Shown one piece after another: positions 1 through 64,000 of a DNA stretch of 64,000 bases. Below the pieces are notes generated by a model, which saw only the letters and a list, made by a program, of their open reading frames with translations, was not told where the DNA came from and searched no databases. The translations under genes and the position numbers were made by a program. The stretch spans positions 496,001-560,000 of the forward strand of contig ML978127.1 in NCBI GenBank assembly GCA_010015805.1, written 5' to 3'. The stretch comes from Rhizodiscina lignyota. Its lineage: Eukaryota. Every line of letters begins with the position of its first letter. Position 1 is the stretch's first letter.

Positions 1-1522
1 GGAGAGCGGAGAAGGACGATCATCATAGATGGATTCACGGCGAACATTTCCACGTCAAGAGGGAGCTCGAAGAGCACTCCGAATACGACATCCGTTAGTG
101 AGCTTCGCTTCCAGATCAGACGGGAAAGACATCGCTTCGTGCGTTAAGAACGGATTGCTTCGATAAGGGCGTCGTCTTACCAGAATGGATCTGCTCTGCG
201 ACATGGGACGTAAACTATCCGTACAATACACTTTCGCTCTCAGGAGGCAGCTATCATAAACAGCCTACCAAAATTACACACTGCTCACTTGTTAGGAGAT
301 CCTGGGATAGGCTCAACGAGAAATTAACTCAGTGGCCGTCTTTACGTTTCCTGGCTCCGAGGTCATCCGCTACAAGTCAGCTCAATCTTCCAGCGTTAGT
401 CACCTACCTGTCGAACGATTCAAAGAACGCTCCGAATCAATCTTTCCACTCACCTCTGACAATGGCGAAGTTCGATGTACTGTATATCAACGTGATGAAA
501 ACTCGTTCAGGTACAGAAGAGAAGCCTTGCTACCAACTATCGATGCTCTTACACACGCCTTCAACCAACCAAGGACGAGGGAATGTAAACCAAAGACAGC
601 TTTGGTTGGACATCACTCGAGTGCCAAAAGGAGTCATCGCCAATCTGACTCAACACTCAGACACCTGTTCCGCCAAGTCCTCAATCATCCAATCCTGAAT
701 CAATGAGTTTACGTTCGCAGGGTCTGTGACGAACGGTGGAGCATGCAAGTATCAATCGTCTGGCTTGCCTCTACCAGTGAGCATGGATGCTCCGGGTTAT
801 GCCAACATGTGCTTTTGCACATAATATGCAAGTCAAGAGAAAGCAGCATGCGCTATGTATATTGAACTCCACTGCATGTTCTGCGTATCGCGTAAGTAAC
901 ACTCTCGTGGCTGAGAACAACTGGTCACCATCAGTAGTCATACGTACATAAAACCACTGCACATCGTGATCCTATGTTTCGACTTCAATGCGCGACAGAT
1001 GGGCTACCGCCAACCCTAAGTAATACAGGGCGCTTATTGTTGCGTCGCTCGAAATTTGCACGACAATATCTCGTTCCGACATATGCTTTTGTACGTGTCG
1101 CAGCGCAAATGGACGCTTCCGCGCGAATCAAGTCTGTTGCTCAACACCAGTTTGACAAGCAGTTGTGGAACGGCACAGCGGCTCCCAGCCCCCCTCCACA
1201 CTTACCTCCAGCACAAGTCGAGCACACGAAGTTGCCCATCGAATCAAGTGCCGGACACTAGTTTAAGCAGTGCGGGACTGTCGACATTTCGCTCGACTCA
1301 GCCAAATGAAATCGTGAACCATATGTGAGTGGGTCAATCTGTTTAATATTTCCCCATCTCAGCCAGCCACCCTAACGGCCGCTCCTGAGAATCAAGTTGA
1401 ACTATTCTACAGATACGAGTCCAGCTCCTCCCAGTTTTCCCTAATCCCTAAAGGTCCCCAACACCATTTGCATGCAATGCTGTTGAAACGTAGAAATGCC
1501 AAGAGAGAAAGGGAGGGCTGGA

Positions 1523-3589
1523 CTACAAGTGAAGATCCGATCTCCACACCCACTCAAAATCGCCACCAAAGCCACGACCGAACTCGTGGAAGTGCCTTGC
1601 ATGAGAAGAATGCTGCCTGTTTTGTGTCGGCGAGTGCTGGCGCCAGTCTTTGCTGAGGTTCCACTCCTTGTCGCCGTCGCTGTCTTTCGAAGCACTAGAC
1701 AAATTTCCTTCCTTGCGCCCGCTGTCCCAAATATCACTCCCATTTCCATGTTGCACCCACGCATCCTTGCGTCTGCCTCTCCAGCTCCCAACACGTGTCT
1801 GACTCCGCTTGCGTGGGGTCACTACCTGCCCTGCTTCTCGCTTCGTTGCGGTGGATTGCTTCGGTGTTGCACTTCCTGAAGTAGTCGCAGACTTTGATTC
1901 TGGATCAGCTCGTCTACGAGCACCCAATTTTGCCCATTTGTCGAGGAAGTCGGATTTGCGCGGCTTCGTTGGCGTTGCCAATGGGGAGCTGTGTTCCTCG
2001 AATAAGAATCCGGTTGTCTCACTAATGCGCTCGTCAACCTCTTGCTCATGGGCAGCTTGAGGGCTACGATTGCGGCTGTTGTTGATTGTCGACGGATTCT
2101 TCAGCTCGGTGAGACCGACACGGTTGCGTGGCGTGGACCTGCCATCAGAGCTCTCGTAGCCCCAGTCCTTGCTCTTGATTGCCTTGAGTGGGCCACCGAA
2201 GCCGAAGATGGTAGAGTTCTCAATGTCTGAGGACTCTGCTGCCTCTTCGTCTTCCTCGTACATATCACTCCAGCTCTTAGACATAGTATCGCGTCCCTTG
2301 AGAGCGTTGGCGAGGCTGCCGATAGGTCGAGCAGCCGAGATAGGGAGCGAACCACTGATGAGAACAGGCTTGGAACGCTGAACCTTGATTGGCTCCCCAA
2401 GAGGCTGAGGGATGGTGTTGGAAGACTTGACAGAAACACCTAGCCCAGAGTCGACGAACGACGCAATGGAGGCGGTGTCAGGCTTGCTGGAAACCCAGTC
2501 CTTCGACACATCCTCCGAACTAGGAAACAAGCTCTCGGAGATTTCCGTATCCGGGATAGCGGAAAGTTGGCGAATCTGCTGAGGTGGAGACATTGCCAGA
2601 GCCTTGGCCCAAGGGAAGGCACCGCCCTCAATTTGAGGTGTCGATATTGAAGGGGTACGGAGAGGCTCGCGATTGGCGGTGGCCAAGGCAACAGAACGCT
2701 CATCGGTGCAGAAGTCATCGAGTGCCTCATCGTCGGTCGTGAAGGAGACAACACGCTTCAAAGCCTCCTTGGCTGCAGTCAGGGATCTGTTGGCAGGATC
2801 AATGGCAAGGCAGTGGACCAAGACCTCGAACGTATCCTGAGACATGGTCGGGAAGACATCGAAGAGAGTCTGCCTGTCGGCAACAAAGTCCCTGTACAGA
2901 GGGTCTGAAGGAGTCGGCGTGGCAAACGGATTGCGAGAGAACAGAATATTCAATAGGCAAATACCGATCGACCACACGTCAGCTCTGGCCGGATTGTAAC
3001 CGTTGCCGGAAGGATCATATTGTTCAGGCGCCATGTAGCGGTCGCTACCCACAGCGCACTCCATGGACCAGGTGTCCTTAGTTGCGAGGCCAAAGTCGCC
3101 AAGCTTCATGACACCAGTTTGAGTCAAGAAGATATTCTCAGGCTTGATGTCGCGGTGGTAGATACCGTTCTTGTGCATGTGCTCGACAGCGCCGATGAGC
3201 TCGAACATGAAGCTGCGTACGTGCTCGGTCTGAAGTGGTCCACGTCCCACACGAATGGCTTCGTAGAGGTCGCCATTCGAGCAGAATTCAAGAACGAGAT
3301 AGATATGGCTGGCAGTCTCGAAAGAGTGGACGAGGTTGACAATGTTGGGGTGGTCCCCAATGCGACGGTGGACGCTGAGCTCCTCAGATCTTTCGTCGAT
3401 GGCAATGGCCGAAAGACAGACATTAGAAGCGGAGTTTTTTGTGAGACACTTCAATGCCACAAATTCGTTGGTGTAAGTGTCCAGAGCTTTGAAGACCATG
3501 CCGAACGAGCCATGGTTGAGAGGAGAAATCGTGCGAAATCGTCCATCGAGCAGTACTCCGGCAACGAAACTATTTCGCATACAATCCAT
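1523..3589 (-). CDS. ksp1: Ser/Thr protein kinase, Ksp1/Ran1-like family
   Basis: Intronless ORF from ATG 3589 (MDCMRNSF). Kinase motifs GSFGMV, VALK, HRDIKPEN, DFG and GSDRYMAPE, followed by a long low-complexity C-terminus. Confidence 0.85.
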   Translation of the reverse strand: MDCMRNSFVAGVLLDGRFRTISPLNHGSFGMVFKALDTYTNEFVALKCLTKNSASNVCLSAIAIDERSEELSVHRRIGDHPNIVNLVHSFETASHIYLVLEFCSNGDLYEAIRVGRGPLQTEHVRSFMFELIGAVEHMHKNGIYHRDIKPENIFLTQTGVMKLGDFGLATKDTWSMECAVGSDRYMAPEQYDPSGNGYNPARADVWSIGICLLNILFSRNPFATPTPSDPLYRDFVADRQTLFDVFPTMSQDTFEVLVHCLAIDPANRSLTAAKEALKRVVSFTTDDEALDDFCTDERSVALATANREPLRTPSISTPQIEGGAFPWAKALAMSPPQQIRQLSAIPDTEISESLFPSSEDVSKDWVSSKPDTASIASFVDSGLGVSVKSSNTIPQPLGEPIKVQRSKPVLISGSLPISAARPIGSLANALKGRDTMSKSWSDMYEEDEEAAESSDIENSTIFGFGGPLKAIKSKDWGYESSDGRSTPRNRVGLTELKNPSTINNSRNRSPQAAHEQEVDERISETTGFLFEEHSSPLATPTKPRKSDFLDKWAKLGARRRADPESKSATTSGSATPKQSTATKREAGQVVTPRKRSQTRVGSWRGRRKDAWVQHGNGSDIWDSGRKEGNLSSASKDSDGDKEWNLSKDWRQHSPTQNRQHSSHARHFHEFGRGFGGDFEWVWRSDLHL

Positions 3590-6500
3590 AGAGGCCGTGA
3601 GGAGGGAATCCGGCAAGACCAAAGGAAGGGGTTGAGAGAAACTCCGCCGAATACCAGAAGGTGGAAAGTAACTCGCCCGAAGAAGTACTGCAGATCGTAT
3701 TGTAACACGTGCCGGCTTTTTTGCAAGACGGGCAACAATCTATGATGCTTTTGTTTTTGAAGGAGAAAAAGGCACAGTTAAATAGAGATATAGTCCTTAA
3801 TGAGAACAGTCGCTTCGTCGATGAACAGTCGGTAGACCCAAGGAAATCGTTCGCTCAATGTGTGATAAGAGGTTCTCAACCACCGGTCGCTAAACTCCGA
3901 ATCGTCCAGGAAAGTCGCTAGGTTTGTACAGGGCCCGACCAAAAGGCGAGGAGCCGTCGATAGACTAAAGGCAAGGAAAAGTAGAGAGCGTTGTCGTGAT
4001 CATTGGCCGGAAGAGGGATCAAGGTAGTCGCAGGCGTGAAACCTGAGGCGCTTGGTCAACGAAAGGAGGTAAAGGAAATAATCGTAGTGTGGACGACGGC
4101 CGGTCGGTAGTAGATAAATAAATCAGGAAGAGGGCGCTGCGTGAGGGAAGAGGTGTCGTGACGCGTTGAGGGCTTCAGTCAAGAGGGTACGTGGATAGCG
4201 TGAGGAGTGGGGGTGAGTCGGAATAGGCAGCAAGCAGACGGGAGTGAAAGGACAACACAACCCGAATGCTGGAAGCTAGAGAGCGATCCGATAGTGAATT
4301 GGCGTTTCCGATGAGCGGGCCGAGCTGTTTGTTGTTGCCTGAGGGTCTAATCTGAACGCAAGGCTGTTGAGAGGGCGGGTTTGATGGTAGGAAGCATCAA
4401 AGACGGAGCTCTAGAGAGCACAATTGCAAGCTTTTCAGAGCAGATTGCGGAGGTCGGCGGACGATCAGAGCATTGAAGGTGATGATGCAAGGAGGCGAGG
4501 GCTGTCCAGCTGATTGAGGGTGACGAAAGCGAAGCTATGACACCACCGCGGAGAGGTTGAGATGAGTTCGGGCCAAAGGCGTAGGACAAAGAGGCGTTGT
4601 CAAAGGATGGAGAGAAGCTGAGGTAGAAGTAGTCGAAGGAGGGATGGCCAGAGGATATCGGGCGGATTCGAAATAGTGTTGTTTTGGTCGTCCACGGGGC
4701 AGGTGAGGAGTGCCACCGTTCTTTGTTGCGGTTGCGTCAGTAACGAGGGAGGTATGGAATGTAGCAGAGTGAGCACGGAGCGGCGGAGGGAGAGTGGGAT
4801 GGAGAGGCAGAGAGCGTGGCTGCAAGCGCAATTGAGGACGAACAAGACAACAGGTGTTAGAGGGACGGTGGTGATAGCATGATCAGATCTCTGGTGATGA
4901 TTCAAGCGGGCGAGGAGCAGCGAGGCTGGGTATTATGAATGAGCAGGCCCGCCTGGCGTGTCTGGCAGCGAGCGACTGGGAAGGCTCTGGAACGGCGACC
5001 GCCTTCTGCGCACCCTCGCACCTGCGAAGCCAGTGGGAGGCGATCTATGCCGTGTTGGGGCTTAGCGCTGCGACTGCTGCCGACCGCTTTTTTTGGCATG
5101 GTCATGCGATGGATGCCAGCTCTGAGAACCTGAATCCCGGGTGCAGCTCGCTTCCCACGCCCTGACTGGCTGCTGCTGCGCTGTATAGGCAGGGCACGCG
5201 TCGTGCCTCTAATCTCTCTAATCACCTCATGACCAAGCCGCGAGCCAGCGAAAATTACGCCTTTGATAATCACCGTCTAGCTCTACACGCCTGCAATCAT
5301 GAGGCCCCTCCGGATACGATGGTAGAGGCCTTGTGCACACCCTCAAGTGCCAGTGTCGTGATGGCCCTTCTTTCATGCCTCCTCCGACGCTCGCCGGCTG
5401 CTGCTGAGCTCATCGAAGGTGCTGGAAGAACACGTACCCAACTGCCCGTCGACCCCCGAGTCGTCTGTTCCCCTCTTTCTCTCGCTGATCATACCATCAC
5501 CTCCCCAGTTTTCATGCCAAACTCGACCATTTCTGCTGGATGCTATCGCCTGCTATCGCCATGCATATCCCACTGAAACCGTCGTGCTTGCGTGTCGTAA
5601 GAAACTCAACGAGGCCCCGAGGCCAAGCCAACAAGGCCAAGTGTCCTGAAACCTCGATCGCCATCCGTGTATCTTTCAATACGGCCGCAGAAAGCGTGGG
5701 TCCAGGACGAAAAAGCCGGCTCTCTGAATGCGCCAGCCAGGCGCACGTGTCGTCCGAGCCCGCATTCTTTGTCCCGCACAAGGCGTTAGCGGCATCCTGG
5801 TAGAGGCGTTATCGAACCTTGCAGCAGTTTCCATCGGCTTCTCCAAGCCAACGCGGGTCCAACGCGGGCAGCCACCCAATAGCGCGCAGCTCAGCCCTCC
5901 CAAAACCATTCCTTGTCGGATCGGCTGCGGTGACTGGCTCCGGAAGACCCTCAAGCTTGCCAGCGAGTTGCACAACAACTGTCAACCAGAAGCGTTGCCG
6001 GGTACGGAGTTGTTATGTTGAGGCTCCTATTGGCCTTAGGCACCAGGCATGCACGCTTTGGATTGTCCATCTTGTTTGTGCCTCTCTGCTGCCGTATGCT
6101 GCAGCAAGGAAGGCTGCTGCACGCCTCCGGCTTCCACGTTACTCGAATGAATGGGGTTCCGACTGCCCCTCCACCGAATGAGCCGCTGACCTTGTGGCTG
6201 GCACTCCTGCCCATCCAATCTGCGCGTTAAAGGGGCAGCAACAAGGCAGTTTGATGAGACGCCAACCAACTCCGGCCGACAACGCTAAATTCGGAAGATG
6301 GCGCTTCGACTCGTGATCTATGTCCTTGCGGGAGGAAGCGCTGGTGTGGGGTAAGATTTACAGGCGGCGTTTGAGGACGCTTTGCTGAGATCTCGTCTCC
6401 CTCAGACACCTCAAACTGCCGTATCATCCGGCTGACCATCGCTTGAAGAGCCTTGCAGAGCGACGTTTAGGATTTTCGCAGATGGATGTGGGAGGTGTGC

Positions 6501-7484
6501 CAATTGAATTGTGTTGAAGAGAGCGGTGTGCAATGGTGTGGTTAAAGTGTAGAGCTACTGTAGTGGGAATGAAAATTTTAACGAGATTTGCCACCACTGT
6601 AAATGCCTTGTTGGCATCCTAGGACGAAGACTGAATTGAACTGCAACTTTTACAGGACGCAAAGGCCCCGAGACAAGCATGATTTCCAAGTTAAAAGCGT
6701 GCATACGTTTTGGACGCCATTCAAGGGCGAGACGGCTGACTACTGCAGGTCTTCTGCAAGCCTTAGTCTGATAAGGGAAGGACGAGAAGCGCGTCTCTGC
6801 TATCCGATTCAGTCTCGTGCATAGAGATAGCTGACTGGTTGTTGGGGCCGCACAGCTTTGGCTCGATTTCGATGCGGAGCAGGGTGAAGAGCGCGTGCTC
6901 CATTTCCACTTGTTTCACGCGAGAACGTGAGCTGAGGCCAATTTCGCGTATCAGGACGGGAATCCGAAATGAGAAATGGTGATAAGGCCTTCCAAGAGTA
7001 GATAAACAGGACGGGGATCGTGAAATCGGTTGCACTCACAGAGGGTTTACAATTGATTATGTCCGCTGCCCTCACCGTGGACACGACGGTGACCAGATGC
7101 TGCAGAGAACTAAGTAACAGGCGCGAGGGTTGAGAGGACCCAGCACAATCGCGCACCTGCTGGAATCTACTGACATGCTCGCCTCGAGCGCAAAGTCTCG
7201 AAGGCGAAGAACGCAGTCTCAATCGCAAGTCACAACAATCAGTGTTTTCGGCACGTTGTCGGCGCGTTCGCGTGCGCCATCAATTGGATCGCGTTCGCTG
7301 AAAATCTCTTCGCCTTCACCGACTTTCAACTTCTTCGCACTCATCGCAGCGTGGGCAATATCAGATGTGAAGTTCGCGACCAATTGATATCTACTCCTCT
7401 ACTACCTTCTCACTCCACTACTATAATCCTTCCGTCCTTGCATGTCAGTTCTTTTTTCAGTCGGCGGTAACTTCTCTCGTCACC

Positions 7485-8599
7485 ATGCCCACGGCCACTT
7501 TCTCAGGGATCAAAGCCATTATACTTGATATCGGTGAGCCAATCGACCAATCAAACTTCGTCTTCTGAAATTTCTTCCCTTTAGCACCCTCGAATTCTCC
7601 ACAGCACCATTATCGCTTGCATCCGACGCATCGTTCCGTTCCCTTAGTCTGTTTGTAGAGACTTTGCAGTGGCGCCCGCTGCCAATCATGCAAGCCACAT
7701 GTCAGATACAGATCTTGAAAACTTTTTACATCTTCACCGCCACAGTCTTTGTCCTTTGTCAGATTGTGATGAAGATAGAATAAGAGACTGAATCTAATTC
7801 AACCCAGAGGGAACTGTCGCCCCTATCACGTTCGTCAAAGATACCCTCGTGGGCGCTCCCTTCCCATGTACCGCTCGTATCAGTAGATAAGCCGTCTGAC
7901 CATCAGTCTCAGTTCCCATACGCACTGCGCGTTCTCCCAGATTACGTCGCCAAGAACTGGTCGTCCCCCTCCTTTGAGCCAACGTTGAACTCATTCCCCG
8001 CCGAGGATCTCGCGTCCCCTGAGGCACTCGTCGCTCACGTACACGACCTCACCGCGCGAGACGTCAAGGTTGCGTATCTGAAGAGCTTGCAGGGGACGTT
8101 ATGGCGTTCTGGCTATGAGAGTGGCGCGCTTGTGACGCCTCTGTACGATGATGTGGTGACGAGGATCCAGTCGTGGAAGGATCGAGGTAAGATTCTTGCG
8201 ATATTCTCATCCGGCAGTGTCGAGGCGCAGAAGATGTTCTTCGCGCATGTCGGTGGTGAAGACGGAGAGGAGCAGCATGATCTTACGGGGCTGTTTGAAC
8301 CGTATTGGTTCGATACCGTGAATGCCGGGGCGAAGTTTGAGGGGAAGAGCTACGAGAAGATTGTGAGTGAGATGGGCGTTGAACGCGGGGATGCGCTTTT
8401 CTTGAGTGATCATATCAAAGGTTCGTGTCTTATTATATCTCCGCAGTTGTGGTACAGTTTTGACGAGTTCAAAGAGGTCCAAGCAGCCCTATCCGCAGGT
8501 TTGTGCGCGGCGCTCGTAATCCGTCCTGGTAATCCTCCGCAGGATTTCGCAGAAGGTACAGTGGCTGTACGTTCATTGGGAGAAGTCGAATTGGACTGA
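7485..8599 (+). CDS. UTR4: Enolase-phosphatase E1 (methionine salvage, HAD family)
   Basis: Exons 7485-7533, 7808-7848, 7913-8420 and 8475-8599 give AIILDIEGTVAPITFVKDTLFPYA, LKSLQG..W..GY, IFSSGSVEAQK and FLSD motifs. Confidence 0.93.
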
Positions 8600-9449
8600 G
8601 CTGTTGGGGCGCTTGGTCAATTAAGGAGCCGTCTTGGGTAACTTCTCAGAGAGGATGCGTCTCTTCCGAATCTCCGAATGCAGGAAACGGCCATGCTAAG
8701 CAATGAATCCTCTTCGTCTACTTCATCAACCACTAACGAGACATTCTCGGTGTGTGGATTTGGTTTTGCTTTGTACCCACGAGAATCTTCGAGGTCGAAG
8801 CAGCGAGGGATTCCGCACAGTATCCGTGGATGTGTTAATACCATTCGGCGACAGAAGGCCAATACTATCCGTCATCATGTCTCACTATGTTGCAAGAGTC
8901 TGTACACTGTCACTCTCACCTTTAATTGACCCTTGAATATTTGGTTGTCGTGGAGTCACGCACTCCACTTGAAATCGATGCTCTTTAACAATTCGTGAGA
9001 AGTGCCTTGATGTACATCAGATGTCTCGTTTCCAACATGTATGTATACCCATCAGGGCTAGTTGATGCAATCAAACTTGCAAATGGGCCTCTCCGCAGGG
9101 CTCTCCTTGCTGTAGAACCTTGCACAGCAGAAGAAAGGAACAGAGCCATTTGCCGGCTTAATCTTCTCTGCCACAGGAGGATCAATCAAGCTTTGTCTTT
9201 CATAGCTAGCGAATCATGACTGGTGTTGCGCAAGTTGAATGACGTGGTCAATGCTATTTGGTATGTCTCAGAGGATCCAGACATCCACGCCATCGCGACA
9301 AAGAAACAATCAAAGCGATATCGAAATTAACACTCTGCGAACCCGAAGCATCCAAAGTGGAGTATCTGTATTGCAGAGATACCTCCTATCGCTGACATGC
9401 TCGTGTCATATCTCATTGCGGCCGCTACGGAATAGATCCAACCTTAAAG

Positions 9450-10646
9450 TTAGTGAACCGCTATCATCAAGCCTGGACCCGCACTTTGTTCTGACTTCAT
9501 GTGCACTTTCTCGCGATGGATTTCTAGGTCCCTCTTTCGAGCAAAGCCTTTCTTCCCTCTACGATCGCAGCCCGATACGTCGCAATCGTTTGTGCCCTCA
9601 CCATGGGCCTCCCGCATGTGCCGAGCATGCTCTATCCTGCTCTTGAAGCCCCAGAATCGACCGTCAGGGCCTTCGGCCCCTGAGTATATACAAGACTTAT
9701 GGCTGCAAAACTTTGGCTTTACAGCGTCCGCCGAAAGACCATGAACTTTCTTCAGATGCTGCAGAAGATGATCACGTCGCTTGAAGGCACCTCGCCCTCG
9801 GTACCTGTGACACTCGACGCAGGGGTAAGAATTTGTGGACGAGTGGACACCCCGATGGCGCGTTAGAGCGTCTGGTCGTGTATATTGCGCCGAACATCCA
9901 GGCTCATTGCAAGCGAATGGCTTGTGGCTGGCCTGCTTCGCGTGTGATTCCAGGTCTGCGGCTTTGATGAAAGCTCCTCCGCATTCGGCACATGTGTGGC
10001 GTTTCGGAGCCGCGTGCGAGTCTGATCGAAACTCAGTCTCTGGGATTGGACGTGGAGATGAGGTTGCATCCGTCATCTCATCCCACTCTGAGCCGGTTTC
10101 GTATATTCCATCGATGGCTGAGCCCGCCACAGATAAGTCCATTTCATCGTCGTCAATTATCGCAGCTGGCTCTCTTTCATAAGGGTCTCCAACAGAAAAA
10201 GAAAACATTTCGTCAAGTGGAGAGTCCATTGGATCCGTTAAGAACTCATTGCAACCCGTGTTACAATTATCCTGAATACCACTGTTCATGACAGGCGACT
10301 CGCTCATTGTACCAACCCGCGAGTCCTGCTGCTCCTGAAGTGGGTGTCGTGTCATAACATCATTTCTTAGAACTCTTTCAAGGATCCCATTTTCTTTTGT
10401 GACGTCGTCAGGCGCATTTACGTCCTGATGCTCTTTACATGCTGGTTGGTTGAGCGCGGCAAATGCGCTTCCCAAGCTATCGTTTTCAACAAGTGAGTGG
10501 CTGAAGCCCTTAGAGGACAAAGGCTGTGAATGTATACATTGCGGCTCAGTCGAACAAATGAGAAAATCGGAATCGAAAAGGGATGATAAACTGTCATCTT
10601 CAAGGAGATGCGAGTTTTTGAGTTGTCCTTGCTCCTCGTTGAGCAT
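9450..10646 (-). CDS. C2H2 zinc-finger protein (five C-terminal fingers, acidic N-terminus)
   Basis: Five finger starts: CAECG..HAKQASH, CNEPGC..HRGVH, CVECH..HLKKVH, CSHKSC..HMREAH and CDVSGC..HREKVH. The start is uncertain; the first in-frame ATG is at 10646. Confidence 0.85.
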   Translation of the reverse strand: MLNEEQGQLKNSHLLEDDSLSSLFDSDFLICSTEPQCIHSQPLSSKGFSHSLVENDSLGSAFAALNQPACKEHQDVNAPDDVTKENGILERVLRNDVMTRHPLQEQQDSRVGTMSESPVMNSGIQDNCNTGCNEFLTDPMDSPLDEMFSFSVGDPYEREPAAIIDDDEMDLSVAGSAIDGIYETGSEWDEMTDATSSPRPIPETEFRSDSHAAPKRHTCAECGGAFIKAADLESHAKQASHKPFACNEPGCSAQYTRPDALTRHRGVHSSTNSYPCVECHRYRGRGAFKRRDHLLQHLKKVHGLSADAVKPKFCSHKSCIYSGAEGPDGRFWGFKSRIEHARHMREAHGEGTNDCDVSGCDRRGKKGFARKRDLEIHREKVHMKSEQSAGPGLMIAVH

Positions 10647-12252
10647 TTCGACAGAACGCGTGGAGACGACCGAGAGACTCGGATACACAACACAGTGAAC
10701 GGTATCAGGAGTCGACGCATATTAATTCCAGCTCAGGCCCAGCCGGTCTATCGTAAACGCTGGTGGGCATGCGTCATGCATACGGCCATCCAATCACATT
10801 CAGGGGCAGCCACACAAGTCTCTTCCCCTGCTACTAGAAGGTGGACGGATGCGACCACCTTCTAAGCCTCCATATAGTCATCCAATGTCTGTAATTCGAG
10901 CGCGACGTCCTCTCCGACATTCATTCTGTGCCGCTCTCTGAACCAGCGTCCAGAAGGCTGGATCAACGCCAGCGACAGGTTAGGACAACTCGGATATTCG
11001 CTGGACTCCTAATCGAATCCTGTCCCCTGGAACTTGGACCAGCCGAGTTCTCTGTCAGCAGCCTTCCCATCGCCCTCTCCTCCCCGCCTACAAACCACGA
11101 ATCGATTGCCTGATCCTCCCAGTATCATGCTGCAACAAGTCGTCACAGCAGGCTTAGATCCGTGATAGTCCCGCATACGAACGCTCACGGCTGCAACCAT
11201 CGAGAAGGCTCAGCTCTCTAGCCTGTCTTATAGGTTGCGTTGGAGAAGCATGACAGCGTGGAAGGCAGGCATTGGGCTGTGATTGTGAAGAGAGGGGATA
11301 ACCTGACTTCATGCAACCTTGCGGATCGAGCCTGTCAGACAAAGAGTACACCCCACTAGCAAGCCGAAGGACCAAGGTTCTGATTGACTGGCGCAAGAAC
11401 GGAGTTGTAAGACAGTCCTCCGTGACTGCAGAATGCGTGCAGATAGCGGAGGTAGCCATTCAATTCCACGGATTGCATTTGTGGGGTTGGTTTGCAAGCT
11501 TACATTGGCAGCTGAAGCTAACGTAAAGGATTTCATATTGTTAGCAAGGCTAATGATGGCTTTCGCTGCTTGAATGGAGCAGCAATTCCTAGCTGCGCTC
11601 AAGCTAGCCCTCCACACGTCGGAACTGGTGGGCGACAATGGAATCACGAGAATCGAAGCACAGAAGCACAGAGGCTCAGAGGGCTACATCGCCCACTTGT
11701 GCCATGTGTGCTACCGCCCTTCCGCGCCGAAAGCGCTCGACTAGGTTAATATCGTATGAGCTGTCTATGTCTTTGACCGTTCGCGTGGCGAATGAGCACA
11801 ATGCTGCCACTGATGAGGAGTAGAAAACGAAGACCCTGATCCTTGTATGCCGCTACAGTTCTCTGCTATGGTAGTATTAAATCGCGGTCCACGCGCCCTC
11901 CCCGACCCCGCCGACGGCGCCCTTCTTCCCACGATATCATATTACTGCACTCGGCTGGATATACTGCGCTCTCCGGTAGCTGGAACTTCCATGCGCTCGA
12001 TTTGAGATACAATATGTTTTAGACGATATGATTCAGAATTTTTGACGCTGTTGAAGGGCCTCGCTCTTGTACCATTGGCATTGGAACAAATAACTCGGAC
12101 GCGGTAACGACTTATAAGACGTTGACCACTCCCATCTCAAGGCCCAGGCGACACGCCTTACAGTTGTTTTAAGTTCTGAGTCTCCATTACGTTGAAAAAT
12201 ATTCTTCAGCCCGAATATCATCAAGAGCCGGCTCACTAAGGGTTTCGCAATC

Positions 12253-13009
12253 ATGGTAAGGACGCTGTCGAGGCCCAAGCAGTGGTGTGCTCACGCGTGC
12301 TAACTGCCTCTCTTTCTTGTTGCAGGATTCGGGCATTCAAGATAGTACTGGCGGAGCTGGCACGCAACATGATCCCGTTTATGTTGTCATTGCCGCAATG
12401 GTTTCCGCCATCTCGTCTTCAGCATACAACATACAGACAGAGCCTTTCCGTCCTTGCAGTATCGAAGAGATATTCGACGCATTCAACACGCATCTCTTCG
12501 AAACCCGCGTATTATATAACATACAACCCGATATGATACCCTTGGATATCAGAGATATCTTAAATAATCTTATCGGTATAAAGATATCGCTCGAGAATTT
12601 GGCTCGTACCTATCAATCTTATGGAGCCAACACTTTTGTGTCATCTCTACTTGCATATCTACCAGAGATCAACGAGCTCTTGGGGTATGTAGGGTTGAAT
12701 GCGCTGTCGATGATTGGTGCAACAGGTATAGCCTTGCTTCTTCTGTACACTGCGAGCCAATACTTATTGGGGAACTATAGGGTCGGGGAGCTCACTCGTG
12801 GACGAAACCCTTGTCCTTGCCGCCTCTTTGCCACATGTGGATGCGGCTCTCTTTGCCGCCGGTTACTGGACAAGGGATCAAAGAAGTTTATCGCCACTCC
12901 CCGAGTCCTATACATACACTCATCAAAGCATATTTGGTTCGACAGCCGCAGCCGACGCCGAGCGTGCTCAGCATGCGACATTGAACACGCAATACTACCA
13001 GTTGTCTGA
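12253..13009 (+). CDS. Hypothetical 228-aa protein with one putative TM segment and a Cys-rich tail
   Basis: ATG 12253-12255, then intron 12256-12325 (GTAAGG..GCTAAC..TTGCAG), joining in frame to an open frame ending at 13009. Confidence 0.5.
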
Positions 13010-14046
13010 AGGTTTGTCACCCTGCATTCTGTGTAAGTTATGATTTAGGTTCGTGGTTGACATTGCAAAGCCCAACCTCACACTGCCGCTGAATACCATT
13101 CGTCTCCGACGACCCCCGCTGACTCCACAGATGTGCACCTCTCCAACCACTCATCAGATGCAGGTGCCTCACCGTCGTCTGAAACAGAGTATAATGTGCA
13201 CTGAAGTTCCAAACACAAGCAAGGACCCAAAGAACTGTCCTCTGCTACAACTCTAGGCCTCCGATTCGCTTAACAATCGACACAACTGGAATTAGAAGCC
13301 AACTGTCTGCTATGACATCTTCAGCTCTACGATCTGACATTTCGACAATCTCCTCCATCATATCCGTCGTCACCCTGACAACACCGGCATGAGGGCTTGG
13401 GTGATACACATTGCATTTCACACAAGGTTCGCTCCTTCAGTCTCTGCCTTCGGGCTGAGTACAGCATCTCCCTTGCTCTGGAGTTAAAAAAAAAGGAAAG
13501 GTTGTCGGAAGTCCTCAGAAACGGCCGCTGCTAATGACTTTCTACTTCGCTGCCTATTTTCTCTGCGATACTTTAACATTCATTCCAATGGGTTTCCCTT
13601 ATATGAATTGTGCTCTTCATAAGCTCTTTGTTATGAAATATTGGTTAACGGTTATTGCATGCTTATCTTTTCGTCGTGTTTCCTTGTCGACTTGCACGAG
13701 CGCTCTTGGAGGACAATCTTTTTCAATGGCGAACCTTGGGCCGTAAAAAGGAGGCTGAGCTGTACTCGTTCCTGAAGATTTGAAGAGCCATCTCAAAAGT
13801 CTAGGGGGTTTGCACTTAGCCTTAGAGCTTAATATAGTTTCATAGGGGGCTTCTTCAACGGCAAGATGTTGTTCAAGCAGCTCAAGCTTATCTCATTTGT
13901 ATCACTCATGGCACAGTATGTTTCAGTTTCAACCTTGAATCGAGTGAACGAATGTGAATTTGCTAGTACTGCCAAGGGGTATCATCTTTAGCGGCAAATG
14001 ACTGAAGACCTCAGCGCCGAGACGAGCGCCGCCGATATGTACAAAC

Positions 14047-14106
14047 GAAGCCAGAAGTATATAAAGCCAGAAGTATATGAAGCCAGAAGTAAGTACATGA
14101 AGCCAG
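14047..14106. repeat. Minisatellite, about 3.5 copies of RAAGCCAGAAGTATAT
   Basis: Units start at 14047, 14063, 14079 (20-nt variant) and 14099 (partial). Confidence 0.9.
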
Positions 14107-14220
14107 GTATTGCTTTTCCACTCCTCGTAGCGAACCACGTTTCGTGATTCTGCTCTGCAGCAATTGAGCTACTACCCCATGCATATAACTGTCGAACCGC
14201 TTCGGACGAGTTCTGAGAGT

Positions 14221-17108
14221 TCAACTTCTTCTCATGACGTCAACATCGCGTTGCAAGCGAAGAAGCTTCTGCTCCTGGAACTCGGTCTCGTTGTGGGCTT
14301 TTCCAATCTCCTCCTCGACCTCCTTCATCTTATCGTCCACTTCACCGCTCCACGCCTCCAGTGGTGCAAGTCTCGAGGTGGACAGGCTTTCGAGGCTCCC
14401 CTTGATCGAGTTATGCTTGGCTTGAAGATCAGAAACATTCACATTCAATGCCACAAGCTTCTCGATCGCCTCGTCAACCTTCTTGACACCTGTCTCGACC
14501 TCGCGGATGCGTTGTTCCATCCCCTCGACCGCATCTTTGCAAGCCGCAGCAACTTCCTGCGCCTTCTCGGCTTTGCTTTCAGCCGTGCGTGCGTGCATGT
14601 CTGTTGCCATGAGGTTACCACGAAAAATAGGCATCTCCTCCTTCAGCTGCCTGATCTCTCCAATGGCATCCTTCGCGAACGGGAACATGACTTGCATCTG
14701 ATTGACCATGCGCTTTGCCATGTCGTCTGTACTGATGTTGTCGTAACGCTGCTCCAGGCTTCGCACTGAGGTGGCATTGACCCGACTCTGCCCCACAAGA
14801 TGTTGCACAGTTTGGTCCAAGTTATGTACATGCTGCTGCATGTTTAAGATATGATTCTGCAAGTTGGAAAGCTGCGGTGGAGGTACTGTCACATTTGAGG
14901 AATGGATAGGCGCATTCGAAGGTAGGACATGTGCATTCGTAGGCAAACTCGGCGTCCTTTGCTGCTGGATGTGTCCATTCACTTGGTGAACGGGTGGCTG
15001 CTGAACATTGCCATTCTGTGGTTGCTGATTGCTTAGAGTACTCGTAGTAGGAGAAATTGTCGGTGAGTTGGTCTGCTGCTGAGAAAGGATCCTCGAAGTC
15101 TTCTGGAGAACGTCCGCAGTCAATTTTTCCATTTGTTCCACCTTTCTGTTGGTGCCAGCAACCGCTGTGTTGAGCTCGTTAATGGGCCCATGCACCTGGG
15201 TTCGATGGGCTTCCACCGTTGTCCGAACTTCATTGATAAGATCGCTCACGCGCTTCTCAAGCTCGGTCATCTCTTTCGTGACAATCTCATCCTTGTCCAG
15301 CTGCTCGTCGTCTAACCTGCTGAAATCATTTCGTAATATGGCTACTTTCTCGGCAAGATCTTGTAGCTCTTTTGTTGATGTGTTGCTAGGTATACTTGGA
15401 CCTGACTGTTTGACAGCATCTAAAGAAGTGATGCGTTCCTCCAGAGATTTATGTTGGGAGATAATAGGCTGAATATCGGTCTTTAAAGCGTCCAGCTGCC
15501 TGTTGCTTGCTCGAATGCTGTCTTCCGCACATTCAACGTCTGCGGCAGTATTGTTCATAAATTCTTGCATTTTTGCCAGGCGTGCAGCGGTACTCTCCTG
15601 CCAATTCTGTTGACCTTGCACGACACTTAAGAGACCGGCTTCAGTATCGTCGGGCGCGCCGTCAATACGACGCTTGATATCTTCACAATCTGCTTTGAGG
15701 TCCTCGAAAGCTTTGCTGTCTGGGGCCTTTTCAATCTTCATCTGTAGGGTGCTCAAGCTCTTAGACAGTTCTGTCACCTTCCTGTCGAGATCGCTGTCGT
15801 CCCTGGCCCTTGGGCCAGCTACGGGTGATGAGCCCCGTCTCGATGTACTTCGAACTTCTGCTTCTCGGCTTCGCTCGAGCCTTCTCTTCATCCGCGAAAT
15901 GTCGTCTTTCACGATTTCGTAGTCCTCGTTTAGAGATCTAACATCTTTACTGATCAGTTTCCGAAGCTCCTCGGACTCTTTCTGAAACTGATCATGACTC
16001 TTCCGAAGCTCCTCATGCTTCCTGTCGAGCGTCCCGACGGTTCCTTCTATGATGCCCATGTCCCCGGATAAGCGATTGAAGGAGCTTGGTAACGTCTTGA
16101 AGTCATCTATAAAGTCCGCTAGCGATTTCCCTCCAGTAGCATTTTCTAGAGTATGGAGATCTTTCGTAGCACTTTCCATGCCCTTTATTTGATTTCTTAG
16201 CTCGCGATTCTCCCGTTCTTGAGCATCAAGTCGTTCGGTAAGTTTGGTGATTTGAAGCTGAACATCGCTTTCAACTTGGTTGGTGTTCTCCCCCTGCCGG
16301 GGCAATACGACATGAGAAATGCGCGTTGCAAATGTCTTGATATCCTTGTAATATTTGTCGACGGCCTTGTTGGCATTCTCCAGCTCGTTGGTTGCACGGC
16401 TGAGCTTTATCCGAGCTTGCGACGAAGACTCGGTCCAGGTTGGATCCAGTCTCTTTTCGCTTATAAGTGCTTTCTCATAAGCTTGCTTCGAGTCACTATG
16501 CTCTCTCTTCCTTTGCTCCCAAATAGTAGCCTCGACGGTTTTCGACTGAAGCTCCATGAGAAGATGTGCAACATCACTACTAGATCCCTGAGCTATGCTT
16601 GATGCTGGAGATGCAGGCGTCGAGAATTCGCTAAGGGTAGGAAGAGCTTTTGTTACAGCACTCAGAGGGCCACTGGCAGAGTTTGTCACAGAGCCTGAGC
16701 AGTGTTAGTGTCACGATCTACCACTCTCATGAAGAAATCATGATTACACCTACCTTTCCGTTCAACTGTCCGGGTGTTTGGCGTGGAAGCGGAAGATCCA
16801 CTGTCGACAGGTCTAGGTGATGAACTGACGTTCGTGTTCACGTGAATATCTTGACGGAGCTTTTTGGCGCCAGCTTCTTTCTCCCTTGGCGTGTCTTTCG
16901 AAAGCGAGGTGGGCTTGGGGGTGTCACGCTTTCCATGTTGCCCGTCGGCAGCTGCTCCTTTCACACGTTTTGATCCAGGGGGGGCTGGGCTGGTCCTGCT
17001 GCCGCCTCGCTTCCTGGGATCCATGCTGGATCCCGAAGAAGCTGGGGGAGAGATGTCTCTGTACCGCGAAACCTTCGGCCACTTGCGATTTCGTCCTGCT
17101 GGATCCAT
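14221..17108 (-). CDS. Large coiled-coil protein of unknown function
   Basis: Exon 1 17108-16754 (MDPAGRNRK, basic), intron 16753-16695 (GTAGGT..CTAAC..CAG), exon 2 16694-14221, which is heptad-rich with a Q/N/P-rich linker. Confidence 0.85.
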
Positions 17109-17862
17109 GTCAGAAGGTTGAGAAGTGTTGTAGAGAATTGGATAAAGGAAAAGGTTTATTATATGTTGCAGGGGAAGCTGGAGCCTGGAGCATAGTGAAA
17201 GCAGTAGTGTTGTGTTACTTCGGAAAGCATGCTTCCCATGCAACTTTCCGAGGTGTGTGAAGAGGAGCAGTTCGTAACCATGGGGACGGGAGCACTTACC
17301 GTCTCGAAAGGGAGTCTCTTCTGCAAGGTAGAAATGTGACTGTGGGGGTAGCACGAGCTTTTATAAAGCCCAATCAAGTGCCGTCTCGCGGCAAGAGAGT
17401 GAAGCAGCAGAGCACGCGAGGTTGCCGATGGGAAAATGTGACAGGTCGCGTTGGACGCGCAGCGCGTGTTGGGCAGGATCCCGTTTGCTAGCTCGACAGA
17501 TGGCAGCAGCCACGGCCGCTCCTTCCCTCTCCTCATACATCGCTTGCAGATCTGGCGCGGCGGAAGAGGCAGCGGTGAGAGCGATTCCCACACTCTCGTG
17601 CAGTCAATTAGGCGGCGAAACAAAGCGTGCCGCGGTTTTTGGCGGTGCAGCTCGCTTTAAGTACTTCCTCCTCATGCACGCTAATCAGTTGGAGCATGCT
17701 GCCATTGGTGCGCTAAGCGCCAGCGAAGCACATGTCCGGTATTCTTCACACAGCCCGCCAATGATATTCCCTCCTAAGCGCGCAACATGCAAGGGAGAAG
17801 CTCGCACCGCGCTTTTTATCCATCTTCTCCAACGCTGCTAGTCCCCAACAACGCCTGCAAAC

Positions 17863-19445
<1,583 letters not shown>

Positions 19446-19650
19446 GCTTTTGAATGTCAGCGCAGGCGTTGGGTGCTACATCGGGCGTTTTAGATACGGT
19501 ACTGGTATAAGAAAAGCAAGCCTTCGTATGTACGATAGATCCGCTTAGAAGGCACAGGGTGGCATTACTGTTAAATGCAACCCATACCATTGTACTCTGG
19601 AATGCTACTGTATGTTTTGATACCTTCGCTACGAGTACTATGCAGGGGAC

Positions 19651-21051
19651 TCAATCGTCCTCATCCATCAATTCTGCAAGTTCCCTTTCCTCTTCTTCTG
19701 TCAGCATAGACGTTGAGATGGCTTCCTCGACCTGAGCGTTCCCTAGCTCCTGCGCTTTCGTTTCCTCTCGCGCTTTCTTCAGGTCATCTGGCTTCAGACT
19801 CCATTTCCTGATGGTTGCATCTATCGACACCGTGACAACTGTTCGGCCAACGAGCAGCAAGCCCGTGACTTCCTCGAAATGCCCACTGAACGTGTGGAAT
19901 AGCTTTCCACTCTGCAGAGAATCAGGCTGCAAGTTCCATATCCCAAATACAGAGCAAGAACGGGAGGAAGACAACATACCGCTCTCTCCCATAGCCTGAC
20001 CTCCTCATCACGGCAAGCTGTCACAATCCAACCGCCATCCTCATCAATGGCGATATCCCTTACAAAATCTGGATGCACTAGCTCCGTATCTGCTGCCCAC
20101 CCGCGCTCACGAACGAGGCATTTCGCCGTCTTGTCAGCCGACGCCGTCCACATGTCCCCATCTGCATCGAAGCGCAGTGCATAGACGCTCGTCTCATGTG
20201 CAACAAGCGGTTGGCATTCCGTCTCTGCAGACAAATCATTGTTGCCAGAAACATCTACTTCGCTGGCGCTGGCACCAGTGAGCCGCCAGCGCCGAATCTC
20301 GCGACTGCTATCCGCGCTGAAGATTGAGACCCCTTCAGCAGACGTAGACAGCGGGTCTAACGTCAGGGCCTGTACGCCACGCCCATGCTCTTTCAGCACG
20401 TGAAGCTTCTCTCCCTTCTGCGCATCCCACACTGTTATGGCGGCATCTGCGCCGCCAGAGATGAGGAGCTCCTTGTTGGCGAGCGGAACGTATAGCAGCG
20501 CTTTTACGAAGTCTGTATGTCCGGCACTGAATATGCGGTCTGGTCTGATAGGTGAGACAGAGGACGACGAGATGGGCCACGAGTATATCGTCTTATCCCA
20601 GCATCCGCCGAAGACGTGCGTTTGCGAGACGGCAAGACATGTTACGGGGGCATTGGGCCCGGCATATGTTGCTGTGATCTCACCCGACTGATCGCGAGGC
20701 TCGTATCAGCATGCTTTCGTCCGGTGTCTATTACGCTTTTCCCGACCGCAAAGCGACAGAGCCTTGGGACATCTTACACACTTCAAGTGCTACATTCTCT
20801 ATTATTCCGCCTGCCTGTGCGACATACACGCGCCCGCCATCGTGAGGGTCTGAAGCACAGGCGAGGATCTTGGAACGGAGCTTGATCGGATTGCCGTGAG
20901 TGTTCTTCGATTTCGTTGCCTTGCGCTCGGATATGTTGATTGCGTTGCTTTTTTTTGGAAGCAGAGGTTAGAATCGGCGTCGCACAGTCAAAAATGGGAA
21001 TGTGTCTCACGTCGTCTGAAAGAAATGACGGGGGTCTGTCGCCTTGGACAT
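19651..21051 (-). CDS. WD40-repeat protein
   Basis: Spliced gene starting MSKATDPRHFFQT. Repeats include GHTDFVK..ISGGADAAITVWD, AHETSVY..TASADKTA and GHFEEVT..SIDATIRKW. Ends in the acidic EEEERELAELMDEDD. Confidence 0.9.
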
Positions 21052-21362
21052 TTTGGGCGCTTTTGATCGCGATCGTGACGTCGCGTGGTGGTGGGGGAAA
21101 AGGAGCGAGACGCGTGCTGCACGAAATTTTAGTGCGAGCGCGTCTAAGGTCTCCCGGTCTCGGAGATACTTCCGCACGCGCCAGGAACAGGATAGGTTTC
21201 TAGGAATCAAGGCATAGAAAATATTGGTCCCGCTCGCCGCTGCCAATCAATATCACGCATTGACCTTCAATTTCCTATCCAGCATGCTGAACTTGAAGAC
21301 CTGAATTCCTAAGCGCCACATCCAATCCTTTACCATGAATGGGACGGATACAGGCGTCCCGC

Positions 21363-22088
21363 TCAGAAGACGCCAGGAATGAACCTCTTTGTCTGGCGGT
21401 TGTACTCTTCCCACGTCTTTCCGAAACTCGCCTTTAACATCCTCTCCTCATCGCGAACCCTAACATAGAACATTCCCATAATCGCGATCGAACCGCCGAC
21501 CATCATGTAAGGCTGTACCATTATCAGCGGCTGGAGCAAGCTTGGTGGGATCCAGCAGGCGGCAAGGCCGTCGAATCGCACGTGGATCCACAGCATCGCA
21601 TTCATGAGAATGGCAAGTGCGGTATAACTCGGATGCTGCATGTACGCGTGCACGCCAGTCGTGACCAGGCGATCGGGCTCGCGTAGCATGAAGGTGAAGT
21701 TGGTTCCGAGATTCCTGAATGCCGCGATGCGAATAGGGGCTGCGATGAAGATGGCCAGAAAGAGGGCGGTGGCGAGGAAAGGGCTCCAGGTGAACAGCTC
21801 CGGGTTCGAGATCCGTGCGAAACCGCTCTGAGGGCAGATAAGCCTTGGGGGACTGGGATACGCGTAAATGACTATCGCATAGTAGAGTCCGGTCGTCGCA
21901 TGCGACAGTGCTGCGAGTTGGTATATGCCACCATGTATTGGTCTGCCAATATGATCCTTGACAGTCCCTCTGGCAGGTTCGGCGGCAGTTCCTTGAGGGG
22001 GAGCTGAGCAGATGGACCATAAAACATTTATTGCAAACACAGCAAGGCCGAGAACAATTCTAGAAAGCGGCGATGCCATGAAACCCAT
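21363..22088 (-). CDS. Isoprenylcysteine carboxyl methyltransferase (ICMT/PEMT)-like membrane protein
   Basis: Hydrophobic ORF with LGTNFT..RLVTTGVHAYMQHPSY and RVRDEERML..FGKTWEEY..RFIP motifs. Confidence 0.88.
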   Translation of the reverse strand: MGFMASPLSRIVLGLAVFAINVLWSICSAPPQGTAAEPARGTVKDHIGRPIHGGIYQLAALSHATTGLYYAIVIYAYPSPPRLICPQSGFARISNPELFTWSPFLATALFLAIFIAAPIRIAAFRNLGTNFTFMLREPDRLVTTGVHAYMQHPSYTALAILMNAMLWIHVRFDGLAACWIPPSLLQPLIMVQPYMMVGGSIAIMGMFYVRVRDEERMLKASFGKTWEEYNRQTKRFIPGVF

Positions 22089-24451
22089 TGTGACGATCCT
22101 GACAAGGCCGAGTTTGAGATATGAGCCGCAAGACACATGTAGAGCAGGGCTTTGTACCGTCGAAAAAGGCGTGGACTCTTCAGTTAAAACGAATTATTCA
22201 GGAATCCTCCGAATGAAGAGTCAAGAGATATTGTGTTTTAGCTAGCGCGAAATTCATGGAAGTGGTGTTAAAATCCTTTTGCTGCCTGTACAATGCGCTC
22301 AGCCTTGTGACGGATGCCTAAATATGCAATAGTGGATTCTGAGACTCGAATGAAGAATTGCACCTACAATTGGCCACAGCTACTTAGGCAGCAAAATGAA
22401 TTCGTCGCTGAACTTTGAAGGTTTGCATGGCCCTTTGTGAGTTTGTTCACCGCCTGTGAAGGATTGGATACGCGCTTGGCGGTCTGCTCTCATTGCAGTC
22501 GTGCGTGTACGGTACATATACACGCCCTCAACTAACTCTACGCTGCTCTCGTTGAGAGTTGGTCCGCATTAATCTCGCATTGCACTTAAAATTTGATGTT
22601 AATGATAGTTAGCCTATATAAGCTCGATACGCTCAGAAATCCAGGTGCTTTGCAACAGTAGGGTATGCACATTTTGGATAGGTTTCAAGACTCGCCAAAA
22701 GCGATCTCCATTCCGCAAGCAAGACAAGCAATGTCCATCATGTGAGCTGACCTCAGAGCACTACGAAGGAAGGGATTGAGATATGTCCATCTGCGTCATC
22801 GAGACCGCAAGATATGGAAGATTTCGAAAGATCCGTCATGCCTGTCAAGTAAAATGATGATAGACAAAAGGACGAGTCAAGCCGTTCGGCACCGAATAGC
22901 GCGGGGTGACAGAGGCGTTACACTGCTGCACGTTGCAATTTTCTCCGAGCGTGCCAGCGCCGATCGGCTTTATGACCAAGGAGGATTCCAATCCCTTCTG
23001 AAAGAGTGAGGACCGTGAGATATCGGCTGATAGCCCTATACGATATCAGGGACTTACGCTCAAGCGGGATCGACCATGCGTGTGAGGGACGATCAGGTAG
23101 TAGACCCTGTTTACATAACACATTTCATGAGAGTATCGGTCCGAGGATGAAGACTTGGTATGGATTGCTCGCTCCCGTTCTGCGACGGTCGCGAAATTCG
23201 TCGAAAGCTTCACAAGTCACTATGAACGACCGTTAACGTTGTGGCGTCTGGGGAAAGAGTTAGTAGGGGGTAACGAGGCGTCGGTCACCTGGCCACGTTC
23301 TAGAGACTTGAGCGAAAAATCAATATTTCGATCGGCTCAGGGTGTCATCACCAGCGCAGGGCTTCATAAGCCTTCTGCCCTTCGCCGAGAGCATTTTCGG
23401 TGTTACCAGCATGTTTCAGTGGGTGAAACTGCGGGCTGGGATATTTCGAGCTGTCCACCGAACCGCTGCTGATCGCATTAGAAAAGCAGTGTGCGGGGTC
23501 TGGCAGATGTGTGGTACCTGAACGCCTCGTCATCATCCGTACCAGACTTATATATCGAAAGTCAGTGCAGGTCACAATAAGGGAAGGCGTAAAGTGACTC
23601 AGTCAGGGGCAGGGTCATCCGGAAGTAATTCCTGACAGAAGAGCCTCTCTGCCGCGGCTGGTACCTGACAGGATCGCGAAATCAGGTCTGGTGATCTACT
23701 GGTTCGTGTATCCCATGCACTGTCGATCTCAACGCCGTGGGAGACACACGAAACACTGGGTTTGGGATGAGCAAGACGAGAGGATTGCGCAAAGCAGACC
23801 GCGTCGAGAGAGATCAAGTTGCTTTCAGCGGCTGAGTGGAGGGCGCGGGAAGGAGTGGCTTTGTCGCGGACTTCCCAGGACAGCGCTGGGATTGGCTTGT
23901 GCACGCGCGAAGGGTTGAAGCTTGCACTCTCCCGTGCACGACTTGTGGAATTTTCTACGTCACTGCCTTAAAATTAGTCTCGTCGTTCCCGCCTGGAAAT
24001 CGATCGATGATCGATTACTGTATGACTTTCGCTGCCGCTGTTCTTCAACTGCCTCCTTGCCCCCTCTGCAAGCCTCGCTGCTCCCTCACACCTCTCCTGT
24101 TACTTCAAAAATCCACTGCCCTGCACACTTTCGGGGCCCTGCAGTACCCTCGACACTAGACCGGAGCTCCCGTAAGACACCTGGCACACCTGGCACATCA
24201 GCCTATCTGCCCACGAGTTCGGAGCCCGGCGGATATCGTTTACAGACACACATTTCCTGATTCGTCCTCTCCCCAAGTCAAAAGGCCACGCTTAGGGTAC
24301 GGAGTAGCCCCGTCCAAGGCCGCGTGGAAACCCAGCACACAACCCGACAAGTCATCAGGTGAGCATTTTTCTTCTGTCTGGACACTTCTGATAAATCCGG
24401 CGCGGCTGCTCGAAGGGCAAACTGTACGAAATTTGTCTATCGTCTTGCAAG

Positions 24452-25561
24452 ATGCTGACCAGCTTTTTCGCACAGCACGATTTACATTCGAAAGCTTGCG
24501 GCGGTCTGGTCAACTTTCTCGGGACCCACTGGATGAGCTCGGCCTTAAGCTCAACACCGGAAAGGCATGAGACAATGCCTTCTTCAGCAACAGGGCCGGG
24601 GCAGCGGCCCGAGATCCAAAGGTTACGGAGCAATTCAGTTCCAATCGCTGTCAGTCTAATGGACTGCACTGCAGAGGAGGCTGGCCTCCTATTCTCTGCT
24701 GCCGAGCGAGCATCTGCTCGACGCCGAAAGCATTTATCAGTCGATCATACTCACTTGTCCCCGCAAACGAGTGAAGAGCGTATACAAGCTTTTCCCACGA
24801 CAGTGTTCGAGGACACTACCGAAGATGATATCGAAATCGAAACCCCGTCAACAGAAGACCCAACGACCCCCAGGCCAAGTTCTGAGGAAATACCACTGCA
24901 GGCTTCTCCAGAAGTGAAAGCATACAACCAAGATATGGTACGATTCATCCAGGGGAGGCTGCATTCAATGGCGTTAAGCTATTGCGAACCTCCACCTACA
25001 CCCAAGACATCAGTACGCGACGAGCCAGAAGAGTATGACTTCAGTCCAGTACGGCCACAGCGGCCACAGCTAAAAAGCCACTTCTCGAATTGGAGCACGA
25101 CTAGCGCCGGTTCTGATGGGCCCGAAGTGCTAGTGGATCTTGCCTCCTCACCACCACCTGCGACTGACGATTCAGTGGACCCAGGCGACAAGGAAATCGA
25201 GCGTGGCTACGCCCACATCGTTCCAATTCGAAGACGTGCGGACATGGAAAAGCCTTCTCCAAGCTACTTCTCGTGGCCCGTTCGTCCGCCAAAACCCGCT
25301 CATGCCTCCATCAACTTTGAGACTCCCCTGTCGTCTGAACTTCGTTCCAGTAACTCATGCTCTAAGGAGGGAACTCCACCCCTCATTGATCTTGATACGA
25401 GCCAACCGGATGTCAGCCGAGCAAGTCGCGGAGATTTCTTCTTTAACCTTTCGGCCCCTAGAGAGCGTCATTTGACTCCATCACCTGATCCAAGGGGTCT
25501 AACTGGTCCTCCTCTCCACATGGGCCAGCACCTACCATCTCCACGGCCAATCCGATGCTAA
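24452..25561 (+). CDS. Hypothetical S/P/E-rich, probably disordered protein
   Basis: 369-codon intronless ORF with coding-like composition and no recognised domain. Start is uncertain. Confidence 0.65.
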   Translation: MLTSFFAQHDLHSKACGGLVNFLGTHWMSSALSSTPERHETMPSSATGPGQRPEIQRLRSNSVPIAVSLMDCTAEEAGLLFSAAERASARRRKHLSVDHTHLSPQTSEERIQAFPTTVFEDTTEDDIEIETPSTEDPTTPRPSSEEIPLQASPEVKAYNQDMVRFIQGRLHSMALSYCEPPPTPKTSVRDEPEEYDFSPVRPQRPQLKSHFSNWSTTSAGSDGPEVLVDLASSPPPATDDSVDPGDKEIERGYAHIVPIRRRADMEKPSPSYFSWPVRPPKPAHASINFETPLSSELRSSNSCSKEGTPPLIDLDTSQPDVSRASRGDFFFNLSAPRERHLTPSPDPRGLTGPPLHMGQHLPSPRPIRC

Positions 25562-27696
25562 ATGGATGCCGTACACCCTCCAAAATGTTCCCTCTTTCAA
25601 CGTATTCGCGTATCTGTCGATCCTGCATGGTGCCTTGCATATCGACAACAACCTATCTTAACATCTCCACGAGATGAGTCCACTACGAAGAGACTGCTTA
25701 CTGCTCGAAACACTACGCTTACTCTACCGCATCTAATCTCTAAACATCTACGACATGAGGAACACTTTCGCTTCTTCACGTTTGCATAACATTGCAACTA
25801 TTCCTTTGGACGAACACGAACACGACTTTACGCTATTTGATTCCTTCCAGCGTTGCAGCATTGTACACGGGCGGGCAAAATTGGCGTCTTTCCTTTGTTA
25901 GGGCTTCTCCTGGGATTTAAAAGAGGGATTCAAGCCTCACGGCTGTCGTCAGGAGTCGCAGGCTCGAATCCTGCCGTCCGGCTTGGGACATTAGGGTCTG
26001 TTTAGATAATGTGCATTGGATGATACCCACGCCTATTGCGACATGGCAACAGGAAAGACACTTGGTTCTTGTATATACAGAAGAGGCAGCTTGAGCGGCG
26101 GCCGCTCTCGGAATCACGGAAACATGGACATCAAAAGCTTTTTGCTCCTTCTTAAATGTTTGAAACGTGAAACAAATCGCCGATGATTCTCGATTGGACA
26201 TGTTTCGCGGATCCCCAAGGTGATGTCTGTTTTGTCAGCGTCAGACGCTTATGCCACGAGAGGACATACATGGAGGCTTCGCGGCCTTCATGCGCGCTCA
26301 AGTTCCTACGGATGGCGAAGCGTAAATGCGGATCGACAGGATATTAACATGTTGCCGTAGCGCCGCAAGTATTTGAGATACTTTGATACTTCGCCCGGTT
26401 CTCCGGTGTCTTCGTCGTAAAGGCCACGCAACACAGGAACATTGTCCGCACGGGCCCTTAGGCCTTGAACACTGTATCTATCGCTTTGCTCGCATTCACG
26501 CCGAATGTGCGGACGCTATGTGAAGCAACCTCATTCCGCCATCCTCTCCGCCGTAGCATAGTGCACCTGGCGGGGCGGGAGCAGGTATGCGTATGCATGT
26601 GCCTCAGGACGCGTACCGCCTGTCATGTAAGTATATCGCTGGCAGAATCAGGAAGTGCACATAAGCCCGCACGTTTGATGAATCTCGGTCCAAAGTAAGA
26701 TCGGATTTCGTAGATGGGTGTTTAGTCGTTCCGGTAGCGTCGCTGCTACCGTTGCTTAGGATTGCTTGGTAACGGGAGGCCGCGTCATGCCAACGCCGTC
26801 CGAGTGGTTGTCAGACCAACAGCCGACGACTCGTGGGATAAGTAAAATGATTAGATGCGAGATAACCTCGGCATGCCGAGGACTAAAGAGATCGGATCAA
26901 CAAGGCATCGAGTGGGAGCGGGCCGGTGACACTCTGCGCGTGTCCCTGTTCCGGAGCAAGAGGGACTGCGAAACAAACAACAGCCTCTTTGTCGTCTCGA
27001 AACATGCAAATATAGATGGGCAGAGCTTGCCTGATTTCGGTTAGCGATCAGTCAAGCTCTTCGGCGGAAAGCTTGCTTACCCACACCTGCCTTCCGGCGA
27101 GCAGCATGGACTTCCGTTTCAAAACATCCAACGTTAACGTACGGCGTGTCCTCGCTCTCAAACCGAACTATATTTGTCACGATGCCGGTAAGTCACACCG
27201 CAGCCCGCGACTCCCATTCGACACAAGGCGAGCCCGTTCCCAGGAGGACAAAGAATGAGTGGAAGCGCCCCTTGTCCGCTGCCAGCCCCCGCACTCCGCC
27301 GCGTGCTCGAGCTGAAGTCGTGGACGAATCTCACGAAGCGCCGGATGGCGGCGTTCGAGAGCGTAGCCGCAAATTAGGCACAACACAGATGCGAATCTCG
27401 AATTGGCCACGGCGCGAGCCCTAGGAGGTGAGGTCAACGTGCATTGTGGCGCGTCTCGTTTGGCATCGAAGTGATACAAAAAGGGTCCTTGTCGACTCCC
27501 ATTTCGACCCCTTCCGTACCAGAAGCAACAATAAGCCTTTCTCGCGGCACCTGCGAACAGTCAGACCTTTAATAGCTGTCCCTTTCCCCTCCTTCGCTCC
27601 TCCATTCCTGTCTTCAATCCGCGCAATTCCTCTCATTACTGTCTCATTCGCGCTCAGGTGCTGCACCTCTCCCATACCCACCACACAACCGCAACG

Positions 27697-28454
27697 ATGC
27701 ACTACACATACCTCGCCTCCGCAGCTCTTCTCGGCGCCGTCGCCAATGCTGCCGACCATCTCGTCACCGTCGGCCCGGATTTGAAGTTCCACCCGGACGC
27801 CATCACCGCTGCCAAGGGTGATACCGTTTCCTTCAAGATCGGCACTGATCACAGCGTCCAATCCGGTGAATTCAACGCTCCTTGCGTGCAGTCGGGTTTC
27901 TCCAGCGGCGACCCGTTCACTGGCTCTGGCTTCGACTCGAAGCTTTTCCAGGTCACTATCAATGACACAACCCCAATCTATGGCTTCTGTGGTGAGGAGG
28001 GTCACTGCCAGGGCGGTATGGTGTTCACGATCAATGCCCCGTAAGTCAACTTGATTTGGTTCAATTGCAATTGTCCTTGCTAACTCGCTTGAACAGCTCT
28101 TCCGGCAACACTGTGAGTGCCTATTCGTCAGCGGCAGCGAAGACCAGCGACACCAAGGCCCCTAGCAGCCCCGTTGGCGGTCAATTCGTATCTGCCTCGT
28201 CTTCTGGCTCCAGTTCTTCCAGCGGTTCCAGCTCTGGTTCTTCGTCTGCTTCATCCTCCAGCGCTGGCTCTTCTTCGTCCGGTTCGTCCTCGCCAACCAG
28301 CGCCTCGGTCAGCTCAACTGGCTCCTCCAGCGCTTCTGCTGCTGCATCCTCCTCTGCTTCCACTGGTGCTGCTGCTGTTGGCGCACAGGGCCAGCAGGGC
28401 TTTGCTACCGCCGCGGTTATGATGTTGGCAGGTCTCATGTCCTACTTCCTGTAA
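27697..28454 (+). CDS. Secreted, probably GPI-anchored cupredoxin-domain serine-rich protein
   Basis: Signal peptide MHYTYLASAALLGAVANA; cupredoxin pattern GDTVSF..DHSV..FCGEEGHCQGGMVFTIN; intron 28041-28096; Ser-rich stalk; hydrophobic C-terminal tail. Confidence 0.9.
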
Positions 28455-29886
28455 GGGATGTCAATTGAAGGAGAGGGGGCCGTTCCGTTGTGCAGTGTTG
28501 GGGATAGTAGCCATGGGACAATAGAGTGTCTGAGATGTATCTTACGAAGAGGTTAGTAGTGATAGTGGAAGCGAGCTGAATCCATGGTCAGCGAATTTGC
28601 TTTTGTTCAATTCTGGGGGCTTACTTGCGATGGTGATCAACCTGAAAAGCTGGGGCAACATGGATACACACGATAGAGTATTACCGGCTAAAATTGAAAA
28701 GCCTGGCGTTCAGTCAAGCTAATTCGGTTCTTCAACTACACATTCCATCATCACGATTCGCAATTGCATGTTCGGACTTCGTTGCGTGCTGATACCTCAA
28801 GTTCTGGACTCTTGTTTTGATTGACATGTGCTTCGACCCACCTATGCACAGCGACATTTGGAATTGATAATGCACGAAGTGATGAGCACCGCAGTTGCCA
28901 GGTTACCGTGAGTAGATCCTATGATTTGGAAGAAGATTTGTAGTTTGCGTTTCAGATCTGCGGAGTATCTGAGATATTTCTTATTGAAGGTGCTGTCGTT
29001 GAGGTGCGACATTTGGCTAAAGATGAATGGGGACTTTGTTGATGAGTACTCCATTCTGCCAGTGGAGAAGTCCAAGGGTGAGGGAGTCTGGATGAGGGAC
29101 CAAAATAACAATGTCATCCTAGTACAAAGAGAGGTACTACCGAAAAAAATCCCTAAGTGGTTGAGTCTCTCGAATGCTTGACGGAGGCTTCTACCCTTTT
29201 ATGTAAACCGACCGACCGAGACGGTTGAACTCAGGGCTGGAGTCTCCTTAAATAGGAGCCTTCTCCAAGCAATCTGTCTGTGCTCGCCTTAAACAGTCCT
29301 AACACGAATATTGCTGGGGAATGATGCCTTCCAAAGTTCATGTGAGGTCCCTACGGACATTCGTAATCGATGATGAGAATCTCGAGCTCGGTGACGAGGC
29401 CTAGTGTCTCTCTGCATCAAAAGATATGAAAAACAACTTAAAGAATTATTCAGAATGAATATCTATAATCTCCTCGATTAAAAGACAAGCTAATAGATAC
29501 TAACCAACAGTATGTTTGATGAGATGGGCGGAGTGCATAGCTCTCAAAGCATGAGCATCGAAATTCTCAGGTCCTCCAAGTGTTGACCAAATGCAGAAAT
29601 TGCATTGTCAATTCGAGAAGGACATGATCGTTCTGGGAATGGTTCATAGTGGCCTGAATGGAGAGGCTCCGTTGGTGCGGAGTTTGGTGGAGTTATGGGG
29701 CTGGCTGGCCAGCTCCGCGGCAGGGAGGAAAAAAAAAGTTGGGGATGCGAAAATCACGTCAAGCCACGCGCAGATAAATCTCAATTCCCTGCATTACCAT
29801 CTCGCACTCCTTTAAAGACGGTTTTTGGTGTCTAAAAACTTGATCACTCTCATCAGCGATCCTTTCTAGTGGGTGGAGAATCTCGG

Positions 29887-31107
29887 ATGGCCCCCTCGAC
29901 GCCGCAGGTCGCGGCCGTAAAGGCGAGCGAGGTGATTGCTGGATCGGCTGCGAAGGACTTTAAGAAGGAGTCAGCGGCCGCGAGGGTTACAGGCGCAGGT
30001 ATGTACACTCCCAAGATATGCTGAAAGTCTTATCTGACGGCTGCAGGATGCGCTGGAATTGCGGAGTTGATGGTTTTTCATCCGGTACAAACTGTCTCTT
30101 GATGTCGCGCGACCTTCGACCGCCCCTACTGACCAACACGCAATTCAGGTTGACACAATAGCAAAGCGATTAATGAGCAATCATGGAAAAGTACGCTATC
30201 CGAAGGCTTCAGTCATATGGAGAGGGCTAATTCTTGCACAGATCAATGGCATGTCGCACCTCAATTCTGTTATCTTTCGGCAATACTCAGACGCTTCGGT
30301 ATCTCGACGGTTCCTCTCGCTCTTCCCTGGTCTCGGATATGCTGCAGCATACAAGATTCTCCAAAGGGTATACAAATATGGTGGGCAGCCATTCGCGAGA
30401 GATTTTCTTGCAAAGAACTATGGCGATCAGTTCGACAACACCTTTGGAAGAGGGAATGGGAAAGCGATCATGCATGCTACCGCTGGAAGGTACGTTGAAG
30501 CATATGCCTATAACGCATAATTGTTGACTTTTTCTCCATAGCCTGATTGGCATCGGCGAAATCGTCCTTCTCCCACTGGACGTTCTTAAGATCAAGCGAC
30601 AGACGAACCCAGAGGCATTCAGAGGGAGAGGAGTCCTCAAGATTGTCGCAGACGAGGGCTTTGGATTATACAGAGGGTGGGGTTGGACAGCAGCACGCAA
30701 TGCGCCAGGATCATTTGCAGTGAGTTGATCGTTCCCATCTCCGACAGGCTCAAGCTCACGAATACGTAAAGCTCTTCGGAGGTTCAGCAGCAGCCAAGGA
30801 ATACCTGTTTAAGCTCGCGGACTACAATCAAGCAACATGGACACAGAATTTTGTCGCATCTATCGCCGGAGCTACCGCTTCTCTCGTCGTATCAGCACCT
30901 CTCGATGTGGTCAAGACTCGTATCCAGAACAGAAATTTCGAGAATCCTGAGGGCGGCTTCCGAATAGTGTCAAACATGATGCGTCACGAGGGAATCACCA
31001 GTTTCTTCAAAGGTTTGACGCCAAAGCTACTGATGACGGGTCCGAAATTGGTCTTCTCGTTCTGGCTCGCGCAGACTTTGATACCTGCATTTGCCAAGGT
31101 CATGTAA
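29887..31107 (+). CDS. GGC1: Mitochondrial GTP/GDP carrier
   Basis: Multi-exon mitochondrial carrier with GIAELMVFHPVDTIAKRLMSN, SLFPGLGYAAAYKILQRVYKYGGQP, LPLDVLKIKRQTNPEAF and KGLTPKLLMTGPKLVFSF. Confidence 0.93.
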
Positions 31108-31712
31108 AAAATTTTGGGGTTGATGAGAGTCTTTCTTTGCTGAGGACAGCATCATGTACTTTGTATTAAGTTTCAACAATCTCCCGAGGAAAGAGCTGGA
31201 TGGGGGCGTCTGGTTCATTGGACAGCGACTATTCGTACGCTGAAGCCTTGGTGTACTGCTTTGAACGGATGGTCCTCTCGACTCAAACCTTAGAAGGCGA
31301 TTTTGTAGGGGCGGAAAAGTTCACAAGATCACCACTGCCTTGTTTGAGGCTGGGATTCTGTTCTCGACTCATACATCGTTTGCTCGTGCTGTATCTCCAG
31401 CGTGACGTCCTCAAAAGACTGACTACGCCTTGTAACATGTCATCAGCCTTGAGCGTGGCCCGTTGATTTGGCGAGTGACCTGCACGCACAGTCGGGTGCC
31501 CAGACATCGCATCACGTGCAAAGAACCTGCCAAAAGTGGTCTAGCGCTCAGCGGCGCTGGAACTCCTACATACGTGACTGCTGGTTTCTAGATCTGTTGA
31601 ACAACACTCAAGCTTTCAACGACCTTTCCTTCCAGACGAAGCCTTCCTTTTGATTCTTTCGAATCCCCTTCTTTCTTCTCGACCCTGTATTTTCGCATCA
31701 GTGCCCGCAACG

Positions 31713-32740
31713 ATGAATCCAGAGTGGTACGTAACCTTATCCGCCCTCACTACCGCCTTGGTGCTCGCCCTGCACCACCCTCACGCCTGAAATAAGAGCA
31801 AATACTGACTGTGACGAGTGCAGAGTACCTTGATTTCATAAACACCGAGCAAACGTTACTCTACGAAGCATGCGGCGGCCGATCTTGCGACTGACCTTTC
31901 ACTTCACTCAGATACGACTACCTCTTCAAACTCCTCCTCATCGGTGATTCCGGTGTGGGCAAGTCTTGCTTGCTCTTGCGGTTCGCCGATGACACCTACA
32001 CTGAAAGCTACATCTCGACGATCGGCGTGGACTTCGTATGTCTCGAAATTCAAATGAGATCTCTTGGCGATGGAGGCTTACGGGGCACAGAAAATCAGAA
32101 CCATTGAACTGGACGGTAAGACAGTGAAGCTTCAGATCGTGAGTGGTCCATCAAGAAGATAAGAGAAGAGACAGTAGCTGATTGTCGGATGCAGTGGGAT
32201 ACAGCCGGCCAAGAACGCTTCCGCACCATCACATCATCGTACTACCGCGGCGCACACGGTATCTGTGTCGTCTACGATGTCACGGATATGGACTCGTTCA
32301 ACAACGTCAAGCAGTGGCTGCAGGAGATCGACAGATATGCCACCGAGGGCGTGAACAAGCTTCTTGTGGGCAACAAGTCGGATATGGCGGACAAGAAGGT
32401 GGTTGAGTACACAGTGGCAAAGGTACTGTAACATCCATTTCCCCACAGATCAGAGCCTTGTATTACGTCCTAGCAGGATCACGATCAGCGCAAAACAAAG
32501 AAAGATCTTGCTGCAACAGCATTGTTGACACACAAACTTGGACAGGAGTTCGCGGACAGCCTCGGCATCCCCTTCCTTGAGACCTCAGCGAAGAACGCCT
32601 CCAACGTCGAACAAGCCTTCTTGACTATGGCGCGGCAAATCAAGGAGCGCATGGGCAACACGGCGAGCCAGAACAAGGAGAAGATCAACATCGGCCAGGG
32701 ACAGAGCGTGCAGTCTGGGTCGGCGGGAGGCTGCTGCTAA
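31713..32740 (+). CDS. YPT1: Rab1/Ypt1 small GTPase
   Basis: Exons 31713-31723, 31912-32035, 32091-32138, 32195-32422 and 32546-32740 give [41 protein letters not shown] and C-terminal GGCC. Confidence 0.98.
31724..31911 (+). other. Putative [D3,4] spliceosomal twin intron (stwintron) in YPT1
   Basis: Inner intron 31727-31823 (GTACGT..TACTGAC..CAG) interrupts the outer donor GTG|AGT. Outer branch GACTGAC at 31889-31895 and acceptor CAG ending at 31911. Confidence 0.85.
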
Positions 32741-33384
32741 ACAACGGTTAGGCATTACGGTACGAAGGTGTAGACGAGGCAAGGGTATCCCGCACACGAG
32801 AATGTCTTTTTTGTCGCTCGGCGTTACAACGGACAAATTTCTGTTGGCACGCCTAGCCCACTAGCAGTTGAGGCGACGGTTACTCCGAGGGAAGCGTTTC
32901 ACGGGTGGTTGCGAGGTGTGTTATGCTATCTCTCTGCATGGTCTAGCTAGAGTGGAGGGGGCTCATTGGATCATTTGGTTCATCTCGTCTTCCCACAAAC
33001 ATCTGCCCTCTCCTGCATTCCAATCACTTTTTCACTGCGTTTTCCTGGGTGTGGTGGGATGTGATTTGTTATATCCTCGTAATAAGAAGCAGGCGCGCGA
33101 TGCGTTTGGTCAGAACTGAACTGCTTGTGCTCATCTCTAAGTGAAGGTCTGTGGTATACGCAACTGCTTTCTCAAGCCAGATGCGAGATTCCATTATACC
33201 TATATTCCATTGATTTCCTCCATATCTTTCTTCATCTTTCAGAAGAGCAAATTCCATTAGTTACTTTTTAGTACCATTACTAATGTTAGGATATCATCCA
33301 CCACACTCCGGAAGGATCCGCCCAACTAAGAAAGTGGCCATAATGGGCCATCATCGTTCAACTTCAATGCACCTGCACCGTGCC

Positions 33385-33979
33385 TCAGTTTAGAGAGTTG
33401 CAGGTACTATTGATGCCTTGGCAGTAGAGTCCGATGACTTCATTATTCGTAAGAGGGCTCAGTAGACTCCCGATAAGTGGAATACTTGAGAGTAGACCAC
33501 CAAGATCCTTCTACAACGGGCGTTAGCTCCAAGATCCGGCGAGGCAAACAACTCAGACTCACCGCCACTACGACTTGACAGCATGTCTTAACGCCCGGGC
33601 AGTTGGAAGTGCTGGCGAACGCGTCATTTCGAACTGCAGGCAGAAAGTTAGCACTTAACACACCGAAACAGTTTCAATGGAGACTCACTTCCAATGCAGT
33701 TGACATCCTTTGGTTCAAGCGGATAATTCGTGAGCTTGGCGAGAAATTGGATACTGAGAAGGTCGCCAGCAAACGTAGCCTAGATCAGGCTGAGTCAGTA
33801 TGGGACAGGGCATTTCTTCACATGGCATGTGAACTGACCTGGCAGCAGGTGAGAGTGCCGCCGAATTCGCAGGCTGGATTGGAGGTGCGCTCAACCACAT
33901 TTACGGAGTCGACCGCGACCGAGGCACAGCTGGCCATGAGAAGCGTGAGGGCGAGGAGGAAAGATATGAAGAAACGCAT
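33385..33979 (-). CDS. Hydrophobin-like small secreted protein (142 aa, 4 exons)
   Basis: Exons 33979-33839, 33779-33689, 33633-33563 and 33510-33385 with canonical introns. Signal peptide MRFFISFLLALTLLMASCAS. Pattern C-x7-CC-x28-C-x13-C-x5-CC-x34-C, plus a ninth Cys. Confidence 0.82.
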
Positions 33980-35945
33980 TTTGTCGATGGTACGTGGGAG
34001 TTGAGTGCTGAATGGCCGTCAAGAGTGGGTGGTGAACCAGAACTGGTGGCCTTGGATGTTTGCGGGGGACAGCAACACTCTTTGATCGCCTCTAGTAAGG
34101 CCTTTCGAGGTTAGACTTGGGCGAAGAATCCAGCTCTTATTACTCCGTAGTAGTGACACAGCTCTACTGTCTTAACCTTTTCGAGGGATCGGACGATGGA
34201 GGTTGGCATACAGGAGGTGATATAGCTCTCGATATATGAGATTCTGCTCTGTACTACGTGATGCAAGTTTACGCGACACCGGACTATCGGCAAACCGGAA
34301 CGGGACGAGTGCAGAAAAGAAGTAATGGTGAAGGAATTAGAAAGGCGAATAGTCTTTCGCGCAAACCACATATACCTGCGCATAAGGCGGTCGCCATATC
34401 TCATACGAACGGGCGAGTGCACTAATAAACGGAGCATTCCCGCGCCACATAAGCCATAAACAGCCCAATGATATGGCGCGGGACCCTGGCGATCGTTTCT
34501 TTTGGGGCACACAGTCGGCGCGAACATGCTTTAAATGCGCCAATATACCAAAGCACGAGGCATCTGCTGATTCCCTCTGCCGAGTGGCTTGCGGCCTGGG
34601 AGAGCTGCCAACCTAATCTCTCGCTAACGCCCGTTCGACATGTCAATGTCATACGCAGCCCGGCTTGCGAAGTGAAGGATGAGCCGACGGGAAGACACAG
34701 CATCGCACCTGTCGTGTCGAAAGCCACTCCTGCCGCCGCCCTACGAAGCGTCGAAACCGAAGCGGGTTCACCAAGGCACTCTGTCCTTCCAAACATACTT
34801 CGCAGCAGCTTGCGCGACTGCCAGGTGCCAATGGAGGCCCAGTGTATTCCCAGCAGCCCTTCTCCAGCTGTCAAAGGTGCAGTCACAAAAAAGAGTCGGA
34901 TCTCACTCTGCAGATGCTCGGATGTGCCAGCACCTCCCGGCAATGGCTTAGATCGAGGCATCTTTCAGGAGTCGACAGGGGTGCATGCAAGCCACATTGC
35001 AGATCATATCGATGGCCAATACCGGATGAAGCCAACCTTCAAATAACGACACTTCGTCCCCCATCCAACCGTCATCATCGTTTATGCTTGCTCGCAACTT
35101 GCACTCTTCCATTTCGGGCTTGTAACGCCTCTCTCAGCTCGTCAGATTTCTTGGGCTGCTCTCGGGGCTTGCCTTTGCCGTCAGGGGCCTACGTTGTTCC
35201 CGGACGCCACCATTAAACGGGGAGGAGCAAGCCGAGCAACGTAAATGTGAGGCACTTTTTCTCTCCGTGAATGCCACAGGCCTAGCGAACATGTCTCGCC
35301 TCCGTAAACTCTCCGCAGCACCATTGCCAAGGGCATGCATGAGGGAAGGCGTGGTGATCAGACCGCTTCCACTTCGGGGAGCTCGACCGTCCAGAACAAA
35401 GCCACGTCGAATGAGCGCGACTCGGAGGATTATGTCTTACAAGGCCCTTGATACCGTGTGGATGCCAAAAAGGAGATCAACAAGCCCGCATTATCAGGCG
35501 CTCTAGCGACTCTTGGTCCGCTCCGCCGGAACCGTCGACATGTTCCCTCCTCAAAGCCCGCGAGGGTAGCTCAGTGGAACGTTTTACGGCTACGCTTGAC
35601 CTTTCAAAGACGTGCGTCACAATTAGGCTTCTCCCGCTGCACAGACCTTGCAGATAGTAAGTACCTTATATACGTGACTATCTTGGCCTTCGTCAAGGTC
35701 CCAAGGAATTGCGTGTCGTGGCCATGCCTCGGTATTTCTCTTCATGTCGGCCCTAGTACTTAACGTTCACTTCTCAACTCCAGCAACGCGTCTGTGGGTC
35801 GTATATTCCCATTCAGTTTACTGTCCCAGACACGCGGGCTCAATTCTGCTGTGAAACTGCACATCACGCCTGATTCTCCTTTGTTCAACCATTCCACTCA
35901 CCAGGCACGCGGGTCTTACCAAAAGTCCGCATCCCTTGCGTCAAA

Positions 35946-37792
35946 ATGCTTCTCGACTACCTCAGTTTTGGACTACTTCTCCTATCACTCGCTGTCTTCG
36001 CTCCGGTTCTCTACCTCTGGGACCGCTTTTTCAGTCTACATGGTCTACCCAGTCACCTGCCATGGGCCGGTGGAGATGGTGGCATGCTGTCTCGGGCGAA
36101 GGCGAATAAGAGAAGTTTCTTCGGCTTGCGGGAAATCATTCAAGATGGATACGAGAAGGCAAGACGCTTAACTTGTCCGATCCAAGACAGAGAGACTAAT
36201 TGGATTCGCAGTACTCCAAGAGAAATCGTGTGTTCATTCTGCCAAATGTGGTCACTGGTCCAGAAGTTATCCTTCCAATGACGCAAATACGGTGGCTTCT
36301 CGATCAGCCTGATGAGGTTCTCAATCAAAACGAAGTGAATCGTCACTTCCTCCATGCAGACCGGACCATGCTTCACAAGAACGTCATCCGAGACACAGTA
36401 CACGGTCATGTCATCCGCCGTGAGCTCACCAAAGAACTCGACGTCTACTGCAACGACATTGTCGAAGAGATTGACCACGCTTTGACCGTGAACTGGGGTA
36501 CGAATCCGAATGCGTGGAAGGAGGTCGCCGTGTACGACACAATGCTCGACGTCATCAGCCGGATATCCAATCGTGTCCTCGTTGGAGATCCGCTGTGCCG
36601 GAACAAAGAGTACCTCAAACGCACGAGCACTTTTTCCAGGGGCGTTGTCATTACGGCCGGGCTAATGAACCTCACTCCGGCGATTCTGCAGCCTCTGCTT
36701 TGTCCGTTCATCATGGCCTACGACACTTACCAGTACTGGAAAATCACCAAGTTTATCTTCCCGATCGTGAAGAAGCGCATCTTAAAGTTCCGCCCGGGCC
36801 TGGACTACAAGAAGCCAGACTACTCGGAGCACAATGACTACATTCAGTGGGCTCTGCATGATGCATTCAGCCATGATGACCCCCAAGAACGAACCCCTCA
36901 GATGATTACGAAGCGGTTGTCCGTTCTCAGTTTTGCCGCTATTCAATCCTCGGTCATCACAATCACGAATGCTCTGTTCGACATTGCGTCTTCCCCTTCC
37001 TGTGCTGACATCCAGCAATCTCTGCGGGATGAAGTCAAAACCGTCACTGCAAGTCAACCAAGTGAGGAATGGACTCGGGCGAACTTGGCTAAGATGCATC
37101 GTCTTGACAGTGCGCTCCGTGAAAGCATGCGTCTCTGGGGATTTATCTCACGTGGTGTTATGAAGATGGTCGTCAAACGAGAAGGTGTCACGATTCCGTC
37201 CGGAGAACACTTACCATACGGATCGAAGGTTGGCGTTACCGCGTATGGGCCCCACCACGACGAGTCGATCTATCCGCAGGCTTTCAAGTACGATGCTTTC
37301 CGCTTCTCCCGTGCAATCGAGGATCCTGCTCTCTTTGAGAATATGTTCGGATCTCAGGACGATGCTCCCAAGGCGCCAACAATGGTCACCAGCAACGACA
37401 ACTTCATGGCCTTTTCTCACGGGCGCCACGCTTGCCCCGGCCGCTTCTTTGCTGCAAATCAGCTGAAGCTCCTTCTCGCAGCGATTACGACGAAATACGA
37501 GATTGAGCCAATGGCTGAGAGACCCGAGAACCCCTGGTTGAACAATACCGTCGGCCCTCCGATCTGGGAGAAGATGCGTGTTCGTCGCCGTGCCGAGACT
37601 GTGGCGAGGCCAGTCGCCGTAAAGGCTACTTTCGCTCGCGCTCTGGCTGATAACGGTCCGGACAGAGCACTTATCCCCATTGCGGCGCAAAAGGACTCCA
37701 TGCGCATGGCCGTGACCCATAGCCTGCTGGACCCGAAGGTGCTTCACAGTCTTGTCACGGTCGGTCGCACTGAGATTCCTGTCGCTGCTTAA
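35946..37792 (+). CDS. Cytochrome P450 (resembles secondary-metabolism, ent-kaurene-oxidase-like P450s)
   Basis: N-terminal anchor exon 35946-36158, GC-AG intron 36159-36211, ExxR motif ESMR and heme motif FSHGRHACPG. Confidence 0.95.
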
Positions 37793-38435
37793 ACTTCTTA
37801 GAAAGCGATTCTCATCTTGTTATCTTTTCCCTGAAGCTCAAATTTATGACTAATGGCTTTTCTTAATTATACATTTAATGGTGCCTTACGGCACTCTAAC
37901 AGCGTTCGGTGGATAGAGGGTTGGCAGCTAGCGTTACTTCAAACGCATGGACTGAGATACTGGCGATCTGAGACGGATGTGGATGGGGACTTGGGACGAT
38001 AAGAGACCTCTCGTTACGGACGGTAGATGGCTTGCTTTCTGCATACCACAGATACCCGGAACAGATATACGGAGTACTGGTGTTTGCATTAGATGACTAC
38101 GTAGCTTCATAGCGTAATGGCATGGTCAATTCTGAACCCAATTCTGTTTGCTCATCCAAACCCTCAGCTCAGTATTTCAATGCCTTTGGTGCTGAGCGTA
38201 GTGCACGTGACTCTTCGATGAGATCCGACGAATCAGAGCACAGGTAGTAATCAGACACGCTGTGATTGGATGATGTGCAAGATACCCCTTCGGATGACAC
38301 TCACCTGTTTGCCTCCACAGACTTTATATATTGAAGATCTTGCGACCTCTTTTCTTACAATAACCACAATATCTCACTTTTCTCTGCTCAATTTTAATAA
38401 TATTTCGAGGTCTCTCCAGATTAAAACCAAACATC

Positions 38436-38870
38436 ATGACGACCGCCGCTGCAATGCCCAAAGCCTGCTGTGGGAAGGGTGATGGAACCTGCGTATGCGC
38501 CGCCGAAGCGAAGTGCTCTTGTGGCAAGAACTCAGCACTCCACTGCGATTGTGAGAAGTCGGCAACCGAGAATACGGTCGCAGGTGCTACGTGTTCATGT
38601 GGTATGTCTCGTCTCCAATTTGGCTTCGAATTCGTCACTGACTGATGGAAAAGGTCAGCGTGCGGCAGGCAAATGTACCTGCAGCAGATCGGCAACCGAG
38701 AACTCGGTCAGTGGAGCGACGTGTGCTTGTGGGAAGAGGGAGAAGGGTGAGTTCTAGATGCAATACGATGTGAATCTAACACTGACGGTCTTGAAGGCGC
38801 CTGCACTTGCGATGGGGCAGAAGTCGGTGGCGCAAGGGCGGAAGAGATTGATTTCACGACGAGAAAGTGA
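38436..38870 (+). CDS. Cys-rich metallothionein-like protein (Crd2-like copper resistance)
   Basis: Exons 38436-38601, 38654-38746 and 38797-38870. CC and repeated CxC motifs, a duplicated CxCxxSATENxVxGATCxCG module and C-terminal EIDFTTRK. Confidence 0.88.
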
Positions 38871-39109
38871 TCTAGCAACGATGGTGGTTTAGATGAGGCT
38901 TTCCATTGCATTCGGGATGATCGATACGATACTGGTTCGAAAGGGATTTGGACGGAACGGGTAACCTGTATTCTTAGACCTCTTTTTTCTGGTTTACGAT
39001 GGCAGATTTGGACTATGTACACCGAAACACTAAAAAATACTACAAGGAGTTCTCCAATCCAAAAACGCCGAAGCTCCAATTATCCAGTACGGTATTGGTG
39101 TCCATTCTT

Positions 39110-41360
39110 CTATCGGCCTCCCATCCGTTCGATATCACTCATAATCCTACTTTTGCCTGCACTGATAGAGCGATTCAAGCACGGAGTCGTGCCGGTTCCA
39201 CCAACTCGCCCAATCCTGCTTTCACCCAACCCGAACCCAGGGCCTTTCAGACCAGATGGCCTCGAGATGCTCTTCCGGAAGTCCTCAACCGCGGCTGGTG
39301 CCCCGGAATCAGCGGATAGTGCCAGCATTTCATCGACAGCAGCTACGAGCTCGCCCTTTTCCACCCGCTCAGCCTCCAGCTCCTTCACCAAAGCAGTATG
39401 CTGCGTTCTCATGCTGCGCACCTCCTCCGCTAGTCCAGCCATTCTTGCTTTGTGCTCTTCAAACTCCGCCTTCTGCTCCTCAAACCTTTTCCTGTCCTCT
39501 TGAAGTGCGCCAAGTTCAGATGGCAGTACATGCACTCCGCTGAGCGTAGCATCCTTTGCCGTCTGCAGCTCCTCATTTTGCTTCATCAGCTCTTCGATGC
39601 GGCGCTCTAGTTCGGCGGTGCGCTCTTTCGTCTTGGCTTCGAATCCTTTCTTCAGCCCAGCGACCTTTGTGACGTGCTTCTTCTTGTAGATGGCGTGTAG
39701 CTCAGTGCTGAGTGTGTGGATTTTCTCGTCGATTTGCTTCTGCACCTGCTCGGCGGTGTACATACCCTCGGTATTCCTCTTCTCGCCATCTGTGGTGTCG
39801 GTCTCATTCCCACTGATGACCTTGCTGTTTGCTTCCGCTGCTCTAGCTTCTGCATCCGCTCGCGCAGCATCGGCATCTTCGGCGCGTCTCTCGCTCTCTT
39901 CCAATTTTTGCGCCAATTCATCCTTTTCCCTCTCACCTGCGATGACCTCCTCTCGAATCTTCCTCAGCACATCCTCAAACTCCTTTCCTCTTCTCTCCCA
40001 GTCTGTCTTCTCCTTCTCTGCATACTCTCTTGCACTCTTCTCCTCTCTCACACTCTCTGCCGCCTCACCAGCCCTGCGCTCAGCATCTGCCACCGCACGC
40101 TTAAGGCTCTCAACTTCGGCCTCCCGCCCGCTTAGCGTCGCCTTGAGAGACGAAATTTCGGACAGGTGCTGCGATTTGAGGCTCTCGAGCTCGCGGATCG
40201 TGATGGTGGGAATGGAGCGAGGCGTCGGGGCAGGTGGGAGCTCAAAGTCGAGGAGGTTGAGGATCGTCTTCCTGCCGGTCATTGGCGTGCTGGCGGGCTT
40301 TGAGCTCTTGCCAGGCGAGCGCTGGTTATTGTAGAAGGATCGCAGGTCCGGCTCTGTATGCATCTTGGGAGGGGACCCGTGCGTGCGTTTGGATGGGGAC
40401 TCGCGGGAAGATAGAGAGGCGAAAGATTCGAATTGCTGCGTGAAGTCGATGAGGAGGTTGGTGGTATCGCCGTCTTTGACTGGAGACCTGGTGGTGCCAC
40501 GTGGAGTTGGCGATGGCGAGCGAGGGGACGCATCGTGTCTGCGTGATGTTCCCGGCGTGCGTGCGCCTCCAGCTCGTGGTGTCTGACGACCGTTCAGTTA
40601 GCACGGCACTCGAGCAAGCGCCGATTATACATACCTGTGCGAACCCGAAATTCTTGGTTGGGCTGCGTTGGCCAAGCTTGGCGAACGTAGTCATGTCCAT
40701 ATTGGGTACTTCTGAGAATGTGCTGAAGCAAGTGTCGTCAATGGTCGCATCCTCGTTAATTGTGAACGACGTCGTCTCAAAGTATTCAGATTCTTCTACC
40801 ACGCTATGCGCGGAACAACTCTGGCTTTGATTTCTCTCCATCATATTCATTGCCATTGTGAGCCCTTCGTTGTCACGAAGAGTCTTTTCCTCGTCGTTGA
40901 ACGCCTGCATACGCGCGGCGAAAGACTTATTCGGGCTGCGTAAAGTAGAGTTGACTGTGCTGGGTAGAGATGTAGGATTGTTCGGTACACGAGGAGTGAC
41001 TTCGATGAGCGGCGACCGAGCGGAGGCCTTTATGGTACTCATTTGTGGTTGCAAGGCTTCGTTCGATGGAGTGGCAGCTCGAGATGCTTTCAACTCTGGG
41101 GTTGACACCTGGACGGGCGACCGCTTTCTGGATGGCGTCTCGAGGTCAAGAAAGTCGTCCGCAGGCGGTTGATTTTCATCAACCTCGGTCTCGAATGGAG
41201 AGCTCGCCGTATCCCAGGTTATTTCGTCGTCGTCTAAGGGCTGCTTGGTGGCAGACGGAGCAGTGACAAAGGATACAATTGATCTGCCGGTTCTGAAGCC
41301 GGTGTCTGGAGTTCTTAAATTCACCGTCGTTGGTGAGAGTGGTGACAATGGACCGGCCAT
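39110..41360 (-). CDS. Coiled-coil protein with Slk19-like kinetochore/spindle domain
   Basis: Exons 41360-40635 and 40582-39110 join in frame. S/T-P-rich N-terminus and the motif LHAIYKKKHVTKVAGLKKGFE, which I associate with the Kinetocho_Slk19 domain. Confidence 0.78.
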
Positions 41361-41603
41361 TCTGTATGTTGCACAAGAGATGCTGGATTCGCTGACCGCA
41401 GATTTTCTGGGATGCTCGATGTTTGATGTTTACCAAATGTCCGAGTTCGGGGAATTGTAAACATGGGGCACGAGCCAGTTTGCAGCCGCTAGTCCCAGAG
41501 AGGAAATTACAACCACAACCCCAAATTGAAGGAGACGGGATTCAACTTTAGCAACGACTGCAAGAGGAGCCAGGGACGGATTACAGTAGGCTCTTTTATT
41601 GAT

Positions 41604-42830
41604 TCATAGGGTAAAACTGCCTTCACACTCCATCATAGCCCAACCAGAGTAATTGCAATTCGAACAACTTTCGCGACTAATGAGGATTGAAAACCGCAGT
41701 ACATAGTAAGCTCTTCGCCAGTCACTTACTGATTCTTTTTCTCCATCCAAGCTGGGTACCATCCACAACGCCGACATGACCAATGTGATTCGGCGTTTGG
41801 AGGCTGTCCTGTTGCATCCTTTGCGCAAATGAATACTTTAACGACAGTTGTGTCAGGGAAGAGTATCGTCCAGTCTTCTTCATCCGCCTCAGTATCAACG
41901 TCCTCAAACTCTGCATCTTCTTCCTGCTCGCTGGACTCTGTCATATCAGCTTTCTCACAGCATCCGGAATGGTAGATGAGTTGCTCGGGCCGAAGAGCTT
42001 CGTCGTTGTCTTCGCCGTTTTCCACCGTTGCGGTTTTGCTTGACTGTAGAGGCAGATTGACAACAGGGGATGCTGCAGGGGCATCCAAAGCGTCTGGTAT
42101 CGTCGGATTCACTGTAATGACCTGAGTACTAGTGCCGGCTTCTTCGCTTGTTAGAAGAGACGTTGGAGGGAAGAATTTGGAATGCTTCCTTTTGAAGTCG
42201 GAACTGATGGTACGTGGCCGATTGAGAAATTCTTCGGAGAATCCGTGACTGGGAAAATACGTTGTCATGGGAAAGAAACATGCCGCCGGTTTGTTCGGGT
42301 TCTCTGTTCTATATGCGTCGGAGTGTGGACTCAAGGACTGATGCTTCTCACACGTAGGAGGAGAAATCGACTTAAACAGGGCCTCACTGCTTCCAATGAA
42401 GCTCACGTCTTGCTCGCCTCCAGCAGCATTGCTGTCACGATATGTCGAGGTATGGGAGAAGAGCTGGTCAAGTTGCTCGAAAGGGATTGGATTCTTCAGC
42501 CATGATGTCCGATTGCTTGCGCTCTGTCTCGGTCTGGATGGAGTTGCAGGTGAAAATGCCCAGTTGGAACTTGCTGGTGAAGTGTCTCTCCAGGATAGTG
42601 CGTTAAATCTGTTTTCTGTGAAGATGTGAGCTTCGTTGCGTCAATGGTAGAGAGTGGCGACACTTACGGTGTGGCTCTGCAGCCCTGTTTCGAAGGGCTG
42701 ACAGGTCCAAAGTATCCTTCTTCGCCCGCTTCCAGGACCTCTCTTGGTCTTCGAAAGGCCGAGGTTCTTTTGGGCGTGGAAAGGCAAGGCGTCTTTCTGA
42801 CTTCTGTCGTGTCCTGCTGTCACGAGGCAT
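41604..42830 (-). CDS. Hypothetical protein with C-terminal CxxC..CxxC zinc ribbon
   Basis: Start MPRDSRTRQK, then two GTAAGT introns (the last is 41729-41677), giving WSCRRCGWYPAWMEKKNHRESCSNCNY before the stop at 41604. Confidence 0.6.
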
Positions 42831-43840
42831 GCCAATACATGGGGGGACAGTACGGGTTGATTAGCGACTTTGATGATGAGTCTTTGATGTGGAGGGTAGG
42901 AACTAGAGTACGTAGGAGTTGTTGCAACGAAGAAAGACTCGGAAAGAATATTTATCGACCATAACGAGCAGAAGCGGATGTGAGAGCAGAGTGTACTTTC
43001 CCACCGGCACACAGTACCGCCTGCCTCTCTCAGGACTTCACTGCAGAACATCATAAAGACCAACGAAACATGTACTGTAGTAAAATTCCCTGAGCCTTCG
43101 AGCGTGACAAGAAAACGGCCGCAGCGTTTCAGAGCATTGGACATTTTGTATGTATAGAGACTGGACCCAGTAAGGTATACAGTAGGTTTCAACGGTATAG
43201 TACTATGATATACACTCCAAAGAACACAGAACTATCCTTTCAGAGATGGCCTCGCTTACCTTGAAGTGCAGGAGCTGCTCGTCATTGTCCGGTGCAGCGC
43301 GCCCATCGGCCGTCTTATCACGCTCGAGGAACCGCGCACGTCGGTGTCGATGGCGTGTCAATATATTTCGTTTTGTTTCCCCAGCACGGAATTGAGACTT
43401 GAGTGTGGAGTGAGTGCTCCAGTCGGCTTCAGATCTGGTGGCGAAGATTAACCGCGGCCAAAGGAAGAAACGTTAATAATGAGGGGTCTCGCCGCGTCGG
43501 GGCAGGGACAAGGTAGCCTGACTAGCTGGGAGTGCGATGCCGGATGGCGGCTCTAAATGCATGCAAACGCAGAAATATGACACAATTGTTCGGCGGTGCG
43601 CTACTGTAGTAGCCCCTCAGTCGGCAGAGAGGAGTGCAACATCACCGTGGCTGCTCGGCACCTTTGCACCACTCACCACAAACGCTGACTCTTGCTCCAA
43701 CCACCACACCTCACTTACACACCTTCTTGCGACTCTGCCACTAGCAGCTCTCGCGCTCCAAAGATAATTGTCATCACCGTCGCCAGCAATTATCTTTGGA
43801 GCCGCAAACTCGCACACGATCACTGCTTCCGCTATCGGAT

Positions 43841-46164
43841 ATGTCTGACTCCGCGCCTGCCACCAGACCACGAATCGTGCCGGCAATCCCCCTCAACTTC
43901 TCCAAACCGCCGTCTGCGAAGGTACTCGCTACTCCAGAGGGCAGTTCGTCTTCTGGCCTAGAAAACCGGCAGGAGAACGCGGTAGTGAACGGTGCCAGTG
44001 TCAAGTCCGTCCAAACCGCCCCGCAACATGCCCCTCTCACTCCAGAGTCCAAGAGCTCCACACCAGCACACGGCGACCACGTGCAGAATGGCAGCACGGA
44101 GTTGAGTTACGGCAGTCAACGTGAGGAGAGCGGACAACGCAAAGGTACATTCTACACGCCCATTATCTTCCTGACCCGTGTATTCGCTGCCTAGAGCTTC
44201 GTGCTGACTGGGGATATCCACAAATAGACCACGTCTTACCCGCAACTCCTATATCGAACGGAGATAGTCACTCACCAACCCGAGACCGCAGAAATTCATA
44301 CACAAAGGATGTAGCAGAAGGCCAGAGTGGAAGTGGGCCCAAAGAGAGACCTCCCTCAAGTGTCTCAAATGGCATGCCAGCATTCTCCCCGCAGAGAGGC
44401 ACCTACCGCCTCCCACCACCGTTCTACCCATCGGAGAAGAGTAGCAGCCCAATATCCAAATCACACACCTCTCAAGTAGAGCAAACCAGCTCAGACACCC
44501 CCTCGAACATGCACCATCCACGCCCAAACGCAATGAGCCTTGTCTTTGGCGGCATGCCAGACTCTTCAAGCTCTTCTCCTGTGCCGTTCACACCCTCTGG
44601 TGCTTCCCAATACCAGATCCCTCCTGTATATCCATCTACGTTTACCGGAAATGTCAATGCTGCTCCTTTCTATCCATCGGTTGCCATGCCACCTTTCTCT
44701 GAAGCTCAAGTCGACGGTGGATATACTCCCATGACAGCAACTGCGCCGAGCTTTTCTCCCTTCGTTCCGTCACAGCCATGGCTTCCTCCTGGAGCATCAT
44801 TCCACTATGCTGTTCCTGCTGCCGCTATGCCGATACAATTCGGGCAACCATTAAGCCCCTCCCTGTCCCAGCATTCGTCAGCGAAAGCTGGACATGATCG
44901 GCGTGCCTCTCAGCAAGGTAGCTCTGAGGGATTAATGTGGCAGCAGACAGATGTCTTAGAGGCTTCCTCGCGACCTGGGACCGGCCAGGAGTCTGTTCGG
45001 GACTCGGCATGGGCTGAAGAACAGCCCCATCCCACGGTTACGGAACCTTCTTTGGAAGGACACATTCTTTCTCAGTTCGGAAAATATGACTATGCGGATT
45101 GTATTTTGGAGGTTTATCTTACCAACGAGCCTGATGCGCCGTTACGTTTCCCTGGTCATCGCTTACTCATGGTTCGAAGTCCCCGTCTTGCGGCCGAGCT
45201 TGCGACAGGCTCGGCAATGGCAGAGTTCGACCATCACGGTTTCAGGGTTTTGAGGTTGTGGGCTCCAAGCAGATTTGCAACGTCTTCTGCTATCATCGAA
45301 GCTCTCAGTTACCTGTACGGGGCTCCGGTAGAGGCAAAGAAGACGGAAGCTAGTGCAGAAGAAGCACGTCAATCGTCAGAGGAGGCAAAAGAGCGCCTCA
45401 CCCATGCCTTGAGCTGCGTTGCTGCTGGATCGATATTGGAACTACCGGAATATGCTCAGCACGCACTGGAGGATGCATTTTCTCTTCTGTGCTTCCATAC
45501 TGTTGAACAAGCACTGTCATTCGCACTTGACAAGTCTCAAACAGCAGATATATCAGGATCGAGTTTCGTTGAGGCTGAAGTCCCGACCGAGGGGAGCGAT
45601 GGCCGTCCGAATGGAGGAATCCATGAGGAATCTGCGACGTCGTACGAGGGCCAACTCCTTGACAAAACCCTCGAATTTCTCATTCAGAACTTCCCTGACG
45701 ATTTCTCACTTGACACGGCAGCCGCTCAGCTGATACACACTCCTCGGTTACCCCCCTCTTTGGTCTCTTCACGACCATCTGTATCTGATCCCCGTTTTAG
45801 CCGCATCAAATTCGGAGATATTAATGGCGAGGCACCGACGGAGGAAAAGCATGTCAGCGGCGTTATTTCGAGCATATTACTTTCCTTACCATTTTCCACA
45901 CTGGAGCGTCTGCTCGGCGTTTGGGGCCGAAGCGCAGGACTATCACCGACCAAGCCCTCAGAGCTGATGCAGGCCGTCATTGACGAGCGAGAGCGACGTC
46001 GATTGAAAGCTCTTAGAGCCAGTAGATCGTCGAAGCATGCACACTCGAAGAGGGACTCTGGAGTCTGGGAGAATCTGTACTGGGAAGAGCGGGTCGATGA
46101 CTCAAAGCTCTCTCGGACGCGAAAGCAAGACGACAACGCTACTGATGTAGCAGCAAACAAGTAA
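43841..46164 (+). CDS. Fungal protein with Pro-rich N-terminus and BTB/POZ-like domain
   Basis: Exon 43841-44144, intron 44145-44194, then a long exon with the BTB-like pattern FGKYDYADCIL..FPGHRLLMVRSPRL..ALSYLYG. Confidence 0.8.
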
Positions 46165-46861
46165 TCGCCATGTGCTCCTTCCCAATTCTTATGGGGTCTT
46201 CCCTTATGAGGTATGAGTATGAGTTACGGGGTTGAACATGTTGCAGGAGTGATCTCATGTTTGCATTGCAAAGCGTGGCGGCGTTAAAAGTTCACATGCG
46301 ATGATGTTTTGCGATGATGTTTTACGATGAAGGCAATCATGTCGATGACTCAATGGGATGCATTTCGGACTGGCATACGAAAACTTGATGGGACATTAAC
46401 TAGCGACATCGGACAGGCTTCTTTCATCGCGTCGCGATCAGGCCGAGACAACGTTATCCTTCAACGGTATGAGGGTTTGATTTCGAATTCGGCGGCGACA
46501 TGCTCATATGTTGAACGGCTCCTGGCTGACTCTATAAATCTGAAAAGATTCTTCCCCGAAATGGTCATTAGTAGCTGGCTCGTTCTTTTCTTGATTAATC
46601 AGATTTTTTAGGAGTACGACTTAGAATGGAAAGTGTTTAATCATACATTCACGAGCTGGCAATCATCTTCCTCATCAACTCGATACGAATAGCCACGAAA
46701 TGACTGGCGCTTCTGATCGAAGGGGTTCATTCTGGTCAGCCTTGTGAATCTGTGAGCCTTCTGCATCATGGATTGTTTTTGAGGTGGTAGAGATGCCTGC
46801 GAGGATCCACCAAAGCCCCGAACGCCGCACAGGCCAACGCCTATGGCATTCTCGCGATTGT

Positions 46862-46887
46862 CTCCACTCTCCACTCCACTCTCCACT
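46862..46887. repeat. Short CTCCA(CT) simple repeat
   Basis: Sequence ctccactctccactccactctccact. Confidence 0.6.
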
Positions 46888-47727
46888 GATCCAGCGCTCG
46901 GTGTCCACCTGCGTAGATTCCATATCCGGGTAACAGGGCGAATACGGGGATCTCCGTTTGATATACTGGCCACAAGAGCGGTATTGTTAAGCATAATGTC
47001 CCACAGCGGAGTGGAGACTAATCAACGACTTGGAGTTCGCCTTCACCCGTTTCATGTCGAGCTTGCGAGAAATGTGAACCTCAAGCCACGAGGAGCAGAA
47101 TTTTGACACCGTAACCTAGGGACTGGAGACCTTAGAAGCCGTGGTGCCGTGGAATATTGTTCAAAATGTACCCAAAATATGACTGCATAACAGCTATAGC
47201 AAATCGCCCTGCATGTATATCCGATGTTTGAGATTCACCGCCGCAATATCCAGGATTCACAGATGGCCAGCCATGTGCTCTCCACGCGGCAGTACTAAAT
47301 GCCACTCGCTCGTAACCCGGGGTTAGGCCTTCGCTCTTCGGCACTCGCTCTTGATGCTTGACTAGGAAATTATGTAGGCATGCCATGGCGCGCATCAGTG
47401 CCTCAGTGCCTCTGATAGCACGCAACCCGGCTGGTCGGCACCATTGGTGCGGAGCACGGTATTCTAAGGAGAATCGGAGCGCTTGCCATTTACTCTAGCC
47501 TTAGTCTGGGCCTTTTAAAGACTTGCATCTATCACGGGAAAAATCCTGTGACTTTGATATCAAGATTGACTTTCTCTCCACCATTGCGCATGCTGGACAC
47601 ATTCCTCAAGGCCTTTTTTAAAGTTCGTTAAGGTTCTCTCGGTTGTTCCCGACGTCAGCACTTGTTGCTCCCCGCCAATCGGTACCGTCTCTGCGATAGG
47701 CTCTGTTCGCTTCGCTGCCCCGTGCGC

Positions 47728-49476
47728 ATGGAACACAGTTCTAACAACGGCTTCCACGGTGAAGAGAAGGATAAGGAGATCTTAGGGAATTCGGATTTGA
47801 GAGCGGAGTCGCTCGCGAGCCAGGAGCGACTGGGGGAGAAGAGCGTCGAGAATGGAGCGATCAGAAAGGAGACGGACAGCCCGTCGTCTGTCGACTCGGT
47901 CGCGGTCGAAAAAGATTGCGACCCAGAAGTCCAGGATGTGAGAGTGGAGGGCATCAACGACAACGACAACGACCTCGAAGCTGCGACAAAAGTTGCAAGC
48001 CATGTGCCCTCTGTGAGAGACCTGACTACGATTCCAGATGGAGGAACGATGGCCTGGCTGCAGGTTGTGGGCAGCTTCTTTTTGTTTTGGAATTCCTGGT
48101 GAGTATTGCCTGTGCAATTCAACATCGTACACAATATTAGAGCACCCTCGTGAAGACCTTCAAGTCCATGACTATCCTCATCACAATTTCAAATCTGGCC
48201 CTGGATTTGGGACCCAATCTTATGCATGAATTCCATCTCTACACAAAACGAAACGAGAAATGGTAACTACCGCTCGCTGACTTCATACCTCAGGGGCATT
48301 ATAAACACCTTTGGCGTCTACCAAACGTACTATCAAGAGGAACTACTCTCGAGCAACAGTCCATCATCAATAGCATGGATCGGCAGTATCCAAGCGTTCC
48401 TTCTACTCTTTGTTGGCGCGTTTTGCGGGCCACTCTACGACGCTGGTTACTTTCGCCAGCTCATAATGACTGGGACATTCTTCCTTGTCTTCGGCCACAT
48501 GATGCTCAGTCTGTGCAAGGAGTACTGGCAGGTATTACTTGCGCAGGCGTTTTGCACAGGTGCTGGGCCAGGCTTCTTGTTTGTCCCCAGCGTGGCGATA
48601 CTGTCAACGTATTTCAGGAAGAAGATCGCGTTCAGTGTTGGAGTCGCAGCTGCAGGTAGCAGTCTTGGTACGTTATGCGACTCATGTTGCATATAATTTG
48701 AGCCGTTTCTGACGCTGTCTCTAGGCGGAGTCATCTATCCCATCATGCTCCACAAACTGATTCCTCAGGTCGGGTTTGGCTGGGCGGTGCGCATTATAGG
48801 CTTCACGGTCTTAGCTACTCTCATGGTACCGAACACAGTGATGAAGATGCGGGCGAGACCAGCTTCAAAGCGCAAGGCAGTTGACTGGACCGCCTTCCGC
48901 GACCTACCGTTCATGCTCTTCACGCTATCCAGCTTCGTCGGCTTCATGGGGCTGTACATGCCCTTCTTCTACATCGAGAGCTTCGCCATCTCGAGAGGCA
49001 TCACAGACGCAAACTTGGGCTTCTATCTGCTTTCGATTATCAACTCAGCGTCGACATTCGGACGAGTCCTCCCGAACTTCGTTGCCGACAGAATCGGCCC
49101 CTTCAACGTCTTCATCCCGGCGACGCTGTTGAGCGGCATCATCACCCTGTGCACGATCCCTGTAAACAGTCTCGGTGGCATAGTGTGCATCTGTGTCTTC
49201 TACGGCTTCTGTTCTGGCGCATTCGTCTCCGTACCCCCGACCATCATGGTTCATCTCACGGACAACCGGGGCATGATTGGCACTCGAATGGGAATGTCGT
49301 TCGGATTCACGTCCATTGGCATGCTGATTGGTGCCCCAGTGGGCGGCGCAATATTAGATTCTGGAGGCTACACCGCCGTCTGGATATGGGGTGGTGTGCT
49401 GATCTGCTCGGGTGGTATGCTTACCACTCTGGCGCGGATAGCGAAATACGGGCCCAACCCGATCAAAAGAGCATGA
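47728..49476 (+). CDS. MFS transporter, monocarboxylate porter (MCH-like) family
   Basis: PDGGTMAWLQVVGSF..NSWGIINTFGVYQTYY, WIGSIQ and GPLYDAGY motifs; introns 48099-48293 and 48668-48724; many TM segments. Confidence 0.93.
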
Positions 49477-50371
49477 CCCTGGAGATACCGTTGGAACTGT
49501 GCAACATTCATTGTTTATGACAAGAGCATTGGAAGCTAGTACTCCATTGCGGGGAAGGCATCCTGGTGTATGGCGTACTCATAGGGCCGACTTCATGTGT
49601 AGTAAGCATATCGCGATAGGGCTGGGCATCACCGATTATGGGATGGGAGGAATTGAATGTACCTACACGATGGAGTCTATATCTCACGAAAGAACATCAA
49701 TGCTTTCCAAGACTGTATTCTGGCTGTTTTGAATTGCCTGTCCCGAAACAGTTCTGCACTGGCCGAAAAGGGCATGTCGAGGGCGTGTTCGAAGATAAGG
49801 TTCCAACGGAGGCGTAAGGAGCGCATAAAGGGGGAAGGAAGTATTGATGACGTTCCCTTGACGGCCGGCCAGGGGGACGGACTTGGACTTGCCTGTCTGC
49901 CAGGCGCTGCCGCTGCGGGGCACATCGAAAGCCCATCTTGGCCGCACCAACCCAATGCACCTCCAAGCTACGAATGTGCTACTACAATCCTGCTGCTTGA
50001 CCTCAGCTCCTCACCTCGACGAGCGTCCTCCCTCCCTGGATTAATTCTGCGCAAAGAGGATGCCCTGTTGAGCAGGATTTTCCCGCCTCTGCGTCTTCCC
50101 GAGGCTGCTCAACACTCCCTCGCCCGGTGAAAGCTTACTGCGCAAATCCCCACGCGATCCCAGACAGCGACCAACACCTCTTTCGACACTCTCAGCATCT
50201 CACACGGCTAATACACACTGTCAAATTACTATCACCACCTCTCCCGTTTTATCTGGCCTCGCCGCATGTCTCGATACTTCGACGATATGACCCGACGGTG
50301 TCGTTAGTCGAGCTTCCGCGAGTCCCGGTTTATCAACGAGTCAGGCCCTCGACACTGAACCTCTTCACAAA

Positions 50372-53248
50372 ATGGGCAACAGCGCAGGCAAAGAAGCACG
50401 ATCGGACCGTCTGTCCCAATCTCGCTCAAACGACAGTCGTACTGGCGATCCTTCCTCTCCCACAGCGGCCGCCGGATCGTCACAGGCGCAACCGGGTGAT
50501 AACCCGGGCGGTCGTGTCTATTCCTCTGGCAGAAATCGTGGTAGTCGACATGACTTATCGTTCTTAGGCCTCGGAGGAAACTCTGACAGAGATCCGGCAC
50601 AGCCGGAGCCAAGGAGGGAGACCAAGGCGGAGCGAGAAGCGAGGAAATTGGAGAAAGAGCGGGAGCTGAGGAAGAAGGAGCGTGAGCGGAGCATAAAGGA
50701 GGAGGGCGTTGATGGAGGATATCTCGTTACACTTGGCACTTACACGGGTACGGAGGATTTCAATAAGTCAGTGGTGAGGCAGTTGATGGTATGTTCGTTC
50801 AATTTTGGTGGCATCACAAGGATGGTACAACTCACGGACACGTAGATTGAGAGAAGGTTAGCGCCTTTCTGGAGAGGTCTGAATGACCACTCAGATACTT
50901 GGACGGAGCATCAGCTCGTTGCAGTCGCTCGAGGCCTGCCACTTCCCGCTGCCGACGAAATTCCCCCGGAAGATACGTCCAGAAATACTTCACAGACCAG
51001 AGCTGGCGAACGCGCAGCGGACGTCAACATCAACCATTTGACCGTGCCCATCACCTCGCGATCTCAGTCATACACCTCCGACACATCGGCAACCCTCTCA
51101 CCTTCGCATCCTGCATTCTCCTCAAGCGCACCGCCACCCGGTGTCTCGCAATCCACACCCTTCTTCAAAGGCCGAGCTAAGGCGTTGGCCGCACTCAAGA
51201 CTTCGAGCAATGCCGGCTCCCAGACGGACATGACACCACAGGAAATTCAACTACCGAAAGACCCTTACGTCAACGGCCAGCAAATAGAGGTATTCTTGTA
51301 TAAAGACGCCTCTGAATGCCCCATATGCTTCCTCTACTACCCACCTTACCTCAACAAAACGCGTTGCTGTGACCAGCCCATTTGCTCGGAATGCTTCGTC
51401 CAGATAAAACGCCCTGATCCTCATCCACCTGAACACCACGATGACCCAGACAATCCGAACACCTCGAATGGCTCGAACGGCTCGAACGGCATGAGCGAAC
51501 ACCAGCAGCCTCCTCCCCCAGAGGAAGAGAACATGTTGGTCTGCGAGCCAGCCGCATGTCCATTCTGCGTCCAGCCCGAGTTCGGCGTGACGTACGAACC
51601 CCCTCCGTTTCGCCGAGGTCTTGTCTATGCCATACAAGGCCGTGGTTTATCAGCAATGAGTGCAACATCAGCCATGTCTTCATCGTCATCTTTGAATTCA
51701 CAAGGCATGTCTACACCAGGCGGCACGAATACAGGTAGACGACGAACGACATCGCTGTCTGCCTCTGCGCCTAGCGTTATTACGACCGACCGTGTACGGC
51801 CAGACTGGGCGAAAAAGCTGTCTGACGCGCGAGCGCATGCGTTGAGGAGAGCTGCGGCGGCAACAGCATTGCACAACGCCGCATACGTGCTCGGTAACGT
51901 AGGGGGTTCTGATGGGAGAGGCTTGCTTGGCCGGAGGAGGCGCATGTTTGCTAGCATTGGAGACAGCGGCAGCGCAAACGGAAGCGGGAGTGGGACGCCA
52001 TCGCGTGTGCCGGAACACATGTCGCTGAGCCATGTTGGTGCGATGTTAGCGGCTGCAGACCGCGAGCGAGAGAGGGGCGCAAACTTGCCTGGTGGAGAGA
52101 ACACTACCTCTGGCAGGGGTTCACGGAGAACTAGGATGGAAGATCTCGAGGAGCTGATGATGATGGAAGCGATTCGACTGAGTCTTGCATCAGAGGAAGA
52201 GCGACGCCGTAAGGAAGAGAAGGAGGAGGTCAAGCGGTTGAAGAAGGAAGAGAAAAGGGCTGCTAAGGAAGCGAAGAAGGCAGAAAAGGCGCAGAGAAAA
52301 TCGAGTGGCGGAATGATGTACACCGCCAGCAGCAATGCGAGCACCATCTCCAACTTTCTTGCGAGCGGCTCAGCGCAGCCTCAGACTCCTGTTGACGGGA
52401 AGGGGAAGGCTATCGATCGTGGCAGCCCACCTTCGATGTTAAACGAGCCCGGCGCTAGTGTTGCGGACATCGGCTCTGGGCCGTCAAGTCCAAGGGAAGA
52501 CCCGCAGCGCCATCTTGAGCACAGCAGAGCACAGATTCAGAATCTCCCGGGGAGCGATGCAAACTCTAGGGCACCAACACCTGCGATCAATATCACGGAT
52601 AGTCCAACTAGTGGCAACCACCGGTCTAGTCTGCGCCATCTGTCCAACGCTTCGAGCTCGGCCTCATCATTAAATGAGTCAATCCCTGGTTCCGTTGGCA
52701 ATACCAGTGGCGGCCTCGAGCCTAATCCCACAGGTGTAAACCATGCCCGCACAGGTAGTGCAATTGACATCGTCGCGGCCGAAGACCCTCTTACGAGTGA
52801 AACGCCTCCCGGTGGTGGAGCGGGTACAGAGCCTATGTTCAATTTCCGTAGCCTCGCGGAGGTGATTGGGAACGAGGAAGGCCAAGGCAAGGACGACGAT
52901 AACGCAGAGCGCATTGAGAACGTTACGGATAACACCAAACTCAGCGCAAATCCAGGTCCGAATGCGAACCTAGGACGCCTGAGTCCCGAAAGCGTAACAG
53001 ACACGAGCTCGCTGAATCGCAGCAGAGGGGACTCTGGCGAGAGTTCAAACAGCAGTGTACCGCCTGATGTGGCGGAAGTAGTGCAGAGGGGAACGAGAAA
53101 AGAGGATGATGAAATGGACATTGGGCCTGCACCAGTGCCACTTGCGCAAACTGCCACGCAGGCGAGCAACCCTTACGACGCGAAACATTTCGGAGATATC
53201 AGTGTACTGGATCCAGTTGCACAGGCAGGCAGAGAAGCGTTCCGATAA
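50372..53248 (+). CDS. SIP5: Sip5 (Snf1-interacting protein)
   Basis: MGN start (myristoylation-type), [55 protein letters not shown] and EAIRLSL; intron 50789-50845. Confidence 0.92.
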
Positions 53249-54648
53249 CATAGCGTCAGGAGGAGCTCTGCTGTCGATGGCGTTCTAGTGAGGATTGGAA
53301 GGGAGGCGTATGCATCCCACCGGGCTGGGCAAGGGGAGCACCTCACTTGGCTTCATGGCGTTTGGACGGATGCACAGTTTATGTGATCTTATGCTTGCAT
53401 ATGTGCCGCTCGTGCCGGCCTTTCTTCTTGTTTTCCTCATTTTCGCGGCACTCATTTTGGTCCAGGATGACAGAACAGACTGATCATTGCATACAGCACC
53501 ATAAAAAATCGAGTACTGATTGCGCAGGCCCTCGCTGCTTGGGGCCAGGGGGCGGTAGTTTGTGAGCCTTCGCGCTATCATTCAGCACCGTGGTTTTTCT
53601 TGTCATGATAGAACGCTAGAATGAGAATATGTCTAGATATCCCTGACGCAAGTGACACACCGGAGTGTAACCCGCTTAGGTGAAGATAGTTCGTAGTCTC
53701 GGTCCGGTAACTACAAATAATATACGGAGTACGGAGAACGGAGTACTTGAACTGCCACCGCTCAGTCCTTCCGCTCCCATTGCGTTTGCTGCAGAAGCTA
53801 GCACCTTTTCTCTCTCTAGCCTTCATCCATACTGAACGCTGTTCAATTACTTGCCCTTTGCGTCAGTTTATCAGCTCGTTTGCTCTGTGCTCTGTCTGAC
53901 TGGGATCCTCGAATTCTCCAAATCCTTAAGCCTCGTTGCCTTGTGACGAATAGCCTATACGTCCGTCTTCACTGTAACGTTGATGTGATATTCCTAATTA
54001 TTCCAGACGCTTAGCCTCTTCGTGCTCCATGACCTTCGTACTTGTTGTACATGGGATGGTAAGGAATTTGCTCGACACTCCCATGTGGACACTGGAACAA
54101 ACCAGGCCCTATTGATTGAGACTCGCGGTGCCTAAGTGCAATTGGGATGGGAAATGTGGCTCCACGTAGACGGAACAGAAGGTGAACTATGAGGAGACTC
54201 TCAAAGATGAAATGTAGGTATAGATTGCGTCCCCATTTTGACCTTCGCGCTGGTTGTAACGGGAGCTTGAGTAGCCATCAGTGCAAGCCCTGCCCTAAAG
54301 ACTCTGAGGAGACAATCCATAGAAACGTGCCAATGTGACCGGAAGTTCTTTATTCTCCTACGGCTAGACCTAGCTCTTGTGGTATAATGAAATTACTGGT
54401 AGCAATAGCCTGTCGATCGATGGTAGGTTACAAAGAGAATAGGCTTTAGCTACAGTACGTTGAACGTAGCCTCAGATAGAAACTCAATGTTTAGTCAATG
54501 TACACTGCGTTCGATCAGCTAGATGTTATTTAACAAGTACTCGCCAAAGCATATTCAATTAAGGTTTCAGAGATGCTCTCGCTTGCGGTGAAGAGTAAAA
54601 CTCGCTGATGGTGCACGTTTTTGATGAACTTCAGCCAGGAGATTCTCT

Positions 54649-54729
54649 GGAAGCGGGCAGGGAAGCAGGCAGAGAAAACAGCGGCAGGGGCAGAGAAACA
54701 GGCAGAGCAGCGGGCAGAAGAGCGGACAG
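54649..54729. repeat. Degenerate ~12-nt tandem repeat (RGAARCRGGCAG-like), with no T on the + strand
   Basis: Units ggaagcgggcag / ggaagcaggcag / ... / agaaacaggcag / agcagcgggcag / aagagcggacag. Confidence 0.75.
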
Positions 54730-54843
54730 TATAACGACCCCCTTTCCTCGGTCATCATCATAGAGCCAAGACTCTAACAGATACCGCATTTGGCACAACT
54801 GATCCACTACTTGCGAGACTTTAAATGACCATGACGCGATAAT

Positions 54844-55773
54844 ATGGCCGAGGATATGCATGTAAACCCCCAGAGAGCCAGGCAGCTCTTGGAAAACCTG
54901 GGCTCCGTCTCGCAAACTATTCAGAGTGCGAGTCGAGTGAGTGGAAAGAATGTATATCACTTCTTTCCTTACGTTACGTCTCTTTTTAATGTGGGCAACA
55001 TCAATTGATGCCATTTTCCCATCATCCAGGTCCGTCTTGTAGCAGTATCGAAGCTCAAACCTGCCTCCGATATCCTCGCCCTCCACACTTCTCCAAATCC
55101 GCAATACCACTTCGGCGAGAACTACTTCCAAGAGCTCAACGAGAAGGCAGCTCTCCTTCCTCGATCGGTCCGATGGCACTTCATTGGCGCTCTCCAGACG
55201 AATAAATGCAAGCCGCTCGCAGAGCATATACCGAACTTATGGTGCGTTGAGAGCGTGGACAATGCCAAAAAGGCAGATGCGCTGGAAAAGGGAAGAGCAG
55301 CGTTGACCGAGCGCTTGAAGACTCAAAATGAGAACGGCACGAGTAATGGAGACTCAGCAGGCAACCAAGAGCAATTGCGCATAATGGTGCAGGTGAACAC
55401 ATCAGGCGAGGAGTCGAAAAGCGGATGCGAACCGGGAGATACGGTGGCATTGTGCCGACATGTTCGAGAATCATGTCCACATCTGAAGCTACAGGGCCTT
55501 ATGACTATTGGTGCAATCGCAAGGTCAAAGGCGACGACGGCAGAGACCGAAAATGAGGATTTCGTGGCATTAAAAGACACGCGAGACAAAGTTGCGGCGG
55601 AGCTAGGCATTCCAGCGGACGAACTGGAACTGTCAATGGGAATGAGCTCCGATTATGAAGGAGCCATAGCCATGGGCAGCGACGAAGTGCGCATAGGGAG
55701 CACGATCTTCGGGGAACGACCTCCCAAGAAAGATGCCAAAGTGGTGGAAGACGTCAAGGAGGAGAAAGGATAG
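54844..55773 (+). CDS. PLP homeostasis protein (YggS/PROSC/PLPBP family)
   Basis: VRLVAVSKLKP, FGENYFQEL, WHFIGALQTNK, VQVNTSGEESKSG, GLMTIG and LSMGMS.D...AI..GS..VRIGSTIFG; one intron ending at 55029. Confidence 0.95.
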
Positions 55774-55974
55774 ACAGTATTATTGGTGCAGTGAATGTTC
55801 ATCATTAGAGTCAGATGCCACACTTCAGCCTCTGCTCTCCGAACCTCATTACCAAAGATGCATACACACAACCGATGGTATCCTGCAAAATGACGACGTC
55901 CTGCCATGCTCAATGCTAAGGAAATGATTTCCACAGTAACCTGACTCCGATGCTTCGCTCAGAACCGAACCATT

Positions 55975-58952
55975 TCACTCGTCCAGTTCGCCTTGTGACA
56001 ACCGCCCTTCCATAAATTTCACCAAGATAGGGGGGACAGCCTCGTCCGTTGCCCGTACAGTAATGCGATACATCTACCACTTCGTTAGCAAGGTATGCAA
56101 TGAGGACATATATATGGCGTACCAAAGTCTCGTAATTTGGTTCCACCCTCAACAGACAGCCAAATTTTCCGCCATCACCGGTATGGAGAACCGTAGCACC
56201 AACCAAATTCTTCGGGTTTGGATCCACATTGTCCAACACGCCCCATTTGAACCCCTCCACAGTCTTGCGTGTGTAGGATGGATTCATCCTACGAGTCTTG
56301 CTCACGAGTCCAAATACGCGCTGCGCTTCTCGGGCGTTGCCGATTTGCTTCCATCTCTTGAAGAAGTCATCTGCATTCAAAGCTGCACTTTCCATATACT
56401 TGTGCAGCACAACCGGTAGCTGTAAAGTTAAAGCTTGCAGAGCTCCGGCCAAGTACGAGATGCGGATGGTGGGTGGATCTGTAAATACATTCTTTGCCTC
56501 GAACATGATCATCTGCTGTGTTTGGCCTTCCTGGGTAATCGTCGTGTCTGGCAGACTCTTGACATTCGTCTTGAGGGTGTCGGCAGATCGGTTATCCAAT
56601 GTCGTTGTGAACGAGTTGATGGGAAAGGAGTTCTTATTGGTGAAGTAGAGTATGACACAGCCGAGATCGCCGCGATATTCTGTCCGCAAGCCGATCTGCA
56701 TTTGGCTATCCTCATAAAAGACGCCCTCGGCACGCAGGAGTAAGCGGTTATACCCAATCTCCCAGTCTGGACTCAGGTGGTCCGCACTGGCCCAATTAGG
56801 CAATTTAGGCACAGGCTCTGTCATATCCAACCCTTGGAGGTCAGAGGCACCATTTGTACCGTTACTGGCCTTCGAATGTCCGTTTGTATCCGCCCCGCGC
56901 ACGTGGATTGGCGAATTTTCAGTGAAAGATCGTTTGAGACCCGTATTTGACCGGGCGAGGCTGAATTCCTTCGCATCAGTATTCGCATCTTTCCCTCCGA
57001 CCACCCACGTTCGCCTATCACTTGTTCCAGCATGCTTCTGATGCAGTCGAGATAGCAATGCCGAGGCACGTTCAGGGAACGGCGGCATCTCATCGCACAC
57101 TGTGCGAAGAAGCTCATCAGTCGGAAGACTCGCTAGTGCAAGATATTCGCAAGCTCTTTGCTGGAGCTCAGAGTCGGTGTTGTGGCTGTAGACCTTGAAG
57201 ACCTGGACCAGTTGAGGCTTAATCTCAGGGAAAAGATTGACGAATTTGACGAAGCAGGACAGAATGATTGATCTTGTGCTAAAAGAACATCCATGCATCT
57301 TCGATTGGAGAGCCATGAACTGCTCTATCGGACTGGAGCCCTTGTTGTCTGCGATGAGATGGCCAAACTCTCCAAGAATGTATGCTCCTATCTTGACCAA
57401 CGTTTCGTGGCAGTGATCGCCTTTGATGTATTGAAGAATGTTTTGGGCTGCATAGGTCTGCAGCTCATCGTTGTTCGTTACGATCTGGATGATGCGCTGC
57501 CACACCTCGTCGCTGACGTGCTCGCCTGCCATCGCAATGAGACGAAGTGATATGTCAACATACCACTGTATGTCAGTGGCATATTTCTCGGTCAGAATCG
57601 CAATCTTGAGCACCATTTCTTCTCTGATTGCGTAGTCTGCTGTTTGAAGGTACTTCAAGAGCTCTGAAACAATCGGCTGAGAATTCGATGAGTCGCACAT
57701 GCTGTACAGAAGGTCGAGTGCCTGCCGGCGAACACTTATGTCCCTGTCTCGAAGGAGTCCGATAATAATGCTTTGGTGTTTCTTTATAGGGTCCAAAGTT
57801 TCCGAGCGGGCAGCAAGGTGAGTCATGGCCTCAAGTCCAAGATACCGCACGTTCGTCTCCCTGGCTTGGATGAACTTGCCCAGTTTACTCGATATCTGGA
57901 TCATCAAATCGCGTTCTGTTTCCAGGTGGATGACCAGATTGATCGCTTCGAATAAAACGGCGTTCTGGGCATTGTTTTGTTGTACGTTTTTTGGCATATC
58001 CATAGCGGACTCCATAATACTTGTTAAAGAGTCTCGGATGAGCCCTCGAATATGAGTGTCCTCTGCAGGGCGTTAGTTTTGGCCTATTGCATGGAGAGGG
58101 CCACGTACCTGATGGTGGGTAATATTGTAGAAGCTTGAGCAGCTTGACCTGAATCCAAGGGCATGGAACCTTGTAATACAAGTAATCTGCGGCGCAGTCC
58201 CCATCTACCACGATGGCCTTCAGTCGCCTCGCTGCCTTTACATAGCTCGCCTTGTATTGATCTGGGCTGTCCTGTACGATTGTCATGACTAGTGATGTGA
58301 CTGACAGTGCCACACCCATGTCCGGATCATCCATAAGCGCGATTATCCGCTCAGACCATTCTAGTTGCACGATGCTTGGGTGCTTCCGATACAGCCGCAG
58401 TAACGTCAGAGCAGCCTTCTTCTTCACAAAAGGCTTGGAAGTTGGAGATATCAGCAGTCGATGGACGTCGCTACTCAAGGCCTCTCCCATCTCCTTTCCA
58501 CCAACGTTCGCAATTGCATGGAGCGCCAGGCAGTTGTTGAGCTCATTGTGATCAAGGAGGTCTTTCCGTATGCTATTGACGACGAGATGAAGAAGCTCGT
58601 GCTTTTCGTGGAGAAACAGTGTCACTGCCAGATATCCAATTTGCTTCTCTGAATACTTGGTCGCCGAGACGAGATTGACGGCCTCCAAGTGGCCAAAGTC
58701 AACATTCCATCCAAGGATGTAGATGTACAGCAGCTTGCAGACGTATTTCTTCTTGTTGTAGCCGTTCAAATTGCCGTCCTTGAACTTCTGCCGGATATTT
58801 GCAAGCTCCTTGTTGATTCTCTTCTCCTCCAGGTCTCGTGCTCTTGCATTTCTCAAGTCTGCTATGAACGAAACGAGCCCTCGCATGGACGACTGGTTTC
58901 CGGAGTTCCCACGGCTGAACAGGGAGGTGGGTGTGACGGAGGAAGAGGCCAT
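55975..58952 (-). CDS. APL3: AP-2 adaptor complex alpha subunit (alpha-adaptin)
   Basis: MRGLVSFIADLRNARA..EEKRINKELANIRQKF, YYKVPCPWIQVKL, ELQQRACEY and an appendage domain; two introns; last exon MYRITVRATDE..ELDE*. Confidence 0.96.
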
Positions 58953-59390
58953 GGTGACAGATGTAGCCGAGGAATGAGTCGATTTAGTATTGTGGCCCAC
59001 GAACGTCGAAGAGTCGACAGACTCAAGCTGCTCTTCTCATCGCATTACAAATTGAAAGCAGGAGCGTTGCGCGGACGAAGCTGCACAGGTGGGTGGAAGG
59101 CGGGAAGATCTCTAGAGGTGCGCGTAGGGTTCGGAGAGCGCATAGCGCGAGATATTAGTCTATGCGCATCGGACAGGTACAGCAGGCAGTGGAGGGAGGA
59201 AAGAAGTGAGGATTTTCTTGCGGAGACGACCGAATGGTGAAGACGGGGTCGACGTCGTAAGGTAGCTTGCAGGAAACCCCGGAAACGCTTGGCGCCACGC
59301 TGTAGCGCGCGGATGGCGCGTGGAGTCGGCGTGCCAAAAAGTGTCTGAAAGCTTGAAGCTGCTTTTTATAGCTTCTACAACCCCGATACA

Positions 59391-60446
59391 ATGCGACCAC
59401 TACTGCAAGCCGTGGCAGCATTTGACACGTTGCTCTCTGGGTTCAGCCGTCAAGGCCACAGGAACTATTCTATTTGTCGCCAGTGCCATGAGAGGCTCCA
59501 ATTGAGGGCCCGAAGGACCTCACATGCGCCACGGCGGGTGGCATTTTCGAGTCTCTCTGCGAAACGGAATAACGCTGCGGAGGCCACAGATCAATTAGAA
59601 ACTCCCGACGACTACCTGCCAGCAGAGACTGGAGAATCCCTCGAATGGATTGGTTCCAAAGAGTGGCTTGAGGCGAGAGACGCCAAACCTATTAGACACA
59701 AGCCGTAGGTTATTATTCTGGACCTTTATTTGGAGTGGCTACGGCTAATGAAAATTGTCTATTTCTAGATTCCTTCCTGTAAAGAAGCTCACAAAACCTC
59801 AAGATATCTTTCGAGCCTTACACCGTTCGCTGGTGGAAATTTATGCACGAGCAAGTTCTACACAGGGTTCTCAAAAGCACTTATGGCGGGACACTGCTCC
59901 AAATGCGCCGGACGAGACGCAACTAGTGAGGTTCAAAGTCGAACCGAGCTCCGGAAAAGTTGTTCTTGTATTCCCGGATAGAGAAGCAAAAGCGCGGCTG
60001 TGTGATGCTTTGGGCGCCCAGATGTCGGGGGCTTCGTGGACCATTGAGGAGTCGAGCAGAGAGACGCAGGAGGGTCACTGGGCTTCTCTGACGTTGGGAG
60101 ATGTGGCTACAAAGTTTGCGGTATGCGAAGGTATTCATTTATCTTACAACGGCCTAACATGATCCAGATCATCAAACGATCAATGCAATTGACGGGCATT
60201 CGAATCTCTGATGCCACGATCAATTCTTGCTCCACCCCACAATCGCTACTTGCCGCCCTTACGACCACGCCTAAAGACATCAAAGTTGTAGATTCCCTAG
60301 CCGAGGATCGAAGGCTGAAAGGACTAGACAATGTGACTATATACGGGCAACGTTTAACAGCGATGGACAAGGATCAGCAGCTTGGGAGGTGGAAAGTCAT
60401 TGAACAGGAGCTGGAACGGCGTGGGCTGCCCATCTTTGGGTCATAG
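59391..60446 (+). CDS. Mitochondrial ribosomal protein mL50 family
   Basis: Arg-rich presequence-like N-terminus, KFA|IIKRSMQLTGIRISD and NV.....T..DKD...GRWKVIEQEL..RGLP; two introns. Confidence 0.82.
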
Positions 60447-61246
60447 TAACTTTTATAAATTCTGTGTAGTCTATGTGTATTCAAAACTATCTCATAATAC
60501 GTCGTTTTCAAGGAGATGCTATTGTCGGATCTGTGGGGGCTTCCTGCTTACATCACAAGCGTAAGTCTCCAGACTCGGAGGATCTTGGCCATAAGTCCCA
60601 AACAGACCACCGCAGCACGGATAACTTCAAATTAAGTGCTCAAACGTACCCGTCAGATGATTTTGGACAGTCAGAACGCTTCAGATACTCTTGCCCAAGA
60701 TGGTGTAACCCTGCTTTGATGCCTCAGTGATTATGAAAGACGTTGACTAGCCGCGGAAAGTCACGATAACTGATCATGATGATATTAATCTGTAGGAGTT
60801 ATTTCATTAACTATGCATCTCTAATATTGCATCAGTTCATGGTTTAGACTGCACCTTTCGGCGCGATGCTGTTCGGTAGTACTTATCTGCGTGTTCTCCC
60901 TTTCCCGCATTCGAACATCTAAAGCATCTCGCAAGCCTTCTAAATTTGGAAAAGCTTTGATACACTTTGCCTTTTCCTTTTGAATGACTGTTGCTTGCTC
61001 TTCATTGACGGTGTCTGACACTTTTCTCTAGTTCTTCGGAAATCTCGATTACACTTACCTCAGCAACGCGAAGAGGATGCATCTAGTGATAAGGCGTCCA
61101 CTACGCAGCTAGGTTGTCCCGTACGATAACGTTCAGAAACCCTTGACGCTTACAATTATATAGCTTTCCTGTCGTGAATTCGTGCACTTGTAGAATCGGT
61201 TGGAATCTTCTAGCATCTTACTAGTGAACCTCTCGAGCATTGCACA

Positions 61247-63034
61247 ATGGAGTCTTTCGACTTAGTGGTCATCGGAGCTGGTAACATATCATACATCTTT
61301 TCTTGGCTCATGCTAATGCAAGATACAGGCGTATATGGACTTGCGGCTGCGAAAACATACCTTGAAATCAACCCATCGGCAGACATCATCGTCCTGGATG
61401 GCGCAAAGTCGATCGGCGGCGTTTGGGCCGCCGAGCGGTTGTATCCAGGCCTGAGATCTAATAATCTGCTCGGTACCTATGAGTATAGCGACTTTCCAAT
61501 GGACGAGGCTTCTTTTGGTGTTAAACCTGGACACCACATACCCGGTGAAGTCATTCACAAGTATCTGAATGCATACGCTACGAAATTCAACATCGCGCGA
61601 AAAGTACGCCTTCAAAGCAAAGTATACGTTGTACAGCAAGACGATAATGCGGGATGGATTCTCGAAGTTGCTACACAAGCAGGCGAATCCTCCTCAGATA
61701 TTTCCAAGCTTCATGCGAAGAGACTTATTGTAGCTACTGGACTTGCATCGGAACCTCTCCGAGTCAGTCTGCCTGGGATGGATGACTTTGGCGCGCCAAT
61801 TTTCCATTCACGAGAGTTCCGAGCACATAGCGATATGTTGAAGGAAGCGAAGGTAGTTACAGTCCTCGGGGGCCACAAGTCGGCTTGGGATGCTGCGTAT
61901 GAATTCGCGGCGAACGGTGTACAAGTGGAATGGGTCATTCGCGAATCCGGCCACGGTCCGATATGGAGCGCACCTTCGCACGTCACGCCTTTGAAGATGT
62001 GGCTAGAGAAGCTCATCTTTACCCGTCTACTTACGTGGTTCAGTCCTTGCATATTTGCGAATAGTTATGTGCGGCGATTCCTGCACGGCACGTTTGTGGG
62101 CAGATTCTTCGTGGACACGTTCTGGAAAATACTTGAAAGCGATCTGGTGCAGCTCAATGGCTATGACGAGCACCCGGAGACGAAAAAGCTCAAGCCTTGG
62201 AACGCTGCTTTTTGGATCGGCAATGGTCTCTCCATTCTCAACTTCCCGACCAGCATATTTGACATGGTGAAGAAAGGGCAAATACATGTACACGTCAGAG
62301 ATATCGTCCGATTATCGGAGAAACATGTGCACCTATCCAACGGAGAGATACTTCCCAGTGATGCCATAATCTGTGCATCTGGGTGGAAACCGCAGCCTTC
62401 AATCGAATTTCTACCGACGACTCTGAATGCCCGGTTAGGCCTACCTCATACATCCGACCAGAAGAACGATCTCGCAGTGGCGGCAGACCGCGATATACTT
62501 GGGCGATATCCCCGTCTTCGAAACCAGCCCGTTCTTAATCCAAAATACAAACCTCTCACGGGTGATGCCGAGGCACAAGCGAGCATCAATGAACCATTTC
62601 GCCTCTACCGCTTCATGGTGTCTCCAGATCCGGACTTCTTGAAGCTTCACAACATCGGCTTTGCTGGTATGATATGGACGCTCAGCCAGACTGTCTGTGC
62701 ACAAATGCAAAGCCTTTGGCTAACAGCGTACCTTGATGGCAAACTGAAAATCGATCAGGCACCAGATCAGGTCCTTTGGGAGGCTACTCTCTTCAGCCAA
62801 TTCCAGAAATGGAGACATCCAACTGGATACGGCAACATGGTCCCTGACCTAGTTTTCGAGACGCTGCCGTATTTCGACTTCATAATGGATGACCTCGGCC
62901 TCCAAGTTCACAGGAAGAAAACCACATTTGCGGAATTGTTCGAAGGGTACGGCCCCGAAGATTATAGAGAGATTGTCAAGGAATGGAAGGAGAAGAATGT
63001 ATACTCCTCTATTAATATAGATTATACACACTAA
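61247..63034 (+). CDS. Flavin-containing monooxygenase (FMO-like)
   Basis: After removing intron 61281-61328: VVIGAGVYGLAAA (FAD binding), GGVW, ATG, FMO-like FGAPIFHSREF and VLGGHKSAWD (NADPH binding). Confidence 0.93.
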   Translation: MESFDLVVIGAGNISYIFSWLMLMQDTGVYGLAAAKTYLEINPSADIIVLDGAKSIGGVWAAERLYPGLRSNNLLGTYEYSDFPMDEASFGVKPGHHIPGEVIHKYLNAYATKFNIARKVRLQSKVYVVQQDDNAGWILEVATQAGESSSDISKLHAKRLIVATGLASEPLRVSLPGMDDFGAPIFHSREFRAHSDMLKEAKVVTVLGGHKSAWDAAYEFAANGVQVEWVIRESGHGPIWSAPSHVTPLKMWLEKLIFTRLLTWFSPCIFANSYVRRFLHGTFVGRFFVDTFWKILESDLVQLNGYDEHPETKKLKPWNAAFWIGNGLSILNFPTSIFDMVKKGQIHVHVRDIVRLSEKHVHLSNGEILPSDAIICASGWKPQPSIEFLPTTLNARLGLPHTSDQKNDLAVAADRDILGRYPRLRNQPVLNPKYKPLTGDAEAQASINEPFRLYRFMVSPDPDFLKLHNIGFAGMIWTLSQTVCAQMQSLWLTAYLDGKLKIDQAPDQVLWEATLFSQFQKWRHPTGYGNMVPDLVFETLPYFDFIMDDLGLQVHRKKTTFAELFEGYGPEDYREIVKEWKEKNVYSSINIDYTH

Positions 63035-63409
63035 AGCTGTGTACTTTGGATTAATACTATCCAATATATATTAAATCGAGCTTTCAGAGATGCTCTCCCA
63101 TGTGCTGAAGAATAAAACTTGCCTTTACTGTGAGTGTTCAATTAATCGAGCTCAGCTATTTTGTCACCCGCGTGTCTGCTCAGCACACAGTACTAGACCC
63201 ATATTACTGATACATAATCAGATGAACGAGCAAGATGTTGTTTCTACTCCAAGACATGACGACTATCCTGGAGGTAACAGACGACTACCAGAAACGTTGG
63301 CTCGGCTCTGGAAGCTTTGGCGCACTGGCTGATCGTCGAAGCGGTACCTGTCGCAAGTGGGTGTATCCTAGCAGTTCTTTAAATACAAACATACGATAAG
63401 CACTTACGC

Positions 63410-63856
63410 ATGGATAATCCTTTGGGTGAATCTCACTGGGACGAGGGAGTGCGCATCTTCTATGTACAGTATCTCATTCTCAACAGATGTACTGGAGACG
63501 AAGACGTCATGCAGATCAAACGGTCTTCCGAGTCCGACGACCTGAGATTGTGGCCTGGACAGATTGTGCAAGCGCTGAGATTGCGGAGGCCCATGCCATC
63601 CGGCGCGTTTAGCATCACGTGGTCGAAGTGGAGCATGCGCGAGCAAATCTCGAACGAACACGACCTCACGGATGGGCCCGTCCACTCCGACCCACAGCTG
63701 TTCGTATGCCACCGAGCAATTTGCAACGGGGATAGGCCTGGCAGGCGTGAATGCGAGATTGTCTCTCTGCGACCTGGTCAGTTTCAGCAGGTCAAATACT
63801 GCAGCTCGCTGCCGGGCCCTGCCTGCGCAGATTTGATAATCTGTGCGGGCCAATGA
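63410..63856 (+). CDS. Possible hypothetical protein
   Basis: 148-codon ATG ORF behind an AT-rich TATA-like stretch. No domain recognised, and a similar-length ORF lies antisense. Confidence 0.25.
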   Translation: MDNPLGESHWDEGVRIFYVQYLILNRCTGDEDVMQIKRSSESDDLRLWPGQIVQALRLRRPMPSGAFSITWSKWSMREQISNEHDLTDGPVHSDPQLFVCHRAICNGDRPGRRECEIVSLRPGQFQQVKYCSSLPGPACADLIICAGQ

Positions 63857-64000
63857 GACGCCTGCGGCAGGAGATCAATCATCGACCTTCATTTCGTGCT
63901 TCATTTCTGCTGCAAGCTCTGCAGGTACCTTGGTCATGACGCGGTGCCTTTCCGTTTGTTATTCTTCTCCACGTTGCAGCTCCGCTTCCTTTTCTAATCC

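Follow-up and report, generated by a model that had tools for sequence, protein, structure and literature searches.

The 64,000-nt window analysed here, a contig segment of Rhizodiscina lignyota, contains a gene whose coding sequence, with the exons joined by coordinates (table below), amounts to 606 nt in five exons and encodes 201 amino acids, with a single stop codon at its end. The Ras family of Pfam (PF00071) was matched on three of these exons (E 8.1e-13, 1.8e-28 and 8.9e-07). Compared with PDB, exon 4 retrieves Rab-1A (E 3.7e-40) and YPT1 (8.7e-37), and the next family, Rab-10, follows at 5e-26. The product has the P-loop GDSGVGKS, the WDTAGQE motif and a C-terminal CC prenylation motif, and its best matches are Rab1/Ypt1 proteins. 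By these sequence features the gene is a Rab1/Ypt1 orthologue, as the preliminary description of this DNA had proposed; the N-terminus MNPEYDY, also given there, is obtained when 31713-31723 joins 31912. YPT1 is essential in yeast.

Features of the ypt1 gene and of its first intervening sequence (positions in the 64,000-nt window)
Feature	Position	Strand	Details
Exon 1, coding part	31713..31723	+	ATG AAT CCA GA; phase-2 end within the Glu-4 codon
Split outer donor, first three nt	31724..31726	+	GTG
Inner intron	31727..31823	+	97 nt; donor GTACGT 31727-31732; CAG 31821-31823
Inner branch	31803..31809	+	TACTGAC, A at 31808
Split outer donor, last three nt	31824..31826	+	AGT
Outer intron, remainder	31824..31911	+	88 nt (91 nt with GTG); acceptor CAG 31909-31911
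Outer branch	31889..31895	+	GACTGAC, A at 31894
Exon 2	31912..32035	+	A + 41 codons, ends GVDF; P-loop; Pfam Ras PF00071, E 8.1e-13
Intron 2	32036..32090	+	55 nt, GTATGT..CAG
Exon 3	32091..32138	+	16 codons
Intron 3	32139..32194	+	56 nt, GTGAGT..CAG
Exon 4	32195..32422	+	76 codons, WDTAGQERF; Pfam Ras, E 1.8e-28
Intron 4	32423..32545	+	123 nt; weak donor GTACTG after AAG
Exon 5, coding part	32546..32740	+	ends GGCC, then TAA

The first intervening sequence is 188 nt long (31724-31911), with GT at its start and AG at its end. Read directly from the exon end GA, its first six letters at 31724 are GTGGTA, with T at +5. An inner intron equipped with a canonical donor, branch and acceptor of its own lies within this hexamer, which is non-consensus beforehand, and the joining of 31724-31726 to 31824-31826 gives GTGAGT. 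The outer intron so completed has its own branch and acceptor, and its excision joins the exons in frame, which is the arrangement of a donor-type stwintron with the donor divided between nt 3 and 4, or [D3,4]. The coordinates, the lengths of the inner and outer introns (97 and 91 nt) and the rebuilt GTGAGT of the preliminary description are all as read in the sequence, and were re-derived by script. Two incompletely processed forms were translated by script: removal of the inner intron only gives MNPE-stop, and so does a splice from the inner donor to the outer acceptor, by which GTG is kept. Two further candidate signals were considered in this stretch. Use of GAG at 31816-31818 as inner acceptor would make the rebuilt donor GTGTGC and leave the mature mRNA unchanged; it is kept as a minor possibility, and CAG at 31821-31823 is preferred because GAG is disfavoured and CAG yields a consensus donor. 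An internal ATG at 31870 is out of frame with exon 2 and was rejected.

RNA evidence on the mature junction comes from relatives, namely from runs X1, X2, X4 and X5, which share 5-7% of sampled words at 80% likeness. The contigs of these runs give exon-level matches of relatives and zero cover over 31560-31887. Contigs of all four runs skip intron 4 (123 nt), and some also skip introns 2 and 3; the contigs therefore derive from RNA of related fungi. One relative's contig, from X5, lacks intron 2, with a joint from 32034 to 32091 (56 skipped, one other letter between). Directly before 31912 the relatives' spliced contigs, 80-95% alike, read ...ATGAATCCNGA. Immediately upstream of the same position loose ends of contigs from X1, X4 and X5 have ...ATGAATCC[A/C]GA, and spliced contigs from these three runs read ...ATGAATCCAGA or ...ATGAATCCCGA; the sequence before 31912-31913 is ...CATCATGAATCCAGA, ...ATGAATCCCGA or similar in six contigs of X1, two of X4 and two of X5. 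This confirms that the mature message of the relatives joins CCNGA to the A or G of the Glu codon, a junction that does not itself decide the route of splicing.

The comparison of ypt1 first introns that the preliminary description had suggested was run on metagenome contigs, scanned for AG directly before the exon-2 peptide that begins in the Glu codon, that is, for an intron at the identical position. The scan returned at least 111 loci, 97 of them with a complete exon 1 (ATG..CCNGA, then GT); its form among the matches listed is ATGAAYCCNGA in 94, ATGGTCACCCCAGA in two and ATGCAGCCTGA in one. Left out were 11 loci (among the at least 111) that end too close upstream, six of which (L018, L032, L070, L072, L080 and L084) show by eye a mid-sequence YAG followed by AGT, and L060, where exon 1 is not recognisable and a mid-sequence TAG followed by AGT is present. 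Two loci, L053 and L085, were excluded; they encode a Rab with an N-terminal extension, where AGR codes for Arg and the intron is missing. The comparison set thus comprises 84 distinct intervening sequences among the matches listed, the window's own included, with lengths of 145-313 nt; no complete orthologous intervening sequence among these matches is shorter than 145 nt.

The core layout (exon, GTN, GTNNG, a mid-sequence branch CTRAY, YAG, then NGY) is present in 79 of the 84 distinct sequences among the matches listed, which supports the [D3,4] stwintron reading put forward in the preliminary description. A stricter parse, which also asks for an outer branch of consensus form lying 8-40 nt before the end, retains 68 of the 84 listed, and a degenerate outer branch (e.g., CTCAC, CTAAG or CTTAC) is found in 11 further listed sequences. 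The inner acceptor was also chosen blindly, as the first AG other than GAG lying 9-30 nt after a mid-sequence CTRAY, the letters downstream being ignored. Among the matches listed this gave 88 acceptors (none in one sequence, one in 78 and two in five), and NGY follows 79 of the 88 (AGT 56, AGC 12, TGT 5, CGT 3, GGT 3); in a slid control at offsets of -12 to +12 nt, NGY occurs in 0-16 of the 88 listed. Shuffling of the interiors reproduced the layout in 50 of 168,000 trials, and shuffles that keep the first 9 nt, and with them the inner donor, in 4,261 of 164,000.

Breadth was gauged by the sequence divergence of the metagenome contigs and not by named clades. Single linkage at 70% identity resolves the matches listed into 58 clusters, 53 of them with the layout. 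The median global identity between the listed intervening sequences is 0.58, and the one most similar to the window's reaches 0.66. Among the matches listed, 80 of 80 loci share one and the same 41-residue exon-2 peptide, while its third codon positions or synonymous sites are 56% identical at the median. The interiors and the synonymous sites have diverged, and the splice signals are therefore what survived. The inner introns have a median length of 88.5 nt (54-183) and the outer ones of 98.5 nt (66-188) among the matches listed, sizes of about one to two lengths of the window's introns 2 and 3 (55 and 56 nt) and within the span usual for short introns. The distance from branch to AG in the window's inner intron, 15, is also the modal value (22 of 68 among the matches listed). 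The outer donor starts with GTA in 49 of the 84 listed sequences, GTG in 29, GTC in five and GTT in one; in 34 of the 84 the first three nt equal the next three, which resembles a short tandem copy.

The donors of the same loci provide a measure of how the direct site would perform. Among the matches listed, 82 of 84 sequences carry T at +5 of the direct outer hexamer, against G at +5 in 151 of 152 GT donors of introns 2 and 3 (intron 2 is missing at six of the 158 sites examined among these matches). GTGGTA, called a poor donor in the preliminary description, differs from introns 2 and 3 in this respect. Intron 4 tolerates other letters at +5: its donors lack G there at 12 of 42 orthologous loci among the matches listed, and the window's own is GTACTG. 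We regard GTGGTA as an unlikely direct donor because it misses G at +5 and follows the poor exon end GA. No donor is used more often by introns 2 and 3 than GTACGT, the hexamer with which the inner intron starts (43 of 152 among the matches listed). The joined donors of the 68 parsed sequences among the matches listed are GTAAGT (22), GTGAGT (19), GTAAGC (7), GTCAGT (5) and GTGAGC (5), followed by the rarer GTATGT (4), GTACGT (3), GTAGGT (2) and GTGGGT (1). All five listed sequences that start with GTC give GTCAGT, and among these matches C at +3 is absent from all 152 donors of introns 2 and 3, whereas one of 42 at intron 4 has it. The exon end AAG at intron 4 is much better than GA at the first site, and introns 2 and 3 also come after poor ends; the exon and intron sides of a donor may compensate each other.

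We consider it very probable that the 188-nt sequence is a donor-split [D3,4] stwintron removed in two ordered steps, because no other parse with canonical signals yields the conserved N-terminus and because the parts diagnostic of the nesting are conserved. We infer the intermediate and the order of the steps as follows. In a first step the inner intron would be defined through GUACGU at 31727, the branch A at 31808 and the CAG ending at 31823, and G31726 would be joined to A31824, with a predicted intermediate junction 31726/31824 reading ...CCAGAGTG/AGTACC.... This join would build the consensus donor GUGAGU, which does not exist before the first step. In the second step GUGAGU, the branch A at 31894 and the CAG ending at 31911 would define the 91-nt outer intron, whose removal would join A31723 to A31912 and complete the Glu-4 codon of MNPEYDY. 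Removal would thus proceed from the inside out by intron definition, and Ypt1 would be made by the complete two-step path only. Inside-out removal in two steps has been demonstrated by RT-PCR for other donor nestings (PMC7138796, PMC5587772 and PMC6616335). A further proposal is that the ypt1 first intron is an ancient [D3,4] stwintron that has been kept as more than a frozen accident, its obligatory inside-out splicing in two steps close behind the start codon acting as a gate on Ypt1 output. Since all forms with incomplete processing stop at codon 5 and would be silent, Ypt1 dosage would be tied to spliceosome capacity; we hold this proposal to be unlikely.

Five of the 84 sequences among the matches listed (L045, L052, L066, L090 and L092) lack the core layout. 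The joined donors of L052 and L092 would be GTAAGA and GTTAGA. In L066 the inner donor lies 2 nt in (GT/GTGAGT, then CAG/ATGT), and in L090 it lies 5 nt in (GTATG/GTATGT, then TAG/T); these two also have usable direct donors, GTGTGA and GTATGG, with G at +5. The remaining exception, L045, on a contig of 1,055 nt, reads TATCGAG where its truncated relative L080 reads TATAGAG, so that the inner acceptor is destroyed; we cannot tell whether this represents a sequence error, a pseudogene or a different route.

Some of these exceptions bear on the possibility that both routes operate, most transcripts being processed in two steps and a real share in one. The nested sequence of the Lipomyces starkeyi [D6,7] stwintron can be removed either way (PMC7138796), and L066 and L090 retain a direct donor with G at +5. 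However, L. starkeyi has an undivided outer donor, while that of ypt1 is interrupted after nt 3 and has no G at +5 in 82 of the 84 sequences among the matches listed. Moreover, the strong conservation of NGY says that the two-step route carries the function. We consider such a mixed outcome distinctly unlikely in ypt1.

Less probable still is a single ordinary 188-nt intron that would be removed in one step from the weak GTGGTA, the nested signals being incidental. Its GT..AG ends do yield the right protein, intron 4 does make use of donors without G at +5 (the window's own GTACTG, and 12 of 42 among the matches listed), and L045 seems to have no usable inner acceptor. Nevertheless, one-step removal leaves unexplained why NGY follows the mid-sequence acceptor (79 of 88, against 0-16 of 88 when slid, among the matches listed), why there is a complete donor at precisely 3 nt from the start (79 of the 84 listed) and why no sequence among the matches listed is shorter than 145 nt. 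The direct site also pairs poorly on both sides, with GA at the exon end and T at +5 in 82 of the 84 listed, and we judge this explanation very improbable. Finally, regulated unproductive splicing, in which the nested signals would supply an MNPE-stop product that tunes the Ypt1 level, splicing being productive otherwise, is extremely improbable: the inner donor joined to the outer acceptor does read MNPE-stop, GTA or GTG in 78 of the 84 sequences among the matches listed would give TAA or TGA, and distal-site 'missplicing' is documented for [D1,2] stwintrons (PMC12403724), but A or G is to be expected at donor position 3 in any case (among the matches listed it is present in 146 of the 152 donors that introns 2 and 3 provide as controls), and such regulation needs neither the mid-sequence acceptor nor NGY, both of which are conserved.

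Returning to the [D3,4] stwintron, the preliminary description had listed [D1,2], [D2,3] and [D5,6] as the described split types. These three stand, and the list was incomplete, [D4,5], [D6,7] and [D7,8] having also been published (PMC7138796). Types named in the portions of the stwintron literature available to us are [D1,2], [D2,3], [D4,5], [D5,6], [D6,7], [D7,8] and [A2,3]; [D3,4] is unnamed in the main-text portions of PMC12403724, PMC9024468, PMC8469720, PMC7138796, PMC6616335, PMC5639578 and PMC5587772, in keeping with the earlier remark that it is not among the types commonly described. Nearly every stwintron described is of the [D1,2] type, and other types are rarely met (PMC12403724, 2025). 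A full-text search for 'stwintron' together with ypt1, Rab1 or rabO found the combination in none of the papers listed, and PMC9024468, PMC8469720 and PMC6616335 do not contain ypt, Rab or GTPase as words. That [D3,4] would be an undescribed variant of a known stwintron kind agrees with these texts, a statement confined to the main-text parts of the papers named.

The closest described cases are the [D2,3] stwintron of the biotin gene bioDA (Sordariomycetes) and [D1,2] stwintrons such as those of lipS and a DHA1 antiporter gene, described by Flipphi, Fekete, Ag, Karaffa and Scazzocchio. Judged by PMC5639578 and PMC5587772, ypt1 resembles bioDA and the [D1,2] cases in several respects: a canonical U2 inner intron sits inside the 6-nt donor of a U2 outer intron; the outer donor would exist only after the inner intron is removed; and the position is conserved in orthologues of a housekeeping gene in which loss of splicing would be harmful. 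In contrast to both, the ypt1 donor is split between nt 3 and 4. Use of the distal site, which in [D1,2] produces a +1 frameshift, would in ypt1 leave 3 nt in frame, and these read as a stop codon. A [D1,2] stwintron is always mis-annotated, since it starts with GGT (PMC5587772). The ypt1 sequence, unlike [D1,2], starts with GT and ends with AG; gene callers therefore get the mRNA right, and the [D3,4] nesting goes unnoticed.

In other respects ypt1 recalls the [D5,6] stwintron of rtnA, a reticulon-like gene of Pezizomycotina, in that the stwintron is the first intervening sequence, near the start codon, old and widely kept. It also recalls the [D4,5], [D6,7] and [D7,8] stwintrons of Lipomyces, where several offsets occur at one position: in ypt1 the offset is 3 in 79 of the 84 sequences among the matches listed, 2 in L066 and 5 in L090. 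A tandem copy of 3 nt and offsets of 2, 3 and 5 at one position fit the model of donor duplication, or 'stwintronisation', by which nested introns are proposed to originate (PMC7138796). The ypt1 case differs from rtnA and Lipomyces in its nesting offset, in its host, an essential and extremely conserved GTPase, and in its position within a conserved codon instead of a disordered N-terminal extension; it is also known here from sequence.

Two systems further removed also share elements with the ypt1 arrangement. Recursive splicing at ratchet sites (zero-length exons) takes place in long introns of Drosophila and vertebrates. As in the route proposed for ypt1, consecutive spliceosomal reactions occur, and a junction between them restores a 5' splice site. 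However, recursive splicing removes the upstream part first, from an intact donor at the exon end, and the ratchet site carries the whole donor (AG/GTAAGT), whereas the first reaction in ypt1 would start 3 nt inside the intron and the donor would be assembled from two halves. Group II and group III twintrons, which are self-splicing organellar introns, occur in the plastid of Euglena gracilis. There too the inner intron interrupts an element needed for excision of the outer one, the order is forced and the pair is stabilised in evolution; unlike ypt1, these have a different chemistry context and are unrelated to the ypt1 sequence. Recursive splicing is treated as a separate class in the stwintron literature (PMC5587772 and PMC6616335), which also cites the Euglena twintrons (PMC12403724 and PMC7138796).

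Nothing in nature proves more clearly than stwintrons that the spliceosomes of fungi pair splice sites across an intron and that a fixed order of action can be imposed on them. In this context, the ypt1 case would fill the [D3,4] gap among the donor nestings, and the persistence of its layout in at least 53 sequence-unrelated versions makes it an unusually old and stable example. The gene also provides a ready model for splice-site order, for the donor-duplication origin of nested introns and for the rescue of weak donors. Furthermore, nesting can hide behind a correct GT...AG annotation, and fungal genomes may hold more cases of other offsets that leave the initial GT in place than have been counted.

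How often such arrangements would turn up by pattern was gauged with a Fuzznuc-style relaxed [D3,4] pattern, run over the 64 kb of the window and over 30 dinucleotide shuffles. The pattern matches twice in the window, at 31724 and 38599, against a mean of 0.3 in the 30 shuffles. The match at 38599 was discarded as a false positive: it takes in two ordinary introns, together with the exon that separates them, of a small Cys-rich gene. The strict consensus of the stwintron authors (GURWGY throughout) fits 17 of the 84 sequences among the matches listed end to end and does not fit the window's, because GTACGT and GTGCGT donors are common in these sequences. The relaxed pattern was therefore adopted, and it fits 57 of the 84 sequences among the matches listed.

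Metagenome loci matched by our scan for an intron at the same ypt1 position point to more than one nesting offset. In locus L066, with an intervening sequence of 286 nt, the inner donor lies 2 nt in (GT|GTGAGT...CAG|ATGT), and in L090, with one of 173 nt, it lies 5 nt in (GTATG|GTATGT...TAG|T); by these offsets, the two are a [D2,3]-like and a [D5,6]-like variant, respectively. Each locus also retains a direct donor whose +5 position is G, and so its intervening sequence could be removed in one step.

At a third locus, L045, the sequence reads TATCGAG where L080, a close but truncated relative, reads TATAGAG; the nested intron of L045 thereby loses its inner acceptor. This change could be an assembly error, or L045 could be a dead copy or belong to a lineage with another splicing route. 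The nested first intron of the window gene itself has a second possible inner acceptor, a GAG ending at 31818 (within 31816-31823), whose use would yield the donor GTGTGC and leave the mature mRNA unchanged. A GAG a few nucleotides upstream of the CAG is also present in several relatives.

Some matches are not nested introns. Loci L053 and L085 carry a Rab gene whose long N-terminal extension (MSTSEKQKLMDDSDDE...) runs intronless into R-YDYLFK..., and they fit the scan pattern because AGR there is an Arg codon. Besides the nested intron, the sole match of the relaxed [D3,4] pattern within the 64-kb window falls in a small Cys-rich gene, which looks metallothionein-like; it covers both introns of that gene, and we rejected it as a false positive.

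Other features of the window
Feature	Position	Length	Description
Intron 4, Rab1/Ypt1 gene	32423-32545	123 nt	Weak donor GTACTG, preceded by AAG
Small Cys-rich gene (MTTAAAMPKACCGKGDGTCVC...)	38437-38871		Two short introns; internal repeat SATEN.V.GATC.CG

In 6 of the 79 orthologous loci among the matches listed intron 2 is absent, AAGATC directly continuing exon 2 after ...GAYTTY. Some lineages have therefore either lost intron 2 or never acquired it, while retaining the nested first intron. Intron 4 of the window gene is about twice as long as introns 2 and 3, and its donor lacks G at +5 in 12/42 orthologous loci (again among the matches listed).
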